Notes under the pieces: model-generated
What the model was told of the DNA's origin: nothing
The model's input: only the letters and a program-made list of their open reading frames with translations
Databases searched by the model: none
Shown here: one piece after another, positions 1-64,000 of the stretch
Position numbering within the stretch: position 1 is the first letter of the stretch
How the letters are laid out: each line of letters starts with the position of its first letter
Position numbers and translations under genes: made by a program
From: Capsulimonadaceae bacterium
Lineage (GTDB): Bacteria; Armatimonadota; Armatimonadia; Armatimonadales; Capsulimonadaceae
Assembly: GCA_965215505.1 (NCBI GenBank)
Contig: OZ244065.1
Coordinates: forward strand, 2,464,001 to 2,528,000
DNA: 64,000 bases
Direction of reading: 5' to 3'

Positions 1-11
1 GGAAAGACCCA

Positions 12-428
12 ATGAAGCGGAAAAGGCCCAACAGGCTTGGCACAGACAGCGAACTGTTCCGATATCACTCACGCAACCTGCATTTTGTCTGCCTGACTTG
101 CCGCAAGATGTTCAACCAACCTCCTAGCTTCCGCAGGTTTGACAGCCAAAAAAGAACCGTCCAAGCAAATTGCCCGGAATGCGGCGCAGAGATGATAAAT
201 GCGGGTCGTAACTTCAAGCCGCCGCGCCGAAACAATATCAAGCAGTGGCGCAAGGTGGAGTTACTGCTACAGGGCGGGTACAAGTGGGACTACACCGTCG
301 AGCCTCGTGAGATCACGGAGGGCTTGCCGGAAGGGGCAGTGCGTGGTTGGTGTACGAACCGTATCTTTAGCGACCCCCGCGCGAAAACCTTACGGGAAGC
401 CAAGGAAGATTACCCGCCGCGTGGTTGA
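12..428 (+). CDS. hypothetical protein with zinc-ribbon (CxxC...CxxC)
   Basis: 138-aa ORF with CLTC and CPECG motifs; GGA upstream of ATG. Confidence 0.65.
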   Translation: MKRKRPNRLGTDSELFRYHSRNLHFVCLTCRKMFNQPPSFRRFDSQKRTVQANCPECGAEMINAGRNFKPPRRNNIKQWRKVELLLQGGYKWDYTVEPREITEGLPEGAVRGWCTNRIFSDPRAKTLREAKEDYPPRG

Positions 429-505
429 GACGGCAAACCCTGGTATTCCCTCGGGTAATGCCGCCGCCCGGCCCGCCCATAATAAGAACGTCTGACCCGC
501 CAATC

Positions 506-612
506 GCTGCTCGACAAAGGCAAACCTGGGGAAACGCAGGGACGCAAAGCAAAGGGCCTTCGCACACGACATCCGATGTGCATGGCTGCCTTGTTTCCGA
601 AAGTGCGAGAGC
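506..612 (+). ncRNA. cyclic di-GMP-I (GEMM-I) riboswitch aptamer
   Basis: Consensus elements in order: GGCAAACC (519-526), GAAA tetraloop (531-534), GGGACGCAAAGC (539-550), GGGCCT, ATGGCTGCC (582-590), CCGAA (597-601); boundaries approximate. Confidence 0.85.
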
Positions 613-625
613 ATCAATATAACCC

Positions 626-674
626 GCCGGACGCCCGGCCCCATTCTAGAACGGGGCCGGGCGTTTGGCATTTT
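626..674 (+). terminator. intrinsic terminator, probable riboswitch expression platform
   Basis: GCCGGACGCCCGGCCCC...GGGGCCGGGCGTTTGGC stem followed by ATTTT, between aptamer and ATG at 734. Confidence 0.7.
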
Positions 675-733
675 GAACTAGAGGGCGGCGAGACACCTGC
701 CAATAATCAGGGCATGAAGGTCTTGGTGAAGGC

Positions 734-1450
734 ATGAAGGTGATGCGGCACGCGCGGCACGCGGACAGAATCATGCGGATCGAGGGGACGCTGGCCGTGG
801 CGGGGGTGGGCGGGGGCGTCCTGCTCTGGTCGCAAGCCGCCCACCTGTCCGGCTACGGGTTCGGGGCGGCGGCGTTCCTCAGCCTGGGCGGCATCCAATC
901 GGGCGTCCGCGCCCTGCGCGCCTACAACCGCTATTCGCGCGGGACGGAGGGCGAAGACGCCGTGCTCCACGCCCTGCGCGGGCTGCCGGACGGCTACACC
1001 GCCGTCGCCAACTTCGTCGCGCCGGGCACGCGGCAGGGCGACCTGGACCTGATCGTTTTGGGGCCGGCGGGTGTTTTGGTCGTCGAAGTGAAATCCTACC
1101 AGGGCCGCTACGCCTGCCACGGCGACGCCTGGTTCGCCGTCCACGCGGACGGGACGCGCCAGCCGCTGCGCGGCAGCGTCTCGCGCCAGCTCAAGCGCGG
1201 GCGCAAGGCCGTCGCGCACTACCTAGTGGACTGCGACCTGTCCGTGCCGGTCCACGCGGTCGCCGTGTTCCGCGCGGGCGTCCGCCTGGAACTCGTTCAT
1301 CCCACCGTGCCGGTCGTCATGCAGGACGCGCTGCGGGAGTATGTGCTGGGGCTGCCTCCGGCCCCGCGCGCGGTGTCACTCCCGGAGATGGAGGGAGCAT
1401 TCGCGCCCGCGTCGCGGGCGGCTACCGTCTGGGCGGCGGGACGGGCATGA
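734..1450 (+). CDS. NERD (nuclease-related domain) protein with N-terminal TM segments
   Basis: GTEGEDAV...GDLDLIVLGPAGVLVVEVKSY PD-(D/E)xK-type NERD motif; two hydrophobic N-terminal stretches. Confidence 0.85.
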   Translation: MKVMRHARHADRIMRIEGTLAVAGVGGGVLLWSQAAHLSGYGFGAAAFLSLGGIQSGVRALRAYNRYSRGTEGEDAVLHALRGLPDGYTAVANFVAPGTRQGDLDLIVLGPAGVLVVEVKSYQGRYACHGDAWFAVHADGTRQPLRGSVSRQLKRGRKAVAHYLVDCDLSVPVHAVAVFRAGVRLELVHPTVPVVMQDALREYVLGLPPAPRAVSLPEMEGAFAPASRAATVWAAGRA

Positions 1451-1943
1451 CCGCCGGGCCGTGCGGCGGGGCGATTTTCCCCATCAGAGGGGGCGGCACC
1501 GGGGCGGGCACCCCCGCCGTGCAGGTCAGGCCGCGCGGCGGCCCGGCGGCCGGGGGCTTGGCAACCGGGGGCTTGACGGCGTGCTTTTTCGCGTGTGTCA
1601 CCGCCTGGGCCGGACTCAGCCCGTTCAGCAGGCCCGAGGCGCACGAGAGCAGGAGGACGGCGGCATGGGACAGCTTCCGGGCCAGCGTCCGGCGCGCGGC
1701 GCGCAGCCCGACGGGGCAGTCCTGGGTCAGCAGGGTGCCGTCGGCGCGGGTGTAGAAGCGGACGCAGAGGCGGCCTTCCAGGCGGCTGACGAGCGCCTGC
1801 GCCTCGCCCTCGGTCATCGCGGACAGGTTGTAGACGTTCTTGCGGCAGGTCCCGCAGAAGCGGGCCTGGTCGTCGCCTTCCATGGCGTCCCAGTCGGCAT
1901 GACAGGGCGAAGCGACTTTGAGGGTGTGGAGCGGGATCATCAC
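1422..1943 (-). CDS. hypothetical protein with Cys-rich N-terminal domain and one TM
   Basis: SPCHADWDAMEGDDQARFCGTCRKNVYNLSAMT...LCVRF motif; AAAGGA RBS; Pro-rich tail. Confidence 0.75.
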   Translation of the reverse strand: MMIPLHTLKVASPCHADWDAMEGDDQARFCGTCRKNVYNLSAMTEGEAQALVSRLEGRLCVRFYTRADGTLLTQDCPVGLRAARRTLARKLSHAAVLLLSCASGLLNGLSPAQAVTHAKKHAVKPPVAKPPAAGPPRGLTCTAGVPAPVPPPLMGKIAPPHGPAVMPVPPPRR

Positions 1944-2058
1944 GGCTTCCTTTCGGCTCTCTGCTGCGCCGCGTGGATGCGGCGTTCTGTCCGGTTAGAG
2001 CCGGCAGGGGGCGCGAGGCTTCAAGGAAAATGGCCGGCATTGGAAGTGCCGGCCGCGC

Positions 2059-3489
2059 CTACCCCCCTGAAACCATGCCCCCGATCTTGCCGTCCGGCAT
2101 CAGAGTCACCGTCCAGGTCACCGGCACCTTGCCATAAAGCGCTCGGTAGCGGTACACGCGCAGTCCGGGTGGCATCGTGAGGCCGACCAGGGTCAGCGTC
2201 TCCGGCTGGAACGCGCCCGCCGTGGCGAGGTTCTGGTTGGTCTGCGCGATGACGGCGGGCGTCAAGTCGGCGCTCATGGCCGGTGTGAAACGGGGCGCGT
2301 CGGCCTTCCCGGCAGCCAGGGCGGTCAACGCCTCCCGGACGATCTGCGTCACGGCGGGATCGTCCGCGATGGCATCTTCCTTCGCCGGGGCCAGTGCGGG
2401 GACATAGAGGCTCGCCACGGACTGCCCGAGCGGCAGGAAGGAGGGTTCCTCATCGGGGCCATCCAGGGGTGACATGTTGCTGAGGAGGATGACGGTCAGG
2501 TGATCTTCGGGGAAGCGGCCGAGGAAGCCCATCGCACCGGGCAGCTCGCCGTTGTGCCAGAGGATGCGGTGCCCGTTGAGCGTCTGGTTCACCCAGCCCA
2601 TGCCGTACTCGCTGTGCGCCCCGCCCGGCAGGGCGGGCGGCGTCCACGTCTGCGCCAGGACCGGCGGGGGGAGCAGGGTGCCGGCGGCAAGGGCCGCGTC
2701 CCATTTCACGAGGTCGCCCGCCGTGGACTGCAAGCCGCCCGCACCGGAAAGGATGGAGGGGTCGTAGACGAGGGGGTTGTTGAAGACCTTGCCGCCGAGC
2801 CGGACGTAGCCGGCGGCGCGGTTCGCGGTGATCTCCATTGGGTCGTACACCCCGGTTTCAGTCATGCCCAGGGGGCCGAAGATCCGGGCGCGCAGGAAGT
2901 CGCCATAAGGGCCGCCGCTCGCCTTCTCGATGATCCCCGCCAGCAGGTTGTAGTTCATGTTGCTGTAGGCGAAGCGTGAGCCGGGCGCGAACGCGAGCGG
3001 CTTGACGGCGGCGCGCTGGGCGACCTCCGTGACCGTGTACGTTTTGAGCAGCGGGTCCTTGTCGGGGTTCGGGACCCACTCCGGGATGCCCGAGGTCTGG
3101 TTGAGGAGCTGCCGGACGGTGACGCCGCGCCAGGTCTTCGGCAGGCCGTCTATATACTTGCCGGCCGCATCGTCCAGGCCGACCTTGCCGTCCTGGGCCA
3201 GCAGCATGATTCCGGTGGCGGTGAACTGCTTGCTCATCGAGGCCAGCATGTAGACTGTGGCCGGCGTAGCGGGGACGGACGATTCGAGGTTCGCCATGCC
3301 GTAGCCCTGCTCCTTGACGACCCTGCCTCCCTGCACAACTGCGACTGTCAGGCCGGGGATGTGGCGCTTCGCCATCTCCGCCTTCAAATAGTCATCCACC
3401 CTGTCCGCGCGCGTCATCCCCGGTGCCCCGAGCAGGGCCGTCATCGCCAGCAGGCCCGCCGTCAGGGCCGTCGTTTTTCGCAGCTGCAT
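2059..3489 (-). CDS. serine hydrolase, beta-lactamase/AmpC-like family, secreted
   Basis: Signal peptide; SMSK (SxxK), YSN and HNG motifs. Confidence 0.9.
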   Translation of the reverse strand: MQLRKTTALTAGLLAMTALLGAPGMTRADRVDDYLKAEMAKRHIPGLTVAVVQGGRVVKEQGYGMANLESSVPATPATVYMLASMSKQFTATGIMLLAQDGKVGLDDAAGKYIDGLPKTWRGVTVRQLLNQTSGIPEWVPNPDKDPLLKTYTVTEVAQRAAVKPLAFAPGSRFAYSNMNYNLLAGIIEKASGGPYGDFLRARIFGPLGMTETGVYDPMEITANRAAGYVRLGGKVFNNPLVYDPSILSGAGGLQSTAGDLVKWDAALAAGTLLPPPVLAQTWTPPALPGGAHSEYGMGWVNQTLNGHRILWHNGELPGAMGFLGRFPEDHLTVILLSNMSPLDGPDEEPSFLPLGQSVASLYVPALAPAKEDAIADDPAVTQIVREALTALAAGKADAPRFTPAMSADLTPAVIAQTNQNLATAGAFQPETLTLVGLTMPPGLRVYRYRALYGKVPVTWTVTLMPDGKIGGMVSGG

Positions 3490-4054
3490 CCGTCTTCCTC
3501 TTTCCTTCCGTCATGTCGCGAGAATGAATGAGAACGCCGAGTGAGACGCGCCGGGCGTCCGGCGCTTCAGAGCCTCTGGTCTGGAAATCCTCGAACAGAG
3601 CCTTGACCCGCCGCGCGAACTCGCGGCACGCCTCCGCATCCAGCGGCAGGGTCAGGTGGAAGCCCATCTGAAGCTCGCCGGCCAGCCCGCCGGACTCCTG
3701 CCAGTCGCTCCGGTACAGGTCCAGGGCGGAGGTCAGGACCATTTCGAGTGGGGGCGAGTCGCCGCCCAGTGTGGGCGGCGGGGCGAGGAACCGGCGGCCC
3801 GCCGCCCGGTACAGCTTCTCGGTGATCGGCCCCTTCTGGCGCGTGTGGTCCAGGACGATCAGCCCGGCATCGAGCAGCCGCTTGGTGTGAAAATAGAGCT
3901 TGCCGCTCTGCTCCCCCAGCGCGGCGGCGATCTCCTCATTGGTACGAGGCCCGTCCGCAAGCGTATCCAGGATACGCAGCCGGATCGGGTTTGAAAAAGC
4001 TTTCCACTGAGCGGGCGTCCGAAGCTCGAAAATGTCCGGTACGTCGTTAGCCAT
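3392..4054 (-). CDS. ArsR-family winged-HTH transcriptional regulator
   Basis: KAFSNPIRLRIL...YFHTKRLLDAGLI...EKLYRA; start placed at 4054 downstream of the promoter. Confidence 0.85.
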   Translation of the reverse strand: MANDVPDIFELRTPAQWKAFSNPIRLRILDTLADGPRTNEEIAAALGEQSGKLYFHTKRLLDAGLIVLDHTRQKGPITEKLYRAAGRRFLAPPPTLGGDSPPLEMVLTSALDLYRSDWQESGGLAGELQMGFHLTLPLDAEACREFARRVKALFEDFQTRGSEAPDARRVSLGVLIHSRDMTEGKRKTDAAAKNDGPDGGPAGDDGPARGTGDDARGQGG

Positions 4055-4072
4055 AATTTTACCTGCCGCCAT

Positions 4073-4101
4073 ATTATACTATGGCGCAAGCGAAATGTCA
4101 A
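4073..4101 (-). promoter_or_regulatory. sigma70-type promoter
   Basis: Perfect TTGACA-17nt-TATAAT on minus strand upstream of the ArsR/serine hydrolase pair. Confidence 0.85.
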
Positions 4102-4129
4102 GACCAGCGCGGTTATTTTCGGGACTGTT

Positions 4130-5122
4130 TTACGCCCCAGCCGGCTGGACGCCCTCGGTGAAGATCTGCCGGATGATCTCCTCGGCTTCCACCTCATCAA
4201 TGGCGATGTCAGCGACGGGGAGGCGGGCGAGGACGGCCCCGGCGACCTGGGCGCTCAGGGCGCGCGGGACCTCAAGCGTGCCGTGCCCCCCATCGAATGA
4301 GACGACTTTGCCGAAGGCGGCCAGGGCGAGCTGAGACACAGGCCGCTCGAAGGTCAGCCGGAGCAGCTTGCTGTCCGAGTAGCGGGCGACCAGCCCGTCC
4401 AGCCGGTCGTCGAAGACGACCGCGCCGTGGTCGATGATGATGACCCGGTCGCACAATTCCTGGATGTCCTGCATGTAGTGGGAGGTGAGGATGATCGTGC
4501 TGCCTTCGCGCTCCTGGAAGGTCTTCAGGAACTCGCGGATGCGCTTCTGCGAAACCACGTCCAGGCCGATGGTCGGCTCATCCAGGAAGACGACCTTGGG
4601 GGCGTAGAGCAGCGCGGCCACCAGCTCGCACTTCATCCGCTCGCCCAGCGACAGCTTGCGGACCTGCGTGTTCAGCAGCGGCCCGAGTTCCAGCAGGTCG
4701 GTCAGTTCGGACACGCGCCTTTGGTAGACCTCATCGGGCAACTCATAGATCTCCTTGAGCAGCAGGAACGAGTCGAGGGCGGGCAGGTCCCACCAGAGCT
4801 GGTTCTTCTGGCCCATGACGAGCGAGATCTGCCGCAGGTACGGGTTCCGCCGCTCCCAGGGCGTGTAGCCCAGCACGCTGGCCCGGCCCGAGGTGGGGAA
4901 CAGGATGCCGGAGAGCATTTTCAGCGTGGTCGTCTTCCCCGCCCCGTTCGGCCCAAGGAACCCGACGATCTCCCCCGGCTCGATGCTGAACGAGACGCCC
5001 TTGACGGCCTGCACCGAGACGGTCTGGCGCGTGTAGAGGGACCGGAGGGTCCCTTTGAGGCCGGGGTCTTTCTTGAGAGAGGTGAATGTCTTGGCAAGGT
5101 CTTCGACCTGGATGACGGGCAT
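4130..5122 (-). CDS. ABC transporter ATP-binding protein (ABC-2 type)
   Basis: Walker A GPNGAGKTT, signature LSLGERMK, Walker B FLDEPT, H-loop TSH. Confidence 0.95.
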   Translation of the reverse strand: MPVIQVEDLAKTFTSLKKDPGLKGTLRSLYTRQTVSVQAVKGVSFSIEPGEIVGFLGPNGAGKTTTLKMLSGILFPTSGRASVLGYTPWERRNPYLRQISLVMGQKNQLWWDLPALDSFLLLKEIYELPDEVYQRRVSELTDLLELGPLLNTQVRKLSLGERMKCELVAALLYAPKVVFLDEPTIGLDVVSQKRIREFLKTFQEREGSTIILTSHYMQDIQELCDRVIIIDHGAVVFDDRLDGLVARYSDSKLLRLTFERPVSQLALAAFGKVVSFDGGHGTLEVPRALSAQVAGAVLARLPVADIAIDEVEAEEIIRQIFTEGVQPAGA

Positions 5123-5200
5123 GGAAAGAGTGTACCCGAAGGCACCGTGTCCGGGCGTGGCCCCCGCGTCGGAGGAGGAGAGGGAAGGAGAGGAGGAAAG

Positions 5201-5224
5201 AGGGCGGGGGGACCCCGCCCCTAC
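5201..5224 (-). repeat. REP element GTAGGGGCGGGGTCCCCCCGCCCT
   Basis: Exact copy; its TAG is the stop codon of the RAYT gene. Confidence 0.9.
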
Positions 5225-5775
5225 GAAGGGGGTTGATTTCTGGGGTTGTCCGCATCTTCTCCCCAGCGGGCCGGGCTATGCGTGATGTAGGCCCGCGCCC
5301 TGTCAAGCATTGCCTCGCTGCGGATGATTCTGTCGTAATAGCTGCGTTGCCAAATCCGTGTACCGGGCGTCTTACGCGCCGCGTTGATCCGCTTGCTGGT
5401 CTGGTACTTCCAGTAGGCGATGATCGCCCCCAACGTCGGTTTTGCCTTACCCTGTAGGGGCGGGGTCCCCCCGCCCTCCTCTCCTTCTTCCCTTGTTCCG
5501 CCTTCGTCCCTAATGACGATGATGCCGTGCAGATGGTTTGGCATGACGATGGAGGCATCCAGGTCCACCGTGGGCCAATGCTCTGCGATCTGCTCCCAGA
5601 CCTCACCCGCGACCTGACCCCACCCGTTGATAGTCATCTGCCCGTCAACGATACCGCCGAGCGAACACTCGCGATGTTCAATGCAGACGGTCACGAAGTA
5701 CGCCCCCGCCTCGGCATAATCGTAGTCCTTCACCCGAATGCTGTGGCGGTGATGCCTCTCAGGGTTGTACGCCAT
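5221..5775 (-). CDS. REP-associated tyrosine transposase (RAYT, IS200-like Y1 HUH)
   Basis: GAYFVTVC, VMPNHLHGII (HUH), WQRSYYDRIIR, YITHSP motifs; flanked by GTAG REPs; AAGGAGG RBS. Confidence 0.92.
   Translation of the reverse strand: MAYNPERHHRHSIRVKDYDYAEAGAYFVTVCIEHRECSLGGIVDGQMTINGWGQVAGEVWEQIAEHWPTVDLDASIVMPNHLHGIIVIRDEGGTREEGEEGGGTPPLQGKAKPTLGAIIAYWKYQTSKRINAARKTPGTRIWQRSYYDRIIRSEAMLDRARAYITHSPARWGEDADNPRNQPPS
5454..5477 (+). repeat. REP element inside RAYT coding sequence
   Basis: Exact REP copy, translated as EGGGTPPLQ in the RAYT frame. Confidence 0.9.
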
Positions 5776-5800
5776 ACTGCTTCCCTCCTTAGATCGCCGC

Positions 5801-5827
5801 GTAGGGGCGGGGTCCCCCCGCCCCTAC
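5801..5827. repeat. double-ended REP (GTAG...CTAC)
   Basis: GTAGGGGCGGGGTCCCCCCGCCCCTAC has GTAG on both strands, just upstream of RAYT. Confidence 0.9.
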
Positions 5828-5858
5828 GGGTCAAGGCAGGCGATGGCAGCCAGTGTCG

Positions 5859-6968
5859 TCACGTCCAGTACAGTACCCGCCCCTGCGGGAAGCGGCGGGC
5901 GATCTCGGACGTGAAGAACGCCTTCAGCGTCTTCATCATGTCGTTCGGGTAGACGTACTTGACGCCGCCGAACTTGTTGCGCTTCTCGCTCCGGGTTTCC
6001 TCGGTCATGTCCAGGCTGGTCTTGGGATACCAGCCTTGCAAGACCTCCTTGGAGCCGGGCGTGAAGCGGTGCGTGATCAGCTCGAAGGTGATGTCGGGGG
6101 CGAAGCCGACGGCGGCCTGGGCATCGTCCAGGAGCTGGCTGTAGTGCTGCTCCCAGTCGTCTACGGGGATGATCGGGGCGATGACCAGGCCGACGGGGTA
6201 GCCGCCGCCTCCCTCCGAGCGCGGCAGGGCCAGGCGGCGCAGGGCGTGGAGCCGGGCCGCGACGGGCGCGACGCCGCCCTCCAGCCGGCGGGCGACGGGG
6301 TCGGCGTTGACCGAGGCGCGGGGCCGCGTGTGTCCGTTGTGCGGCAGGTCCAGCAGCGGCTCGACGGCGTCGAACTTGGTGGTGTAGCGCAGGTAAGCGT
6401 TCTCGCGGGTCCCGAACCAGCGGATCGTCTCGGCGAGGCTGCCGGTCAAGTGTTCAAGGGAGAGCGGGTCGGTGTAGCAGGACGCCTCAAAGGTCGTCCC
6501 CGCCGCCTCGTTGCGGCCCACGCCGGGCTTCTCATAGTTCGCGAGGTTGTCCAGAATGCTCGGAAGGTTGGCGAAGGCGCGGATGACCGGCGGCCCGGCG
6601 AGGCTGCCGGCGAGGTAACAATACTGGCAGTGGGCGGGACAGCCCTCCGCCAGATGGAACTGCCAGTCGGCGGAGGGAGGGATGGGCTGGAGCTTGGCCG
6701 CGCTCGGCGCGGCGGCGACCACGGCCAGAGTCCGCTTGGCCTTGTTGTAAGTGGCGCGCTCGTCCTCCCCGCGCAGACCGGTCAGCCGGTTCTGCTTAAG
6801 GACTTCGGTCGGGACGCCCAATGCCTCGACGCGCGCTTTGATCTGCCGCCCCCAGGGCTGTTCCAGGGCTGCGGGAGTGAACTGCGCCTGCTGAGGCATC
6901 CACAGGCGGGGCTTGGCGGGGGCCGCCGGGGGGACTGTTTCGGGCTTGTCTAGCATCACGAGTGTCAT
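5859..6968 (-). CDS. spore photoproduct lyase family radical SAM protein
   Basis: GCPAHCQYCYL CxxxCxxC; FEASCYTDPL; GYPVGLVIAPI; FELITHRFT; KFGGVKYVY. Confidence 0.88.
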   Translation of the reverse strand: MTLVMLDKPETVPPAAPAKPRLWMPQQAQFTPAALEQPWGRQIKARVEALGVPTEVLKQNRLTGLRGEDERATYNKAKRTLAVVAAAPSAAKLQPIPPSADWQFHLAEGCPAHCQYCYLAGSLAGPPVIRAFANLPSILDNLANYEKPGVGRNEAAGTTFEASCYTDPLSLEHLTGSLAETIRWFGTRENAYLRYTTKFDAVEPLLDLPHNGHTRPRASVNADPVARRLEGGVAPVAARLHALRRLALPRSEGGGGYPVGLVIAPIIPVDDWEQHYSQLLDDAQAAVGFAPDITFELITHRFTPGSKEVLQGWYPKTSLDMTEETRSEKRNKFGGVKYVYPNDMMKTLKAFFTSEIARRFPQGRVLYWT

Positions 6969-7029
6969 GCTATTTGAACACCTGCGGGGGTGGGGACGTT
7001 CCGAAAATGGTTAGAAAATGGGTCAATTT

Positions 7030-7827
7030 CTAGCTGCTCGCGCTCGAATAGGCGCGGGTCGCGTGCCGCCAGAATAAGACGCTCAGGCCGAAGAAGCCCG
7101 CCGCCATCAGGGGACCGGCCAGCAGGGCGGAGGCGAGCAAGGGGCGGGTGAGCGCCTGCACCGGGACGGCGGCGAGGAAGGCCAGCGGCAGAATATAGGT
7201 CAGGAAGAACTGTGCGCCCGGCCCGAAGGCGCGGAAGACGTCTATGGGTGTGCGGCTGACGCCGAACACGGTGTCCAGGGCGACGAACAGGTTGTCCAGG
7301 CGGACCAGCCAGAACGAGAGCGTCATGGTCAGCAGGCTGAGAGAATAGAACAGGACGACGCCGCAGAGCAGCAGGAAGAGGTAGGCGGCCACCTGCATTG
7401 GGGCGGGAAGGGCGGGCAGGCGCGACAGGCCGTAGCCGAGCAGGCCGACCGCGCCGACGAGATGCCCCAGGTTGTCCAGGGAGACGTAGCGCAGGGACAC
7501 GAAGAACTGGCTGTTGACGGGCCGCAGCAAGGTGAAATCCATCGTCCCCAGACGGATCTGGTTGGGCAGGTCGGAGAGGTTCTGGTAGAACAAAGTGTCC
7601 GCCACGCCGCGCAGGGCGGAGTAGGTGCCGATCAGGAGGAACATCTGCCCCTCGCTCCACCCGGCGACTGAGTGCGTGTTGACGTAGATCAGCTTCAGGA
7701 ACAGAATGAGGGAGAAGAGCCAGCCGAGGTTGGTGGCGATGCCAGCCCAGAAGTTGGCGCGGAACTCGACCGCCTGGCGCAGACAGTTGCGCCAGAAGGC
7801 GATGTACAGGCGGAAGTGGCGGATCAT
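7030..7827 (-). CDS. ABC-2 family transporter permease (DUF990-like)
   Basis: EFRANF, AGWS, IRLGTMDFTLLRPV, YSSASS motifs; multiple TMs. Confidence 0.9.
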   Translation of the reverse strand: MIRHFRLYIAFWRNCLRQAVEFRANFWAGIATNLGWLFSLILFLKLIYVNTHSVAGWSEGQMFLLIGTYSALRGVADTLFYQNLSDLPNQIRLGTMDFTLLRPVNSQFFVSLRYVSLDNLGHLVGAVGLLGYGLSRLPALPAPMQVAAYLFLLLCGVVLFYSLSLLTMTLSFWLVRLDNLFVALDTVFGVSRTPIDVFRAFGPGAQFFLTYILPLAFLAAVPVQALTRPLLASALLAGPLMAAGFFGLSVLFWRHATRAYSSASS

Positions 7828-8007
7828 ACCAGTGATCTTACCTGATTTGTCCGGCGTTGGCGATGCTGATGTTTAGACCAAACAGGCGCGGGGAACATAC
7901 AGGCTGGCGATATTAGTGTCCGCCGCACAAACAAGAACTTAGAACGAACGCATCGGATGGCGTCGTAACACTACAGGGATGTGACTCTTGCTTGGAGGAA
8001 ACGACAG

Positions 8008-8289
8008 ATGCTTATCTCGATTATCATGTGGCTCGTGGTCGGCTTCCTTGCCGGCCTTCTGGCGAAAGCCATCGTCCCTGGCCCCGCCGAGAAGCCGAGC
8101 GGCTTCCTGGGCACGGCCATCCTGGGCATCGTCGGCGCGATCGTCGGCGGGTTCATCTACTTCCTGGTGTCGGGCGGCAACCGGGGCTTCACGACCCATT
8201 TTGACCTGCCAAGCATTCTGTGGGCGACCCTCGGCGCTGTAGTCGTAGTCGCCATCGAGCGGGCTATCGCCGGCCGCCGCACGATCTAG
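8008..8289 (+). CDS. GlsB/YeaQ/YmgE family stress-response membrane protein
   Basis: WLVVGFLAGLLAKAIVPG...LGIVGAIVGG; GGAGG RBS before ATG 8008. Confidence 0.9.
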   Translation: MLISIIMWLVVGFLAGLLAKAIVPGPAEKPSGFLGTAILGIVGAIVGGFIYFLVSGGNRGFTTHFDLPSILWATLGAVVVVAIERAIAGRRTI

Positions 8290-8322
8290 GACGAACCTGG
8301 AGCGGAACTGAAAAAGCGAAAC

Positions 8323-8356
8323 GAGCCGGGGGCCTTTGCAGGCCCCCGGCTTTTTT
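8323..8356 (+). terminator. intrinsic terminator
   Basis: GAGCCGGGGGCCT-ttgc-AGGCCCCCGGC followed by T6. Confidence 0.8.
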
Positions 8357-8378
8357 GCTGGCAGTAGGAAAGAGAAGG

Positions 8379-8437
8379 AGGGCGGGGGGACCCCGCCCCT
8401 ACATAGACACCATAGGGGGAGGGCTTGCCCCTACCCT
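8379..8437. repeat. REP doublet (exact minus-strand REP plus degenerate plus-strand REP)
   Basis: 8379-8402 exact reverse REP; 9-nt gap; 8412-8437 ATAGGGGGAGGGCTTGCCCCTACCCT degenerate. Confidence 0.75.
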
Positions 8438-8466
8438 CTTAATCACTGCCCATCATACCGCCCGCC

Positions 8467-9579
8467 CTACTCCGCCCGCCACAGGAAATACACGCCCACG
8501 ACCGCGAACAGCAGGGCGGGCGACCAGGCGGCGAGAGACGGCGGCATCTTGCCGGCGAGGCCCAGAATCTTGGTCAGCAGCAGGGTGTTCCAGGCGACCC
8601 AGACCATGATGATTGAGAGGAAGATGCCCATGTATGCCCCAGCCCGCGCGAAGCGCAGGGCGAGCGGCGGGGCACACAAGGCGAAAGACAGGCAGAGGAA
8701 GGGCAGGCCGAGCTTGGCGTAGTAGCTGAAGGCGACGGCGGTATTGTCCTGGCCGGTGCGGGCCAGGGCGTCCATCTGCGCGCCCAGCTCGGCCATCGTC
8801 TGGTCGTCCAGGGTCCCTACCGAAGCCTGCGAGAGACTCGCCAGCGGCACTTGCAGGTTCAGGGTGATCGTCTTCGCGGGGAGGTTGCGCGCCTCGATCT
8901 TCACCAGCCCCTCGGTGTCGAAGGTCATCAAGTGGGCCTCGTACAGCGTCCAGACGTCCCGGTCGTAGTCGGCGCTCTTGGCGGTCAGCAGCATCGGGAA
9001 GCCACCCGGCTCGGTCGGATTCTGGTAGATCGTCACCCCATACAGGCGCAGACGGTCCGCCTTGCCGCCGGGGTCTTTGCGGACCTCCCGGATGTGGAAC
9101 GAGTAATCCTGGAACGTGAAGACCTTGTTCGAGGCCAGGGCCGGAGACGCCTGCAAGGCGTAGGAAAACATCTGGCTCTGCGTCTTCTGGAACTCGCGCC
9201 AGGCCGGAGGGACCACGCGGTCGCCGACCAGGAAGGAGGCCGCCGTGGCGAGCAGGCCGACCATGATGATCGGCAGGAACAGCCGCCGCAGCGGGACGCC
9301 CGCCATGCGGATGGGGGTGACCTCCGAGTCCCGCGCCATCCGGTTGACGGCCCAGGCGGAGGCCAGCGCGACGCCGGGCGGCAGGGTCAGGGGAATCAGG
9401 ATGGGGATGTTGAAGGCGATCAGCCGAGTGACGATCAGCGCGGGGATGCCGTTCTTAACAATGTCCCCGAGGAGCGGCCAGAGCGTGTTACCGACCAGCA
9501 TGACGACGATGAGCAGGATGCCGCCGACGAACGGCAGCACCATCTCCCCGAGCAGGTAGCGGTCCATGCGCTTAATCAT
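8467..9579 (-). CDS. LptF/LptG family permease
   Basis: MDRYLLGEM, RMARDSEVTPIRMAGVPLRR; 3+3 TM layout; PSLAAWSP. Confidence 0.9.
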   Translation of the reverse strand: MIKRMDRYLLGEMVLPFVGGILLIVVMLVGNTLWPLLGDIVKNGIPALIVTRLIAFNIPILIPLTLPPGVALASAWAVNRMARDSEVTPIRMAGVPLRRLFLPIIMVGLLATAASFLVGDRVVPPAWREFQKTQSQMFSYALQASPALASNKVFTFQDYSFHIREVRKDPGGKADRLRLYGVTIYQNPTEPGGFPMLLTAKSADYDRDVWTLYEAHLMTFDTEGLVKIEARNLPAKTITLNLQVPLASLSQASVGTLDDQTMAELGAQMDALARTGQDNTAVAFSYYAKLGLPFLCLSFALCAPPLALRFARAGAYMGIFLSIIMVWVAWNTLLLTKILGLAGKMPPSLAAWSPALLFAVVGVYFLWRAE

Positions 9580-9604
9580 AGGGTATAATCACCGGTGCGA
9601 GGCG

Positions 9605-10426
9605 CTACTGCAAGTTCAGCCGGATCGTGAAGTCGGTGATGTCCAGGTCGGCTGTGTTGACCGTGCTTCCGCCGCCGCCGCTCTGAACGCCTGACACGAT
9701 GATGGGGACGCCGCTGACATTCTGAGCGACATCGCCGGCGGCCTCGATGTTCCGATCGCTGTTGAGGAAGTTTAGTTGCTGGACCGGCCCGCCCGCCGTG
9801 TTGCGGACGAAGACGTTGACGAAGTTGTTGCCGGACTGGTCCGGCGTATAAAGCGCGTCGAAGTACTTGGGGGTGCTGAAGTCGTTCCCGGCGACCTGGA
9901 CGGTGTTTGTGGTCACGAAGTTGATCTGCAAGGTCTGAATCTGGTCCACGCTGACGGTGGATGTCGCCAGCCGTGCGAGCGGGAGCTGGAACGAGAGCGT
10001 GTTGCCGGACACCAGCGAGGCCACCAGATAGCCGCTCGACCCCAGGTAGTTGAATGTACGCAGGGTGGGGTCAATGTTGTAAAACCCAAAGCCGGTGCCG
10101 CCGGGGACGCCCTGGTTATACTCGACATAGTTGGTGAACGCGCCTGCCGCGAAGCCGTTGACGTAGGGCGGCGCGACGACCGGAACCGGCCCGGTCGGGC
10201 CGGAGTTGTTCCCGTTGGGCGTCATGTTGACGTTGAACAGGACGTAGTAGTAATTGGCGGCATTGATGCTACCCGCGACCGTCATGGTGATGAGGAGCTG
10301 CGGGCCGGACGTGGGGCTGGTGATGCCGCCGCTGGGCGACTTGGCGCAGCCCGCAAGCAGCAGGGCGGGCGCGGCGAGCAGCAGGGTCCGGCGGGTGAAT
10401 CGGGGGGGGTCTTCAGGCGTTTGCAT
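9605..10426 (-). CDS. hypothetical lipoprotein (possible Tat signal)
   Basis: TRRTLL then LLLAGC lipobox; beta-rich Thr/Asn/Gly mature region. Confidence 0.75.
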   Translation of the reverse strand: MQTPEDPPRFTRRTLLLAAPALLLAGCAKSPSGGITSPTSGPQLLITMTVAGSINAANYYYVLFNVNMTPNGNNSGPTGPVPVVAPPYVNGFAAGAFTNYVEYNQGVPGGTGFGFYNIDPTLRTFNYLGSSGYLVASLVSGNTLSFQLPLARLATSTVSVDQIQTLQINFVTTNTVQVAGNDFSTPKYFDALYTPDQSGNNFVNVFVRNTAGGPVQQLNFLNSDRNIEAAGDVAQNVSGVPIIVSGVQSGGGGSTVNTADLDITDFTIRLNLQ

Positions 10427-10432
10427 CAGGTC

Positions 10433-10462
10433 ATTATAGCAGGAATCGGGCCGCATTGACAA
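10433..10462 (-). promoter_or_regulatory. sigma70 promoter giving a leaderless mRNA
   Basis: TTGTCA-18nt-(TGc)TATAAT-6nt-ATG. Confidence 0.7.
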
Positions 10463-12153
10463 CGAGGGAACAGACCGCGTCGGATGAAAGGGCGGGGCAG
10501 AAGAAGAGGGCGGGGGGACCCCGCCCCTACGGGACGCCGTGTAGGGGCGGGGTCCCCCCGCCCTCCCCTGTCCATGGGAGCCGCACGGGCCTCCTGCGGA
10601 GCGTCAGCCTCACCGCCCTTTCCGGCCTGCTGCTGGCCGCCGCCCTCCCCCGCCTGGACTGCGGCTGGCTCGCCTGGGTCGGCCTGGTCCCCTTCCTCAC
10701 CCTCTTCCCTTTCCGCTCCAAGCGCGCCGCCTTCGCCCACGGGCTGCTCCTCGGCGCCTGCTTCCTCGGCACGATGTCCTATTGGATCATCGTCTTCGCA
10801 GGCCACATCATCGGCCCCGCTCTCAGCACACTCGGCTGGGCACTCGTCACCGCCTACCAGGCGTTCTACATCGGCGTCTGGGCGCTGGGCGCGCAGTGGC
10901 TCCGGACGCGCCCCTCCCCCTGGGCCTTCCGGCTCGGCGTCCCCGCCCTGTGGGCCGTCGTCGAGTGGTGGCGGCAGTCGGGGACGCTGGCGCTGGGCTG
11001 GGGGGACCTGGCCTATACCCAGCACCTCGCGCTGCCGGCCTTACAGGTGACGAAGCTGACGGGCATCTGGGGGCTGGCGTTCCTGATCGTTCTGGTGAAC
11101 GTCGCGCTGGCGGAGGCGTGGCGGGGACGGCGGGTGGGCGTGTTCGCCATACTCACGGCGGCCACAGTCGCCGCAGCCTTGGTGTACGGGACGCTGGCGA
11201 TGCGGGGAGAGCGTCTGCGGCCCACGTTCGTGGCGGCGGCCTTGCAGGGGAACATCGTACAGGACGTGCCGCAAGGCCCGGCCTATGTGGAGCGCGTGGT
11301 GGAGACGTTCGGGGCGCAGAGCCGAGAAGCGGCGGCACACGGGGCGCGGCTGACGGTCTGGCCCGAAACCGCCTATCCGGGGTACTTGCAGCCGGACACG
11401 CCGCTTGGGCCGCGCGCGCGGGTGGGAGCGGAGACGGTGCGCGACCATCAGGTCGCTCTGATCGGGGGCGTGGAGTACGACGCGGGGGAGCGCAAGAACG
11501 CCAACAGCCTGTTCCTGATGGACGCGCAGGGAAACGTGACGGGGAGCTACCAGAAGCGTCAGCTCGTGCCGTTCGGGGAGTTCACGCCGGGGCGGCGCTG
11601 GATGCCGTTCTTAGAGGCCCTGCACGTCACGACCTTCGACATGAAGCGCGGGGCGGACACGCAGGCGCTGCTCGACGCCGGGCCGGGCATCGGCAAGGTC
11701 GGGGCGACCATCTGCTTCGAGTCGTCCTACCCCCGCTTCCTCCGAGAACAAGTGGCCCGAGGAGCCGGCCTGCTCGTCGTGTCCACCGACGACGCCTGGT
11801 TCGGGCGCACGGCCGCGGCACGACAGCACTCCGCCATCGCCGCCGTCCGCGCCGCCGAGACCGACCGCTACCTCGTCCGCAGCGCGGCCACCGGCGTCTC
11901 GCAGGTGATTGACCCGTCGGGCCGGGTGATCGCAGAGGCGGGCCTGTTCCAGCCCGCCGTGGTGTGGGGGCGGGTCGAGTCGCGGGCGACATTGACACCG
12001 TGTGTGCGCTGGGGGGACTGGTTCGTCGGCTTCTGCGCCCTGCTGCTGATAGCCCTGAGCCTGCTGCCGGGGAGCATGAGGGAAGAAGGCCAGGAGGAAG
12101 AAAAAGGGCGGGGCAGGAAAAAAGGGCGGGGGGACCCCGCCCCTACAGGATAG
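10456..12153 (+). CDS. lnt: apolipoprotein N-acyltransferase (start uncertain)
   Basis: N-terminal TMs; QGNI, WPETA, YQKRQLVPFGEF, ICFES, DDAWFG nitrilase-fold motifs. Confidence 0.93.
   Translation: MTTREQTASDERAGQKKRAGGPRPYGTPCRGGVPPPSPVHGSRTGLLRSVSLTALSGLLLAAALPRLDCGWLAWVGLVPFLTLFPFRSKRAAFAHGLLLGACFLGTMSYWIIVFAGHIIGPALSTLGWALVTAYQAFYIGVWALGAQWLRTRPSPWAFRLGVPALWAVVEWWRQSGTLALGWGDLAYTQHLALPALQVTKLTGIWGLAFLIVLVNVALAEAWRGRRVGVFAILTAATVAAALVYGTLAMRGERLRPTFVAAALQGNIVQDVPQGPAYVERVVETFGAQSREAAAHGARLTVWPETAYPGYLQPDTPLGPRARVGAETVRDHQVALIGGVEYDAGERKNANSLFLMDAQGNVTGSYQKRQLVPFGEFTPGRRWMPFLEALHVTTFDMKRGADTQALLDAGPGIGKVGATICFESSYPRFLREQVARGAGLLVVSTDDAWFGRTAAARQHSAIAAVRAAETDRYLVRSAATGVSQVIDPSGRVIAEAGLFQPAVVWGRVESRATLTPCVRWGDWFVGFCALLLIALSLLPGSMREEGQEEEKGRGRKKGRGDPAPTG
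10507..10564. repeat. back-to-back REP doublet
   Basis: Reverse REP 10507-10530, 10-nt spacer, forward REP 10541-10564; both exact. Confidence 0.9.
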
Positions 12154-12180
12154 GCCGTAGGGGCAGGGTCCCCCAGCCCT
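12123..12180. repeat. back-to-back REP doublet
   Basis: Reverse REP 12123-12146 (exact), 10-nt spacer, forward variant GTAGGGGCAGGGTCCCCCAGCCCT 12157-12180. Confidence 0.88.
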
Positions 12181-12193
12181 CTGTCGGTTTGCT

Positions 12194-12649
12194 TCAGTGT
12201 TCGTGTTCGCCGCGCAGGAACTTCTCGTAGTTCGGGCCGCTGACGCCGTAGTCCTTGCGCGCGTCGTCCCGGTAGACTTCCAGGCCGGTGCGGATGCCGC
12301 CGGGCGGGAAGAAGGAGACGAAGCGGAACATCCCTGACACGCCGGGCGGCAGGTTGCCCGTCGAGACCAGATAGGTCGGCGACTCTGGTTCGTTCAGAGC
12401 CACCTCCCAGCGCAGGCGGGACCAGCCGCGCGGGACGGACTTGTGCATCCAGAAGGCGGCCTCGGGTCCCCCGCTGGAGAAGCCGAGCGGCAGGGGCTTC
12501 GGCTGGTAATCGGGGCGAAACAGGTACGGGCCGAGGCGGAGACGAGTGATCGCCGGCTTGCCTTCATCGGCGCGCAGCAGCAGCTCGTACACGAAGCCGT
12601 CGTTGTTCGCCACGCAGGTGAGCATGGGGGCGACTTCCGGGATGATCAT
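12194..12649 (-). CDS. hypothetical protein
   Basis: GGAGG RBS before MIIPEVAP; protein-like composition. Confidence 0.7.
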   Translation of the reverse strand: MIIPEVAPMLTCVANNDGFVYELLLRADEGKPAITRLRLGPYLFRPDYQPKPLPLGFSSGGPEAAFWMHKSVPRGWSRLRWEVALNEPESPTYLVSTGNLPPGVSGMFRFVSFFPPGGIRTGLEVYRDDARKDYGVSGPNYEKFLRGEHEH

Positions 12650-12773
12650 GGGTTCCTCCAAATGAACGCTAGACAGAATTGAACGGTAGACAGTGAGACG
12701 CAGGGGAATGTGTGCCCTTATTATAACACACGACGGTCGCACACGCAACAGCAGCAACGTAAAGGAGTCACGC

Positions 12774-13553
12774 ATGGAACCGACAGAGATCTGGGCCAAA
12801 GCATTCGAGTCCGTCCGCCAGGAGGTGGCCGTGCCGACCGTCTGGCTGGCGATGGAGGCGGCCCGGCCGCTGACCATTGACGGCAACTACTTCGTCGCCG
12901 CCCTGTCCCTACAGGAAGCCTATCTCGCGGGCCACTTGCAGGACAATCTGGCGACGAGCGCCATCGAGGAGGCCCTGCGGACGATCACGGGCCGCATCCT
13001 CGCCTTCCGCCTCATTATCGGCGAATCGCTGGCCGATTGGGAGGGGGTGAAGGCGCGCGAAGCGGCGAGCAGCCGTCCCGCCGAGGCCCCCCCGACTTTC
13101 CTGCGCCCCTCCGAGATCGCCGAGCCGCCTCCGGCCTTCTTCCGCTCCGAGTCCAGCCCCGCCCCCGCCGCGCCCGAGCCGGCCCCCCGGCCCGTCGCCC
13201 CCCAGTCTGTGGCCCCCCCGGCGGCTTCCGGGGCGTCCACGCACGTCGCCAGCCCCAGCCCCTCGTGGGAGAAGCTGAACGAGCGGCTGTCTGCGGGCTA
13301 CAAGGCCACCCCCTACATCAAGTACGCCCACGGCCAGGCGATGTTCGTCCTGACCGCCATGCGGATCATCTCGGACACGATGGACGTGCTGATGCCCCCG
13401 CCCGGCGCCCCCCGCGACGACGCCCAGGAGCGGATGCTGGGGAAGACGATTGACCGCCTGAGCGGCATCGTCAACCTGGACTCCCTGTTCCTCGCCCTGG
13501 AGCTGATGCGCTTCCGGGACTCGCAGGGCAAGGACGTGGGCCTGCCGTTCTGA
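12774..13553 (+). CDS. hypothetical protein with DnaA N-terminal-like domain, Pro-rich linker and helical C-domain
   Basis: AAGGAG RBS; IWAKAFESVRQ...TVWL...RPLTIDGN resembles DnaA domain I; no AAA+ motifs. Confidence 0.7.
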   Translation: MEPTEIWAKAFESVRQEVAVPTVWLAMEAARPLTIDGNYFVAALSLQEAYLAGHLQDNLATSAIEEALRTITGRILAFRLIIGESLADWEGVKAREAASSRPAEAPPTFLRPSEIAEPPPAFFRSESSPAPAAPEPAPRPVAPQSVAPPAASGASTHVASPSPSWEKLNERLSAGYKATPYIKYAHGQAMFVLTAMRIISDTMDVLMPPPGAPRDDAQERMLGKTIDRLSGIVNLDSLFLALELMRFRDSQGKDVGLPF

Positions 13554-13580
13554 GCGTTCAGAACCATGCCACGGTGAAAG

Positions 13581-13720
13581 CCATGCCATGAATGGCACGG
13601 CTATGCGGCGCAGACGCCAGCAAGCCCCCGCTTCGCGAGGCTAAGAGTTACTTGCTCCGAGTGCCGCGAAGCGGTACTTCTTGGCGTCTTCGCCGGTTAG
13701 CCGTGCCATTCATGGCATGG
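13581..13720. repeat. 140-bp imperfect long inverted repeat (REPIN/MITE-like)
   Basis: CCATGCCATGAATGGCACGGCTA...TAGCCGTGCCATTCATGGCATGG with further inner pairing. Confidence 0.8.
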
Positions 13721-13784
13721 TCCGGGATCAAGCTTTTTGGCAGGCTTCTGATGCGTCGGCGGCAACACGGAATGAGGTGCGAAG

Positions 13785-14330
13785 ATGAGTGTCACTGCAA
13801 GCTACCGCCGCCTACCCCCCGCCGAGTTCCAGCGGCTCCTGAGCGATCCAAGGGAGGCCACCCTTTTCGGCCTTGATAACATGGACGATCTGGAGGACGA
13901 AGAGGATCTGGATTCGTCGGCCTCTGAGGCTATGCTTAAGGAAAGTGGCCGCCACTTAGACATCGGTAGGTACTGGCACGCGCTCCACTTTTTGTTGACG
14001 GGCAGAGCCGAGATGGACAAGACTGAAGCTACTCCCCCTGGCAACGCCGTTCTGGGAGGTTCAGAGACAAAGTGGGAGGCAACCTACGGCATGGTGCGTT
14101 ACCTTGCACCGGAGGAGGTCAAAGACGTTGCGTTTGCGCTGGAAGCAACCCAGCAGGAGGATCTGCGACGCCGCGACCCGGCCACATTCACAGCAGCAAA
14201 CCTTTACTCTGCTCACGGAATTTGGAGCAGAGAGGATTTAGAACCGCTGATCGAGGTATTTACCCAGGTGCGAGACTTCTTTTCCCAAGCAGCGCGTGAG
14301 GGTAATGTGGTGTTACTCTCGAAGGATTAG
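13785..14330 (+). CDS. YfbM/DUF1877 family protein
   Basis: LDIGRYWHALHFLLTG, YGMVRYLAPEEV, FFSQAAREGNVVL. Confidence 0.88.
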   Translation: MSVTASYRRLPPAEFQRLLSDPREATLFGLDNMDDLEDEEDLDSSASEAMLKESGRHLDIGRYWHALHFLLTGRAEMDKTEATPPGNAVLGGSETKWEATYGMVRYLAPEEVKDVAFALEATQQEDLRRRDPATFTAANLYSAHGIWSREDLEPLIEVFTQVRDFFSQAAREGNVVLLSKD

Positions 14331-14387
14331 CCAGGCGAGTTGCGCGGACTGCCCCCTCAGAACCGTCGGCCCGGCCCGCGCTGGCCC

Positions 14388-14417
14388 TTGACAACGCCGC
14401 CCGGCGTGTGCTAGAAT
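14388..14417 (+). promoter_or_regulatory. tRNA promoter
   Basis: TTGACA-18nt-TAGAAT with extended TG, 12 nt before tRNA. Confidence 0.75.
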
Positions 14418-14429
14418 AACGTCGCTTGT

Positions 14430-14502
14430 GGGGCTATGGCTCAGTTGGTAGAGCGGTTCGTTCGCAACGAACAGGTCAGGAGTTCGAGTCTCCTTAGCTC
14501 CA
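14430..14502 (+). tRNA. tRNA-Ala (anticodon CGC), CCA not encoded
   Basis: Acceptor GGGGCTA/TAGCTCC with G3:U70; anticodon arm GTTCG-TTCGCAA-CGAAC; TTCGA T-loop. Confidence 0.97.
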
Positions 14503-14509
14503 CTCAAGG

Positions 14510-14544
14510 AAGGCCGCGTCAGTTTCGACTGACGCGGCCTTTTT
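14510..14544 (+). terminator. intrinsic terminator after tRNA-Ala
   Basis: AAGGCCGCGTCAGT-ttcg-ACTGACGCGGCCTT followed by T-tract. Confidence 0.85.
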
Positions 14545-16771
14545 GCTTGTCCGGGACGACGCGCAGGGCGATATCGCGGGTGAAGGTGGGGACGGGGACG
14601 GGCAGCGACTTCCCCCGCGCGGTCAGGCGCGTGGTCTTGACGGGAGCGCCCGCGCGGGTGTCCCACCAAGTAAGAGTGTAGACGCCGGGGCGCGGGACGG
14701 GGAGCGTCAGCCGGATGCCGGATTGGGGGGCGGGCGTTTTGCCGGCGCGGTCGTTGAACCAGTTGGAGTCCGGGTCCTGGAGCCACAGCAGGGTTTCGCC
14801 CGTGGCGGCGTCCTGGAGGGCCGCCGTCCGCAGGAGGGCGTAGCGCGAGGACTGTGCGCGGGCGAGGGTCAGGGTGGAGATCTGGAGCCAGTCGCCTTCG
14901 GTGTTCTCTAAAGTGAGGACATGCGGCCCGGCGGAGAGGGCAATGGTGCGGTCCGTGTTGAACACGGCCTGGTAGGCGCCGCCGTACTCGGGGAACGACT
15001 TGGTACTCTCGTAGCCGCCGCCCTGACCGGGCACGGCATTGAAGGCAAAGTCGCCGGCGGGCGCACCGTCCAGGCCGACGCGCAGGCGGCCCTTGTTGGA
15101 GACGGTGCCGATGTGCAGGGTCAGTGTCGTCGGGCGCGGCAAATTGACACGGAGGGTGAGGATGCTGCGGGTGTCGGGCTTGTCCGGGCCGAAGAGGGTG
15201 GACAGGAGCGGGCCGCCGGTCGTGGTCCCATCCGCGTGCAGGACGACCGGCGCGGTCGCCTTCTCGCCCCAGACCGCCGTCGGGGTCAGGACCAGGTCGC
15301 TGAAGGTTTCGGGCGTACCCGGCCCGCGCGTCGGCGGCGGGAGCGCGAGCGGGGTGAACCGGCGTTGCGGCCAGTCTATGGCGGCGGCGAAGCGGGCCAG
15401 GCCGGTGAAGCGCGGGTACTGGTCCTGGGGTTCGACGTAGTTGTCCCACCACCAGAGGGAGGCCCCGCCCGCGTTGCCGGTCAGGGCGCTGACCCACAGG
15501 CCGTTGTGGAGGTTCGTGCCGATTCCGGCGGGGTCGAACTTGGAATCGCTGCCGCGCCAGGAGATGCCGAACTCGCCCATGAAGTGCGGCTTGCCGTAGC
15601 CGTCGTGCTGCCGGGCGTCGTCCAGGATGAGCGGGGCGATGTCCTTCACGGAGCCTTCGTCGCCATAGCGGTGGGTCTGGGTGAAGTCGATCTGCGGCAG
15701 GTTCCAGACGGCCGGGTTGCCCGTGGTGGAATAGGAGTTGGTGACGAGGTGACGGTATGGGTCATTGGCCTTGAGGTAGGTCGCCATCTCGGCCACCCAG
15801 GGCGCGGGGGCGTCCGTCTCGTTCCAGAACTCCCAGAAGGCGAGGCTCGTCTCCGGCCCATAGCGGGCGACGAGGTAGCGCAGGCGGCGGCGGTAGAGTT
15901 TCCGGGCCTGCGCGTCCGTCCAGAAGTCGGCGGGGGCCTGAGCCGGGCCGCCGTTGGCCTTGTTGTACGGGTTGATTGGCCACTGGCCCTCGTTGAAGAA
16001 GCCGCCAGTCGTGAACTCGCCGTAAGTGCCGAGGGCCACCATGCAGCGGATGCCGTGTTGGGCGGCAAGGTCCAGCACCCGGTCGAAGTACCAGGCGTTC
16101 GCAAGGTCATAGCGGCCTAGGCCGCCCTTGCCGTGTTCCAGGGGCCGGTTCGCCATCCACAGCCGGGCGTAGTCGCCGCCCGCCGCAGAGAGCTTCGGGA
16201 ACCAGGTTTCATAGTCGGCCAGGCCGCGCCGCCCGGCCCAGCAGACGTTCTCGCCGACGGGGAAGAAGGACGCGCCGCTGCTGAACTCCAAATAGCGGTC
16301 GCTGCCCGGCGCGCGGTGGACGAAGCCGGGCGCAGTTGAGGGCCGGACCGTGAAGGCATTCGCCGCAGCCGTGCCGATCCCGGTGGCGTCATGGGCGGTG
16401 ACGGTCAGCCGCCAGCGGCCCGGCGCGGGCGGGCAGAAGCGGACGCGCCAGCCAGGCTCCCCGTGGGGCAGAAGTGTTTCGGAGCCGTCGGCATTGGCCT
16501 GACGGCGGAAGTCCTGGGACCAGAAGCCGGGCAGGCGAAGTGTCTGCCCCTTCGGGCCGACAAAGGCGGCGTCCACGGCGACCTCGTCCGGGTCAAAGGG
16601 ATTGGTGTAGGTCTTGTCCAGCGTGACCGCCCACTCGGCCAGCCCGTAGGCGGCGAGGCTTGGGGCAAGCAGCGCGCGCACGGCGACCGTGGGCGCGGCC
16701 CGGACGCAGGAGGATAGGGCGAGGCAGGCGAGGAGCGCACAGCCAAAGGCGCGGGTCAGGAGGGACGGCAT
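14519..16771 (-). CDS. secreted glycoside hydrolase (DUF5060 N-domain plus GH-A TIM barrel)
   Basis: Signal peptide; NPFDPDEV (DUF5060), WEFWNE acid/base, KPHFMGEFG nucleophile motif. Confidence 0.85.
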   Translation of the reverse strand: MPSLLTRAFGCALLACLALSSCVRAAPTVAVRALLAPSLAAYGLAEWAVTLDKTYTNPFDPDEVAVDAAFVGPKGQTLRLPGFWSQDFRRQANADGSETLLPHGEPGWRVRFCPPAPGRWRLTVTAHDATGIGTAAANAFTVRPSTAPGFVHRAPGSDRYLEFSSGASFFPVGENVCWAGRRGLADYETWFPKLSAAGGDYARLWMANRPLEHGKGGLGRYDLANAWYFDRVLDLAAQHGIRCMVALGTYGEFTTGGFFNEGQWPINPYNKANGGPAQAPADFWTDAQARKLYRRRLRYLVARYGPETSLAFWEFWNETDAPAPWVAEMATYLKANDPYRHLVTNSYSTTGNPAVWNLPQIDFTQTHRYGDEGSVKDIAPLILDDARQHDGYGKPHFMGEFGISWRGSDSKFDPAGIGTNLHNGLWVSALTGNAGGASLWWWDNYVEPQDQYPRFTGLARFAAAIDWPQRRFTPLALPPPTRGPGTPETFSDLVLTPTAVWGEKATAPVVLHADGTTTGGPLLSTLFGPDKPDTRSILTLRVNLPRPTTLTLHIGTVSNKGRLRVGLDGAPAGDFAFNAVPGQGGGYESTKSFPEYGGAYQAVFNTDRTIALSAGPHVLTLENTEGDWLQISTLTLARAQSSRYALLRTAALQDAATGETLLWLQDPDSNWFNDRAGKTPAPQSGIRLTLPVPRPGVYTLTWWDTRAGAPVKTTRLTARGKSLPVPVPTFTRDIALRVVPDKQKGRVSRN

Positions 16772-17934
16772 AGTTCCACCACCAGGAGTCGGAGGTTAGA
16801 GGCGGGGTCGTCGGCGGGGGCGCTCGCGCCCAAGGCGGTCCCGGCGGGGATGCTCTTCATCGCCATGTCGCTCGCCAGGACGCGGCGCAGGCCGTCGGCC
16901 AGGGCAGGATAGGTCCAGCCGCGCGCCTGCTCCTGCAAGTTCTTCAGCAGGAACGACTGCCGGGCGGTCATGCCGATCATCTCGCCGGACAGCACGGCCT
17001 GGACGTCGGGCGGCAGGCCGCCCTTGAGGTTGAAGCCGTTCAGGCGGTGGTCGGCCAGATATTTCGCCCCCCACAGGTGCCGCAGGTGCCGGGCCAGCAT
17101 GACGAAGGTGCGGGCGGCGACGCCATCGGGTTTGTTCCCCATGTCCAGCATCTTGTCCGCTTCATGCAGGGCGCGGCGTGGGTCACGGTTCCCGACGGCA
17201 TCCAGCAAGGCGAAGATGTTATCCTGGACCGTGTGCAGCCCGACCGCCTCGGCATCGGCGCGCGTGACGAGTGGCCGGTCCCCGGCGTAGGCGACGGCCT
17301 TTTCCAGCTCGTTCACCAGGACATTGATGTCGCCGGTCCGCCCTCCCCCACCCCGCTCCGCCGCCGTCGCCTTCGCCCGGTCCATGATCAGCGCGAGGGC
17401 CGACGGCTCCATGGTCTTGCCGCGCAGCTTAAGCAGGGCGTTCGCGCGGGCCTGGAGGCCGCTGTCGCCGGGCGCGTCGCAGAGGACGGTCGCGCCCGTC
17501 TTGGCGATGGCGTTCAGCAGTTTGGTCCCCAGCGCCTTCCCCTTGACCTTGCCCGCGTCGTACTCGGTCGCCCCGGCGATGAGGACGAGGCAGGTGAGGT
17601 CGCCAAGCTTCGGCAGACCCGCCGCCAGTACCTCCTGGTCTTCTTTGCCCAGCCGCTGCACACTAGTGACGACGACCACGCGCCGGGCGGAGGCCATGGG
17701 GACGCCACCCGCCGAGGCCAGGACGGCGCGGGCGGCCTCGCCGGCCTCGCCGGCCCCGGTGGGCGGGATGTCGCGCTCTTCGCGGTCGAAGTCGGCGAAG
17801 GACGGGTCGAGCAGCGGCCCAGTCAGCTTGAGCAGGGCCTCGCGCTTGAGGGCGTCATCGCTGCCGGTGAGCAGATAGACCCGCTCGACCGGCTGGGGGA
17901 AGCCTTTGGCAAGTTTTGAATAATCAAGTTCCAT
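16756..17934 (-). CDS. holA: DNA polymerase III delta subunit
   Basis: VYLLTGSD, PMASARRVVVV, NELEKAVAY, NIFALLDAV, DMAMKS. Confidence 0.88.
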   Translation of the reverse strand: MELDYSKLAKGFPQPVERVYLLTGSDDALKREALLKLTGPLLDPSFADFDREERDIPPTGAGEAGEAARAVLASAGGVPMASARRVVVVTSVQRLGKEDQEVLAAGLPKLGDLTCLVLIAGATEYDAGKVKGKALGTKLLNAIAKTGATVLCDAPGDSGLQARANALLKLRGKTMEPSALALIMDRAKATAAERGGGGRTGDINVLVNELEKAVAYAGDRPLVTRADAEAVGLHTVQDNIFALLDAVGNRDPRRALHEADKMLDMGNKPDGVAARTFVMLARHLRHLWGAKYLADHRLNGFNLKGGLPPDVQAVLSGEMIGMTARQSFLLKNLQEQARGWTYPALADGLRRVLASDMAMKSIPAGTALGASAPADDPASNLRLLVVELCRPS

Positions 17935-17941
17935 CGCTGCC

Positions 17942-20311
17942 TTACTTCCCGCCCGGTCGGGGCACCTGTGTCCGCCCCTCCGACCCGCCGATGGTCACGC
18001 CCGGCAGCGGGCCGCCCAGGCGGAACTGGGCGATACGCCGCCACAGACGCCGCGCCGATGCGCGCCAGGAGGCGGCCTCGAAGCGGCCCAGCGCCTCGTC
18101 CCATTTCCCTGCCTCCAGGTTCAGAGCGCCGCCGGGGCGGCCGTAGCAGGCCTGGGTGAAGGCGGCGGTCAGGGACAGGACGAGCGGGCGCGAGAAAGTG
18201 CCGCCCTCGGATTCCAAGCCGGGCAGCAGGGGTACGACGCGGGCGGCGTACTCGTCGGGGGTTTCGGAGGGCCGGCGGGGCAGCCCCAGCCGGCCCAGGG
18301 CGCGGGCCAGACGCGCGTACCGCCGTCCCAACTCGGAGCGTGGGGCGGGCGCGAGCGCGGAGGCAGCATGGGCCAGGACGGGGCGCTTTGCGCGCCAGCG
18401 GTCGTACACTTCGGTCTTGAAGACGTAGCCCACGATCAGGGCGATGCCGACGAGCAGCGGGGCGACCAGGCCCAGGCGCACGCCCAGCCCGGCCTGGAGG
18501 CGCTTGAGCCAGCCCAGCCAGCCCCCCCGCCCCGCACCACCGGCGCGCGGGACGGAGCCATCCGTGGTCGCCCCAGCCGTCGCGTCCAGGATGACCCAGC
18601 CCGTACCGGGGAAGTAAACCTCGGTCCAGGCGTGCTTGTCCTCGGCGCGCAGGTTGAAGCCGTCGCCGTTCGGGTCGCCCGGCGCGAATCCGGTGGCCAG
18701 CCGGGCGGGGATGCCCGCCGTCCGGCAGAGGATGGCGAGGGAGGAAGCAAACATGTCGCAGTAGCCGCGCCGCTCGTCCTTCAGGAAGACGCGGACGTGG
18801 TCGTCCTCGTCGGCGATGGGCGGCGGAGCGAGCGAGTACACACAGCGCCGGGCGACCCAGTCACGCAGGGCGAGGGCTTTGTCGAACGGGTCCCGGCGGT
18901 CCGGCGGCAGGGCGCGCACCGCCTCGGCCACGGACTGGCGGAAGAAGGCGGCGTCCTCGGGCCGGGTGACGCCTTCGGCCCCGGCGCGGAGGTAGAGCCG
19001 CTGCACCTCCGGCGGGTAGTCCGCCCCCGCACGGCGCAGGAGGTCCTGCGCCTCGCGCCGGGCGACATCCGGGGCGGGCGTGGACGCGACCTCGTAGGTG
19101 AAACGGACGGGGCCGCCGGAGGTGAGGTCCAGACGCCCGTCCCGGTACGCGCGCACCCCCTCGTTCGACTGGGCGGGACCCGCCGGGAGCGTGACCCGGC
19201 GCGGACCGGCGGCGTAATAGAACTGGCTGGTCTCACCCATGACCTGGAATGTGGCGGTCAGGGGGTGGGAGTCGTCCCCGGCCGCGTCCCCAGGAGTCAG
19301 GTCGGAGCGGACGTCGTAGCTCTCCGAACCGTCGCTGGAGTCACCCTCGTCGTGCGCCGGTTCGGCGCTGCCCTCGAAAGAGCTTTGCCAGCCCACGCCC
19401 GTGTATAAGTCATAGGTGCGGCCACGCCAATAGTATTCCTGGCCATCGGAAGGCGTCACATGCATCACGACCTCGGCGCTGGAGGACCAGGCCGCGCCGG
19501 TCCCGATCTGCAAGTTGTCGTCGTCCGAGAAGTGCAGGGCAGCCCCGCCCGCCGTCGCCGCAGTGGGCGGGCGGATGGCGGCCAGCCGGCGGATGGCCTG
19601 GGCCAGCGACAGACGCGCGAAGAGGGCCTGGGCGGGGACGATGACCACCATGCCCGCCAGCAGCACGGCCAGGCCGCACAGCCCGGTCTGGACGAACTGC
19701 GCCAGCAGCAGGCGGATGGGGACCAGGGCGCGTGCCTCGGCCGCCGCCCGCGCCCGGTTTTGCAGGAAGTTCTGGTGGATCAGCAGGAAGATGACCGTCA
19801 GGATGAACACGCCGAAACAGACCAAGACCTCGTTGTTCAGGTCCACGGAGGCCGCCAGGCCGAGGACGGCCATGGCGGGTACGGTCGCGAGCATGACGCG
19901 CGTGTCGCTCCGCAGCGCCCACGACCAGACCGTGCCCCCCCAGACCAGGCCGGCGAGGAGGCGCAGGGCGGCGCTGTCCGCTCCCAGCGGCAGGAACTGT
20001 TCCAAAGCGACCTGACCACCGGCGACGCCGACCAGCAGCAGCAGGATGACCGCACCGAAGCCCCAATCCACCACCCGCGAGCTGATCCCGAGCAGGCGGC
20101 TGCCGTAGGAAAAGACGCACCCGAGGACGGTCAGCAGCACGGTGCGCCCCATCCAGCCGGGGTCCGGCTGGGTCAGGGCGAAGTTCGCGGCGAGGACGCC
20201 GCACAGCGCGATCACGCCGCCCGCTAGGTACAGGGGGAGACTTGGTGCCACCGGCGCAGGCGAATTCAGCTCCGTGTCCGCCCCGCTCGTCGTTTCAGCC
20301 GCTCCAGCCAT
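17942..20311 (-). CDS. membrane transglutaminase-like protein (TgpA/DUF3488, DUF4129)
   Basis: TMs; YWRGRTYD; RGYCDMFAS, GIPARLATGF, HAWTEVY...GWVILDAT; SETPDEY. Confidence 0.92.
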   Translation of the reverse strand: MAGAAETTSGADTELNSPAPVAPSLPLYLAGGVIALCGVLAANFALTQPDPGWMGRTVLLTVLGCVFSYGSRLLGISSRVVDWGFGAVILLLLVGVAGGQVALEQFLPLGADSAALRLLAGLVWGGTVWSWALRSDTRVMLATVPAMAVLGLAASVDLNNEVLVCFGVFILTVIFLLIHQNFLQNRARAAAEARALVPIRLLLAQFVQTGLCGLAVLLAGMVVIVPAQALFARLSLAQAIRRLAAIRPPTAATAGGAALHFSDDDNLQIGTGAAWSSSAEVVMHVTPSDGQEYYWRGRTYDLYTGVGWQSSFEGSAEPAHDEGDSSDGSESYDVRSDLTPGDAAGDDSHPLTATFQVMGETSQFYYAAGPRRVTLPAGPAQSNEGVRAYRDGRLDLTSGGPVRFTYEVASTPAPDVARREAQDLLRRAGADYPPEVQRLYLRAGAEGVTRPEDAAFFRQSVAEAVRALPPDRRDPFDKALALRDWVARRCVYSLAPPPIADEDDHVRVFLKDERRGYCDMFASSLAILCRTAGIPARLATGFAPGDPNGDGFNLRAEDKHAWTEVYFPGTGWVILDATAGATTDGSVPRAGGAGRGGWLGWLKRLQAGLGVRLGLVAPLLVGIALIVGYVFKTEVYDRWRAKRPVLAHAASALAPAPRSELGRRYARLARALGRLGLPRRPSETPDEYAARVVPLLPGLESEGGTFSRPLVLSLTAAFTQACYGRPGGALNLEAGKWDEALGRFEAASWRASARRLWRRIAQFRLGGPLPGVTIGGSEGRTQVPRPGGK

Positions 20312-21500
20312 CGTTGTGCCTCTCCAAAAGCGTCCGCAGGTCGTCGCCGCGCCGGACGACCCGCACGTTGTCCGCGCCGAGCGAGGCCGGCAGGGCGGCG
20401 CGGCCGGTGCGGAAGGAGGCCGCATCCAGGGCGAAGCCGAAGTGCTGCCCGCCGCGCGCCGACCACTCCCCCGCCAGGCGGGTCAGGCGCGCGTCCCCGA
20501 TGTCCGGCGTGATCAGGACCAGGGTCGCCGCCAGGCCCCCCGCCGCCTGGTCGGCGTCCAGCACGTCGGCCAGCGTGAGGGGCGAGTCCGCCTGGACGCG
20601 CGCCAAAGTCTCCAGTAGGCGGGGCATGTCCTGGGGCATCGCAGCCGCCTCCGCACCAGCCCCGCCCGCCGCCAGCAGCCGGACCGTGTGCCCGTGACGC
20701 AGGAAGTCGTCGGCCAGGGTGGCGGCCAGCGTGACGGCGGTCTCGAGCGCCCCGTCCTCCCCCTCGCCGGTCCCGGCGTAGGCCGCGCGGGACAGGTCCA
20801 GGGCCAGGGTCACGTCCATGGTCACGCCCTGGGCGTACTCGGTGACGGCCAGGGTTCCCGTCCGGGCCGTCGTCCGCCAGTGGACGCGGCGCAGCTCGTC
20901 CCCCGGCCCGTACTCGCGGACCCCGTAGAAGTCATCGCCCGCCCCGCGCGTCAGGGCGCTGGCCGTCCCGCGCCAGCCCTGGACGGCGGCCCCGCGCAGC
21001 CACGACTCCTGGATGGGCAGGAGGGCGGGGTAGACGGTCAGCTCGGCGGTCTGCGGCATCTTCTGCGCGAAGGTCTGCAAGCCCAGCGGGTCGGTCGAGT
21101 AGATCTGGGCGGGGCCGAGGGTGAAGACGCCGCGACGCCGGGCCTCGATCCGGCACACGGCGGTCGCCTCCTCGCCGGGCCACAGGCCCAGGACGAGCGG
21201 GGGCGGGCCGCCCACGAACTGGACGCCGCGCGGCAGGGTGTCGCGCACCAGCAAATAGAACTTGGGCAGGCGGCTCGTGTTGCCCAGCCGGAAGGCGAGC
21301 GGCACGGCCTCGCCCGCCGAGGCGGACAGCGGCAGGGCGCGCTCGCAGGTCAGCCCGCCGAGCATGAGCCAGCCCATGAGGTACGAGACAGCGGGGATCA
21401 GCCACAGGATGGCCGTCATCAGGTAGAGGCTGGGGATGCCGAACAGCACGGCGACGATGCCGACGAACAGGCCGGCGACGTTGAGGATGAATTTTTTCAT
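20295..21500 (-). CDS. DUF58 domain protein
   Basis: RRGVFTLGP, DPLGL, DFYGVREYGPGDELRRVHWRTTAR. Confidence 0.92.
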   Translation of the reverse strand: MKKFILNVAGLFVGIVAVLFGIPSLYLMTAILWLIPAVSYLMGWLMLGGLTCERALPLSASAGEAVPLAFRLGNTSRLPKFYLLVRDTLPRGVQFVGGPPPLVLGLWPGEEATAVCRIEARRRGVFTLGPAQIYSTDPLGLQTFAQKMPQTAELTVYPALLPIQESWLRGAAVQGWRGTASALTRGAGDDFYGVREYGPGDELRRVHWRTTARTGTLAVTEYAQGVTMDVTLALDLSRAAYAGTGEGEDGALETAVTLAATLADDFLRHGHTVRLLAAGGAGAEAAAMPQDMPRLLETLARVQADSPLTLADVLDADQAAGGLAATLVLITPDIGDARLTRLAGEWSARGGQHFGFALDAASFRTGRAALPASLGADNVRVVRRGDDLRTLLERHNDGWSG

Positions 21501-21551
21501 GCGGCTCTTGCCCCCATTGTACCCCAACCGGCGTCAAGGAGCGCGCAAAGG

Positions 21552-21583
21552 AAAGCCCGGCCTCCCATCGGGAGGCCGGGCTT
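21552..21583 (-). terminator. intrinsic terminator
   Basis: AAGCCCGGCCTCCC-atc-GGGAGGCCGGGCTT stem. Confidence 0.7.
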
Positions 21584-21645
21584 CTGTCTACGGCGACAGA
21601 GGCGGTAGGGGCAACACGCAATGGAGTGATGCCATAGCCGGACTG

Positions 21646-22620
21646 TCACTGAGCAGATACAGGCTTGGAAAACAGCAGGGAAAGCGGATCACCGATCTTC
21701 CGCACCGAGCCTGCTCCTCCGGCGATCTTTCCGGTTTCTGTGTCTACCCAAACTTTGTAGACGCGAGGGCCGACGGCGTACAAACAGGACCAGACGGGGC
21801 GGGCCGTTTCCGGCAACGCCGAGATCGGTTCACCACCCACTTGCCAGTACCTGTTTGGCTGAACAACCAAGTGTTTGCATCCGGTGAACTGTGGTGCCTC
21901 AACTCCGAGGCGTTCCAGCACGGCAAGAGCAATCCGCTGGGCCGCTTGCTGGTCTATGCTGATGGCCGCTGTCAGGGGGGGCGCAGAATGAAAAACCAGT
22001 CCTAAGCCTCTGGCCTCCCCCGTTTCCGCGTCGAGGGTGATGTTCAGCCCTTCGTGCTCATAGGGGATGCCCTGAAACTGGCGCGTCCAGCAGACAAACC
22101 AAGTATGACCGAGTACGGTTGGTGGCTCCGTCGTTTGGTCAAGATCGGCCTTCCAGAACGCCAGCTCTCCGGTCTGACCTGTCGCTGCGAGCAAGTCAGC
22201 GGCCCGAAGCATGGCTGCCTCTTTCGATATGGGTTGCCCTGCCGGCTGACTCCCAACCGCAGGGTTCTTCGCGGCGTAGTTCAGGTTGTCATAGAAAGCG
22301 ACGACACCTGTTGCATCTATGACTTCAACTTCCGCTTGATTCGGGAAAGTGACCCTCCAATGTGCCTGCCAATGGTGCTCCGGCGATCGAGGAAACGGAT
22401 CAGGAGCGGTACATTGTGCGATCCCGTTCATGTTGGCTGACCCCGACGCTTTACGGCAGAAGTCCTTTGCAATCAGGACCGCCTGATCCGAAGTTAAACG
22501 GAGATGGCTGGAAAATGCGCTGGTTCCCAGTGCGACCGAGGGAGCAGGTTCAGCGACGGCGCGAACGCCTATCATGATGAATAGCAGAGCGCCGAACACC
22601 AGATATTTGTAACGAGACAT
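21646..22620 (-). CDS. secreted protein with YcdB/PepSY-like repeats
   Basis: Signal peptide; repeated 'ISKEAA/IDQQAAQRIA...V.VD..TG' motifs; RPVWS...VWVDTETGKI. Confidence 0.7.
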   Translation of the reverse strand: MSRYKYLVFGALLFIMIGVRAVAEPAPSVALGTSAFSSHLRLTSDQAVLIAKDFCRKASGSANMNGIAQCTAPDPFPRSPEHHWQAHWRVTFPNQAEVEVIDATGVVAFYDNLNYAAKNPAVGSQPAGQPISKEAAMLRAADLLAATGQTGELAFWKADLDQTTEPPTVLGHTWFVCWTRQFQGIPYEHEGLNITLDAETGEARGLGLVFHSAPPLTAAISIDQQAAQRIALAVLERLGVEAPQFTGCKHLVVQPNRYWQVGGEPISALPETARPVWSCLYAVGPRVYKVWVDTETGKIAGGAGSVRKIGDPLSLLFSKPVSAQ

Positions 22621-22655
22621 GATCATCCCCTTAGAGTACGTTGAGAAAGTCTGCG

Positions 22656-23551
22656 TCATGCCTTTCTGGGCTTGGGTTTGAGCCTACGGACCATCAGGTG
22701 ACACATCGCCAGGCGGATCATCGCCTCGCTGCTCTCGGTCAGGAACTCGTAGTCGCGCACCAGGCGGCGGTACTTGCACAGCCACGCGAACGTGCGCTCC
22801 ACGATCCAGCGGTGCGGCTGAACCGCGAAGCCCTTGACGTCCTTTTGGTCTTCGGACTTCCTGACGATCTCCAGCGTCCAGCCGTAGGACGATCTCCAGC
22901 GTCCAGCCGTAGGACGATCTCCAGCGTCCAGCCGTAGGACGATCTCCAGCGTCCAGCCGTAGCAGGAGGCGACCCAGTCCACCAACTCGCCCCCGTAGGC
23001 GGCGTCCGCCCACACCACAGACAGGCGCGGGTAGGTGCCCTTGCAGTAGGAGAGCACTTCTTTGGCCCCGTCACGGTCCTGCACATCGCCCGCCTGGACG
23101 GAGACGGCCAGCAGGAAGCCCTGCGTGTCCACCATCAGGTGCCGCCTGCGGCCCTTGATCTTCTTGTTGGCATCATAGCCGAGGGTGCCAGGCGGCCCCC
23201 TTTTTCGCCCGCCTTGACCGTCTGGCTGTCCAGGACGGCGGCGGACGGGCTGGCCTCGCGGCCCTGCTGCTTGCGGGCCTGGTCGCGCAGGTTGTCGTGC
23301 AGGCACTCGATGGTGCCGTCGTCGCGCCATCTGCGGAACTGGTCATAGACCGTGGCCCAGGGCGGCAGATCGTGGGGCAGATCGCGCCAGGGGCAGCCCG
23401 TCCGCAGTTGGTAGAACAGGCCGTTGACGACTTCGCGCAGCGGGTGCTTGCGGCGTCGGCCCGTGCGCCCGTTGCGGGCTTTGGGCAGGCACTCTTGTAG
23501 CTTCTGCCACTGGTCGTCGGTCAGGTCGGTAGAATAGGCTCGGCGTTCCAT
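22656..23551 (-). CDS. IS5-family transposase, two ORFs joined by a probable -1 frameshift
   Basis: YSTDLTDDQW, RTGCPWRDLP, DSQTVK in orfA; GYDANKKIKGRRRH, ADAAYGG, RWIVERTFAW in orfB; AAAAAGGGGG at 23196-23205. Confidence 0.9.
22863..22962. repeat. perfect tandem repeat, 25 bp x4
   Basis: GACGATCTCCAGCGTCCAGCCGTAG x4, no spacers. Confidence 0.95.
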
Positions 23552-24029
23552 AACTACAGTGTACTTGAACGACCAAGACTTTTTCAACATACTCTTAGTT
23601 GTGCCAAGCTGTCCCGAGGTCGGGAAAACCATAGACACCATGTAGTTTCATGTTCGCATCACCGATGGTCTTGTATTGTGCAGCACCATCAGGAGTGTCA
23701 GTGTTAATGTCCGGTTTGCCCTCAGCATTGTTGGCATAGGCGATTGCTTCGGTAATCGTTTTACCGTTTGACAGGCCCGTCCATATAGCATTAGACCAGG
23801 CGGCATTGTGGATACTGTCTCCGACCTCCGTGGTGAAACTTAGATATACCTGATCGGAGCCGGGCACGTTTGGAAAAAAAGCGTCCGCGAGAGTGTCATC
23901 AGCAGCGGTAGAACAACCATCCACAAAGACAAAGTTGTATGGGGGTTGACTGACGGACTTGCTCTGTATGGCGGTCGCCACATCAGTAGCATAAATGCGA
24001 TGTGTATCGGTAAGATCGAAATCCTGGTA

Positions 24030-25847
24030 GATAGTGTCAAGTTGTTGATACTGCTGGCGAATTGCCAAGGGCCGGCACCGGCAGGTAGAATGCCTTGAAG
24101 TCATTCCTTCGAGGCCCCGCCATGTCCCTGCAAGTGAAAGCTAGTGACCCTGTTCCAGAGCAGACCGCTCGCGTCACTCGTGCCGCGTTCCCCAAGGGCA
24201 ACCTGTACACACGGATGCGTGACGAGTTCGCTACGATCTTCACCGACGAACACTTTGCTGATCTGTTCCCCGCGTGCGGGCAGGCCGCCGCAGCACCGTG
24301 GCGGCTAGCACTCGTGACCGTCATGCAATTTGTCGCGGGCCTCTCCGACCGCCAGGCCGCCGACGCCGTGCGCTCCCGCATCGACTGGAAGTACACTCTG
24401 TCTCTTGATCTGGAGGACTGCGGCTTCGACTCAAGCGTCCTCTGTGAGTTCCGCTCACGGCTGCTGGCGGGTGCCGCAGAAGCGCGCCTGTTCGAGGTGA
24501 TGCTGGCCCGGTTCAAGGAACGTGATCTGCTGAAGGTCCGTGGCCGCCAGCGTACCGACTCCACCCACGTCCTCTCGTTCGTGCGCGGCCTGCACCGGAT
24601 GGAGACGCTGGTCGAGGCCTTGCGCTACGCCCTCAATAGTGTGGCCGAGGCAGACCCCGAGTGGCTGCAATCTTTGGCGCCGCCGGACTGGTTCGACCGC
24701 TACGGCAGGCGCGCGGACAACTACCGGATGCCCCGCTCCCAGACGGAGCGCGATAAGTTCGCCCTGGCCGTCGGTGCCGATGGGTTCGCTCTGCTCCAGG
24801 CGGTCTGGTCCGCCGCAGCGCCTCCCTCTCTGCGCGAGCTGCCTGCGATGGAGGCCCTGCGACGGGTGTGGCTCCAGCAGTTTCACCGACAGGTGGATCA
24901 GAATCAGACGAATCAGAAGCAGGCGGCTCAGATGTCTTTGCGAGCCGAGGCCGACCTGCCGCCGGGCGCGTTGCTGATCGTCTCGCCCTACGACCTGGAG
25001 GCGCGCTTCTCCGTCAAGCGCCAGACCCGGTGGACCGGCTACAAGGTGCACCTGACCGAGACCTGCGACGCCGACACGCCGCACCTGATCACACAGGTGC
25101 TCACCACGCCCAGCACCACCGCCGACTGTGAGGCGACGCCCTGCGTCCAGAACGCACTCGCTGAGGCGGACCGCCTGCCTGCCGAGCACCTGGTGGACGA
25201 GGGCTACACGCAGGCTTCGCACCTAGTGACCAGCCGAACCCGGTACGGCGTCGAGATCGTCGGGCCGGTCGCCCGCGACGGCAGCCGCCAGGCCGAGGAG
25301 GGCAAGGGCTTCGACGTGTCCCGCTTCGGGCTGGACTGGGAGCAGCAGCGTGCCTCCTGCCCCGGCGGCAAGACCAGCCGCCCGTGGCAGCCGACGCGCA
25401 ACGCGCGGGGCAGCACCTTCCTGCTGGCCGTGTTCGAGGCGGCGGACTGCCGCGCCTGCTCGCATCGCCCCGACTGCACGCGCGCCAAGGCGAAAGGGCG
25501 CACGCTGTACCTGCACCTGCAGCCCGAGCACGAGGCGCTGCACGCGGCCCGGCGGCACCAGCAGACGCCGCAGTTCCGGGAGCGCTACGCCGCCCGCGCC
25601 GGGATCGAGGGCACGATCTCGCAGGGCGTGCGGGCCTTCGGCCTGCGGCAGTGCCGCTACGTGGGTCACGCGAAGACTCACCTGCAGAACCTAGCGACCG
25701 CCGCCGCGCTCAACTTCTGCCGGGTCTATGACTGGCTGACGGAGGCGCCGCTGGCCCGGACGCGCCAGTCGCAGTTCGGGCGCCTCAAGCCGGTCGCGCT
25801 CGCAGCGACGTAGAGTTCGCCAGCAGTATCAAACATTTTACACTAAC
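24030..25847 (+). mobile_element. IS element with IS1182-family transposase, 32-bp imperfect IRs, 8-bp TSD
   Basis: Ends GATAGTGTCAAGTTGTTGATACTGCTGGCGAA / GTTAGTGTAAAATGTTTGATACTGCTGGCGAA (27/32); TCCTGGTA at 24022-24029 and 25848-25855. Confidence 0.88.
24122..25813 (+). CDS. IS1182-family transposase
   Basis: LSDRQAADAVRSRIDWKY, RTDSTHV, SPYDLEAR, WTGYKVHLTETC, VDEGY, RAGIEGTISQ. Confidence 0.93.
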   Translation: MSLQVKASDPVPEQTARVTRAAFPKGNLYTRMRDEFATIFTDEHFADLFPACGQAAAAPWRLALVTVMQFVAGLSDRQAADAVRSRIDWKYTLSLDLEDCGFDSSVLCEFRSRLLAGAAEARLFEVMLARFKERDLLKVRGRQRTDSTHVLSFVRGLHRMETLVEALRYALNSVAEADPEWLQSLAPPDWFDRYGRRADNYRMPRSQTERDKFALAVGADGFALLQAVWSAAAPPSLRELPAMEALRRVWLQQFHRQVDQNQTNQKQAAQMSLRAEADLPPGALLIVSPYDLEARFSVKRQTRWTGYKVHLTETCDADTPHLITQVLTTPSTTADCEATPCVQNALAEADRLPAEHLVDEGYTQASHLVTSRTRYGVEIVGPVARDGSRQAEEGKGFDVSRFGLDWEQQRASCPGGKTSRPWQPTRNARGSTFLLAVFEAADCRACSHRPDCTRAKAKGRTLYLHLQPEHEALHAARRHQQTPQFRERYAARAGIEGTISQGVRAFGLRQCRYVGHAKTHLQNLATAAALNFCRVYDWLTEAPLARTRQSQFGRLKPVALAAT

Positions 25848-27377
25848 TCCTGGTACTGGTAAGTGCAGTCAAAGAATCGGCCCGGCTTAGTGCTGCCATC
25901 CGCACCGAATCCTGTTGAGCCGCCATGTGTACAGATATACAGGGCGGTATAAGTTGGTGTCTGATTGAGAATAGTTGGCTTCGTGTCATTGATTGATCCG
26001 CTGCCGTTGTTGACAGTATGATGTATGTTGGAAGCAGTTGAAGCTATCAAAGGGAGGTCTGATGTCAAGTAGCGGTTAGACAAGACATAAGCCTTGTTGT
26101 AAGCATTGCCGGAGACCGTGACGGTGTAAGTGAAGCCGCCGCTGTCGGTGACGGTCATCTGAATAGAGACAGGTGCGGTATCGGCGAAATGGGTGCTGTC
26201 GAAAACTACAGACAGAGGAGTACTGGACTGATTCGTACCCTGGGTGGTGCCGACCGGGAAGGGTCCATACATGCTGGTGTCGTAGTAATATTTGACCGCA
26301 GTGCCGCCGAGGGAGAGCGTCGCCTGCTTGATATAGCCGCTGGCGGCCACGGCGGTTCCCGTCGCCGAGCAGTCCGTGCCGCTGAAGAAGCGCGGGTGCA
26401 TGGGGTCCCAGCCTGCGGTATCTACGGTGCTGTAGCCCGAAAGACTGACGGAGAATATCCCGACGGTATAGCGGCCAATGCCCACATCGGCCTCCATGCC
26501 GCCGCCGCCGCTGGTCGGCGGGAAGTTCGCGGTGCAGTCCGACGCGGCGGACAGGGTGCGCGTGATCGTCCAGGAGTTGCCGGTGACCGGAACGGAAGTC
26601 ACCAGGGCGCCCGTCGAGGTGCCGGAGAGGGGGTCGGTGGGGTTCGCCGGATCGCCCAAGCCGTCGGCGGCGGACGGGTTGTTCTGGCTCGATGTGGAGC
26701 CGGATTGGGCGTACCCGTGGTACAGGGCGCTGCTGGTTTCCAGGAGATACACGGTGGAAGGGCAAGGGCCGGGACCCTGCCAGGTGCCGGTGACGGTGAA
26801 GGTCAGGCTGATGGAGGCGCTCGCGCTGCACGACGCGCCCGGCCCGGTGCCATTACCGATGCCGACGCCCTGGCCGCCGTAGGTCAGAGATTGGGAGGAA
26901 CCCGACAAGAGGGGGAAGGTCGTTTTGGGCGGGTAGACGGTCTGCTGGCCGTTGGTGGCGGACCCCGTTTCCGCCGCGTCCGAGGTCATGGTCAGGCTCC
27001 AGGTGCCTGACGCTTGAGCAATGGCGGCAGGGGAGTTGAGGGAAGACAGGCTCAGGAGGCTAAAGAGCCAGACGATGGCCCAGGAGCGGGAACGGCCCAG
27101 GAGCGGGAACGGGAGCATGACGATCCTCCAATCAAGAACTGCGACGACAGAGCGTAAGAACAGCAAAGCGAAGCGATGACCGAAGGACGCTTTGTTCAGC
27201 GTCTTGAAGAGATCATGGCACGGATATTTCGCCGTGTCAACAGTGATTTTTGCAATGCGAGACAGGGCAGGAAGGCAGGTAACGGGCAGGCCGCAGCCGG
27301 ACAAGACGCGAAGGGACGCCTCGGGCGTGTCATACTGAGGCTGTGGAACCCGGCCCAGGGTCATTCAGTTCTTTCCC

Positions 27378-27494
27378 GGCGACTGAAGTCGCGGCAACAA
27401 AAGCACAAAGTCTGCCTCCGCAGACTCAGAACGGATCGGACTCTGAACCTGCGGAGGCAGGTTTCGTGCCTTTGTTGCTGCGGTTTCAGTCGCC
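27378..27494. repeat. 117-bp imperfect long inverted repeat (REPIN/MITE-like)
   Basis: GGCGACTGAAGTCGCGGCAACAAAAGCAC...GTGCCTTTGTTGCTGCGGTTTCAGTCGCC, inner CTGCCTCCGCAG/CTGCGGAGGCAG. Confidence 0.85.
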
Positions 27495-27539
27495 CAGCAG
27501 GAGAACAGCGGAAGAGAACAACCGATCAGGAGACACCCC

Positions 27540-28058
27540 ATGACCTATTACACCTATTACGACAGCCCCCTCCAGCCCCTCCTGCTGACCTCGGACGGCG
27601 CGGCCCTGACGGGCCTGTTCATGGCGGCACACAAGCACGGCCCCGAGATCGGGGCGGACTGGACGGAGGACGACGAAGCCGCGCCGTTCGCCGAGGCGAG
27701 GCGGCAGCTCGCGGCCTACTTCGCGGGTGAATTGACCGACTTCGACCTGCCGCTCGCGCCCCTTGGAACGACCTTTCAGCGGCGCGTGTGGGACGAGCTG
27801 CGGCGCATCCCCCACGGCGAAACCGTCTCCTACGGGGAGCTGGCCCGGCGCATCGGGTCGCCGAAGGCCTGCCGGGCGGTGGGCCTGGCGAACGGGCGCA
27901 ACCCGCTCTCCATCATCGTCCCATGCCACCGCGTCGTCGGCGCGAGCGGGAAGCTCATCGGCTACGCGGGCGGCACGGCCCGCAAGGAGGCGTTGCTGGC
28001 GCTGGAAGGGGCGAGGCATTCATCCCTCTCATGGATTTTACACGAAAACACACGATGA
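27540..28058 (+). CDS. ogt: methylated-DNA-protein-cysteine methyltransferase
   Basis: GTTFQRRVW, SYGELA, RAVG, NPLSIIVPCHRV active site. Confidence 0.95.
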   Translation: MTYYTYYDSPLQPLLLTSDGAALTGLFMAAHKHGPEIGADWTEDDEAAPFAEARRQLAAYFAGELTDFDLPLAPLGTTFQRRVWDELRRIPHGETVSYGELARRIGSPKACRAVGLANGRNPLSIIVPCHRVVGASGKLIGYAGGTARKEALLALEGARHSSLSWILHENTR

Positions 28059-28087
28059 GAAGTAGTAGTTGCTGTTGAAAATAACGC

Positions 28088-28116
28088 TTGACACGGATGA
28101 ACATGCGTGTTATACT
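28088..28116 (+). promoter_or_regulatory. sigma70 promoter
   Basis: TTGACA-17nt-TATACT with extended TG. Confidence 0.75.
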
Positions 28117-28291
28117 CCCGAGATGCTAAATAACAAATAGAGAGAAAATACCAACTCGTACTGTAACCCGCCGGTTTCAATCGCTGCTATCGCCTTCTCA
28201 TCATACGGCTGTTTTGAGGGACACATGGCCCACATCACGGGCAGGCTCGAACTCTTTGACAGTGTTACGATCTCTAGGAAAGGAGAAAAAC

Positions 28292-28519
28292 ATGGAAACC
28301 AAATCTCTCCCCATGCCGGTCGTCATCGGCGTCATCGCGGTCGTCGTCCTGCTCGCCGGATTTTTCGGCTGGCGGGCCATCAGCGGTGGCCGTACTGACA
28401 AGAACGGCGTGGATCTGTCCCAGGCCGCCATCAGGCCGGCCGGCGCGATGCCGCCCGGTGCCCCGGCCGGCGCTACCTCCCCGCCTAGCGGCACCAAAGC
28501 TGCCGATGCGGGCAAGTGA
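28292..28519 (+). CDS. small single-TM membrane protein
   Basis: AAGGAG RBS; PVVIGVIAVVVLLAGFFGW TM; Pro/Gly tail. Confidence 0.75.
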   Translation: METKSLPMPVVIGVIAVVVLLAGFFGWRAISGGRTDKNGVDLSQAAIRPAGAMPPGAPAGATSPPSGTKAADAGK

Positions 28520-28599
28520 TTCCTGCCGTTCGTCCGGCCAACCGATCTCTTGTCTGACTGTCATGGTCTTCTGATACTGTTCTTCCAAGGAGGAAGCCA

Positions 28600-29466
28600 A
28601 TGCACGCCTACACCCGAAAACTCCCCGCCCGACGGGGCTTCACGCTGATCGAGCTTCTCGTGGTCATCGCGATAATCGCGATTCTCGCATCCATTCTCTT
28701 CCCCGTGTTCCAGAAGGTCCGGGAGAACGCCCGGCGCGCTTCCGACGCATCCAACCTCAAGCAGCTCGGCCTCGCCGAGATCCAGTACTCTCAGGATGCC
28801 GATGAGAAGTACAGCGGGCCTTTCAAAGACCTCGCAAACACCACCGGCAGCGACCGAATGCACTGGGGCGAGATCATCTACCCGTTCACACGGTCTTATG
28901 GAGTTTACCTGGACCCGAACCAGAGTACTCACATGGCGAACGACGGGATGCAGGGTGGAAAATACGCGGACGGCACCCTGATTAACAAGGACATCTGCCC
29001 TGGGGGGAATAATCAGCCGTGCGGCGTGGACTACTCGATGAATTGCATCATCACGCCCGACGAAGGGGCCACTTATGGCCGGCCTGCGGACGGGACCGGG
29101 ATCGGCACGGGCGCGCCCGATGGGCCTGGCAGCGCATATGACGCGGAACCTGTGACTCTGTCCAAGCTGACGGCGCCGTCGGAAACCATCTACATCACCG
29201 ACGGGCGGCTCCAGGACAACCTCTGGGACGGGAATTCGACCGATGTCACTCCCGGAACCTACTATGGGGACAACTGGACGGCCGGCGATAGCTGCGGCTG
29301 GGGCTGTTCCCCTCCCGACCACAACAACTTCGACAAGCGCCATGCGGACGGGGCCAACGTCCTCTGGTACGACGGCCACGTCAAGTGGCTGCGGAACAGC
29401 ATGAAGACGACCGGCAAATATCCGGGCGGCTCGCCCTACTACTGGTACATCACCAAGCCCGAGTAG
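28600..29466 (+). CDS. prepilin-type N-methylation / DUF1559 / H-X9-DG protein
   Basis: [50 protein letters not shown]. Confidence 0.95.
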
Positions 29467-29530
29467 GGGCGCCCTCACCCCGGTGCGGACACCCCCGCGC
29501 CGGGGCGGACTTTCAGGAAGACCGCCCCGC

Positions 29531-31228
29531 ATGAAACCTTCCACATTCAGCCCCCCGCCGGCCCGGCGTGGGGCTTTGCCCGTTCCTGCCGGGGCGCCGC
29601 GCCGCAGGGGGCGCGCGCGTCTCGCAGGCTCCGTCGGCCTCGTGCTGCTGGTGATCGCCGGGGGCCTGCGGCTGTCCGACGCCTGGCATCAGACGGAGCG
29701 GCGCGAGGCGTTCCTGCCCCAGATCGAGGCGCTGGCCCGGCGCGACCCCCACGACGGCCCTCTGCTCGCCTTGCTGGGCGGGCGGCGTGCCGAGGCGCAC
29801 GACCCGACGGCGGCGGACGCCCTGCGGCACGCGGTCGTCTCCGGGGAAGGCACGGAACCCGTCTGGCAGGCGCTGGCCGCCGCCACCGCCGCCGTCGGGG
29901 ACCGGCCCCGCGCCCTGGCCGACCTGAAGCTGGGCCGGAAGGCGCTGGGGACCGCCCCCGCGCTGGACGATGCCCTGGCGCGGGCGGAAGCGCTGGGGCC
30001 GGCCCCGGACCCGATCAGGCTGGCCCAGGCCATCGCCCCGGACGGCCCCGCCCCCTTGATCGTCGCCTACACGCGCGGCAGCGCCCTGAACGGGTTGGTC
30101 AGTCGGTGGGGACGATCCTTCCCCGAGCGGAGCGGCTTCGCGACCCGTCAGGAGTGGGCGCGTCAGGCACCCGAGGACGCCCAAGCCCAGCGGCTCTGGG
30201 GGCTGGCGCTGGTGCAGAACCGGAGACCGGCCGAGGCCGCCCTCGTCCTCGCGCGCGCCGTCGCCCTGGCCCCAAGCTCGCCCGCCGCCCACCTGGCGCT
30301 GGCGGACGCACTGGATCAGGGGGGGATGCGCGAGAAGGCCGGGCTGGAATACATCGCCTGCCTGAAGCTGCGCCGCGACTGGCTGCCGGCCCTGCTCGGG
30401 CTGGGGCGCAACGGCCTGGACGACCACATGGAACATGCGGTGCCGGCCTACCTGCGGGCCACGCAGATCGCCCCCGAGTCGGCGGAGGCCTGGATCGGAC
30501 TGGGCCGCGCCTACTTCCGGGACAGCTCCACCTACATCAAGGCGCTGGCGGCGTTCCAGACGGCCGCGCGCCTGGCCCCGGACCGCACGGACTTTTTCGC
30601 CGACTATGCGACCGCGCTGCGCGAGAATTCGCGCGGCCCGGAGGCCGAGGCCCTGCTGCGGCGACGCCTGCGCGCGGCTCCGGACGACGCCCGATGCCAT
30701 TACATGCTGGGGACGATCCTGATGAATGATGCTTCCTCGCCGGCCGGCCAGGCGTCTGCCGAGGCGGAGACGCGCGAGGCCCTGCGCCTCTCCCCCCACC
30801 AGCCGCTGGCCGAGGCGCAGCTAGGAAAGATGCTGCTGCTGCGCGGCGGGGCGCGGGAGGCGGTCCCCCTGCTCGAAGACTCGGCCGCCTCCGACCGCTA
30901 TGACGTCAGCCTGCTGAACGTCCTGGCGCGCGCCTACCGCCTGACCGGGGAGGGGACGAAGGCCAGGGCACTCACGGCACAGTCGGAGGCTCTGTTCCAG
31001 GACCAGCAGCGGACACGGATCTTGCAGATCCAGGAGCATCACGACATGATGAACCAGGGCATCCACCGGCAGTTGGCGCGGCTGTATGGCGAGATCGGAC
31101 AGCCGGAGCGGGCGAAGCAGGAAGAGGAAATGATGCGCCTGGTGCAGGCGGACCCGGACAAGGTCACGCGGGACCGGCGGTTCCTGCGGGCATCCATCCG
31201 GCAGATCCTGCCGGACGCAGGGCGTTAG
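29531..31228 (+). CDS. membrane-anchored tetratricopeptide repeat protein
   Basis: N-terminal TM; repeated A..L.P....A...LG helical motifs; start approximate. Confidence 0.85.
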   Translation: MKPSTFSPPPARRGALPVPAGAPRRRGRARLAGSVGLVLLVIAGGLRLSDAWHQTERREAFLPQIEALARRDPHDGPLLALLGGRRAEAHDPTAADALRHAVVSGEGTEPVWQALAAATAAVGDRPRALADLKLGRKALGTAPALDDALARAEALGPAPDPIRLAQAIAPDGPAPLIVAYTRGSALNGLVSRWGRSFPERSGFATRQEWARQAPEDAQAQRLWGLALVQNRRPAEAALVLARAVALAPSSPAAHLALADALDQGGMREKAGLEYIACLKLRRDWLPALLGLGRNGLDDHMEHAVPAYLRATQIAPESAEAWIGLGRAYFRDSSTYIKALAAFQTAARLAPDRTDFFADYATALRENSRGPEAEALLRRRLRAAPDDARCHYMLGTILMNDASSPAGQASAEAETREALRLSPHQPLAEAQLGKMLLLRGGAREAVPLLEDSAASDRYDVSLLNVLARAYRLTGEGTKARALTAQSEALFQDQQRTRILQIQEHHDMMNQGIHRQLARLYGEIGQPERAKQEEEMMRLVQADPDKVTRDRRFLRASIRQILPDAGR

Positions 31229-31240
31229 GGAATTCCGCCG

Positions 31241-32383
31241 TCACCGATGGACCCGTATGAAGTGGTCCGCCGTCAGGGTCGGGACCGTGCCGTTCGTGAA
31301 CAGCCTGCGCGACGGCATGTGGCAGGCGACACAGCCGCCCTTCGGGTTCACCGGGCACAGACTGACCGCCACCGTCCGCAGCGGGACCGGGCGGCGTGCC
31401 GCCGCCGCTTCGTGGCAGGTGAGACAGACCGCCTCGTAAACCCTCGTGTTCGTGCTGACGTTCGTGTGGGAGTTGTGGCAGGTGAGGCAGGACAGCGCCC
31501 CGCCGCTGCTCTGGAAGCACCGGCTCTGCGTCAGGCCGGCGGGCTGGAAGCGGTTGGTCTGGTCCGTCGCCGCCGGGTGGGCGCCTGCCATCGCCGCCCC
31601 ATGACACTGACCGCAGAGGGCGAGGAGCCGCGTCGCGGGCCAGGTTTCCAGGCGCTCCATCGGGTCCGCGTCGTACTTGCCTGCCCGCATGAGCGCGACA
31701 TGCGCCCCGCCCACCCCGTGACAGGACTCGCACCCCACCCCGAAGAAGCGCTTCGCGGGGACGACCGTCTCCGCAGAGGGCATCACGGCATGACAATGGA
31801 AACAGGTGCGCGCGTCCGTGGGCGGCAGGATCCGTGCCAGGGCGCGCGGGTCCAGGCCCGCATCGCCGGGCGTCGTGTACCACTTGCCCTGGTGCGGGAA
31901 GTAGCTCATGCGCCATTCCGCCACACTCCCGCCGCCCACGAGCGACACATAGGTCATGCCGGTCTTGCCGGAGCCGAGCGCGTAGTCGAGGGGCTGGATG
32001 GACTCCGGGTGGGCCGCAAGCCCCATCCCGAACCGGTCGGCATGGCGGGCCACGACCAGGCCGGACCCGGCCACCGGCCCGGTGGGCGGGGCAAGGCCGC
32101 CCAAGGCCGACCGGGACATCACCAGGAGCGTCCTGGCATGGCGGCTGTGGCTCTGGCTGAGATACTGCGCCTGGTGGCACTCGGCGCAGGCCGCGCTGCC
32201 CACGAAGACGGCCGTCGGGACTGTGGCGGACGCAGGGTTTGCGGACGCAGTGGCGGGGAGAGGCGAGGACTCAGGGGCAGACGCTGGGGCGACGGGCGCG
32301 CGCCCGCAGCCCACCAGGACGACCAGAAAGGCGTTCGCCGCTAGGGCGGCGAGCAGTGTGCCGCGTAGTGCCGAAAAGCGCAT
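31241..32383 (-). CDS. multiheme c-type cytochrome lipoprotein (7 CxxCH)
   Basis: LVGC lipobox; CAECH, CFHCH, CESCH, CGQCH, CLTCH x2, CVACH; DHFI ending. Confidence 0.9.
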   Translation of the reverse strand: MRFSALRGTLLAALAANAFLVVLVGCGRAPVAPASAPESSPLPATASANPASATVPTAVFVGSAACAECHQAQYLSQSHSRHARTLLVMSRSALGGLAPPTGPVAGSGLVVARHADRFGMGLAAHPESIQPLDYALGSGKTGMTYVSLVGGGSVAEWRMSYFPHQGKWYTTPGDAGLDPRALARILPPTDARTCFHCHAVMPSAETVVPAKRFFGVGCESCHGVGGAHVALMRAGKYDADPMERLETWPATRLLALCGQCHGAAMAGAHPAATDQTNRFQPAGLTQSRCFQSSGGALSCLTCHNSHTNVSTNTRVYEAVCLTCHEAAAARRPVPLRTVAVSLCPVNPKGGCVACHMPSRRLFTNGTVPTLTADHFIRVHR

Positions 32384-32463
32384 CCTCGCACCCCCGTTTT
32401 CACCCCGTCGCCCCTATTTTCACCAGCCGGCCCGTAAGTTCCTGCCTGGCTTTTGGGCGGCGG

Positions 32464-33525
<1,062 letters not shown>

Positions 33526-33606
33526 TCAGTGGGGTTCGCCGTTCTACGTCAGTGTTCTGGGGAGAGTATACCCCGCCGTGCGGCGTGTCAACAGACGCGC
33601 CGTGTG

Positions 33607-34080
33607 TCAGCAGACGGCGACGATCTCGAAGCGGATCAGCCCGCCGGGGGCCGACACCTCGACCTTGTCACCGATGGTGCGGCCCAGCAGGGACTTCGCC
33701 ATCGGGGAGGTGTTGGAGATGCGGTTCTGCATGGCGTCCGCCTCCATGACGCCGACGATGGTATATTCCGTGTCGTCGCCGTCCTCGTCCCGGACGGTCA
33801 CTTTGGAGCCGAGCATGACGGTCTCGCCGCCCGCGACGTAGTCGGCGATCTTGGCGCGGTCCAGCATCTGCTTGATGTTGTTGATCTTGCCGTCCAGGAA
33901 CCCCTGCTGCCGCTTGGCGTCGTGGTAGTCGAAGTTCTCGCTCAGGTCGCCCAGCGACCGGGCGATCTCCAGGCGCTCGCGGATCTCGCGCCGCCCCACC
34001 GTACTCAGGTGTTCCAGTTCCTCCTCCAGCTCCTTGTATTTGGCTGGGGACAGAACGATCTCGTCGTCTTGCATGGGCAT
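33607..34080 (-). CDS. greA: transcription elongation factor GreA
   Basis: ARSLGDLSENFDYHDAK, YTIVGVMEAD, ISNTSPMAKSLLG. Confidence 0.95.
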   Translation of the reverse strand: MPMQDDEIVLSPAKYKELEEELEHLSTVGRREIRERLEIARSLGDLSENFDYHDAKRQQGFLDGKINNIKQMLDRAKIADYVAGGETVMLGSKVTVRDEDGDDTEYTIVGVMEADAMQNRISNTSPMAKSLLGRTIGDKVEVSAPGGLIRFEIVAVC

Positions 34081-34213
34081 GTGCGCTGCCTTCCTCGGTT
34101 CCTTCGGCTCCGGTTCCTTTAGCTCTCAGACAGACAAAAAGACAGACAAAAAGACGGAAGCCGTTCCCGCAGACTTTAGGCAAGACAGTCCGGGCGTCGG
34201 CTCCGATGGCTTC

Positions 34214-34242
34214 ATCATACCACAGAGCGCGCCCGCTGTCAA
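34214..34242 (-). promoter_or_regulatory. greA sigma70 promoter
   Basis: TTGACA-17nt-TATGAT with extended TG. Confidence 0.8.
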
Positions 34243-34355
34243 TCGCGCGTCAATCTCCGCCTTTTTTAAAACTTAATTGAAACACAGAGCAAATACGGGG
34301 GAGTTGGCATGGTTTATGCAGAAGAGAAAAGAGAACCTCAAGAAAGGAGCCGTGC

Positions 34356-34583
34356 GTGAGAAACGCCTACATCAAGTTTCGTACCGCAGACGACCGCGCC
34401 CTGGGCTGTGAGGAGTTGATCGCCCATTCGCGTGTCAGCCGGCTGTCCAATGACGTCTACTGCATCCCCTGGAGCAGCCTCGCCCTTCTGGATACCCGCG
34501 AGGTGGACTACACGTTCGCCAACGAGGACGACCTGACCAACGCCCGCCCCATCTGGAAGATCGCCGCCGCCGGTGCCTTCTGA
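34356..34583 (+). CDS. small hypothetical protein
   Basis: AAAGGAG RBS before GTG; GC3-rich codon usage. Confidence 0.7.
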   Translation: MRNAYIKFRTADDRALGCEELIAHSRVSRLSNDVYCIPWSSLALLDTREVDYTFANEDDLTNARPIWKIAAAGAF

Positions 34584-34678
34584 CTCCATACCTGTCCGTC
34601 CCGGCCTCCCCCGTAATGGATCGGCTGCTGGCTTGTCCCCGCAGCAGCCCCCATTTTCCACGCTTCCATCCCTGTGTG

Positions 34679-35014
34679 CTACTTCTCGTACACCGTCTCG
34701 CCCGCCGGGTAACAGATCAGCTCCATCTGGTTGCCGTCCGGGTCACTGATGTAGATCCCCTTCGTCCCGTCCCGGTGCCGGTCTATGGCCTTGCCTTCCC
34801 GGCTCGCCGCCCGTTCCAAAGTCGCCTCGTCCACCCGGACGGCCGTATGCGGCGGGTGCTGGGTCGGCGTCACCAGAGCCAGCTTCCCCTGCCCCAGCTT
34901 CAGGAAGGCCCAGGTCGCATCCTGGTACAGCACCTCTGCGCCAAACTCCCGCACATACCAGTCCACCGAGGCCGCGATGTCCCGCGACGGCACGGCCACA
35001 TGATCGAGTTCCAT
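34679..35014 (-). CDS. VOC/glyoxalase family protein
   Basis: LDHVAVPSRDIAASVDWY...YISDPDGNQMELI. Confidence 0.9.
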   Translation of the reverse strand: MELDHVAVPSRDIAASVDWYVREFGAEVLYQDATWAFLKLGQGKLALVTPTQHPPHTAVRVDEATLERAASREGKAIDRHRDGTKGIYISDPDGNQMELICYPAGETVYEK

Positions 35015-35037
35015 ACTTCGGCTCTTCTCTAAGGCGG

Positions 35038-35373
35038 TCAACCCGCCGCGAACTCCGTGTCTTTCCAGCGGGAAGGGTGCTTGAATCCCAGCACGATGCG
35101 GTCTTTAGGCACACCCGCCGCGACCAGATCCTCCGCGACGCCATCCTCCGTGCCATCCTGCTGAATCCAGAGCTTCCCGCCCAGTACGTCAATGTGCAGC
35201 AGCGGCCCGTAGATGCGATACCCGTCCTCCCAGCCGACTTCCACGAGGAGGTAGTGATCGCCCGCCCGGTCAAATATCGTCTCGCAGACGATCTCCGCGT
35301 CGGTCGTCAGGAACTCGGCGTACTCCGTCAGCACCCGCTCCACGGCGGCCCGGTAGGCGTTTAAGGCATCCAT
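35038..35373 (-). CDS. xisI: XisI family protein
   Basis: FDRAGDHYLLVEVGW, GKLWIQQDGTEDGVAEDLVAAGVPKDRIVLGF. Confidence 0.9.
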   Translation of the reverse strand: MDALNAYRAAVERVLTEYAEFLTTDAEIVCETIFDRAGDHYLLVEVGWEDGYRIYGPLLHIDVLGGKLWIQQDGTEDGVAEDLVAAGVPKDRIVLGFKHPSRWKDTEFAAG

Positions 35374-35780
35374 TGGACAATCGCCTCCCGGTCGGGGTCG
35401 AAGGAGAATAGGCGGACGACCCCGTCTTCCAGCATCACCTGGCCCGCCTCTTCCTCGAAGACACTGCGCCGCGCCGTTTCCGGCAGGGCCAAATAAAGAA
35501 TCCTTTCAGGCTCGGACCGCCTCAACAGGTGCGCGTACAGCACGAACTGTCCGACGGCATCTTCCAAATCCTTCATGTCCGAAGAGCGCCCAAAGCCTTT
35601 GATCTCCACCGCGATCTTTTCCGGCCCCCGCTCCGCCGCCAGCAGCCGTTCCGCGCCCAGGTCCACAAACAGGTTCTTGCCCCGCCGCAAGCGGAGCCGG
35701 AGCGGGTCATGCGTGATCGTCCAGCCGTCTTTGACCAGGGCGTTCTTGACAGTATCATGGTAGAGGTCGTGGGCGGGCAT
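35361..35780 (-). CDS. xisH: XisH family PD-(D/E)xK protein
   Basis: DLYHDTVKNALVKDGWTITHDPL, VDLGAERLLAAER...KIAVEIK, AVGQF, ERILYLA. Confidence 0.9.
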   Translation of the reverse strand: MPAHDLYHDTVKNALVKDGWTITHDPLRLRLRRGKNLFVDLGAERLLAAERGPEKIAVEIKGFGRSSDMKDLEDAVGQFVLYAHLLRRSEPERILYLALPETARRSVFEEEAGQVMLEDGVVRLFSFDPDREAIVQWMP

Positions 35781-35786
35781 GATGCT

Positions 35787-36302
35787 CTACATCGCCCCAC
35801 TTTTGCCGAACAGCCACCCAGGTTCCAAGCCCGCCGCCGCGCACAAAGGCTGGTTTTCCAGGCGCAGTGCCGTCAGATCCTGCTCTCGTGCCTCGTTCTT
35901 TTCGCCTGCTTTGTCATCTTTGGCAAAGTGACTGCTAGGGAGTTGGTCGAGCAGGCTGATTTGGTCGAGCAGGCTGATTTGGTCGAGCAGGCTGATTTGA
36001 TCGAGCAACCGGCGAGTATCCTCAGAAACCGCAGCCCGCTCCGCCTGTCGGGCCTCCCTCTCCTCCGCCTCATGGCTATCCGGTGCCATTTCTTCCGTCA
36101 TTCGTTCAACTTGTGCCAGGAGAAGCCGCGCCCGCACCCTATGCCATGCTTCTTCCTCCTTGGAAGGCTCCGGCATGGCGAACAGGTAGCTCAGGCTGCC
36201 CAGCGCAAGTTGCTCGGGCGTAATCCCCTGTTGCCGCGCCTGCTCCGCAATGGCGCTTTCTATCTCAGGAGTGAGTGTGATGGTCAATGGTCTAGTCTCC
36301 AC
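35787..36302 (-). CDS. hypothetical protein with antitoxin-like N-terminus
   Basis: LTITLTPEIESAIAEQARQQGITPEQLA resembles N-terminus of 36713-36961; contains LLDQIS repeats. Confidence 0.65.
   Translation of the reverse strand: METRPLTITLTPEIESAIAEQARQQGITPEQLALGSLSYLFAMPEPSKEEEAWHRVRARLLLAQVERMTEEMAPDSHEAEEREARQAERAAVSEDTRRLLDQISLLDQISLLDQISLLDQLPSSHFAKDDKAGEKNEAREQDLTALRLENQPLCAAAGLEPGWLFGKSGAM
35943..36007. repeat. tandem repeat, 18 bp x3 plus partial
   Basis: TTGGTCGAGCAGGCTGAT x3 then TTGATCGAGCA. Confidence 0.9.
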
Positions 36303-36305
36303 TGC

Positions 36306-36713
36306 CTATGGCTTGAGCCAGTTGTCGCGGGACAGGTTCGGGATGCGCTTGAAGTGGTTCTCGTTGTTGGTCACGCAAACCAACCCGTTCTCCATGGCCG
36401 TAGCAGCAATCAAGATGTCCGCATCCCCGATCAACTGCCCGCGCTGATGCAGATCGCCGTAAATGGCAGCCGCCCGTTGAACCACGGCATCTGTCAGGGG
36501 CAGAACTTCGCTGACCGCACAAAGGCTTTCAAACGCGGTGATCTGAACCAGCGCATTTTTGGCCCTCAGCCCGCGCAGGACTTCATAGCGAGTGATGAGC
36601 GAGAACGTCAGTATCCGGTAGGTCGCCAGGTAGCTGCGCGAGTGCGAGAGCGCAACCGGGTTCTGCTTGATGACGGCCGAGAGTGTGTCCGTGTCCAGCA
36701 AAGCCTTCGGCAT
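36306..36713 (-). CDS. vapC: VapC-family PIN-domain toxin
   Basis: LLDTDTLS, ITRYEVLRG, IGDADILIAATA, VTNNENHFKRIPNL. Confidence 0.93.
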   Translation of the reverse strand: MPKALLDTDTLSAVIKQNPVALSHSRSYLATYRILTFSLITRYEVLRGLRAKNALVQITAFESLCAVSEVLPLTDAVVQRAAAIYGDLHQRGQLIGDADILIAATAMENGLVCVTNNENHFKRIPNLSRDNWLKP

Positions 36714-36961
36714 TAGAAGGACTGCCTCGACCCGGCGAAGTTGCTCCGGTCAAGGGCGATCTTCTCCACGTCCGTGACTTCCTGCTCCGACAGCCCTGCA
36801 TACACCTGGGCTGCAAGCCCCAAAATCTCGTCCGGCGTCATCTTGGGCGCGACGAAGAGGCTCCGCAGGCTGTCCGAAACAAGCCGCTCTGGGGTTGTCC
36901 CTTCCCGTTGGGCCTGCTCCGCAACGGCGTTCTCTAGCTCAGGAGTGAGTGTAATGGTCAT
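36713..36961 (-). CDS. putative antitoxin (RHH-like)
   Basis: 82 aa, TAATG-coupled to vapC; MTITLTPELENAVAEQAQREGTTPE. Confidence 0.8.
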   Translation of the reverse strand: MTITLTPELENAVAEQAQREGTTPERLVSDSLRSLFVAPKMTPDEILGLAAQVYAGLSEQEVTDVEKIALDRSNFAGSRQSF

Positions 36962-37076
36962 CAGTCAGGTTTCCTCTGCATCTACTGTATCCGGTCGCCC
37001 TTGCTCCTGTTGCACACCTCGCACGCAACTCCACGTTCCGCGCCGTGTTGCTGTTGCAAGTGAGAGAGGGGCAATG

Positions 37077-37493
37077 TTACAGGCTCAAAGGCACCAAATC
37101 AGCCTGCCAAATATCTAGGGTGCGGAATATTGGCAAGGCTTCACCTCGTAGAACGGTCCAGCCTTCCGGTAATTCGCTCGTTCCCATATGAAAATCCAGG
37201 CGCTCAGCAAATTCGAGTGACACTGCTACCTGAGCCAAGGCTGGGCAGGCTTGGAAATGCGACGGGAAGAACGCTATACAAGCATCAAGCAGAGCATAGG
37301 GGTTGTCAGACCCGGCTGGGATGATTGTCTCAATCTTCCCAATTGGCTTTATGGTCTGGTCAAAGTAATGCACTTGAAGCCATTGTCGGTCTGAGTTGCC
37401 GACTAAGATCTGGAAGAAGATCGGGTTAACACCATCTGCTCCCTGGAAGCCACCTAAGCCTCCAACACAATAAATCTTGGAAAATCCTGCCAT
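37077..37493 (-). CDS. hypothetical protein (partner of HEPN fusion)
   Basis: AAGGAG RBS before MAGFSKIY; 28 bp after upstream gene; AT-richer than flanks. Confidence 0.7.
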   Translation of the reverse strand: MAGFSKIYCVGGLGGFQGADGVNPIFFQILVGNSDRQWLQVHYFDQTIKPIGKIETIIPAGSDNPYALLDACIAFFPSHFQACPALAQVAVSLEFAERLDFHMGTSELPEGWTVLRGEALPIFRTLDIWQADLVPLSL

Positions 37494-37521
37494 CAAAGCT
37501 CCTTTAGAACCGCTAGCCTTT

Positions 37522-38385
37522 TCAACCAAAGGGGCTTTTATTCTGTTCCGCGCCGCTCTCTGCAAACGCCTTGTCTAGAGTGTACCGGAATATCTTCAAC
37601 AATTCCTCTAGAGAGGCATTGATCCGCTCATAGTCCCGCACGACGCCCTTACCACGATGCGTGATATTAGAGCGTATCTGATAGTAGTATTCCAGGGACT
37701 TCTTTGGATTGCTAGGATCAAGTAACGCCTTCTTATCAGGCTGATCCGCTCGAAAAACGATACGATCTTCGGTGACAAAGCGTTTTAGAGCCTCAGCAAA
37801 AGCTAGCTCGCCAGCTAGAGCATTTATTTTAGGCATCACCTTATCGCCCAAGTGGTATCGGAGCGACACATAGCGCTCAATGGCTGACCACAACAACAGG
37901 TAGGCCATCTGTAGCCGAAACAGGGGCTTCAGGTCCCACTCAAAGACGGCGTTAGCCTGTAGAGTCTCATCTATTACTTCCAAGGCAGCCGTAAACAACG
38001 GATCATTTCTGCCATCCCATTCCTCATCCTCAAAGGGGATGCTTCCCTTTGTGGGGCTTCTACCGAACAACACGTTAACGTCTGTGCCCTGAACTGATGC
38101 AACACCCCAATAGTAATGCTTGTCAGGCTCGATTTCGGCAATTCTTCGATAAGCGGCCTCAACAGCCTCGGGTTTGAAGGTAAGTATGATGCCGATACAA
38201 GTGCCTGAGTGTCTAGGCTTTTGATTGATTATGGGAAGACCGTCCCGAATTAGCAACTCGCCCTTGATTTCACAACCTGGTTTTGTCTCCACAACCAAAT
38301 CTTTTAAGCGAAGGTAGCCAAGTTGGCCTGGCTTGAATATACCGTATGCGAAAAAGGGGTTGGTTATGTCAGGTGGATTATCCAT
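37522..38385 (-). CDS. gamma-glutamylcyclotransferase-like N-domain fused to HEPN-like C-domain
   Basis: FFAYGIFKPGQ (GGCT/AIG2-like F.YG.LK.G) ... AYLLLWSAIERY ... YQIRSNITHRGK (RxxxxH); own TATAAT and GAGG RBS. Confidence 0.7.
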   Translation of the reverse strand: MDNPPDITNPFFAYGIFKPGQLGYLRLKDLVVETKPGCEIKGELLIRDGLPIINQKPRHSGTCIGIILTFKPEAVEAAYRRIAEIEPDKHYYWGVASVQGTDVNVLFGRSPTKGSIPFEDEEWDGRNDPLFTAALEVIDETLQANAVFEWDLKPLFRLQMAYLLLWSAIERYVSLRYHLGDKVMPKINALAGELAFAEALKRFVTEDRIVFRADQPDKKALLDPSNPKKSLEYYYQIRSNITHRGKGVVRDYERINASLEELLKIFRYTLDKAFAESGAEQNKSPFG

Positions 38386-38413
38386 GTTTTCCTCTAGGTC
38401 CCATTATACCACC

Positions 38414-38453
38414 AAAAAGAAGGGGGCAAGCTGCTGGTACAGCCTGCCCCCTC
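38414..38453 (-). terminator. ppdK terminator
   Basis: AGGGGGCAGGCTG-tacca-GCAGCTTGCCCCCT followed by T-tract on minus strand. Confidence 0.75.
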
Positions 38454-38468
38454 CGTCACGTCACGACC

Positions 38469-41144
38469 CTAGCGGTCGCGGTTGCTGCCGCCGTCCTTGA
38501 GGTTGGCCTGGGCCGCCGCCAGGCGCGCGATGGGGACGCGGTAGGGGGAGCAGGAGACGTAGTTCAGGCCGATCTTGTGGCAGAAGGCGACCGAGGCCGG
38601 CTCGCCGCCGTGCTCGCCGCAGATGCCCAGCTTGATGTTCGGGCGGACCTTCTTGGCGAGTTCGACGCTGATCTCCATCAGCTTGCCGACGCCGTTCTGG
38701 TCGATGGACTCGAAGGGGTCGCCGGGGAGGATCTTCTGGGCGACGTAGGGCTTCAGGAACTTGTCCGAGTCGTCGCGGCTGAACCCGAAGGTCATCTGCG
38801 TCAGGTCGTTGGTGCCGAACGAGAAGAACTCGGCCTCCTCAGCGATCTCGTCCGAGGTCAGGGCGGCGCGCGGGATCTCGATCATGGTCCCGAACATGTA
38901 GTCGATGGTTTCGCCGTGCGATTCGGTGACTTGCTTGGCGACCCGCTCCAGGTTGGTGCGGACGGCCTTCAGCTCGTTGACGTGGCCGACGAGCGGGATC
39001 ATGATCTCCGGGTGCGGGTCCGCGCCGTTCTTCTTGGCGGCGATGGCCCCTTCCAGGATGGCGCGCGTCTGCATCTCGACGATGCCGGGGAAGACGATGG
39101 ACAGACGGCAGCCGCGCAGGCCCATCATGGGGTTGATCTCGTGCATCCCCTCCACCTTGTGCAGCAGGTCGGCCTTCTCGGCAAGCTCGGGGCTGTCCGG
39201 CGAGGTGGCCTTGAGCGTGGCGACCTCGGCGATGAGCGAGTCCATGGAGGGCAGGAACTCGTGCAGGGGCGGGTCAATCAGGCGGATGGTGGCGGGGCGG
39301 CTGCCGAGGGCTTCAAAGATGCCCTGGAAGTCGTTGCGCTGGAAGGGCAGCAGGGCGTCAAGCTGGACCTTGCGGTCCTCCTCGGTGGCGGCCAGGATCA
39401 TGGCCTGGACGATGGGGCGGCGGTCCTCGGCGAAGAACATATGCTCCGTGCGGCACAGGCCGACGCCTTCCGCGCCGAACTTGATGGCGAGGGCCACGTC
39501 TTCGGGCGTGTCCGCATTGGTGCGGACGCCCAGACGCTTGACGTCGTCGGCCCAGCCCAGTAGGGTGCCGAACTCGCCGGTCATCTCGGGGTCCACGACT
39601 TCGACGGTCCCGTCAATGACTTCGCCCAGGGTGCCGTTCAGGGAGATCGGGTCGCCCTCGTTGATGGTCTTGCCGTTGACGGTGAACGAGCGCGGGCCGA
39701 CGGAGATGTCGGAGCAGCCGGCGACGGTGGGGATGCCAAAGCCGCGTGCGACCAGGGCCGCGTGGCTGGTCATGCCGCCGCGCTCGGTCAGGACGCCCTC
39801 GGCGGCCAGCATCCCCTTGAGGTCGTCGGGGGAGGTGTCGGCGCGAACCAGAATGACGCGCTTGCCCTCGCCGCCCTTGCCCATCTCGGCGGCGCGGGTG
39901 GCGTCGAAGACGGCGACGCCGGTGGCCGCGCCCGGCCCGGCGGGAAGGCCGGTCGCGAGCAGGGTGTACTTGGCGCCCGGCTTGATGATCGGGTGCAGGC
40001 ACTGGTCAAGAAGCTCGGGGTTGATGCGGGCGAGCGCGGTCTCCTTGGAAATCAGGCCCTCGTTGACGAGGTCCACGGCGATCTTGACGGCGGCAGGCCC
40101 GGTGCGCTTGCCCGAGCGGCACTGGAGGATGAACAGCTTGTTGTGCTCGATGGTGAACTCGATGTCCTGCATGTCCTTGTAGTGCAGCTCCAGGCGGGAA
40201 CAGATCTCGTCGAACTGGCGGTACATCTCGGGGTTTTGGGTCTTGAGTTGGGAGATGGGCATGGGGGTGCGGACGCCCGCAACGACGTCCTCGCCCTGGG
40301 CGTTCATCAGGTACTCGCCGAAGACCTCTTTGTTGCCGTCGGAGGCGTTGCGGGTGAAGGCGACGCCGGTGCCGCAGTCCTCGCCCTGGTTGCCGAAGAC
40401 CATGCTCTGGATGTTGACGGCGGTGCCCAGATCATCGCTGATCTTCTCGCGCTGCCGGTACAGGATGGCGCGGTCGTTGTTCCAGGACTTCCAGACGGCG
40501 GCGACGGAGTCCTGAAGCTGGACGATGGGGTCCTGGGGGAACTCGTGGCCGGCATTCGTCTTGATGTGGGCCTTGTAGGTCTCGCAGAGCTGCTTCAGAT
40601 GCTCGCCGTTGACCTGAAGGTCGTCGGTGACGCCGAGGTCCTTCTTCATGGCGTAGAAGATGTGTTCGAAGTCGTGCTTGGCGAGGTGGTTGGTGCCGTC
40701 GGAGTAGGCGACGTCCGAGAGCATCATCAGGAAGCGCCGGTAGCTGTCATAGACGAACCGCTCGTTGCCGGTGAGCTTGATCAGCCCTTCCACGGTGGCA
40801 TCGTTGAGGCCGAGGTTCAGGACGGTGTCCATCATGCCGGGCATGGAGAACTTGGCACCCGAGCGGACCGAGACGAGCAGCGGGTTTGATGCGTCGCCCA
40901 GCTTCTTGCCGGTCTTGGTCTCGACGGCGGCCAGGGCGGCCTTGATCTCGTCCATCAGGCCGTCGGGGAAGTGCCCGCCGTTCTTGGTGTACTCGTTACA
41001 GGTGTCGGTCGTGATGGTGAAGCCGGGGGGGACGGGCAGCCCGATGTTGCTCATCTCGCAAAGGTTCGCGCCCTTGCCTCCCAGTTCATCACGCATCGTT
41101 GCGTTGCCCTCTTCAAAGAGCCACACGCGCTTGGTGTCTGACAT
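38469..41144 (-). CDS. ppdK: pyruvate, phosphate dikinase
   Basis: LGGKGANL, SVRSGA.SMPGMMDT, GGMTSHAA phospho-His, GLCRTEHMF, FSFGTNDLTQ, GICGEHGG. Confidence 0.98.
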   Translation of the reverse strand: MSDTKRVWLFEEGNATMRDELGGKGANLCEMSNIGLPVPPGFTITTDTCNEYTKNGGHFPDGLMDEIKAALAAVETKTGKKLGDASNPLLVSVRSGAKFSMPGMMDTVLNLGLNDATVEGLIKLTGNERFVYDSYRRFLMMLSDVAYSDGTNHLAKHDFEHIFYAMKKDLGVTDDLQVNGEHLKQLCETYKAHIKTNAGHEFPQDPIVQLQDSVAAVWKSWNNDRAILYRQREKISDDLGTAVNIQSMVFGNQGEDCGTGVAFTRNASDGNKEVFGEYLMNAQGEDVVAGVRTPMPISQLKTQNPEMYRQFDEICSRLELHYKDMQDIEFTIEHNKLFILQCRSGKRTGPAAVKIAVDLVNEGLISKETALARINPELLDQCLHPIIKPGAKYTLLATGLPAGPGAATGVAVFDATRAAEMGKGGEGKRVILVRADTSPDDLKGMLAAEGVLTERGGMTSHAALVARGFGIPTVAGCSDISVGPRSFTVNGKTINEGDPISLNGTLGEVIDGTVEVVDPEMTGEFGTLLGWADDVKRLGVRTNADTPEDVALAIKFGAEGVGLCRTEHMFFAEDRRPIVQAMILAATEEDRKVQLDALLPFQRNDFQGIFEALGSRPATIRLIDPPLHEFLPSMDSLIAEVATLKATSPDSPELAEKADLLHKVEGMHEINPMMGLRGCRLSIVFPGIVEMQTRAILEGAIAAKKNGADPHPEIMIPLVGHVNELKAVRTNLERVAKQVTESHGETIDYMFGTMIEIPRAALTSDEIAEEAEFFSFGTNDLTQMTFGFSRDDSDKFLKPYVAQKILPGDPFESIDQNGVGKLMEISVELAKKVRPNIKLGICGEHGGEPASVAFCHKIGLNYVSCSPYRVPIARLAAAQANLKDGGSNRDR

Positions 41145-41235
41145 TCGTTTCTCCTCTAGTGTCGTACTTTAGCTTGTCATCTTGTTTGTCGTGAGTTCGT
41201 TTTCGCAAAATCGTAAGGTTTCGGGCCGCACTGAC

Positions 41236-41569
41236 CTACAGCGGCTCAATGCTCACAATGCCGCCGTCTCGGCCCTGAAATTGTACATCGCTGTCTTCCA
41301 GCAGTGTCATCCCAATCAAGGGCTCGCCTTCCAGTGCTAGCACTTCGACATCGCGTTCCTCGCCATCCCAAAGCAGCGCCACTTGGTAGACTTCCAATAA
41401 CAGCGGACTACCATCTGCCAAACCAGCGGGTTGAAGGCACAGGAATGGCAGTGCAAGTTTCGCACAAGCCTCTGGAGCAAGCGTAGCAACACCTAAATCC
41501 ACTGTCCAACACGAACTCGACATCCGCCGTTTGCCCCTCGGGACCAGAAAGGACAAGCCCTGTAATCAC
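41236..41569 (-). pseudogene. clan AA (retropepsin-like) aspartic protease, frameshifted
   Basis: GTG 41569 frame reads MITG...EFVLDSGF; continuation GVATL...LADGS...WDGEERDVEV...PLIGMTLL is in another frame. Confidence 0.7.
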
Positions 41570-41832
41570 TGTTTGGTCAGTCTCGGGCCGCTGATGCTCT
41601 CAACGAAAGGAAAGCCTACGCGGATGCCGTACAACGCTGCTCCCGGACGCTTGGCGAGGGCACGCTTATTGGCCGCCAGCGAGTCAGGCCTGATCTCGTA
41701 CTCGCCTGACTCGATATCAATGATCACGGCTTGGCCTTTGTATTCTTTTTCTAGTTGGCCGCGCAGGCGGGAGGCATAGATCTCCTCACCCCGCCGTGCG
41801 ATCTCTTCGTTTGTAAAGCGTGGGTGCGGCAT
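41566..41832 (-). CDS. small protein typically upstream of clan AA proteases (DUF5678-like)
   Basis: EEIARRGEEIY...GQAVIIDIESGEYEI...YGIRVG; GTGA overlap with protease. Confidence 0.75.
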   Translation of the reverse strand: MPHPRFTNEEIARRGEEIYASRLRGQLEKEYKGQAVIIDIESGEYEIRPDSLAANKRALAKRPGAALYGIRVGFPFVESISGPRLTKQ

Positions 41833-41874
41833 GACTTGTTTTCCCTCCCCAGGAGTGGGTTCGTTTTGACAATT

Positions 41875-42195
41875 TCAGGCGTTTGCCGTAGCGAGTTCCC
41901 GTCCCTGCTTCTGGGCAGCCTCACCGCGCTTCATGTTCTCGTCGAAGTTCCGGGTCAAGCCCTGAAAGCCGTCGAAGGCTTCTTCAATGCCTTGCAAATG
42001 GCGGCGGAAGAGCGACGGCGTTTCTTCCCCGTCTTCCGCATGGAAGTCGTTCATCAGCATGAACCCGAGGGCGTCCGCATGGTCGAGTATCCGCGCTAAG
42101 ACCTGTGGGTCAGTGTTTTTGTACCCCACGTAGCGCGTGAAGGTGATTACCCTATGAATCGCTCGAATACCGCTGTCGAAAAAGTTCGGGTTCAT
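41875..42195 (-). CDS. hypothetical helical protein (possible immunity protein)
   Basis: GGAGG RBS before MNPNFF; overlaps upstream gene end. Confidence 0.6.
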   Translation of the reverse strand: MNPNFFDSGIRAIHRVITFTRYVGYKNTDPQVLARILDHADALGFMLMNDFHAEDGEETPSLFRRHLQGIEEAFDGFQGLTRNFDENMKRGEAAQKQGRELATANA

Positions 42196-42481
42196 CTTCT
42201 GCGACCTCCACATCCGCGACAGGCGTACCAAAATTTCCCGGCTTGATGATAATCGGCGGCAGGGGATCACCGCGCTGGGTCATCCGGTAGATCACGCCCC
42301 AACTTGCCCCGCGTGGGCCGTTGTCCTCAATCAAGGGCTTCGGCGACAAGAGGGAAGAGATCGCGACCTGTATGATCTCGTCTTCGCCATCAATCCGGGC
42401 GGCGATCATCTCGTGGCCGCAGCGCAGAGCCGCTTTGGCACGCCGAACTCCCTCCACGATCTCATAGGTCATTTCGCCCAT
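42152..42481 (-). CDS. small ParB/Srx-like protein, apparently circularly permuted
   Basis: YEIVEGVRRAKAALRCG...IAA at N-terminus; VAISSLLSP and LPPIII downstream. Confidence 0.6.
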   Translation of the reverse strand: MGEMTYEIVEGVRRAKAALRCGHEMIAARIDGEDEIIQVAISSLLSPKPLIEDNGPRGASWGVIYRMTQRGDPLPPIIIKPGNFGTPVADVEVAEDEPELFRQRYSSDS

Positions 42482-42752
42482 CCTGGACCTTCCGCTGCGC
42501 CGAGGGTCATTCGCCCCAGTATTGGCGTATCAAACCGACCTTTAGTATACCTGAGAATGGCGGCGGGCGGCAAGGGGAGGGAGAAAACTTGGACGCGGGT
42601 GTCGAACAAAGCCCCTGCCGCGTTAGAGGCAAAAATAAAACGGGTATAGGCACATGCGTTCGCTTTTGTGCCTGATGGTCAAGTCGGCGGACGACTAGAG
42701 AGGCTGAACAGTGGGGATAACCCGTTCAGCGGAGCGGTGCCGCTCCGACTAT

Positions 42753-43571
42753 ATGACAAACCCTTTCGAGAGTGAATTGGCCGGCGCGAACAGCGCATAC
42801 TTGAGGTTCCATGATGGGCGGCTGACCCGAGCGGGCAAGACGGAGTGCCCAGCCTCTGACTTCGAGGAGGAGGTACACGCGGAGTTCCGGGCGCGGCTCC
42901 TGGACGCGCGCTTCTCCTGCGTCGGGGCGCGGGCGGCGGTGAACAGCGGCGTATACCGCCTGGGCGTCTATGGTGACATGACCGACAGCGGCGCGCTGGC
43001 GGGGCTGGCGCGGGACCTGTTCACCTTCACCCAGGAGCAGCCAGCCTTAGGCAGCGACTTTACGACGTTCGCGGCGAGCTTCGCCGGGCCAGCGGGGATG
43101 GACGAGGCGGAGTTTGAAGAAAACCTTTGGGCGGTCCTGCAAACGCTGTACGACGTGGACCGGCTGTACAATCCGCCGGACCCGAAGGTGGCGGAAGACC
43201 CCGAGGCCGGCGACTTCGGCTTCAGCTTCGCCGGGCGCGGCTTCTTCGTAATCGGTTTGCACCCGGACTCGTCGCGCCTGGCGCGGCGGTTTCCGTGGCC
43301 GACATTGGTGTTCAACGCCCACGCGCAGTTCGACCGGCTGAAGGCTGACGGGCGCTACCCGAGGATGCAGGCGGCGATCCGGGGGCGCGAGATGGCCTGG
43401 CAGGGGAGCTTGAACCCAAACCTGAGCGATTTCGGCATCCGCTCCGAGGCGCGTCAGTACTCCGGGCGGGCCGTGGAGGAGGACTGGCGTTGCCCGTTCC
43501 ACACGCACGCGGCGAAGCAGGCGGGGGTGCCGGAGCCGGGCGAAGACGAGTGGTTGAAAACCACTCGCTAG
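42753..43571 (+). CDS. YqcI/YcgG-family heme-dependent N-hydroxylase (GntA/DcsA-like)
   Basis: FSCVGARAA, FSFAGRGFFVIGLHPDSSRLARRF, VFNAHAQF, SEARQYSGR, WRCPF. Confidence 0.85.
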   Translation: MTNPFESELAGANSAYLRFHDGRLTRAGKTECPASDFEEEVHAEFRARLLDARFSCVGARAAVNSGVYRLGVYGDMTDSGALAGLARDLFTFTQEQPALGSDFTTFAASFAGPAGMDEAEFEENLWAVLQTLYDVDRLYNPPDPKVAEDPEAGDFGFSFAGRGFFVIGLHPDSSRLARRFPWPTLVFNAHAQFDRLKADGRYPRMQAAIRGREMAWQGSLNPNLSDFGIRSEARQYSGRAVEEDWRCPFHTHAAKQAGVPEPGEDEWLKTTR

Positions 43572-43607
43572 GAAAGGCGTCCTTCGGACGGCGGAAAGAA
43601 GTCAGAC

Positions 43608-44207
43608 ATGGAGCCGATAAGATGCTATCATTTGGAACCACAGACGGGGGTCGGGTTTCGCTTGGACAGGGGGCAGAGGCTGCGGATCATTGACCCGCAG
43701 GGGGAGCAGGTTTCAGACCTCGTCGCCTTCGCGCGGGACGACAAGCGGGAGTGGATGTCATCCGGGCGCTCGATAGATTATGCCAATACGATCTATCTGA
43801 CGAGCGGACATGTCCTGTATTCCAACCGCAGCCGGCCGATGTTCACGCTGCTGGAGGACAAAGTCGGGCGGCACGACTTCCTGCTGACGTCGTGCAGCCC
43901 GGAGACGTTCCAGATCATCTACGGCAACCACGACCCGCACCCGAGCTGCTTCGGCAACCTGTCTAAGAACCTCGCGCCGCTCGGCATACTGCCCGACGAG
44001 ATCCCGACGACGTTCAACGTCTTCATGAACGTCCTGGTCGCGCCCGACGGCGAGCTGACCATCGGGCCGCCGACCTCAAAGGCGGGAGACTATCTGGATC
44101 TGCGGGCCGAAATGGACCTAATCGTGGGGGTGACTGCCTGTTCGGCGGAGATGAGTAACAACTACTCGTTCAAGCCGATTGACGTAGAAGTCTACGCGGG
44201 GGATTAA
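43608..44207 (+). CDS. urea carboxylase-associated DUF1989 family protein
   Basis: GQRLRIIDPQGEQVSDL, LYSNRSRPM, GRHDFL..C, SCFGNL, FNVFMNV, LRAEMDLIVGVTACS. Confidence 0.92.
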   Translation: MEPIRCYHLEPQTGVGFRLDRGQRLRIIDPQGEQVSDLVAFARDDKREWMSSGRSIDYANTIYLTSGHVLYSNRSRPMFTLLEDKVGRHDFLLTSCSPETFQIIYGNHDPHPSCFGNLSKNLAPLGILPDEIPTTFNVFMNVLVAPDGELTIGPPTSKAGDYLDLRAEMDLIVGVTACSAEMSNNYSFKPIDVEVYAGD

Positions 44208-44282
44208 GAAGGGATTAGGAAAAGGCGCTAGGAATCGGAGGAAGGCGCGGCGAACTACTTCCTGACCCCACCGTCCCAGACG

Positions 44283-45926
44283 GTGGCAGGAGACATCCCT
44301 TCGTTGCGCCTACTCGACAACCGGCCCTTTCTGATTGCCGCACTGCTCGCCGCCTTCACGGCTCTCGTCTATTCGCCGGTGTCCGGTCAGGACTTCGTCC
44401 TGCTGGATGACGCCCGGATGGTCTACGACAATCCGCTTTACAATCCCGTGACTCCGGCCCACCTCCTGCGCCTTTGGGAACACCCTTATCAGGAAGTCTA
44501 CCGCCCCTTGGCCTACAGCTATTGGGCGGCGGTCGCGGCCCTCACCCGCCTCCCCGCGCCCGTGCCGGTGTTCTGCGGCGGCACGACCCGACTCAGCCCG
44601 CACGTCTTTCATCTGGCGAGCCTGCTGTTGCACCTGATCAACACCGTCCTGGCCTTCTTTCTGCTGCGCTTCCTGGTCAGGAAGGACGGGGCGGCGGCGG
44701 CGGGCGCGCTGGTGTTCGCCCTGCACCCGGTTCAGGTGGAGACGGTGGCCTGGATTTCGGCTATGCACGACCTCCTCTGCGGCACGTTCTCCCTGCTCGC
44801 CCTCCGGCAGTACCTCCTCTTCGCGGCCGGCAGGATGCAAGCGGGCAAGGCCGGAGGCGGGCGGCCCGGCTATCTCCTGGCGACCCTCTTCTTTGTGCTG
44901 GCCCTGCTCTCGAAGCCGGAGGCGGTGGCGGTCCCTTTGGCGGCCTGGATTCTGGCCCGGTGGTTTGTAGGTTTCCCCCACCGGAACTGCGCCCGGACCC
45001 TGGGGCCGTGGCTGGCCGTGGCGCTCGTCTGGATTCCCGTCACCGCTTCCCCGGAGACGGGCCGGTCGGCCGGCTTGTTCATCCCCATCTGGGACAGGTT
45101 CCTGGTCGCGGGCGACGCCCTGGCGTTCTACCTGTACAAGCTGGCCCTGCCGATCAACCTCACGGTGAACTATGGCCGAAGCCCGCAGTCCGTGCTGGGG
45201 CACGCCTGGGGCCATCTGACCTGGCTGGTCCCGCTCGCCCTGGGGGCGGTCCTCTGGCGGCTGCGGAAGCGCCTGCCCGAGCTGGCGCCCGCCGCCGGCC
45301 TCTCCCTAGCGTTCGTCCTGCCGACCCTGGGGTTTATCCCGTCCGTCTTCCAGAACTACTCCACGACGGCGGACCGCTACCTTTATCTGGCCCTGCTCGG
45401 GCCGGCCCTGGCGGCGGCCCATCTCCTGTCGCGGCCTCGGGGCAGGATGGTCCTTCCCGTCTGCGCGGCGGCTGTCGCCCTTCTGGCCGGCCTGAGTTTC
45501 GCGCAGACGCTGACTTGGAGCAACGGAGCGACCCTGCTGGAACAGGGGATCAGTGTCGCCCCGGATGTCGGGGGGACGCAGGAGAATTACGGGCTTCTGC
45601 TGGCGCAGCAGGGCAGACTCCCGGAAGCCACGGCGCACTTGCAGCGGGCGCTCCAGCTCGGAATGGACGACGCAGCGACGCACGGCACTCTGGCCCTGCT
45701 GCTGGTCCAGCAGGGCCGGGGCGCGGAGGCGACCGTGCAGCTCCAGGAGGCGGTCCGGCTGTCCCCGAGCGACGTGAACGCCCACCTCAACCTGGCGGGC
45801 CTGCTGGCGCGTCAGGGCAGGGGCGGCGAGGCGATCGCCCAGTACCGGGAGGCGCTGCGTCTGGCCCCGGCGAACGGGGCCGCACGCGCGGGGCTGAGGG
45901 CTTTGCTCGGCACAGGGGGCCACTAA
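44283..45926 (+). CDS. GT-C-like multi-TM protein with C-terminal TPRs (TMTC-like)
   Basis: FVLLDD, YRPL, FALHPVQVETVAWIS, ALLSKPEAV, ADRYLYL, TPR tail. Confidence 0.88.
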   Translation: MAGDIPSLRLLDNRPFLIAALLAAFTALVYSPVSGQDFVLLDDARMVYDNPLYNPVTPAHLLRLWEHPYQEVYRPLAYSYWAAVAALTRLPAPVPVFCGGTTRLSPHVFHLASLLLHLINTVLAFFLLRFLVRKDGAAAAGALVFALHPVQVETVAWISAMHDLLCGTFSLLALRQYLLFAAGRMQAGKAGGGRPGYLLATLFFVLALLSKPEAVAVPLAAWILARWFVGFPHRNCARTLGPWLAVALVWIPVTASPETGRSAGLFIPIWDRFLVAGDALAFYLYKLALPINLTVNYGRSPQSVLGHAWGHLTWLVPLALGAVLWRLRKRLPELAPAAGLSLAFVLPTLGFIPSVFQNYSTTADRYLYLALLGPALAAAHLLSRPRGRMVLPVCAAAVALLAGLSFAQTLTWSNGATLLEQGISVAPDVGGTQENYGLLLAQQGRLPEATAHLQRALQLGMDDAATHGTLALLLVQQGRGAEATVQLQEAVRLSPSDVNAHLNLAGLLARQGRGGEAIAQYREALRLAPANGAARAGLRALLGTGGH

Positions 45927-45936
45927 ATAACGTCGG

Positions 45937-46329
45937 TCAGCGCAGCGAGGGCTTGGCCGCCCGCCACAGGTCGCAGCAGGCGTGCTGCCAGCCTTGCAGG
46001 TACGCGCGCCAGTCGGCCTCCCCGCTTTCCCGTTCCCCCTCCGCCTCGTCGGTGCGCCGCCACTCCGCCAGGAGCTGCTTGGCGTTGACGGACGGGTAAA
46101 GGGCCGGATCAATCTCGCCCAGGGAGTCGAGTTCCTGGGCGGCCCCTTCGGGCATCTCCTCGGCCAGCATCCGCAACTCCTCCAGGGAGGCCCGCTCGAC
46201 GGCCCAGTTTTCGCCGTCCTGGCGTCCGCGCCGATACCAAAGCTCCTGGACGACGCGCTGCCGCAGCAGGCGCTGGACCAGACGCTGGACCTTGTCGTCG
46301 CCCGCCGTCGCCGTCGTTTTCTCGGTCAT
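45937..46329 (-). CDS. hypothetical protein
   Basis: GAGG RBS; GRQDGENWA...ASLEEL and YLQGW motifs. Confidence 0.65.
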   Translation of the reverse strand: MTEKTTATAGDDKVQRLVQRLLRQRVVQELWYRRGRQDGENWAVERASLEELRMLAEEMPEGAAQELDSLGEIDPALYPSVNAKQLLAEWRRTDEAEGERESGEADWRAYLQGWQHACCDLWRAAKPSLR

Positions 46330-46424
46330 GTCTCGTCCCTCTGTCAGCCTGTAGGCTTGAATGCGATTTTCCCCATTATACGCAGTTTGGCAGGAGGCGT
46401 CAAGCCCTTTCAAGTCAAGCACTC

Positions 46425-46453
46425 TTGCCGCCGGGCGGCGCGCGTGCTATAAT
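46425..46453 (+). promoter_or_regulatory. sigma70 promoter
   Basis: TTGCCG-17nt-(TGc)TATAAT upstream of GH4 gene. Confidence 0.75.
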
Positions 46454-46481
46454 GTTGGCAGACATCAAAGGAGACATCAGT

Positions 46482-48122
46482 ATGGCTTTGAAGATCGCGA
46501 TGATCGGGGCAGGCTCGGTCGGATTCACGCGCGGGCTGCTGCGCGACATCCTGTCGGTGCCGGAGCTTACCGACACGCAGTTCGCCTTCCACGACCTGTC
46601 CGACCACAACATGGACATGGTGACCCAGCTCTGCCGCCGGGACATCGCGGCGAACGGGCTTGCCGCCACGGTGACGCCGACGACCGACCGGCGGGAGGCG
46701 CTGGCGGATGCGGATTACGTCCTGTGCATGATCCGGCAGGGCGGGCTGGAGGCGTTCCAGTCGGACATCGACATCCCCCTAAAGTACGGCGTAGACCAGT
46801 GCGTCGGCGACACGCTCTGCGCGGGCGGGCTGATGTATGCCCAGCGGACCATCCCGGCCATGCTGGACTTCTGCCGAGACATCCGGGAGGTGTCGAAGCC
46901 GGGCGCGGTCCTGCTGAACTATTCCAACCCGATGGCGATGAACACCTGGGCCTGCAACAAATACGGCGGGGTCAAGACCATCGGCCTGTGCCACGGGGTG
47001 CAGGGCGCACACTGGCAGATCACCCGCGCCGCCGAGCAGTGGGCGAAGGCGGAGGGGATGCTCGGGCCGGACAAGAAGCTGCACCGGCGGGACGTGGCGG
47101 CCGTCTTCGCGGGCATCAACCACCAGACCTGGTGCGTCCAGGCCGAGTGGAACGGGGTGGACCTGATCCCGAAGATGTACGAGATGATGGCGGCGGTGGA
47201 AGACTTCCGGATTGACGAGAAGGTGCGCCTGGACGTGCTGGAGCGGTTCGGCTACTACAGCACGGAAAGCAACGGGCACTTCTCCGAGTACGTCCCCTGG
47301 TATCGCAAGCGCGTCGGCGACATCCCCGAGTGGATCAGCCTGCGGTCGTGGATCAACGGCGAGACGGGCGGCTACCTGCGGGTCTGCACCGAGGGCCGGA
47401 ACTGGTTCGAGCAGGACTTCCCGAACTGGATGGCGCAGGACCCGCCCAAGTTCACACCCGAGGCGCGGGGCGAGGAACACGGCTCGTACATCATTGAAGC
47501 ATTGGAGACGGGTCGGGTCTACCGGGGCCACTTCAACGTGGTCAACGAGGGCCACATCACGAACCTGCCGGACGGCTGCGTCATCGAGATACCGGGCTAT
47601 GTGGACAAAACGGGGATCAACATGCCGGTCATCGGCGACCTGCCGCTGGCCTGCGCGGCGACGTGTTCGGCCTCGGTCCGCGTGCAGGAGATGGGCATGG
47701 AGGCCGCCGTCAAGGGCGACGTCCTGCTTCTGAAGCAGGCGATGCTGCACGACCCCCTGGTTGGGGCCGTCTGCACCCCCGAAGAGGTCTGGCAGATGAC
47801 CGACGAAATGCTGGTCGCGCAGGCGCAGTGGCTGCCGCAGTATGCGGGCGAGATCGCGGCTGCGGCGCGTCGCCTGGACGCGGCCGTTGCGGACGGGACG
47901 CGGGTCGCCCTGCGCGAGACCGAAGGCGCGGCGCGGGTGCATACGGCGACGGTCGCGGAGATGCAGGAGCGGGCCGCCGAGTCTCGGGCGAACGCGCAGG
48001 CCGCCGACAAGGGCAAGATGACGAAGACGGCGGCGGACGCGGCGCAGGCGGAGACCGGGCAGACGGCGGAGGACGCCGAGACGCCGGAGGAGATGATGCT
48101 GGCGGTGGACGCGGCGGCGTAG
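46482..48122 (+). CDS. melA: NAD-dependent alpha-galactosidase, glycoside hydrolase family 4
   Basis: KIAMIGAGSVGF, DIDIPLKYGVDQCVGDT, LNYSNPMAM, GLCHGV, AGINHQTW, TESNGHFSEY. Confidence 0.92.
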   Translation: MALKIAMIGAGSVGFTRGLLRDILSVPELTDTQFAFHDLSDHNMDMVTQLCRRDIAANGLAATVTPTTDRREALADADYVLCMIRQGGLEAFQSDIDIPLKYGVDQCVGDTLCAGGLMYAQRTIPAMLDFCRDIREVSKPGAVLLNYSNPMAMNTWACNKYGGVKTIGLCHGVQGAHWQITRAAEQWAKAEGMLGPDKKLHRRDVAAVFAGINHQTWCVQAEWNGVDLIPKMYEMMAAVEDFRIDEKVRLDVLERFGYYSTESNGHFSEYVPWYRKRVGDIPEWISLRSWINGETGGYLRVCTEGRNWFEQDFPNWMAQDPPKFTPEARGEEHGSYIIEALETGRVYRGHFNVVNEGHITNLPDGCVIEIPGYVDKTGINMPVIGDLPLACAATCSASVRVQEMGMEAAVKGDVLLLKQAMLHDPLVGAVCTPEEVWQMTDEMLVAQAQWLPQYAGEIAAAARRLDAAVADGTRVALRETEGAARVHTATVAEMQERAAESRANAQAADKGKMTKTAADAAQAETGQTAEDAETPEEMMLAVDAAA

Positions 48123-48127
48123 GAAGA

Positions 48128-48221
48128 CCCGGCCCTGAAGGGCCGGGCTGCTCGTGAGTGAAAGCCCCTCCGGGGCTGGGGAGAAGCCACGACGGGCCGC
48201 CCTCAGCTCTGGAGGGGCTTT
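48128..48221. repeat. palindrome cluster (REPIN-like), right arm overlapping downstream gene end
   Basis: CCCGGCCCTGAAGGGCCGGG; AAAGCCCCTCCGGGGCT pairs with AGCTCTGGAGGGGCTTT. Confidence 0.65.
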
Positions 48222-49018
48222 ATGTCTTGTCGGCCGGCCTCAAGTGCGTACCGGATGAAGTCGAGCGTGCGCGCCGTGTCGCCGGGGTCGGCGGGCTGGC
48301 GGACTTTAGAAGACGGGTCCGGGCGCTCGTTCCAGGCGCACCCGATCAGCCCGGCCCATTGGTCATCCAGCGCCTCTTTGGCCCACTGCGCCCCGGCGAG
48401 CTTTGATCTGATGGTGCCGGTGTGGAGCGTGTGCAGCATCCGGCAGTAGCTCAGGACCGCGAACGGCTGCGCCCACCGGTTTTCGAGTCGGTAACGGCCA
48501 TCGAGGATCTCCGCTCCCCATTCCCGCATCGTCCCCAAGACTTCGCGCCGCAGGTCTTCGGCGGTCACAGAGTCGATGAGCGTCTTAGCATCCGGCCCGG
48601 CCAGGGTAATCCCGTGCTCCCGCGTGACCCAGCGGACGACCAGGGTGTCATCATGGCTGGACCGGACAAGCACCTTGCTGGTGTTGTCCAGATACCAGGG
48701 CTGCGCGCCTGCCGGGTCGAGTCGTCTCAGCGCGGCCTCCGGGAAATAGGAGCCTTCCAGGTGCTTCGCCCAGGGGGACGGAAGATCGTAAATCCTGGCG
48801 TGGACCGCTTGCAGTCCCGCCAGTTGGGCGTCGGTGAGTTCCGCGCGAACCGCCACCAGGAAGTCTACGTCGCTGTCTTCGTCGAAATCCCCGACCGCGA
48901 AGGAGCCTTGCAGGTAAGCCGCGGTGAGGTCCGCGCCGAGGGCGGCCCGAACGCCGTCCAGCCACTCGGACAGGACGGCGTTCAACTCTGGAAAGGGTGT
49001 CGGGGATGGCGTCAGCAT
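48203..49018 (-). CDS. nucleotidyltransferase, AadA-like (DUF4111)
   Basis: AYLQGSFAVGDFDEDSDVDFLV, LEGSY, AVLSYCRMLHT, SKLAGAQWA. Confidence 0.88.
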   Translation of the reverse strand: MLTPSPTPFPELNAVLSEWLDGVRAALGADLTAAYLQGSFAVGDFDEDSDVDFLVAVRAELTDAQLAGLQAVHARIYDLPSPWAKHLEGSYFPEAALRRLDPAGAQPWYLDNTSKVLVRSSHDDTLVVRWVTREHGITLAGPDAKTLIDSVTAEDLRREVLGTMREWGAEILDGRYRLENRWAQPFAVLSYCRMLHTLHTGTIRSKLAGAQWAKEALDDQWAGLIGCAWNERPDPSSKVRQPADPGDTARTLDFIRYALEAGRQDIKPLQS

Positions 49019-49025
49019 CGGGGCC

Positions 49026-50156
49026 TCACTCCTGCCCCTTCGCCGCCTGCCAGACCGTCTCCATCTCCTCTAAACTCAAATCGGAGACGGCGCGGCCCGT
49101 GTCGGCGGCGTGGCGCTCGATGTGTCGGAAGCGGGCGGCGAAGCGGAGGGTCATGCGGCGCAGGGCGTCCTCGGGGTCTATCTTGAGGTGCCGGGCGACG
49201 TTGACGAGGGTGAACAGTAGGTCGCCCAGCTCGTCGGCGGCGCGGGCGGTCTCGCCGCGCGCGATTTCGGCGCGCAGCTCGGCGATCTCCTCCTCGACTT
49301 TATCCAGGACTTCATTCACCGTCGGCCACTCGAAGCCGACCTTGACGACGCGCTTGGAGACCTCCAAAGCGCGCATCAAGGCGGGCAGGGCAGGCGGGAT
49401 GCCGTCCAGGACGCCCACGCGGTCCTCGTAGCCGGGTTCGCCGCGCTTGATCTGCTCCCAGTTTTTTAGCACCTCGTCCTCGCCAGTGACGGAGAGGGTG
49501 CCGAAGACGTGCGGGTGGCGGCGGATCAGCTTCTCCACGATGGCGCGGGTGACGTCCCCGACGGCGAACGCGCCGGATTCGCGGGCGAGCTGGGCGTGGA
49601 AGACGACCTGGAGCAGCAGGTCGCCGAGTTCCTCGGCCAGTTTGGTGGGGCTGCCGCCGTCAATGGCCTCGACGACCTCATACGCCTCCTCGATGACGTA
49701 CTTTCGGAGGGTCAAGGGCGTCTGGGCCAGGTCCCAGGGGCAGCCGCCGTCGGGGTCGCGCAGGCGGGCCATGACGGCGAGCAGGGCGCCGAAGTCGGCG
49801 GGCGAGGGGGCCGGGGGCGGAGCGGGGGCAAAGACGCGCAGGGGAATCCCCTCGCGCCGGACGGCTTCGGCCAGGAGGAGGCCCAAAGGGTCGCCCAGAA
49901 GGGGATGGCCGGGCAGGACGCAGGCGGCCTCGCCCGCGCGGGCGGCGTCCAGGATGAGGGCAGCGGCCTCGGCGTCGGGTAGGCCGTCCGGGGCGGCGTC
50001 AAAGGCGACGCCGCCCCCGGCTTGGAGCCAGAGGGCGGCGGGGTGCGAGGCCGCCCGGCTGAACCGGGGGCCGGGGACGTTTCGGAGGGCGTCCCAGGCT
50101 CCCAGGCTCAGCCCGTCACGGGTACCCGGAGGCCCCAGGCCGATCAGGGTCAGCAT
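49026..50156 (-). CDS. mazG: MazG nucleoside triphosphate pyrophosphohydrolase with reduced methylase-like N-domain (YabN-like)
   Basis: LRDPDGGCPWDLAQT, EEAYEVVEAI, EELGDLLLQVVFHA, KLIRRHPHVF. Confidence 0.93.
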   Translation of the reverse strand: MLTLIGLGPPGTRDGLSLGAWDALRNVPGPRFSRAASHPAALWLQAGGGVAFDAAPDGLPDAEAAALILDAARAGEAACVLPGHPLLGDPLGLLLAEAVRREGIPLRVFAPAPPPAPSPADFGALLAVMARLRDPDGGCPWDLAQTPLTLRKYVIEEAYEVVEAIDGGSPTKLAEELGDLLLQVVFHAQLARESGAFAVGDVTRAIVEKLIRRHPHVFGTLSVTGEDEVLKNWEQIKRGEPGYEDRVGVLDGIPPALPALMRALEVSKRVVKVGFEWPTVNEVLDKVEEEIAELRAEIARGETARAADELGDLLFTLVNVARHLKIDPEDALRRMTLRFAARFRHIERHAADTGRAVSDLSLEEMETVWQAAKGQE

Positions 50157-50181
50157 TCGTGCGTCTTCCCTTCCGGTGTCC

Positions 50182-51315
50182 TTACGGGTGGCCCGGCGCG
50201 AAAGGCGAGGCACCGCCGCCTGACGGCGGGGCCGGGGCCGGCTGCGTGAGCTGCTGGGCGAGCGTGGCGTACTGCGGTTCGTCGGCGGGGATGTTGATCT
50301 TGACGCCGCTCTGGAAGTCGCGCAGGGACTGCTGGAGCGTCTGCTGGATGTTTGGGTCGGCCTTGACCTTCTCCTGGAGCATCTGGGCGCGGACGAACTC
50401 CTTCACCTGGTCGAGTGTCAAGGTTTCCTTGCTCTTCTTGTCAACGACCTTGACCAGCCAGTAGGTGGGGCGGGCACCGGGTCCCTGTCCGGGCACGGTG
50501 AGGGGGGCAGTCACCGCGCCGACTTTGGCGTCCGCGATGGGCTTGATGACGGCGGCCAGGGCGGGCGGGATGGGGTCCAGGGGGACCCAGGTCGGGAAGT
50601 CGCCGTCGGGCGTGGATTTGTCCAGCGACTGCGACACCTGACTCTCGAAGGACTTGCCGCCCGAGATGGCCTTGGAGATCGCCTGCGCTTCGGGCAGGGT
50701 GCCGACGACGATCTTCTTGATGTGGACGCGCGCGGCGGTGGTGAAGGGCGGGGCGTCCTTGTGCGCGTTGTAGTAGGTCTGGACGTCGGCGTCGGAGACG
50801 GTCTGGCCCTTGGTCGCCAGCTTGAGCTGGGTGATCTGGGGCCGGAGCTGGAGTTGCTTGACCAGGTCGGCATTCAGGCCGGCGTCTTTGAGGGCCTCGT
50901 CGAAAGGCTTGACGATCTGGGTCTGCTTGATCGCCTTGAAGGCGTCGTACTGCCCGTTGATCTCCGCGTCGGTGGGGGCGACGCCCTGGTCCTGGGCCAA
51001 GCCCTCCAACATCAGGTTTTGCAGCATCTGCCCGAGGACGACCCGGCCCGCCTGCTGGCCGAGCGGGGCGAACTGCTGCGCGCTGGGGTTAGGCACATAC
51101 CCCTGGAGCTGTGTGTAGAACTGGGACTGGCTAATGGAAAGGGTGTTACTTTTCGGCGTCGTGATCGTCGCCACGGCTCCAGTGCTGCCGGTGGGACTGG
51201 TGATGGAGCCGCCACCGCCGCCATCGGTCGCCGAGTGGTTGCAGCCGGCCAGGGTGAGGGTGGATAGGACGGCCAGGGAGGTGAGCCGCGCCGCGCCGCG
51301 TCGTGTCAATTGCAT
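50182..51315 (-). CDS. PrsA/SurA-like parvulin foldase lipoprotein
   Basis: LAGC lipobox; SurA_N-like helices; VSDADVQTYY, GKSFE..SLDKS..DGD. Confidence 0.8.
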   Translation of the reverse strand: MQLTRRGAARLTSLAVLSTLTLAGCNHSATDGGGGGSITSPTGSTGAVATITTPKSNTLSISQSQFYTQLQGYVPNPSAQQFAPLGQQAGRVVLGQMLQNLMLEGLAQDQGVAPTDAEINGQYDAFKAIKQTQIVKPFDEALKDAGLNADLVKQLQLRPQITQLKLATKGQTVSDADVQTYYNAHKDAPPFTTAARVHIKKIVVGTLPEAQAISKAISGGKSFESQVSQSLDKSTPDGDFPTWVPLDPIPPALAAVIKPIADAKVGAVTAPLTVPGQGPGARPTYWLVKVVDKKSKETLTLDQVKEFVRAQMLQEKVKADPNIQQTLQQSLRDFQSGVKINIPADEPQYATLAQQLTQPAPAPPSGGGASPFAPGHP

Positions 51316-51357
51316 GATGGTTAAGAAGCTCCTTTGGATTGCGAAACAGGTTATAGC

Positions 51358-51410
51358 GATCGGTTCAGTGTAGATCGGTTCAGTGTAGATCGGTTCAGTG
51401 TAGATCGGTT
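51358..51410. repeat. intergenic tandem repeat, 15 bp x3 plus partial
   Basis: GATCGGTTCAGTGTA x3 then GATCGGTT. Confidence 0.9.
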
Positions 51411-51420
51411 TGGTATGGCG

Positions 51421-52041
51421 TTACAAAGCGCGCCGGGCGCGCAGGCTCAGGATCAGGTCCACTTCGCCTCGCCCCAGGCCCGTCCGGCGGGTGATCTCGG
51501 CGGGGTCGGTGACGCCCGCCTCCAGCAGCGCGTAAAGCGGCGCGTGGGCGGCGATCTCCGGTTCAGCCGCCTCCAGGTCCTGGGAGAAGACCGGGAAGGA
51601 CGCCGACGGGGGCAAGGCGCTCAACGCGGGCATCGGAGCCGGTGCCGAGACAGGTGCCGGGACAGAAACCGATGCCGCCATGGGAACAGGCACAGCAGCC
51701 GGAACGATGCCCACCGGAGCGGCCTCGGGAGGAGGCGCAAAGGGCGGCATCGGCGACAATGACATGACTGTAGGGGCGGACGCCGGGGCAGGCATAGGTA
51801 CCGGGGCAGGCGACGGCCTTACCTCCTGGAGCCTGCGCTCCGCAGCCTCCATGCGGGCGGCCAGATCCGTCACCAGGGCTTCCAGCGTGACACAGAGCTG
51901 TTCCAGTTCGCGTGCGTCGGCCTGCGCGGCGGCAGGCAGCGGCGGCGCGGGCCGGGAGGCGAGGTCGCGCCGGGCCAGCCACCACACGGCGCCGGTAAAA
52001 GCCAGGATCAAGAATTGGACGAGCAGCACTTCGATAGACAC
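51421..52041 (-). CDS. membrane-anchored protein with coiled coil, Pro-rich linker and C-terminal HTH-like domain
   Basis: N-terminal TM; AEITRRTGLGRGEVDLILSL. Confidence 0.75.
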   Translation of the reverse strand: MSIEVLLVQFLILAFTGAVWWLARRDLASRPAPPLPAAAQADARELEQLCVTLEALVTDLAARMEAAERRLQEVRPSPAPVPMPAPASAPTVMSLSPMPPFAPPPEAAPVGIVPAAVPVPMAASVSVPAPVSAPAPMPALSALPPSASFPVFSQDLEAAEPEIAAHAPLYALLEAGVTDPAEITRRTGLGRGEVDLILSLRARRAL

Positions 52042-52079
52042 AGTTTATAGCAAGGTTCGTAAGTGGGCCGCGGCACTGG

Positions 52080-53012
52080 TCACAGGGCCGCTTGAAGCAT
52101 CTTCCCAGACGACGTCTGGCGGCCCACCAGCAGAGTGATCAGGCGCGTCCCGTTCCGCCCGCGCAGGACGTCCGGTTTGAGCCACAGGCACAGCCGCCCC
52201 CCGCCGTCGGTCACGACCAGGCGGCTGACCGCGAGGATCGGGACGCCGGGGAAGACACCCAGCAGGGTCACGTCGCCGGGCGGCAGCTGGGCGGCCTCGG
52301 CCAGACGCCGCCCCTCCGCCTCGAAGGCCAGCGCGAGCGGCACACCCGGCGGCGGGGCAAGCCCACGCCGCGTCAGGGCCATCCGGCTCAGGACGGCGTC
52401 GCCGCCCCAGCGGACGCGCAAGTCGGGGACGCGCGGGGGGCGCAGCGCGCGGCACCGGGGGGCGTCCACGCCCCACCCCTTCAGCGCCCGGCCGGACTTC
52501 CCGCCCGGCAGCGTCAGGAGGCCGACGGGGCGGACGCGCACCGGCTCGGGCGGCAAGGCCAGAAACGAGTCTGGCAGTCGCACCACGAAGGCGGGCAAGA
52601 GCAGGTCCGCGTTCTCAACGCGCCCCGCTTTGGCCCGGAAGACCGTCATCGCGCGGCAGACAGACGGCGCGAGCGCCGCGCTGCCTTCCGCAAGGCGGGC
52701 GACGGGGAGCAGGTCGCCGTCACGCGCGCCCGCCCCGGCCTCGGGGACGGGGGCCTGCCGGGTCGCGCCCAGCGGCTTCCAGTCCCGCTCCCGCCCGCCA
52801 GGCGCGACCGGGGCCGGAGGGCCAAGCGGCGTGACGCGGACGCCGACCGCCGCCGTCATCTGCGATGGGGGCAGGTCCCGCACGGCGACACGGGAGGCCA
52901 GCCGCCCCAGAGCGCGGCGGACGGCCTGCCAGGCACGGCTGGGCGGCCCGGCGGCCTCCGGCAACGCCTCGGCAGGTCCTACGGCCCCGCCTCCTTGTTC
53001 TCGTCGTCCCAT
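52080..53012 (-). CDS. hypothetical protein
   Basis: 310-aa ORF filling gap in a minus-strand operon; folded-looking C-terminus. Confidence 0.55.
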   Translation of the reverse strand: MGRREQGGGAVGPAEALPEAAGPPSRAWQAVRRALGRLASRVAVRDLPPSQMTAAVGVRVTPLGPPAPVAPGGRERDWKPLGATRQAPVPEAGAGARDGDLLPVARLAEGSAALAPSVCRAMTVFRAKAGRVENADLLLPAFVVRLPDSFLALPPEPVRVRPVGLLTLPGGKSGRALKGWGVDAPRCRALRPPRVPDLRVRWGGDAVLSRMALTRRGLAPPPGVPLALAFEAEGRRLAEAAQLPPGDVTLLGVFPGVPILAVSRLVVTDGGGRLCLWLKPDVLRGRNGTRLITLLVGRQTSSGKMLQAAL

Positions 53013-53545
53013 AGCATCTTGATCGCGGCCTCAACGCGGGCCAGCGGCTCGGTCGGGTCCATCGTCCGCCCGGCTTCAGTCAGCAGGCGGGTCGCCTCGG
53101 CCCGCAGGGCGGCGTCGCCCGGCATCGGCAGCCGGATTCGGACGGGGGAGCCGCTATCGGTGACTTGCAGGAAGTACTCGGTGTCGGAGATGTCCTGGAC
53201 CGCGCCGAACTCCTTCAACGGCGGGACGCGCGCGCCGAGCATCAGGAGGACGCGCTTGCCCGCCGCCGCGACCGTGTCCAGCAGGGCAGGTTCCGAGACG
53301 ACGAACAGGTCCGGCTTCTGTTCCAACCGCCCGATCAGGTTGCCCGCGATGACGTCCCCGTGGATGTATTTTTCAAGCACGTCGCCGTACAGGATGCGCT
53401 GCAACTTGGTGGCGCGCACCGGCTCGGTGTAGCGGAATTCCAGGGGCAGCCCGTGGACGTCCGTCACCATCGCGCCGCCCATGAAGACGTCCTCGGCCAC
53501 GGACAGGGACAGGACATAGCCGATACTGAGTTTCGCCGCCGCCAT
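52979..53545 (-). CDS. conserved hypothetical protein
   Basis: GGAMVTDVHGLPLEFRYTEPVRATKLQRILYG, EPLARVEAAI; strong GC3 bias. Confidence 0.8.
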   Translation of the reverse strand: MAAAKLSIGYVLSLSVAEDVFMGGAMVTDVHGLPLEFRYTEPVRATKLQRILYGDVLEKYIHGDVIAGNLIGRLEQKPDLFVVSEPALLDTVAAAGKRVLLMLGARVPPLKEFGAVQDISDTEYFLQVTDSGSPVRIRLPMPGDAALRAEATRLLTEAGRTMDPTEPLARVEAAIKMLWDDENKEAGP

Positions 53546-53679
53546 TGGCTTTCCCGCCCGCCCCTCTCGCCATCCCCATTGTCTACCGCGACGGCCTGCC
53601 GCCGTGTTCCCGCTTAGTGTAGCCTATTCGGGGCGAGGTGTCAAGCCTGGGGGCAAACCTGGGGCCGAAGGCAAGGCCG

Positions 53680-53708
53680 TTGACAGGGGGCGGACAATCA
53701 AGTATGAT
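53680..53708 (+). promoter_or_regulatory. sigma70 promoter
   Basis: TTGACA-17nt-TATGAT upstream of HEPN pair. Confidence 0.75.
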
Positions 53709-53742
53709 GAGGCGACGGCGGTAGACATGGAGGTGATGGCCA

Positions 53743-54142
53743 ATGATCGCCATTGCGGAGTTACGGAAGACGGCGCGCGAACACCTGCGCCTGGCGGGGA
53801 TACTGCACAAGAACCGCGCCCTATGACGGCGCGGTCTATCACTGCGGCTACGCGGTCGAGATCGCGCTGAAGACGCGCCTCTGTCGCACACTGCGCTGGG
53901 CGGGGTTCCCCGGGTCGGCGAAAGAGTTCCAGAACTTCAAGAGCCTCCAGACGCACAATCTGGAGACGCTGCTGAGGTTCTCGGGCGTGGAAAGCCGCGT
54001 CACGCTCGCCCTTGATGCCGAATGGTCACAAGTCAAGGAGTGGAACCCGGAGCAACGCTACGACCCGGTGGGAACACAGACCGCCGCCGACTCCGGCGAC
54101 ATGATCACTGCGACCCGGAAGATTTTGAGGACGGTACTATGA
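53743..54142 (+). pseudogene. HEPN-domain protein with +1 frameshift
   Basis: GGAGGT RBS, MIAIAELR...KNRA; one extra C at 53819-53821; then YDGAVYHCGYAVEIALK...THNLETLL...WNPEQRY. Confidence 0.75.
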
Positions 54143-54609
54143 CTCTTTTCGACAAGCTTCAGCAGGCAGAAAAGGAACTCTCGCAGGAATGCGGAGGGTT
54201 CACCCTCTTCGGCCTGTTCGAGCGCCGCAATCTGATTGGCAGATGGGACGTAGTCATGTCCGCTCCGTGGCTCGGGACAGACTATGCGGCACGCAAGTGG
54301 ATGGTGAAGAACTTGCAGTGGCGCTTCACGGACGAGGAATGGCTGAAACTGGCCGGCGTCATGCCGCTGAACCCAGAGGGGGAGTTCGTCACGGGGATCG
54401 GTCTGCTGTACCCGATGGAACACGGGCTGAAGCACATCCCGAGCATCATCCTGAGCGAGCAGGAGATCAACCGGGGCGTCATCATCACGGCGAACCCCAG
54501 GCAGTCCGCGCGCCGGAGCCGGCGGCCCTGGCGGCCTAAAAGAACACGGCAAAAAGAAACGGATGTTCGGGGAACAAAACGGGGGCCGGCGTCGTTTAAA
54601 CCAGTGTGA
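54139..54609 (+). CDS. hypothetical protein coupled to HEPN gene
   Basis: ATGA overlap; FTLFGLFER...RWDVVMSAPW. Confidence 0.7.
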   Translation: MTLFDKLQQAEKELSQECGGFTLFGLFERRNLIGRWDVVMSAPWLGTDYAARKWMVKNLQWRFTDEEWLKLAGVMPLNPEGEFVTGIGLLYPMEHGLKHIPSIILSEQEINRGVIITANPRQSARRSRRPWRPKRTRQKETDVRGTKRGPASFKPV

Positions 54610-54803
54610 GCCGCCGCCGATCCTCAGTGCCGAGGGTGGGCGGCAGCCCTAGTCCAGCGAAGCGGCCCGGCGGGCGCAGACCAGCCCGCCGCATCGCCGC
54701 CCGGTGCCCCGGTGGCCCGTACAGACGCGGGCCGGCGCGGGCGGATCGTCCGCTTCGCCTGCGAGTTTTTATCTCCCGAAGGCGGACGCAGGTGGGGTGA
54801 CGG

Positions 54804-54832
54804 TTGACAAACCGTGCCCCCTGCGTTATAAT
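54804..54832 (+). promoter_or_regulatory. tRNA promoter
   Basis: Perfect TTGACA-17nt-TATAAT. Confidence 0.85.
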
Positions 54833-54853
54833 ACCTCTGCCCCATTCGAAAAA

Positions 54854-54936
54854 GCCGAAGTGGCGGAATGGCAGACGCGGAGGTCTCAAAAACCTTTGGG
54901 GGCAACCTCGTGGGGGTTCGAGTCCCCCCTTCGGCA
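54854..54936 (+). tRNA. tRNA-Leu (anticodon CAA), CCA not encoded
   Basis: Acceptor GCCGAAG/CTTCGGC; anticodon arm GAGGT-CTCAAAA-ACCTT; long variable arm; GTTCGAGTC. Confidence 0.97.
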
Positions 54937-54953
54937 GTAGGAAAGACGCACGG

Positions 54954-54993
54954 CAGCCGCCGGACCTCAGGATGAGGTCCGGCGGCTGTTTTT
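54954..54993 (+). terminator. intrinsic terminator after tRNA-Leu
   Basis: CAGCCGCCGGACCTCA-gga-TGAGGTCCGGCGGCTG followed by T-tract. Confidence 0.88.
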
Positions 54994-55012
54994 GTTTCTG
55001 TCGCTTCCGGGG

Positions 55013-55672
55013 TCAAGGGGAAGCGGCGGGGGCGCTCTCGGCCATGATGTGGTCCACGACCCAGCCGGACGGGGTGCGGTGGAGGTGGACCGACTGCGGG
55101 ACGACGTGGGCGGGACTGTCCCGGACGGCCTGTTTGGTGGCGACCGAATACTCGGTCTGGCTCCAGGTTTCCGAAACCTCCACCTGCGCCTCGGAGCCGT
55201 CCGGGGCGAGGGCGAACGGGCCGAACCGCTGGCTCAGAAGGCGGCCCTCGGAGAAAACCCCCTGACGGCGCAGCGACTGGAGGGCGGTCAGTTCGCGCTG
55301 GAGGGCGTCCCCGGAATAGCAGGGGAACAGCGGGGCCGGGTCGAGGTCATGGAAGGACCGGCTCTCGGCATCATCGGCCCGGCGGATGGCGGCGGCGAGG
55401 TCCGCCTGCGAACCCGACTGCGGGCTGGGGCTGGGGCGGGCGGCCTGACGGGAACGGCCCGCGAGGGTGAGCGCGGTGCGGGCGAAAGCGAGCAGCACGA
55501 TGAGGACGAGGACGGCCCCTAGCGCCCCGAAGACGGTCCAGACGACGGCGGCGCGTGTCCCGCCGCGCGGGGACGGGGCCTGGGTGTCGGGGACGAGCGG
55601 CCGGCCGTCGTAGAGGCAGAAGCGCAGGGCGGCGTCGCTAAAGATGCGCCCGCACTGCGGGCAGCGCATCAT
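55013..55672 (-). CDS. zinc-ribbon, TM and NTF2/ARC6-IMS-like domain protein
   Basis: CPQCG...FCLYDG; TM; AQVEVSETW...GWVVDH; ATGA coupled to upstream gene. Confidence 0.7.
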   Translation of the reverse strand: MMRCPQCGRIFSDAALRFCLYDGRPLVPDTQAPSPRGGTRAAVVWTVFGALGAVLVLIVLLAFARTALTLAGRSRQAARPSPSPQSGSQADLAAAIRRADDAESRSFHDLDPAPLFPCYSGDALQRELTALQSLRRQGVFSEGRLLSQRFGPFALAPDGSEAQVEVSETWSQTEYSVATKQAVRDSPAHVVPQSVHLHRTPSGWVVDHIMAESAPAASP

Positions 55673-57309
55673 GGCGTCGCCGCCCCTTCTGTTGTCGCCC
55701 CCTCCATCCCCGCCGGCCTCAGTGTGCCCACTGCGGCGCGCTCCACCTGAGCGGCCTGCACCTGCTTGATGCCGTCCTGGATGAAGCCGAGGATCGCCAG
55801 CCAGGCGACGACGATCAGCCCGGACAGCAGCACATAATAGATCAGCATCGGCAGGGGGACGATCAGTTCGATGTCCCAAAGCGTGTGCAGGCCCATCGCC
55901 AGGAACAGGACGCGCAGGAAGCGGCCGTCGCCGAGCATGGCATACTGGAACGGCCGATCGCCCTTGACCTTCCACAAGGCCGCGCCCTCCAAAGCCGCCC
56001 ACGCGACGTGGCCGCCGGGCGCGAGTACGCCCCGGAGCAGGATGGTGTGCTGGATGGCGTCGAAGTCTATGTGCAGGCCGCCCGTGTCGGTCACGGCCAG
56101 GCTGCCGAGCAGGGCCTTCAGCGCGTAGCCGGCCGACTCGAAGCCCGCGAAACCCGCCCCGATGGCCCCGCCCAGCAGCAAACCATTCAGCGTCCAGCGG
56201 TACTTCGGGTGGCTGGCGAACAGCAGCAGGGCGGCGGCCTTGCCGACCTCCTCGATGACGCCCGGCAGGCCGCCCCCGAACAGCCCGTAGCCGAAGAGGC
56301 TGACGATCAGGGACAGGACGCCGCCGATGAGGATGGCCCGGAAGACCTGGTAGAAAGACACGTTGCGCGGCACGTTCATCTCGAAGTAGAGGACGACCAC
56401 GGTCAGCGGGATGGCGAACGAGCCGAGCAGGATCAGGCCGGGCAGGCAGTTGGGGTTGCCGAACTCCTGCACCCCGAAGAAGAAGCCGCCGTAGGCCAGC
56501 AGGGACAGCAGGAGGATTTTGAAGAACAGCCACGGCTTGGGCCAGACGGCGGGAACCGCCTCGATGGGAGGGGTCGTGGCCCGGCCCCCGACCAGGAAGA
56601 AGTCTTCGACGTCCTCCTCGGTCCGCTTCTCCAGGACGGAGGAGAACATCTCGCGGGCGTCCAGGCCCTCCACGGGGCTGACGCCCGTGACCGCCCCCAC
56701 GCGCTGGTTGAGCGCCTGGAACCAGCTTCCCGCCGGCAGCGCCCCGCCGGGCAGCGCCCCGCCGGGCAGCGCCCCGCCGGGCAGCGCCCCGCCGGGCAGC
56801 GCCCCGCCGGGCAGCGCCCCGCCGGGCGGCGGCCCGGCGGCCCGAGGCGGGATCGTGCCGTTCATCGGGCCGGGGGCGGGGACCGCTTCGCCCTGCCAGA
56901 GCGACCGGCCCACACGGAGCTGACCGCCGGGCGGCAGCGTACCTTCCGCTTGTGCCGCCCCGTTCAGGAACAGCGGAGCGCCGTCATGCGACCGGAAATA
57001 GAGGTAGCCGTTCTGGAAGACGAAGTCCGCATGGGCGGGCGCGGCGTCGGGGTCGTCGGAGAGCAGGCCCGAATGCAGGGCCGTCCCCAATGTCACGCCC
57101 GACGCGCCCAGCACGAACCGCTTGCCCGCGTCCGGCCCCGCCACACAGGCCAGGACAACGCTCGGGCCGGGGCCGCCGGGTGGGGGGCCGACGGGCGTCG
57201 GGACTGGCGGCGGGGGGCCGCTCGGGGCGGGTGCCGCCAAGGGAGCGCCGCAGCGCCCGCAGAAGGCGGCATCGGGCGGGTTGGGGAGGCCGCAGCGGGG
57301 GCACGTCAT
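55669..57309 (-). CDS. zinc-ribbon + FHA-like + PrsW-family intramembrane protease
   Basis: CPRCG...FCGRCG; GPDAGKRF...HA FHA-like; IEEVGK, GFAGFESAGY, GHVAW, LHTLWD PrsW motifs. Confidence 0.9.
   Translation of the reverse strand: MTCPRCGLPNPPDAAFCGRCGAPLAAPAPSGPPPPVPTPVGPPPGGPGPSVVLACVAGPDAGKRFVLGASGVTLGTALHSGLLSDDPDAAPAHADFVFQNGYLYFRSHDGAPLFLNGAAQAEGTLPPGGQLRVGRSLWQGEAVPAPGPMNGTIPPRAAGPPPGGALPGGALPGGALPGGALPGGALPGGALPAGSWFQALNQRVGAVTGVSPVEGLDAREMFSSVLEKRTEEDVEDFFLVGGRATTPPIEAVPAVWPKPWLFFKILLLSLLAYGGFFFGVQEFGNPNCLPGLILLGSFAIPLTVVVLYFEMNVPRNVSFYQVFRAILIGGVLSLIVSLFGYGLFGGGLPGVIEEVGKAAALLLFASHPKYRWTLNGLLLGGAIGAGFAGFESAGYALKALLGSLAVTDTGGLHIDFDAIQHTILLRGVLAPGGHVAWAALEGAALWKVKGDRPFQYAMLGDGRFLRVLFLAMGLHTLWDIELIVPLPMLIYYVLLSGLIVVAWLAILGFIQDGIKQVQAAQVERAAVGTLRPAGMEGATTEGAATP
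56731..56820. repeat. coding tandem repeat, 15 bp x5 plus 1 degenerate (GGALP)
   Basis: GCCGGGCAGCGCCCC x5 at 56746-56820. Confidence 0.9.
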
Positions 57310-57432
57310 CGGCTCTCGCGCGCTCCATTCGTGGGGGAGGTGTGCATGGCCTTGATTCTACCCCAAGCGCGGGCCTGCGCGGACACTCTGGGGAAAGTAG
57401 GCTGAGACACGAATAAGAATAGCAGCCGGGTA

Positions 57433-57909
57433 TCAGGGGCGAGCCTCTTCTCGCTCCCGCTTCTTTTCTTCCTCCGACCAATACTGGTCCCAGCATCGGA
57501 CTTCGTCCAGCGCCAGAACGCAGTCCTCGCTCCCTTCACCGTTCACCCAGATGTTGAACTCGACCAGAAGATCGCTCCATTGTCCGTTCAGGGGCAGATC
57601 GAAGCTGACATCACCGGCGAGGCCGGTCTTCTCAGGGTTGTACCACTTCACCTCCCGTGTCGGTACATGACCGAGTGTGATGGCAGCATCAGGGGAAGTC
57701 ACTTTGAATGAGCGTGTACCAGGATAAAGTTCGAGCGGGCGGTAACTCGCGAGAGCAAGATCCAGCCGCTCCGGTGTCCACACTTCATACCCGTCGAGGG
57801 CGATTGCGGTGAAGGCGGCTTTCGTCCCCGACGCTGCCCACAGGTCTATCCATGCTTCTACGACTTGTAAGACATGTTCGTTGGGAGAGTCACAGGGGAA
57901 ATATATCAT
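57433..57909 (-). CDS. hypothetical protein (possible orphan immunity protein)
   Basis: 158 aa; FDLPLNGQWSDL; ATGA coupled to RHS remnant; AT-richer. Confidence 0.6.
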   Translation of the reverse strand: MIYFPCDSPNEHVLQVVEAWIDLWAASGTKAAFTAIALDGYEVWTPERLDLALASYRPLELYPGTRSFKVTSPDAAITLGHVPTREVKWYNPEKTGLAGDVSFDLPLNGQWSDLLVEFNIWVNGEGSEDCVLALDEVRCWDQYWSEEEKKREREEARP

Positions 57910-58093
57910 GGGGTTTGCGCGCCGTTGACCCTCCCCCGTCGAGCCGCTGGGCGACGTTGCCGCGCTCGTCGAAGGTGTAGAAGACGCTGGCGTTGGTGGC
58001 GGCGGTGTGGCGGGAGACGAGGCCCTGCGCGCCGAAGGTGTTGACGGCCTGGAGGTTGCCGTTGGCGTCGAGTTCGGCTATGGGGTCGAACAT
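57890..58093 (-). pseudogene. RHS-repeat core fragment
   Basis: PIAELDANGNLQAVNTFGAQGLVSR...FYTFDERGNVAQRLDG; ends abruptly. Confidence 0.75.
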
Positions 58094-58121
58094 TCACCGG
58101 GGGAGAGGCCAGCACTACTCC

Positions 58122-58406
58122 CTAGTTCTCTCCCAGAGACTCGACTACGCTTTTTGGCTCTCGTCTGAGAAACCCGTAGTAGTATATTTCTCCCCCACCC
58201 GCGTTGTGTGTATGAAGATTGTAGCCATCCACATAACCTACGCCAATATCCCACTCGTCATGAGGAACGATGCTCAATCTGTCCCCATGAGAAATCCAGT
58301 AACAACAGACCAGGGTCGGGATCAGAATGATGAGCGCAAGCAGGGCGGCGATGGACTCAGAAATCGATGGCCGCCTCACGCCCTTTGCGGGTAGCTTTGT
58401 TTTCAC
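58122..58406 (-). CDS. small single-TM hypothetical protein
   Basis: GGAGA before GTG; IAALLALIILIPTLVCCYWI TM. Confidence 0.5.
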   Translation of the reverse strand: MKTKLPAKGVRRPSISESIAALLALIILIPTLVCCYWISHGDRLSIVPHDEWDIGVGYVDGYNLHTHNAGGGEIYYYGFLRREPKSVVESLGEN

Positions 58407-58453
58407 GAAAGATGATCTCCGTCGCGGCCTCGGAGGAGGGCGGGACATGAAGG

Positions 58454-58477
58454 AGGGCGGGGGGATCCCGCCCCTAC
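58454..58477 (-). repeat. REP element (1 mismatch)
   Basis: Reverse of GTAGGGGCGGGATCCCCCCGCCCT. Confidence 0.85.
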
Positions 58478-58651
58478 ACGAGCCAGGTCACTGGCGCATC
58501 GCCCTGGCGTCGTGGCTGGGTTTCCTGACCCTCCTTGCCAGTGGCTATGCCCCTCCGAAGCCCCAAATGGGCGGCCCACCGGCGGTTTAACGCCGGGCGC
58601 CTTCGGGGCCGAACCCCCTGGCTTCACCGGGGGGGCGCGTTGTAAGAAAAA

Positions 58652-58675
58652 AGGGCGCGATGGATCGCGCCCTAC
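58652..58675 (-). repeat. second-class GTAG REP
   Basis: GTAGGGCGCGATCCATCGCGCCCT: GTAG plus a different palindrome. Confidence 0.7.
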
Positions 58676-58711
58676 GGGATGCCCTTGCGGGCCGTTTTGA
58701 GAAGCAGGAGT

Positions 58712-58750
58712 GCCGCCGGGTTTCATTGCTGAAACCCGGCGGCTTTCTTT
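58712..58750. terminator. terminator-like hairpin downstream of S53 protease
   Basis: GCCGCCGGGTTTCA-ttgc-TGAAACCCGGCGGC; T-tract on plus strand. Confidence 0.65.
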
Positions 58751-58768
58751 GTGTCCCCTCTCGGTCCG

Positions 58769-61700
58769 CTAGGAGCCGGGATGGGGGACGACTATGGAGA
58801 CGGCGGAGTAGGCGTAGATCCAGTAACCGGAGCCGGGCTGGAGGGAGCCGTTCGTCTGGAGGACGACGTAGGCACCGCCGCCGCCGTTGGCAGACGGGCT
58901 GAAGCTGTAGAGGATCGAGCTGAGGAACAGGGGCGTCCCGGCGGCGCCCGAAACGGCGGAGGCGAAGGGGAGCGCGATGCCGCCCGAAGAGACAGTCAGG
59001 GAGCGGAGGCTGACCGGGACGAGGAACGGGTCGCCGATCATGTTCCAGCCGGGCAGGAGCGGGATGGTGAAGTCCGCCGTCGGGTCGGCGGGGGTGCCGA
59101 CGCGGGTGAGGGTGACGGCGGCGGGCAGGTGGACAAAGTAGCCCCGGCCCAGGCGGAGGGCGTCGGCGGGGGCGGTGGGCGTGATGGCGTACTGGCTGAC
59201 CGTGCCGTCCCAGGTGGCGAGGCGGACGTTGGTGTAGCCGAAGAGGGTGTCCAGCGACTGCCCGGAGTAGTCGTAGGGGACCGAGATCATGTTCAGCCCG
59301 GCGGGGAAGGAGGTGCCGACGGCGTTCGTGACGGTCAGGGTGGCCGTCCGCGTCTGGCCGCCGACGACGGCGGCGATGGTGGCCGTGCCTGCCGTGGGCG
59401 TCCCGATGGGGAAGGAGGCCGTCGTCGTACCGGGCGCGACGGTGGCGGTAGCCGGGAGCGTCTCGGCGGCCCCGAGCTGGGAGAGGGTGACGACCAGGCC
59501 GCCGGGCGGCGCGGGAGCGTTGACGGTGACGGTCCCGACGGTCGCCACGCCGGCGATGACGGCGGACGGGTTGATGGTCAGGTTGGTCGCCTGGATCGGC
59601 TGGATGGTGAGGTTCGTGGTCTTGCTGATGCCGTCCAGGGTGGCGGTGAGCGCGTCCACGACCGGGGCGGCGACGACGACCGTGGTAACCGGGAAGGTGG
59701 CCGTGGTCGCGCCGAGCGGGACGGTCGCGGTGGCCGGGACGGTCCCGGCCGCAGCCCCGCTGGCGAGGCTGACGGCCAGCCCGGCGGCGACGGCGGCGGG
59801 CGAGTCGAGCGTCACCGTGCCGACGGCGGGTGCGCCGCCGGTGAGGCTGGCGGGCGCGACGGAGACGCCGGTGATGCGGGCGGAGCGGACCTCAAGCCGC
59901 GCCTGCTGGCTGACTCCGCCGAGGGTGGCGGTGATGGTCGCGATCAGAGTCTTGGGCACGGGCTTGGTGGTGACGGAGAAGGTCGCCGTGGTCCCGCCCG
60001 AGGGGATCGTCACGCTGGCGGGGACGACGGCGGCCGGGTTGTCGCTGCTGATGGTCACGACCGCGCCCGCGGCGGGGGCGGCGAAGGTCAGGGTCAAGGT
60101 GCCCGTGGAGGTCTGGCCGCCGGGCAGGGAAGACGGGGCGAGGACGAGCCGTTCCAGGGTCGGGGCGAGTACGGTCAGCGGGGCGGTCACGCTGACGCCG
60201 CCCGCCGAGGCCGTGAGCGTGGCGATGACCTGCTGGGTGACCGGGCTGGTCGTGACGGTGAAGGTCGCCGAGGTCGAGTTGGCCGGGATGGTGACGCTTG
60301 CAGGGACCTGGGCGGCGGCGTTGCTGCTGCTCAGGGCGACGGCCAGGCCGCCCGCCGGGGCGGGGCCGGCCAGTGTCACGGTGGCCGTGGAGGACGCGCC
60401 GCCGTCAACGCTGTCGGGAGACAGGGTCAGGGTCGTGGGCACGATGGCGACCGGGGCCGCATCCACTTCCAGCGGGGCGCCCAGGCTGCTGCCCTGGTAG
60501 GCGGCCGTGATGGTGACCGTGGTGGTCGTCGTGACGGCGGTGTCGATGGTGAAGGTGGCGGTGGTCTGGCCGGCGGCGACTGTGACACTGGCTGGGACGG
60601 GCGCGACCGTGGCGTCGGTCGTGGTCAGGGTGACGACCGCGCCGCCTGCGGGCGCGGGGTTGGCGAGGGTGACAGTGCCCGTGGCTTGCAGGCCGCCGAC
60701 GACCATGCCCGGCGTCTGCGCCACCGTGGCGACCAGCGTCAGGCTGGCGATGGCGGTGCCGGTGGTGTTGGGCGCGGGCGCGAACAGCGGGAGCAGGCCC
60801 GCGCCGTTATAGGACCCCCACCCCGTCGCGACATCGTAGCCGGTCAGGGCGTGGTAGAAAAGGTTGGTGCTGTTGTCGTTGACGTCGTGGAAGCCCGTAC
60901 TGTAGTTCGTGCCCTTCCCGATCTTATAGATCAGGGGGTTGGCGAAGCCGAGGAGCGGCTCGCCGTATTTCACGCGCTGCTGGTTGGCGAGGGCGGCGAA
61001 GGCCGCCCAGAGCGGGGCGGCGGCGCTGGTGCCGCCGACGCCGCCCCACTGCCCGCCCACATAGATGGCATAGCCGGTGTTCGGGTCGGCGTCCAGGGAG
61101 ACATCGGGGACGTTACGCATCACGGTGGACGCGGGAGGCTGGCCCACCCCGCGCTGATAATCCGGCAGGGTCCAGACCTTGCTGATGCCGCCACCGCCGC
61201 CGGAGCCGAAGCTGCTGCGCGAGTCGGGCGTGGGGTCGCCCCAGGTAGATTCCGAGGCATACGGCCCGCCGGCGCGGGTCACGGACAGCGTGGTGCCGCC
61301 GACGGCGGTGGCGAGGGGCTGGGAGGCCGGGTCGCTGACGCTGAGGGTCGCGCCGTCCGTGTACGCGCCGCTGTCCCCGGAGGCGATGAAGACGCTCTGG
61401 CCCTGCATCGCCATCTGCATGAGGGAGGCATTCTCGGCGTTGAGGCTCGGCATGTCCGTCTGATCTTCCCCAAGACCCCAGGAGATGCTGACCTCTTTGG
61501 CGCGGTTGTCGTCGGCGATCTTCTGAAGCACGTCCAGGCCGCCCTGGTTGCTCAGGGGAGCCTCATAGACGATGATCTTGCTGGCACCGGGTGCCACGGC
61601 GTTCATCATCTGGATGTCCAGCACCACTTCGACGGAATTCGGCCCGGCGACGCCGCTGTATCCATCCACGAGGACATTCTCCAGCGTGACGGGGTTCAGG

Positions 61701-62578
61701 CCGTAAGTGCTGTCGTAGAAGGAGATGTCGCTGGCCTGGTAGCCGTCCAGCTCATACAGGCCCATGGTCTGGCCCGCGCCGGTGAGGGGCGTCCGGTCCA
61801 GGTTGTAAGCGGCCTTGATGTCGTGGGGCGTGAGTTCGCCGGTATTCGGGTCCGTGCCGATACCCAGGGGCGCATCGGAGCCGCCGAGGGCGGGGAAGAG
61901 GGAGAAAGGCTTGAAGGCAGGCTCAAAGGCGGGCCTGAGCGTGCCGCCCGGCGCGGAACCCGGACGGCGAAGGAAAGGGTGCGGGACGGCGGCGTCGCTG
62001 AGGCCGATGACGCCCGCCAGACGTCCCACGAGGGAGACGGGGATGGCAGGGCCGGCGTCCGGCGCATGGAAGACGCGCCCGTCGGCGGCCTGGTAGCGGA
62101 CCATGTGAAGGGCGAACGCCGACTCGACGGCGGCGGTCGGCCCGGAAACCGAGAGCAGCAGGCGGCTCGGCGTCGTGTGGGTGACGGTCAAGCCGTGTGC
62201 GCGGGCGAAGGCGGCGACGGCGTCATAGGACTCCTGCGTCGGGCCGTAGCGGCGCGCGAACTCGTCGGTCGTGATATACTTCTGGTAGAGCGGGTCGGCG
62301 GAGTCATACAGCCGCCCCACGAATTCCTGCGCCCCGGCGGGGTCGCGCATCGGCAGGGACAGGGAGAGCGTCATGGTCTGGCCGCTCGGGGCGCGGCCCA
62401 AGGCCCGCGCGCGCGCCACAGCGGCGGCGGGGACGTGGCCGGGCAGTCGCACCGTAGCGGGGGCGGGGGCGGCCTGTGCCGCCGTCCGTCCGCCGAGAAG
62501 GGCGAGGCTGAACGTGAGGGCGAGCAGGGCGAGTAGCAGGCACCGGCCCCGGTGCATCGGCGGGAATGAGAGTTTCAC
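58769..62578 (-). CDS. secreted S53 (sedolisin/kumamolisin) protease with pro-domain and Ig-like beta-strand repeats
   Basis: Signal peptide; EVVLD, SISWG, ASGDSG, RNVPDVS, GGTSAAAP; repeated VPASVT..G.T.ATF; AGGA RBS. Confidence 0.93.
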   Translation of the reverse strand: MKLSFPPMHRGRCLLLALLALTFSLALLGGRTAAQAAPAPATVRLPGHVPAAAVARARALGRAPSGQTMTLSLSLPMRDPAGAQEFVGRLYDSADPLYQKYITTDEFARRYGPTQESYDAVAAFARAHGLTVTHTTPSRLLLSVSGPTAAVESAFALHMVRYQAADGRVFHAPDAGPAIPVSLVGRLAGVIGLSDAAVPHPFLRRPGSAPGGTLRPAFEPAFKPFSLFPALGGSDAPLGIGTDPNTGELTPHDIKAAYNLDRTPLTGAGQTMGLYELDGYQASDISFYDSTYGLNPVTLENVLVDGYSGVAGPNSVEVVLDIQMMNAVAPGASKIIVYEAPLSNQGGLDVLQKIADDNRAKEVSISWGLGEDQTDMPSLNAENASLMQMAMQGQSVFIASGDSGAYTDGATLSVSDPASQPLATAVGGTTLSVTRAGGPYASESTWGDPTPDSRSSFGSGGGGGISKVWTLPDYQRGVGQPPASTVMRNVPDVSLDADPNTGYAIYVGGQWGGVGGTSAAAPLWAAFAALANQQRVKYGEPLLGFANPLIYKIGKGTNYSTGFHDVNDNSTNLFYHALTGYDVATGWGSYNGAGLLPLFAPAPNTTGTAIASLTLVATVAQTPGMVVGGLQATGTVTLANPAPAGGAVVTLTTTDATVAPVPASVTVAAGQTTATFTIDTAVTTTTTVTITAAYQGSSLGAPLEVDAAPVAIVPTTLTLSPDSVDGGASSTATVTLAGPAPAGGLAVALSSSNAAAQVPASVTIPANSTSATFTVTTSPVTQQVIATLTASAGGVSVTAPLTVLAPTLERLVLAPSSLPGGQTSTGTLTLTFAAPAAGAVVTISSDNPAAVVPASVTIPSGGTTATFSVTTKPVPKTLIATITATLGGVSQQARLEVRSARITGVSVAPASLTGGAPAVGTVTLDSPAAVAAGLAVSLASGAAAGTVPATATVPLGATTATFPVTTVVVAAPVVDALTATLDGISKTTNLTIQPIQATNLTINPSAVIAGVATVGTVTVNAPAPPGGLVVTLSQLGAAETLPATATVAPGTTTASFPIGTPTAGTATIAAVVGGQTRTATLTVTNAVGTSFPAGLNMISVPYDYSGQSLDTLFGYTNVRLATWDGTVSQYAITPTAPADALRLGRGYFVHLPAAVTLTRVGTPADPTADFTIPLLPGWNMIGDPFLVPVSLRSLTVSSGGIALPFASAVSGAAGTPLFLSSILYSFSPSANGGGGAYVVLQTNGSLQPGSGYWIYAYSAVSIVVPHPGS

Positions 62579-62698
62579 AGAATAGGAGTCCTTTGGCGCT
62601 TGGATTGACGGCGTTAGGTTGTCCTATACGGTATCACACCTGAGCGGTTTTGTCAAGAAGGGCGGCGGTAATTCTATGAAAACAGCCCGCGAACACGG

Positions 62699-63451
62699 TC
62701 AGGGGGCGGTACGCACGTCGCGCAGATATTTCACATGGCCGTCGAAGAAGACCCGGTTCCGACCGCCGAAGTGGACGCCGCGCCCTTTGAACCCGGCGGG
62801 GGCGGGCGACGTGGAGGGGAAGTAGGGGTCCACGGCAAGCTCCAGGTCGGCCTCGCTGCCCGGTACGGGCGGGACGATGGTCGAGTCGTGGACGACGGGG
62901 GAGTTCCAGTCGTCGATGTCGCTGATGCACTGCTGCGGCAGCTTGCCCCAACACTCGGAGGGCTTGGAGAAGTCGGGGCGGTCGAAGCGCCACATCCAGT
63001 ACCGCGTCGTCAGGCCGCCCGGCGTCGTCTCGGCGACCCGGTTGTAGCCCGCCGGGTCGGCCTGGTCGAGGGCGGACCCCTTGACGCTGGGGCAGGACCA
63101 CACGCCGTCGCCTTTAAGGAAGGGGTTCAGGACGGTCGCCGCCCAGCCCGCACGCGGGTCGGAGCCGGGAAACGACCCGGCCCCCCAGAGGGGGCTGCCG
63201 CCGGGCATGTTTTTCAGGTCGCGCCGGTCCGGAAGGCGCTCGTCGCTGTCCTGCTCGTACTGGACCATCGCCAGGCCGATCTGCCGTAGATTGGACTCGC
63301 AGGCCGCCCGGCGGGCGTTCTCGCGGACGCGCTGGAAGACAGGGAAGAGGATGGCGGCGAGGACCGCGATGATGGCGATGACGACGAGCAGCTCGATTAA
63401 AGTAAATCCGGGCGTGAAGCCTCGACGGTTAATGGCAGGGCGGTAGAGCAT
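62699..63451 (-). CDS. prepilin-type N-methylation / DUF1559 / H-X9-DG protein
   Basis: [51 protein letters not shown]. Confidence 0.93.
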
Positions 63452-63495
63452 GACAGGGTTTGAACGCGGGCGGGAGTAGGAGGGGTTCCCGACCC

Positions 63496-64000
63496 TCACG
63501 CCGTCGCCCCGCCGCACGAGGAACCCGCCCCCGCCGTACAGCCGAAGCAGTGCGGGCCGACGGCGATCTCGCGGCTCTGCAAGGCAAGACCGTCGAAGTC
63601 ACGGATGTGGCGGGGCTGGCCGGTGACTAGGGGCAGGTCGAGCATCTGGTTGAAGTCGCAGTCGTACAGCAGGCCGTCCCAGCCGACGCTGACGAGGCTG
63701 CGGCACATGACGCCGGATGCGGCGGCGGGGTTGAAAGCCTGGACCAGCTTCTCCATGTACCGCTCGTGGTTGCCCGACCGCTCCAGGAAGTGCAGGAACC
63801 GGGAGATGGGCATGTTGGTGATGGTGTAGAGGTGCGTGAAGGCGATGCCATAGCGCCGGCCCAGCTCGCGCTTATACTCGGCCTCGATCTCCCCCTGGGC
63901 GGGCGGCAGGAAAGCGCCCGTGGGGTTGTAGACGAGGTTAAGGGGGGGACCACTGTCACGGGCATAGCCCAATGAGTTCAAGAGGCGCAGGCCCTCGACG
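63496..64000 (-). CDS. ArsS-like radical SAM protein (DUF3641), 3' part only
   Basis: [53 protein letters not shown]; runs off window edge. Confidence 0.88.

Follow-up and report, generated by a model that had tools for sequence, protein, structure and literature searches.

REP doublets stand close to a RAYT gene in a genome from the phylum Armatimonadota and seem to divide the adjacent DNA into blocks of genes. Are these REPs the ends of mobile cassettes that the RAYT has shuffled, or were they seeded from the RAYT into spacers of a gene cluster which existed before? Both possibilities had been raised in an earlier note on the window, i.e. the entire stretch of 64,000 nucleotides analysed. 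Here we examined the anatomy of the locus, the distribution of its REPs in the genome and the gene order in congeners.

The RAYT gene and its flanking REPs

The RAYT gene, which codes for a small, domesticated REP-associated tyrosine transposase, lies between the genes of an ABC ATPase and a radical SAM protein of the spore photoproduct lyase (SPL) family. The features of this part are:

4130..5122, minus strand: ABC transporter ATPase (PF00005, E 9e-25)
5123..5858, minus strand: REPtron insertion of 736 nt, between the ABC ATPase start codon and the SPL stop codon
5202..5224, minus strand: family-A REP on the RAYT 3' side, with a purine-rich tail at 5172-5201
5221..5775, minus strand: RAYT (TnpA_REP) gene, 184 aa; HUH residues 81-83, catalytic Tyr163, Ser167
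5454..5476, plus strand: family-A REP within and in frame with the RAYT gene, encoding EGGGTPPLQ between the HUH and Tyr motifs
5801..5827, no strand: 'double-foot' REP with the layout GTAG-hairpin-CTAC, palindromic without a mismatch over 27 nt (-19.2 kcal/mol, z -4.9)
5859..6968, minus strand: SPL-family radical SAM protein (PF20903, E 6e-85)

A single-sequence search with the RAYT gave no match. With the profile of RAYT relatives E. coli TnpA_REP (4ER8) was the only PDB match (E 2.8e-4); the motifs NHLHG (residues 80-84) and Tyr163 in YITHSP, on the C-terminal helix, align to H59/H61 and Y115 of 4ER8. We found 456 homologues, several called RayT by a source. Curated models matched the RAYT below their cut-offs (NF047646, 51.4 bits versus 80; PF01797, 17.4 versus 23). 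As a control, the NCBIfam model NF047646 matched in 8 of 14 control genomes, in only one above cut-off. In the genome itself the RAYT profile matched only two loci, one of which is truncated.

The family-A REP is a 23-nt repeat consisting of a GTAG foot and a hairpin with an 8-bp G+C stem. Inverted copies, 5202(-) and 5801(+), bracket the RAYT gene in the layout hairpin-CTAC, RAYT, GTAG-hairpin, and most of the 10 RAYT loci listed from relatives have such a bracket too. The RAYT stop codon TAG falls within the GTAG of the copy at 5202; the double-foot REP is located 25 nt upstream of the start codon. The position of this stop codon, the in-frame copy at 5454 and the palindrome had escaped the earlier note. 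The peptide EGGGTPPLQ is retained in the eight closest RAYT homologues, whose aligned sequences have 63-93% identity to the query. Homologue loci from many phyla were scored for exact matches between the post-HUH loop and the gene flanks: 22 of 73 had a match of 16 nt or more, and a control segment never shared more than 12 nt (at least 16 nt in 0 of 73 loci). An in-frame internal REP between HUH and Tyr and a double-foot REP are published hallmarks of subclass 2.4 (Quentin, Siguier, Chandler and Fichant, 2018; PMC6006769). We class the locus as a REPtron with a subclass 2.4-like RAYT TnpA_REP, the subclass being assigned by features and not by phylogeny.

Ser167 is located four residues after the catalytic Tyr. 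At this position Asn is present in 80 of 80 homologue loci and in 101 of 102 proteins, and an Asn codon is found at RAYT position 167 in contigs from runs X14 and X1. In E. coli TnpA_REP the Asn N119 is a metal ligand (Messing et al., 2012; PMC3479197). Judged by this substitution, the Ser167 allele may be weak or dead.

REP copies and dimers in window and genome

The core GTAGGGGCGGGGTCCCCCCGCCC was matched 10 times in the window at up to 3 mismatches; the expectation was 0.00 (100 shuffles). Family-A matches are at 5202(-), 5454(+), 5801(+), 8380(-), 10508(-), 10541(+), 12124(-), 12157(+, 2 mismatches) and 58455(-, 1 mismatch), and the tenth, at 5805(-), is a second reading of the palindrome 5801-5827. 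The segment 5202-12179 thus holds eight family-A REPs, seven with perfect cores, and one repeat of a sister family, H, at 8412. This agreed with the earlier note, which had counted nine REP or REP-like copies within about 7 kb and one further copy (given as 58454) outside the cluster. The features beyond SPL are:

7030..7827, minus strand: ABC-2 family permease (PF06182, E 4e-46)
7981..8289, plus strand: small membrane protein with a Transgly_assoc domain (PF04226, E 1.8e-8), earlier called glsB
8380..8402, minus strand: family-A REP on the left side of a head-to-head dimer of mixed family; belongs to an insert of about 105 nt after the glsB terminator
8412..8436, plus strand: family-H-like REP on the right side of this mixed dimer, with an ATAG foot; differs at 2 positions from the family-H consensus GTAGGGGTAGGGCTTGCCCCTACCC
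8467..9579, minus strand: LptF/LptG permease (PF03739, E 7e-67)
9605..10462, minus strand: open frame without a family match, earlier called lipoprotein
10508..10563, no strand: head-to-head family-A dimer, CTAC-10 nt-GTAG, in the spacer from which the lipoprotein and lnt genes diverge
10566..12153, plus strand: apolipoprotein N-acyltransferase, Lnt (PF20154 and PF00795)
12124..12179, no strand: head-to-head family-A dimer within an insert of about 130 nt, where lnt and the next gene converge
58455..58477, minus strand: lone family-A REP variant, 1 mismatch

The doublets had been described as CTAC and GTAG separated by 9-10 nt, and this was so: CTAC-10 nt-GTAG at 10530/10541 and 12146/12157, CTAC-9 nt-ATAG at 8402/8412. 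The dimer 10508..10563, beside which an additional half-site is found at 10487-10500, forms a single long hairpin on folding (-43.7 kcal/mol, z -7.5), and so does the dimer 12124..12179 (-30.1 kcal/mol, z -4.6); in either case 0 of 200 shuffles were as stable. On folding, the mixed dimer 8380/8412 gave two separate small hairpins and no single long one. The lnt frame crosses the left REP at 12124 and stops in the dimer spacer; Lnt bears a REP-derived C-terminal extension of 29 aa.

Genome-wide, the CTAC-spacer-GTAG layout was present in 19 of 20 close family-A pairs. As head-to-head REP dimers, the doublets resemble REPINs and are non-autonomous. The layout at the RAYT gene matches theirs, with the gene in place of the 10-50-nt spacer.

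Family A has 121 copies in the 6,177,771 bases (6.18 Mb) of the genome. Its densest 7-kb stretch is the RAYT locus with 8 copies in 6 units; the runner-up has 4 copies. When 101 family-A units were placed at random, 0 of 2000 placements gave 6 units in 7 kb. Doublets equally dense across the genome, a contrary outcome named in the earlier note, were not observed, and so the locus counts as a genuine hot spot. Local REP seeding, one of the two readings in the earlier note, is therefore backed by the densest family-A cluster of the genome, nearly of one family and with almost all cores perfect.

Empty sites, gene order and the alternatives

Congeners provided empty sites for the insertions. The ATPase/SPL junction, 736 nt here, measures 2 nt in congener G015 with nothing between. 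The REP unit of about 105 nt is absent from the glsB/LptFG spacer of G012, G006, G013 and G008, and in G008, G006, G001 and G014 the lnt stop abuts the stop of the next gene where the insert of about 130 nt is located here. Judged by this comparison, the REP units are insertions of about 105-130 nt into intergenic DNA.

The earlier note had proposed as its other reading that GTAG-outside REP pairs are the ends of mobile cassettes and that the blocks 5801-8402, 8412-10530 and 10541-12146 were moved or reordered by the RAYT. Their coordinates and gene contents were confirmed with Pfam (SPL, permease and glsB; LptF/G and lipoprotein; lnt). Block sizes of 1.6-2.6 kb would fall within the range that elements of the IS200/IS605 type carry, which counted in favour of shuffling. 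Further, three of the four REP-bearing junctions (ATPase/SPL, glsB/LptFG, lnt/next gene) vary among congeners. Gene order varies within the genus: the glsB/LptFG junction is broken in 4 of 13 informative congeners, with a REP-like sequence adjoining the broken LptFG junction in G018, and the lnt/next gene junction is not conserved in 5 of 12. However, two junctions without REPs vary as well. The permease is present or absent among congeners; G006 and G015 have inserts of 1.4 and 2.2 kb between LptFG and the lipoprotein gene. The lipoprotein/lnt junction, which bears a dimer here, was intact in all 14 congener loci, and orthologues of the frame 9605..10462 adjoin LptFG in 14 of 14. The genes within the blocks do not all point in one direction and have terminator and promoter regions of their own, no duplicate of any block was seen in the genome (the second LptFG match is 21% identical), and 19 of 20 family-A pairs genome-wide are GTAG-inside with 10-50-nt spacers, not GTAG-outside. 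Order and orientation of SPL-(permease)-glsB-LptFG-lipoprotein-lnt-next gene are kept in G006, G008, G015, G001 and G014, and in these five congeners family-A REP is absent from the locus. Identical gene order in relatives lacking the REPs is the outcome which the earlier note itself had named as contrary to its proposal. The note had also pointed out that RAYT and SPL separate the ATPase from the permease. The separation by SPL predates the RAYT because G015 has the order ABC ATPase-SPL-permease without a RAYT. A shuffling of REP-bounded cargo is unsupported and we consider it extremely improbable.

Two other explanations concern the origin of the REPs. Possibly the cluster is unrelated to the RAYT and permissive intergenic spacers merely gather REPs, as at other REP-rich spots. 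In total 521 REPs in seven families were mapped in the genome. With all families counted, the densest 7-kb window is at genome position 3125373-3131911 (13 REPs of four families) and does not contain a RAYT; hence, REP-rich spots can arise without one. In congeners the lipoprotein/lnt spacer carries REPs of other families (G012, G011, G014) and an element with an IS200-like Y1 transposase occupies the glsB/LptFG spacer (G015), so these spacers are targets in their own right. Yet family A accounts for 8 of 9 REPs at the locus compared with 121 of 521 in the genome, and still for 5 of 6 when the three REPtron copies are excluded. No family-A copy was found across 346 kb upstream, the nearest one downstream is 46 kb away, and the other dense REP windows in the genome are mixtures of families. 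A cluster independent of the RAYT is thus unlikely. A less easily dismissed, if doubtful, alternative is that doublets do not move whole, as REPINs would, and that a single REP inserts beside the foot of a resident REP. Mixed-family pairs make up 53 of 119 adjacent REP pairs, 8380/8412 included, which fits such insertions. Among the 19 head-to-head family-A dimers, spacers vary in length and are unrelated in sequence, and G011 has a single family-A-like REP where the source genome has a dimer. On the other side, comparison with the empty sites shows that each of the inserts at glsB/LptFG and lnt/next gene comprises an entire dimer plus tails. Spacer length peaks strongly at 10-11 nt (9 of 20 close pairs; 17-23 nt in 8), and the two local dimers are 85% identical over 79 nt including tails and have a 14-mer in common that is unique in the genome. 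Logan contigs break at REP repeats.

In view of the observed anatomy, family membership, copy numbers, empty sites and gene order, we think it quite probable that the locus is a REPtron whose RAYT seeded the local REP units, and that the genes between the REPs are ancestral and not cargo. A single-copy HUH/Y1 RAYT entered the SPL-ABC ATPase operon of a Capsulimonadaceae-like genome of the Armatimonadota as a unit of 736 nt. By analogy with characterised Y1 transposases, binding of the RAYT to the folded hairpin and GTAG foot of single-stranded DNA would be followed by cleavage and rejoining. Acting preferentially near its own gene, it would have put REP units of about 105-130 nt into three nearby spacers: after the glsB terminator, where the lipoprotein and lnt genes diverge, and where lnt and the next gene converge. 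On this reading the genes in between are housekeeping genes, inherited vertically as ancestral neighbours. The RAYT as seeding agent, its preferential action in cis and the strand chemistry are what we infer from this one locus.

At this one locus the run of REP dimers is present only on that side of the RAYT toward which the replication fork travels (origin near 6.16/0 Mb, terminus near 3.29 Mb, locus at 2.47 Mb). The seven REP families have one foot in common and there is only one intact RAYT of such a class. As a speculation, for which we would give rather low odds, the one-family run of perfect dimers might be the recent trace of 'local hopping' in cis, coupled to the replication fork, of a subclass 2.4 RAYT just before it lost the metal-ligand Asn; in addition, one foot specificity (GTAGGGGC) might service at least seven REP families, with resident feet as landing sites.

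Comparison with known systems

The likenesses and differences below refer to those portions of the cited publications which were at hand. The locus resembles a subclass 2.4 REPtron in its HUH/Y1 protein, inverted GTAG-footed REPs, G-C stem bottoms, double-foot REP and short repeats that make an insert variable (PMC6006769). The main hosts of this subclass are Cyanobacteria and Bacteroidetes with others scattered; here the host belongs to the Armatimonadota. Different from the described subclass, the metal-ligand Asn is replaced by Ser and further dimers are spread across 7 kb between genes.

A 5' GTAG foot with a hairpin, an active site of HUH and Tyr and inverted REP pairs are features in common with E. 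coli TnpA_REP (Messing et al., 2012; PMC3479197). There, the REP has a mismatch bulge needed for binding, which is absent from the perfect G+C stems here, and H123 of the E. coli protein corresponds to Trp in the present RAYT clade. Sequence likeness to E. coli TnpA_REP is weak, as the profile E value to 4ER8 attests. Ton-Hoang et al. reportedly dealt with the E. coli TnpA_REP and REP/BIME in 2012. With IS200/IS605 the locus has in common a Y1 HUH transposase and subterminal hairpins at both unit ends; unlike in IS200/IS605, the RAYT unit is single-copy and the hairpins multiplied while the gene did not. The GTAG-tagged REP families (Di Nocera, De Gregorio and Rocco, 2013; PMC3733652) have the same tag and opposite-orientation dimers, are found mostly after coding regions or between convergent genes and occasionally in frame within genes. 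From what that account contains there is no substantive difference, and the Lnt extension is another REP-decorated protein.

In P. fluorescens SBW25 the REPIN clusters of each family adjoin their own RAYT (Bertels and Rainey, 2011; PMC3116915). The similarities comprise inverted doublets which fold into hairpins, a single-copy RAYT with a cluster of the cognate family beside it, and mixed clusters formed by insertion beside existing elements. The spacers here are 10-50 nt long and not conserved, whereas in SBW25 group I 71 nt lie between the first bases of the 16-mers. Seven families with one foot and one intact RAYT of the class, and a local cluster interleaved with genes instead of a tandem array, also differ from SBW25. 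RAYT-adjacent, family-specific REPIN clusters have already been published, and the present locus is an ordinary example in a little-studied phylum.

The RAYT gene and its REP copies

The 23-nt core of REP family A, GTAGGGGCGGGGTCCCCCCGCCC, matched ten times in the 64-kb window (≤3 mismatches; 0.00 expected, 100 shuffles). The tenth match, 5805(-), arises because 5801-5827 is a perfect 27-nt palindrome and reads both ways. The earlier note had counted nine REP or REP-like copies close to the RAYT and had divided the genes there into three REP-bounded blocks. All nine copies were present, yet the one at 8412-8436 belongs to another REP family (H). The single further copy in the rest of the window was found, and coordinates and gene contents (Pfam) of the blocks were correct:

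5202, minus: family-A REP
5221-5775, minus: RAYT open frame, 184 aa, HUH motif NHLHG, C-terminal helix YITHSP
5454-5476, plus: internal family-A REP, in frame between HUH and Tyr motifs, codes for EGGGTPPLQ
5801, plus: family-A REP
5801-8402: block 1, with the spore photoproduct lyase-family gene (SPL), an ABC-2 permease and a Transgly_assoc-domain membrane protein (glsB of the earlier note)
8380, minus: family-A REP
8412-8436: family-H REP
8412-10530: block 2, with LptF/G (LptFG) and an unassigned open frame (lipoprotein of the earlier note)
10508, minus: family-A REP
10541, plus: family-A REP
10541-12146: block 3, with Lnt
12124, minus: family-A REP
12157, plus: family-A REP
58455, minus: family-A REP

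The spacers of the three doublets measured 10, 10 and 9 nt, in agreement with the 9-10 nt of the earlier note. The two same-family doublets each folded into one long hairpin (-43.7 and -30.1 kcal/mol; none of 200 shuffles was as stable); the mixed-family doublet did not. Doublets share the layout of the RAYT gene, which is bracketed as hairpin-CTAC, gene, GTAG-hairpin, with 10-50 nt replacing the gene. The GTAG of the REP at 5202 includes the RAYT stop codon; at the other end of the gene, the 25 nt from the 5801 REP to the start codon contain the ribosome-binding site. At 10487-10507 and 12103-12123, as in loci L041, L043 and L046, the REP tails are made of a repeated pyrimidine-rich spacer plus hairpin 3' arm (purine-rich on the other strand).

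The RAYT matched Y1_Tnp and the NCBIfam model of REP-associated tyrosine transposases, both with scores under the cut-off. It has 456 homologues, which some sources name RayT. A PDB search with the single sequence gave no match; a profile from 14 homologues found E. coli TnpA_REP (4ER8) as the sole solved relative, with HUH and Tyr motifs aligned. Similarly, scanning genome contigs with the RAYT as single protein yielded no relative, and an alignment-based search yielded 79 loci. The peptide EGGGTPPLQ encoded by the internal REP is retained in the eight closest homologues (63-93% identity to the query in the alignment). Among 73 scorable loci of the 79, which come from many phyla, the loop after the HUH motif had an exact match of 16-39 nt to the gene's own flanks in 22; in a control segment of the same gene matches did not exceed 12 nt. 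In loci L083, L086 and L109 the RAYT loops carry tail-type repeats which are translated into peptide repeats. One contig from sequencing run X1 (depth 4.6) lacked one base at 5467 in the internal REP, which would cause a frameshift; this may be an assembly error.

Elsewhere in the genome the RAYT profile matched just one locus, a second RAYT (G000:C1:4634673-4635236, L046). There, a family-B REP in GTAG orientation cuts the gene off just past the HUH motif, and another family-B REP is located upstream. A genome search with NF047646 gave weak matches at 2379872, 4021292, 5993874, 3511122 and 5328988; all were more than 1 kb away from any mapped REP, and none matched the RAYT profile.

Empty sites and gene order in congeners

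The orthologous region was compared in 14 genomes of the same genus (G numbers) by mapping 17 window proteins with tblastn (E ≤1e-8; query coverage <40% dropped). In G015, ABC ATPase, SPL and ABC-2 permease stand in the order of the window, and only 2 nt lie between ATPase start and SPL stop. The corresponding gap in the window has 736 nt and is occupied by the RAYT unit. Therefore, SPL was situated between ATPase and permease before the RAYT arrived. The separation of the two by RAYT and SPL, which the earlier note had remarked upon, does exist, but its SPL part predates the RAYT. Comparable empty sites were seen elsewhere. In G012, G006, G013 and G008 the glsB terminator is directly followed by the LptFG stop codon where the window has about 105 extra nt with the mixed dimer. 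The lnt stop directly adjoins that of the next, convergent gene in G008, G006, G001 and G014, where the window carries an insert of about 130 nt. The window lnt frame is extended by 29 codons past the orthologue ends (12067-12153), through a purine-rich tail and the left REP (…LPGSMREEGQEEEKGRGRKKGRGDPAPTG) to a stop in the dimer spacer. Given these empty sites, the REP units were inserted into intergenic DNA, and the gene array around them is ancestral. Such comparisons fix both content and position of the inserts.

The lipoprotein|lnt spacer (window 10463-10565) holds another REP in each of G012 (L021, family B), G011 (L034, a family-A variant) and G014 (L031, D/E-like), all in one common orientation, 25-90 nt past a conserved TTGACA; in G008 (L025) it holds a footless hairpin. 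This spacer is either a recurrent target or the seat of a resident REP with family turnover. In G015 the glsB-LptFG spacer, which harbors the mixed dimer in the window genome, is occupied by an IS200-like Y1 transposase in two open frames (L026 8761-9224; PF01797, E 2e-13 and 5e-13).

The earlier note had considered RAYT-driven shuffling of REP-bounded cargo. Five congeners, G006, G008, G015, G001 and G014, share the complete gene order from SPL through the gene that follows lnt, with identical orientations. Their loci contained no family-A REP (≤4 mismatches), and genome-wide (≤2 mismatches) the counts were 0, 0, 4, 0 and 0, respectively. Shuffling is thus unsupported. The glsB|LptFG junction was intact in 9 of 13 informative genomes (broken in G009, G002, G005 and G018) and lnt|next gene in 7 of 12; lipoprotein|lnt bears REPs in the window, yet it was never broken (14/14 intact). 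Rearrangements in other species coincide in part with operon boundaries that bear REPs here; they also occur at REP-free junctions, such as the LptFG|lipoprotein gap with inserts of 1.4 kb (G006) and 2.2 kb (G015). An integron-like reading was dropped because genes are in mixed orientation and their order is conserved. The ABC-2 permease (window 7030-7827) between SPL and glsB was present in G013, G015 and G017 and was not found in this gap in G012, G006, G016, G008, G001 and G014. A gene has been gained or lost here, and no REP stands at its borders.

REPs in the genome and in related populations

The genome is a single contig of 6,177,771 bases (66.5% G+C), in which the window occupies 2,464,001-2,528,000, with 121 family-A copies (≤3 mismatches; 65 of 123 raw matches perfect). 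The densest cluster is the one at the RAYT, 8 copies in 6 units within 6,978 bases (2,469,202-2,476,179), compared with 4 copies in the next-best 7-kb window. Six units in 7 kb were reached in none of 2000 random placements of 101 units. This refuted an equal density of doublets genome-wide. Family A was absent from the 346 kb upstream of the cluster, and the nearest downstream copy was 46 kb away. At least seven REP families exist in this genome (521 copies in total), each beginning with GTAGGGG; intact RAYTs of the same class number only one. When all families were counted, the densest 7-kb window, at 3,125,373, had 13 REPs of four families and the RAYT cluster was second with 9, and the latter was the only dense window of nearly one family. 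The 13-REP window (G000:C1:3125373-3131911) has no RAYT and lies some 160 kb from the terminus as inferred from skew.

Close family-A pairs were CTAC-spacer-GTAG in 19 of 20 cases, with spacers of 10-11 nt in 9 and of 17-23 nt in 8. Dimers of families A, B and F have GTAG inside; those of D/E have it outside (22/25 pairs; 30-110-nt spacers). Mixed-family pairs made up 53 of 119 adjacent REP pairs. Orientation was weakly biased relative to replication, the GTAG form being on the leading strand in 123 of 295 singletons. High-copy repeats unrelated to REPs were a 124-copy unit with GTGATTTCAATCACTCG, an array-like 82-copy unit of >30 nt and a palindrome, TGTCCCCTGGACAGGTCC, with about 110 copies. 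Congener G013 has 103 copies of the identical 23-nt family-A core, with many close pairs GTAG-outside (gaps about 30-115 nt); its sole RAYT match, at 42% identity, has D/E-type REPs on its flanks.

Assembled contigs of four sequencing runs from four studies, which break at repeats and are blind to rare events, were compared over window 4900-12400. Single contigs covered 5196-5975 without any difference (X11), 5015-5823 (X1) and 7335-9229 across the mixed dimer (X16). Therefore, RAYT unit and mixed dimer are present in related populations. All joints listed had sides of 20-39 nt, roughly one REP long, and so speak neither for nor against circles or rearrangements. The two that link REP sites, 5226-12157 and 10532-12156, have 8 and 18 foreign letters, respectively, between the sides and were therefore attributed to other REP dimers of the genome aligned to two local REPs.

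The residue four past the catalytic Tyr is Ser167 in the window RAYT (codon 5275-5277, minus strand). All 80 homologue loci in which the motif could be located, and 101 of 102 proteins, have Asn at this position, which aligns with N119, a metal ligand in E. coli TnpA_REP. Contigs of X14 and X1 had T instead of C at 5276, i.e. an Asn codon; X11 and X16 were as the window. Because Asn is nearly invariant and its codon occurs in X14 and X1, the Ser167 allele may be of recent origin and weak or dead. Such a polymorphism between strains, at a residue of the catalytic site, is a possible handle on whether subclass 2.4 RAYTs are active.

Probable local seeding and described REPtrons

The other reading in the earlier note, local REP seeding, is supported by the dense, one-family and mostly perfect run of copies, which agrees with preferential action near the RAYT gene. 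That the RAYT carried out the seeding, and did so in cis, we infer. By analogy with E. coli TnpA_REP it would bind the folded REP with its GTAG foot on single-stranded DNA, cut and rejoin. As described for the E. coli enzyme, GTAG and stem bottom are bound base-specifically, and the active site comprises H59, H61, N119, H123, E161 and Y115 (PMC3479197). Is the dimer the mobile unit? Relative to the empty sites the inserts are whole dimers, and the two same-family dimers at this locus show 85% identity over 79 nt; against this, spacer sequences throughout the genome show no relation to one another, and many REP pairs are of mixed family. The dimers at 10508 and 12124 have a unique 14-mer in common, while tails of other copies score equal or better, so tail similarity is a weak hint that the two are sisters.

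The locus is a REPtron, i.e. a RAYT gene bracketed by inverted REPs, of the subclass 2.4 kind as judged by features, with head-to-head REP dimers seeded locally. It is a clean, well-bounded example beyond Proteobacteria and Cyanobacteria. It also teaches that REP-bounded gene blocks beside a RAYT are not mobile cassettes by default; gene order in relatives needs checking first. For Pseudomonas fluorescens SBW25, family-specific REPIN clusters beside the cognate RAYT are described, as well as clusters that arose when elements inserted beside resident ones (PMC3116915). With the REPtrons described by Quentin et al., 2018 (PMC6006769) the window locus shares the in-frame REP within the TnpA_REP gene, the 'double foot' REPs (GTAG at one end, CTAC at the other) and the short repeats which vary the insert. 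Internal in-frame REP, double-foot REP, head-to-head dimers and RAYT-adjacent clusters are thus all previously published, and the locus adds nothing categorically new to them.

Follow-up and report, generated by a model that had tools for sequence, protein, structure and literature searches.

A low-GC cassette of two genes, on the minus strand of the window (the whole 64,000-nt stretch of Capsulimonadaceae DNA analyzed here), encodes a predicted fusion of a GGCT/AIG2-like fold with a HEPN domain (G1) and a small partner protein (G2). By a slight balance of probability, we regard G1-G2 as an accessory defence or abortive-infection module, in which a HEPN RNase effector is controlled via the GGCT domain and G2. 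The G1-G2 family most likely represents a yet undescribed anti-phage system of the abortive-infection type. The basis of this reading is observed in the folds, the catalytic motifs, the coupling of G2 to GGCT proteins including fusions, the sporadic horizontal distribution, and the location in a defence slot.

Layout and genomic setting of the cassette

The G1 gene (287 aa; 37522..38385, minus strand) and the G2 gene (138 aa; 37077..37493, minus strand) were identified from their open reading frames and translations, and their 883 and 285 relatives (clusters at E <= 0.001), respectively, indicate by sequence that both are genuine genes. The 28-nt spacer between them contains the Shine-Dalgarno sequence of G2, AAGGAG (37499..37504, minus strand), 5 nt before the G2 ATG. 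Upstream of G1, we read a Shine-Dalgarno sequence GAGG (38391-38394, minus strand) before the ATG at 38385, and a putative extended -10 box, TGGTATAAT (38403..38411, minus strand), which a consensus promoter scan did not report because a -35 hexamer is absent. The intrinsic terminator of ppdK (38419..38454, minus strand), with a 16-bp stem including 10 GC pairs and a T-run, forms the upstream edge of the cassette.

The GC content of the cassette was about 0.48 (0.47-0.50 over 37200-38400), in contrast to 0.62-0.72 in ppdK and 0.58-0.61 on the vapBC side. Besides ppdK, its neighbours comprise XisH/XisI and a PIN protein gene with an 82-aa gene upstream of it, which reads as a vapBC-like pair. 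The preliminary description, made from the letters of this DNA, had proposed an AT-richer two-gene cassette with its own -10 box, placed after the ppdK terminator and near vapBC-like and XisH/XisI genes, and this arrangement was confirmed, on the minus strand.

In 19 of 20 genomes of the same genus, the shared sequence is limited to the ppdK 3' end. Among seven sister sites downstream of ppdK, one held a PvuII-type restriction-modification (R-M) system, one a type II methyltransferase with an unknown gene, one the PADLOC candidate PDC-S11 (E 2e-111), and three other low-GC unknown genes, while one was empty. These observations support the site as a defence slot of variable content in this genus, where it forms a compact natural hotspot. 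G1 was found in none of the 17 same-genus and none of the 28 same-family genomes of the phylum sample. To judge from this absence and the low GC content of 0.48 against about 0.65, the cassette is a recent horizontal acquisition.

Domain architecture of G1 and the fold of G2

The AF2 model of G1 had a pLDDT of 92.5, and Foldseek and VIA on this model delimited an N-terminal GGCT/AIG2-like domain (residues 8-127; 38005..38364, minus strand). Foldseek matched this domain to 1v30 (E 1.2e-4) and human GGACT 3jub (E 3.6e-3, prob 1.00), and VIA matched it to 2qik (Z 13.2), 1v30 (Z 12.8), and 5c5z (Z 12.4), which indicates a GGCT-like beta-barrel fold in the predicted structure. Conservation was counted over 60 G1 relatives with identity down to about 33%. 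Y14 and G15 were present in 56 of them, the remaining four being gaps, and Glu86 (codon 38128-38130, minus strand), which corresponds to the catalytic Glu, was kept in 58. Additionally, in hhalign, FFAYG aligned with AVYGTL, and E86 with the Glu of FEG, in GGACT domains supported by Pfam (E 1.8e-4, prob 49%). G1 therefore appears to carry the N-terminal Y-G-(S/T) motif and the catalytic Glu. At the sequence level, G1 (P0001) did not reach the gathering scores of PF06094 and PF13772 and lay below every Pfam threshold; GGACT matches were obtained in only 3 of 45 family members (E <= 0.01), and a profile built from 30 N-domains reached no solved GGCT structure. Profiles of G1 and its N-domain gave only spurious TPR and designed-protein matches in the PDB.

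The HEPN domain occupies residues 128-282 of G1 (37540..38004, minus strand; VIA on the AF2 model). Over residues 124-277, VIA matched the HEPN toxin 8xdj (Z 10.4, rmsd 3.0, 122 aligned), followed by 1wwp (Z 10.3), 1jog (10.1), HepT 7ae2 (9.8), and 5yep (9.0), with weaker matches to Las1, Csx1, and the sacsin HEPN. The model thus presents a helical bundle of HEPN type, with Z values of about 10, and for helical bundles values below about 13 may reflect a common arrangement only. RSNITH (37657-37674, minus strand) provides the Rx4H motif R238...H243 and was placed at the junction ahead of the last helix (248-282), so that an Rx4-6H motif appears to lie next to the last core helix. A beta-hairpin is inserted in the domain at residues 208-222. 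R238, N240, and H243 were found in 59, 58, and 59 of the 60 relatives, respectively, and all three were invariant in the 45 rows of alignment A1. The RNase signature is usually lost in non-catalytic HEPN domains. Loss of RxxxxH across relatives had been named beforehand as an outcome that would overturn the HEPN proposal, and the motif proved to be conserved. No Pfam HEPN family matched G1 at E <= 1 or 45 relatives at E <= 0.01, and sequence profiles gave no tie between G1 and any named HEPN family.

In the AF2 model of G2 (pLDDT 91.4), helices follow a long beta-hairpin whose tip is rich in Gly. GGLGGFQGADG, at residues 11-21, forms this tip. Searches with the G2 fold gave no match (best E 1.1 in the PDB with Foldseek, best Z 3.7 in VIA-wide, and best E 0.47 in BFVD); hmmsearch of PDB sequences gave no hits, the ESM Atlas nothing usable, and Pfam no matches. 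No DNA-binding fold was recognised in G2 by Foldseek against the PDB or by VIA-wide. Long G2 fusions seen in three loci (L082, L083, L144) were rejected as ORF-extension artefacts of GC-rich DNA, the true start being MAGYS.

Taken together, these results bear out most of what the preliminary description had said of the two proteins. Its named motifs are present, in G1 at residues 11-21 (FFAYGIFKPGQ), 164-172 (LLWSAIERY), and 238-243 (RSNITH) and in G2 as the hairpin tip; the proposed GGCT-fold-HEPN fusion is supported by Foldseek and VIA on a confident predicted model; and G2, described there as belonging to no recognisable family, has a confident model without fold matches. The suggested novelty also held, as PADLOC, Pfam, and NCBIfam left both proteins unnamed, and neither matched the PADLOC-DB v2 protein models at E <= 1. 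In RefSeq, homologues are labelled 'gamma-glutamylcyclotransferase'. Literature searches returned no paper joining HEPN with gamma-glutamyl cyclotransferase, or hypermodification with gamma-glutamyl, thymidine, and phage. HEPN with AIG2 gave only an accession-number false match, and AIG2-like with toxin-antitoxin gave nothing relevant. Among the matches listed, those for HEPN with GGCT were irrelevant by title or abstract, and cyclotransferase was absent from HEPN phage-defense papers.

Partners and neighbourhoods of the homologues

A GGCT-containing gene adjoined G2 in 39 of 80 metagenome G2 loci and was absent in the other 41. These GGCT neighbours comprised 20 G1 genes, 14 permuted HEPN-GGCT genes, and 5 stand-alone GGCT genes, and Pfam GGACT was detected in 5/6 permuted and 4/4 stand-alone partners. 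The two genes lay on the same strand in 37 of 38 pairs with scored orientation, with a gap of <= 4 nt in most, and G2 preceded G1 in 17 of the 20 G2-G1 pairs. Because G2 also pairs with stand-alone GGCT proteins lacking HEPN, it tracks GGCT rather than HEPN, which weakens the earlier idea of G2 as an antitoxin of the RNase. The pairing is facultative, since G1 often occurs without G2 or c2b (a small partner family unrelated to G2) and G2 often without a GGCT neighbour. Among 46 G1 genome loci, 39 lacked G2 and 32 lacked both G2 and c2b, and 20 of 34 G2 loci in which 900 nt or more of sequence was available on each side had no GGCT neighbour. Co-conservation of the two genes, the absence of which had been named as telling against the proposed system, is therefore not strict.

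Natural fusions of G2 with G1 were identified (P0062, P0110), as well as a fusion of G2, Gamma_PGA_hydro, HEPN, and GGACT (P0245), a protein of two GGCT domains and G2 (P0365), and G2 joined to a McrB-like AAA_5 protein, for which the match in PADLOC was the candidate PDC-M26A (P0267). The c2b family adjoined G1 in eight loci and was fused to it in one (L046); as a distant relative of G2, it was rejected at the sequence level (hhalign probability 0.1%). Other N-terminal partners of G1 were a GFA domain (PF04828; P0023) and a RusA-like region (P0051). The GFA domain has a reported link to glutathione. The poly-gamma-glutamate hydrolase and GFA fusions, the GGCT-only pairs of G2, and the McrB-like NTPase fused to G2 are consistent with gamma-glutamyl sensing. 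HEPN-GGCT, stand-alone GGCT, c2b, the c2b-G1 fusion, P0245, and P0365 had no PADLOC matches at E <= 0.001.

G1 was sporadically distributed over bacteria and archaea. On plasmids, G1 was found only twice, both times in haloarchaea, and G2 not at all, and neither protein matched any of 50,697 phage records or the IMG/VR contigs. G1 lay within type I R-M operons in two loci (L041, as hsdM-hsdS-G1-hsdR, and L046) and adjoined hsdR or hsdS in two more (L053, L037). In other genomes, it sat between a T4 coupling protein and a relaxase (L006) or adjoined ArdC and conjugation genes (L017, L035), and toxin genes were found near it, namely MazF in L001 and ParE, HigB, and Zeta toxin elsewhere. R-M, toxin-antitoxin, Abi, or mobile-element genes lay within 4 kb of G1 in 20 of 37 loci, a raw tally without background control that covers the 37 loci annotated with Pfam out of 48 with ORFs prepared (all but L020-L030). 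Housekeeping genes surrounded G1 in L002, L010, L014, L018, L019, L032, L034, and L045. Clustering of the neighbours of G1 and G2 loci gave no conserved metabolic neighbours. A home in metabolic operons, which would have spoken against the defence proposal, is thus not what we found; R-M, toxin-antitoxin, and conjugation genes often adjoin.

Proposed function and relation to known systems

In the favoured reading, G1 would be the effector, with its C-terminal HEPN domain (R238/N240/H243, probably with E170/R171) predicted to be a metal-independent RNase. Once activated, this domain would cleave RNA of the cell, the phage, or both, and translation would stop. The GGCT domain, in which Glu86 and the Y-G motif are kept, may serve as the control domain by binding or turning over a gamma-glutamyl-linked ligand and thereby setting the state of HEPN. 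G2 would be a dedicated partner that binds the GGCT domain and works by way of it, whether as sensor, adaptor, or ligand-presenting subunit. A more specific version, which we regard as improbable, is that of gamma-glutamyl-sensing immunity, where G2 captures or presents a gamma-glutamyl-linked molecule made only during infection and the GGCT domain binds or cyclises it to switch on the HEPN RNase. A conserved phage module of GGCT, ATP-grasp, and amidoligase enzymes could be the source of such a molecule, and the fusions and variants could read one chemical cue, each coupled to a different effector.

A toxin-antitoxin or addiction pair offers another explanation, according to which the HEPN of G1 arrests growth as an RNase toxin, G2 (elsewhere c2b) is its protein antitoxin, and the pair stabilises a genomic island instead of sensing phage. 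A small gene in close association with a HEPN gene, coming first in 17 of 20 G1 pairs, follows the usual antitoxin-toxin order, the top structural matches of the domain are HepT-type toxins, a vapBC-like pair lies in the window, and MazF, ParE, HigB, and Zeta toxin occur near G1 elsewhere. However, the supposed toxin would usually be without its antitoxin, because G1 lacks G2 and c2b in 32/46 genome loci, which does not agree with the obligate antitoxin of a type II pair. G2 also pairs or fuses with HEPN-less GGCT proteins (5 loci, P0365), stands alone in 20/34 roomy loci, forms single chains with G1, and has no recognisable DNA-binding fold, and the MNT nucleotidyltransferase needed by HepT is absent from the cassette and its flanks. 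We therefore consider this explanation rather unlikely.

The RefSeq name, the conserved Glu86 and Y-G motif, the fusions to a poly-gamma-glutamate hydrolase domain (P0245) and a GFA domain (P0023), the pairing of plain GGCT enzymes with G2, and the housekeeping surroundings at some loci would fit a role in gamma-glutamyl metabolism. G1 would then be a working cyclotransferase whose HEPN-like part only binds a substrate or nucleotide, with G2 as a helper, in the salvage or detoxification of a gamma-glutamyl compound. Such a role is quite doubtful, given that R-x-N-x-x-H persists in 58-59 of 60 relatives, that G1 is sporadic over bacteria and archaea and occurs in 0/28 same-family genomes, that the low-GC cassette occupies a variable slot common to R-M systems and PDC-S11, and that G1 lies within type I R-M operons, with no conserved metabolic neighbours found. 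An origin of the cassette from a prophage or a phage counter-defence set would agree with its low GC and mobility and with the GGCT genes in conserved phage modules described in PMC11945000. This origin is very improbable, as the phage records and IMG/VR contigs gave no matches and no phage structural or integrase genes were found flanking the cassette in the window.

Among immune and toxin effectors, HEPN RNases form a major class. Here, HEPN is joined to an enzyme-like GGCT fold in both domain orders, and G2 accompanies GGCT in three architectures and in several fusions. If G1-G2 is a defence system, gamma-glutamyl chemistry would join the small set of chemistries that control bacterial immunity, two families of 'hypothetical' proteins (883 and 285 clusters) would gain a function, and there would be a first handle on a new fold.

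Compared with known proteins, G1 shares the fold, the Y-G motif, and the Glu of GGACT/AIG2-like enzymes (PF06094, PF13772; 3jub, Bacillus subtilis YkqA 2qik, and Pyrococcus horikoshii PH0828 1v30), but is sub-threshold in Pfam and fused to HEPN. With HepT-MntA (HEPN-MNT, type VII toxin-antitoxin), it has the Rx4H motif in common, and HepT provides its top structural matches (8xdj, 7ae2, 5yep); G1 differs in the lack of an MNT gene in or beside the cassette, the beta-hairpin insert at 208-222, the GGCT fusion, and the lack of a Pfam DUF86/HepT match. The classic position of PrrC is inside the hsdM-hsdS-hsdR operon, where some G1 homologues also lie (L041, L046). Like the PrrC/RloC anticodon nucleases, G1 is a predicted RNase that would be restrained until infection, although it lacks an ABC-ATPase domain and is unrelated to them in sequence, and in the window it is not beside R-M genes. 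ApeA, AbiV, and similar proteins resemble G1 in having a non-nuclease domain at the N-terminus and a HEPN domain bearing an Rx4-6H motif at the C-terminus, and in their accessory or defence contexts, often as solo genes. ApeA is reported as activated by small molecules (bioRxiv 10.64898/2026.01.26.701840). Unlike ApeA and AbiV, G1 matches none of their Pfam or PADLOC models, and it combines an N-domain of GGCT fold bearing the catalytic Glu with the novel-fold partner G2.

Organization of the cassette and its flanks

The cassette lies on the minus strand and consists of G1 (37522..38385, 287 aa, protein P0001), encoding the GGCT-HEPN fusion, and the small partner gene G2 (37077..37493, 138 aa, P0002), which are co-directional and separated by a 28-nt spacer. 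The preliminary description had proposed a GGCT-like-HEPN defence or toxin system at this site, and all of the motifs it quoted were found in the cassette sequence. The GC content of the cassette was 0.47-0.50, compared with 0.62-0.72 in the upstream ppdK gene (38472-41144) and 0.58-0.61 on the downstream vapBC-like side. A strong terminator (38454..38419) marks the 3' end of ppdK, and the minus strand from this terminator to the start of G1 reads GGTGGTATAATGGGACCTAGAGGAAAAC-ATG, in which an extended -10 box and, ahead of G1, a Shine-Dalgarno site (GAGG) can be recognised. This -10 box is omitted by a consensus promoter scan because the -35 hexamer is absent. An AAGGAG ribosome-binding site precedes G2, as read in the minus-strand sequence.

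The neighbours include a Pfam-confirmed PIN protein gene (36309-36713) with an 82-aa gene upstream of it, as well as XisH, XisI, glyoxalase, and GreA genes identified by Pfam. Both cassette-bearing genomes carry XisH/XisI (35041-35780, minus strand, in the window; L001:10814-11616 in the second locus), glyoxalase, and a toxin-antitoxin pair downstream of the cassette, the last represented by PIN in the window and by MazF in L001.

Predicted folds and conserved residues

Neither G1 nor G2 had a significant match in Pfam, NCBIfam, or PADLOC, and nearly all members of their large, well-conserved families (883 and 285 clusters, respectively, at E <= 0.001) are unnamed or "hypothetical". In the AlphaFold model of G1 (pLDDT 92.5, pTM 0.89, with 45 homologues as input), residues 8-127 adopt a GGCT/AIG2 fold. 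Structure comparison of this domain retrieved PH0828 (1v30, E 1.2e-4) and human GGACT (3jub, E 3.6e-3) with Foldseek, and YkqA (2qik, Z 13.2) and 1v30 (Z 12.8) with VIA. Residues 124-277 aligned in VIA to HEPN structures, including the AMPylated HEPN toxin 8xdj (Z 10.4), 1wwp (10.3), HI0074 (1jog, 10.1), HepT (7ae2, 9.8), and 5yep (9.0), with Las1, Csx1, and sacsin HEPN matching at lower scores. A Z of about 10 for a helical bundle is not decisive alone, as VIA itself warns, and the conserved motif provides a second line of evidence.

Residue conservation was assessed in the window G1 together with 59 G1 proteins from genome and metagenome loci, at identities down to approximately 33%. In the HEPN half, W166 and R171 were conserved in all 60 sequences, R238 and H243 in 59, and E170 and N240 in 58; in the GGCT domain, E86 was conserved in 58/60 and Y14-G15 in 56/60, the remaining rows being gaps. 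Profile-profile alignment placed E86 on the FEG-motif Glu of Pfam-recognised GGACT domains. With these residues retained, both halves of G1 look catalytically competent. Only three of 45 G1 relatives matched Pfam GGACT and none of the 45 matched the HEPN models of Pfam at E <= 0.01, and G1 sequence profiles failed to reach solved GGCT structures. By sequence alone, G1 and its relatives stand far from curated family models. Versions comprising only the C-terminal half (residues ~124-283), without the GGCT domain, occur at L035:7326-8039 and L056-L058; one of them lies on a conjugative element next to ArdC and TraG, and others, from Actinomycetota, appear to be degraded copies.

The G2 model (pLDDT 91.4) shows a long beta-hairpin with the Gly-rich tip GGLGGFQGADG, followed by a third strand and then helices. 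No fold match was obtained for it with Foldseek against the PDB (best E 1.1), with VIA over 48,161 chains (best Z 3.7, far under the usual background best of 7-8), or in BFVD (best E 0.47); PDB sequences yielded no match, and ESM Atlas nothing usable. Residues invariant in 39 G2 homologues include, among others, G3, S5, G11, G14, G15, D20, G21, R36, Q37, W38, D70, C83, and R116.

Partners, fusions, and genomic surroundings

G1 was found at 58 genome loci in very diverse bacteria and archaea. In 46 of these, the G1 ORF reached 700 nt or more. Seven of the 46 contained G2, which was adjacent in six and 1.4 kb away in L027; L001 shares the gene order of the window, with G2 downstream of G1, and the five remaining adjacent copies lie upstream of G1. 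Another seven of the 46 contained c2b, a family of ~140-aa proteins with the motifs WGGADV, ELSWLF, and SKYDFYG, no Pfam or PADLOC match, and no detectable relation to G2, and 32 had neither partner. In Methanobrevibacter, c2b is fused N-terminally to G1 (L046:7593-8852). It takes the place of G2 beside G1 in L023, L025, L026, L028, L033, L037, and the partial loci L049 and L051.

We also surveyed the neighbours of G2 in the best 80 of 142 confirmed metagenome loci. The adjacent gene was G1 in 20 and a permuted HEPN-GGCT protein in 14 (one of these, L101, assigned by BLAST cluster only), with an N-terminal HEPN bearing invariant R-S-N-x-x-H-x-E-K and a C-terminal GGCT; five had a stand-alone canonical GGCT of ~150-180 aa, and 41 had no GGCT gene. 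Pfam recognised GGACT in five of six scanned permuted partners, and AIG2_2 plus GGACT in all four stand-alone partners scanned. Of the 38 pairs scored, 32 had the GGCT-type partner downstream of G2 and in the same orientation; the two genes most often overlapped or lay 4 nt apart. Where at least 900 nt was available on both sides of G2 (n = 34), a GGCT partner was present in 14 loci and absent from 20.

An exhaustive search of 1.84 billion representatives with HMMER identified 267 G2 relatives. Natural fusions occurred among these and among the members of the G1 family: G2-G1 (P0062, 413 aa; P0110), G2 with Gamma_PGA_hydro (E 1e-38), the HEPN motif, and GGACT (E 4e-8) (P0245, 684 aa), two GGCT domains with G2 (P0365, 437 aa), and G2 with the beginning of a GGCT domain (P0261). 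In P0267 (806 aa), G2 is joined to a McrB-like AAA_5 protein matching the PADLOC candidate PDC-M26A (E 7e-48); G2 thus also has a partner outside the GGCT fold. Other N-terminal fusions of G1 carry a GFA domain (P0023) or a RusA-like region (P0051). The recurring pattern is an association of G2 with the GGCT fold in which HEPN is optional, and the GGCT-HEPN core takes interchangeable N-terminal or adjacent modules.

Around G1 at 37 loci (L001-L019 and L031-L048), ORFs selected greedily up to 4 kb away were searched with Pfam; restriction-modification (R-M), toxin-antitoxin, Abi, or mobile-element genes lay near G1 in 20 and housekeeping genes in about one third, both being our own raw tallies with no background control. 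Examples are hsdM-hsdS-G1-hsdR-YgjP (L041), hsdR followed by the c2b-G1 fusion with hsdM farther along (L046), Mrr, G1, and Zeta toxin (L042), AIPR, c2b, and G1 (L033), and type II or IIG R-M systems (L005, L009, L048). Others are G1 between the TrwB coupling protein and TrwC relaxase (L006), ArdC with conjugation genes (L017, L035), ParE, HigB, and an addiction-module antitoxin (L015, L012, and L013, respectively), an integrase (L016), and transposases (L004, L008). Two haloarchaeal plasmids also carry G1, under the RefSeq name "gamma-glutamylcyclotransferase".

The source genome has a single copy each of G1 and G2. Among 401 genomes sampled from the phylum, seven including this one gave a G1 match (two of the seven being weak, N-domain-only matches); G1 was found in none of the 17 same-genus and none of the 28 same-family genomes. 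G2 was found in three genomes of the sample, two of them without G1. When window positions 36300-38700 were compared with 20 same-genus genomes, 19 matched; 18 of these aligned over the 3'-terminal ~230 bases of ppdK and sometimes vapBC-side stretches, but not the cassette. Only G401 also aligned to the cassette (76% identity), and its L001-like contig carries a ppdK 93% identical to that of the window but a G1 only 73% identical. The low-GC cargo downstream of ppdK varied among seven sister genomes: an N6_N4 methylase with an HTH-PvuII restriction enzyme (G112), a type II methylase with a 322-aa uncharacterised protein (G366), the PADLOC candidate PDC-S11 (E 2e-111; G130), a 258-aa uncharacterised protein (GC 0.46; G103 and G284), a 221-aa uncharacterised protein (GC 0.48; G066), and an empty slot (G263). 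The ppdK-downstream slot shows a defence-hotspot pattern, with G1-G2 as one alternative cargo.

Several other genes, in the window or in the sister slots, had no match in Pfam or PADLOC. The 258-aa (L162:1068-1841 and L163:1187-1960, plus strand) and 221-aa (L161:3228-3890, minus strand) slot genes are further defence candidates by position. Four small ORFs (106, 88, 131, and 109 aa; 41239-42481, minus strand; GC 0.55-0.58) just upstream of ppdK may form a second accessory islet across ppdK from the cassette. A 171-aa ORF (35790-36302, minus strand) between XisH and the PIN gene contains the hexapeptide ISLLDQ four times in tandem, and its DNA repeat reads LVEQAD three times on the opposite strand.

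Possible function and relation to known systems

We infer all functional assignments for G1-G2, and the best-supported reading, which we consider somewhat probable, is an accessory immune module of the abortive-infection type. The predicted HEPN RNase of G1 would be the effector, the GGCT-fold domain the control element, and G2 a dedicated partner working via that domain. The catalytic residues retained in the GGCT domain, together with the gamma-PGA hydrolase and GFA fusions, point to a putative gamma-glutamyl-linked ligand. Conserved phage modules that encode GGCT, ATP-grasp, and amidoligase enzymes are known (PMC11945000), and a phage-derived gamma-glutamyl cue is therefore conceivable, a speculation to which we give little credence.

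A toxin-antitoxin module would also fit the order of the genes and the resemblance of the fold to HepT, but we regard it as rather unlikely, since solo G1 is frequent, G2 pairs with GGCT proteins without HEPN, and single-chain fusions exist. A purely metabolic role would agree with the name used in databases and with the gamma-glutamyl theme; it appears improbable given that the RNase motif is conserved, the distribution sporadic, and the location a hotspot. Searches of 50,697 phage records and of IMG/VR returned no match to either protein, and a phage origin of the cassette is very unlikely.

Our search of the literature outside subscription-only papers found nothing relevant beyond the phage GGCT-module papers. 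HEPN effectors bearing sensor domains are already a known kind; as far as searches of Pfam, NCBIfam, PADLOC-DB v2, and the literature reach, the GGCT-HEPN and HEPN-GGCT architecture is new, as are the fold and family of G2 and the c2b partner.
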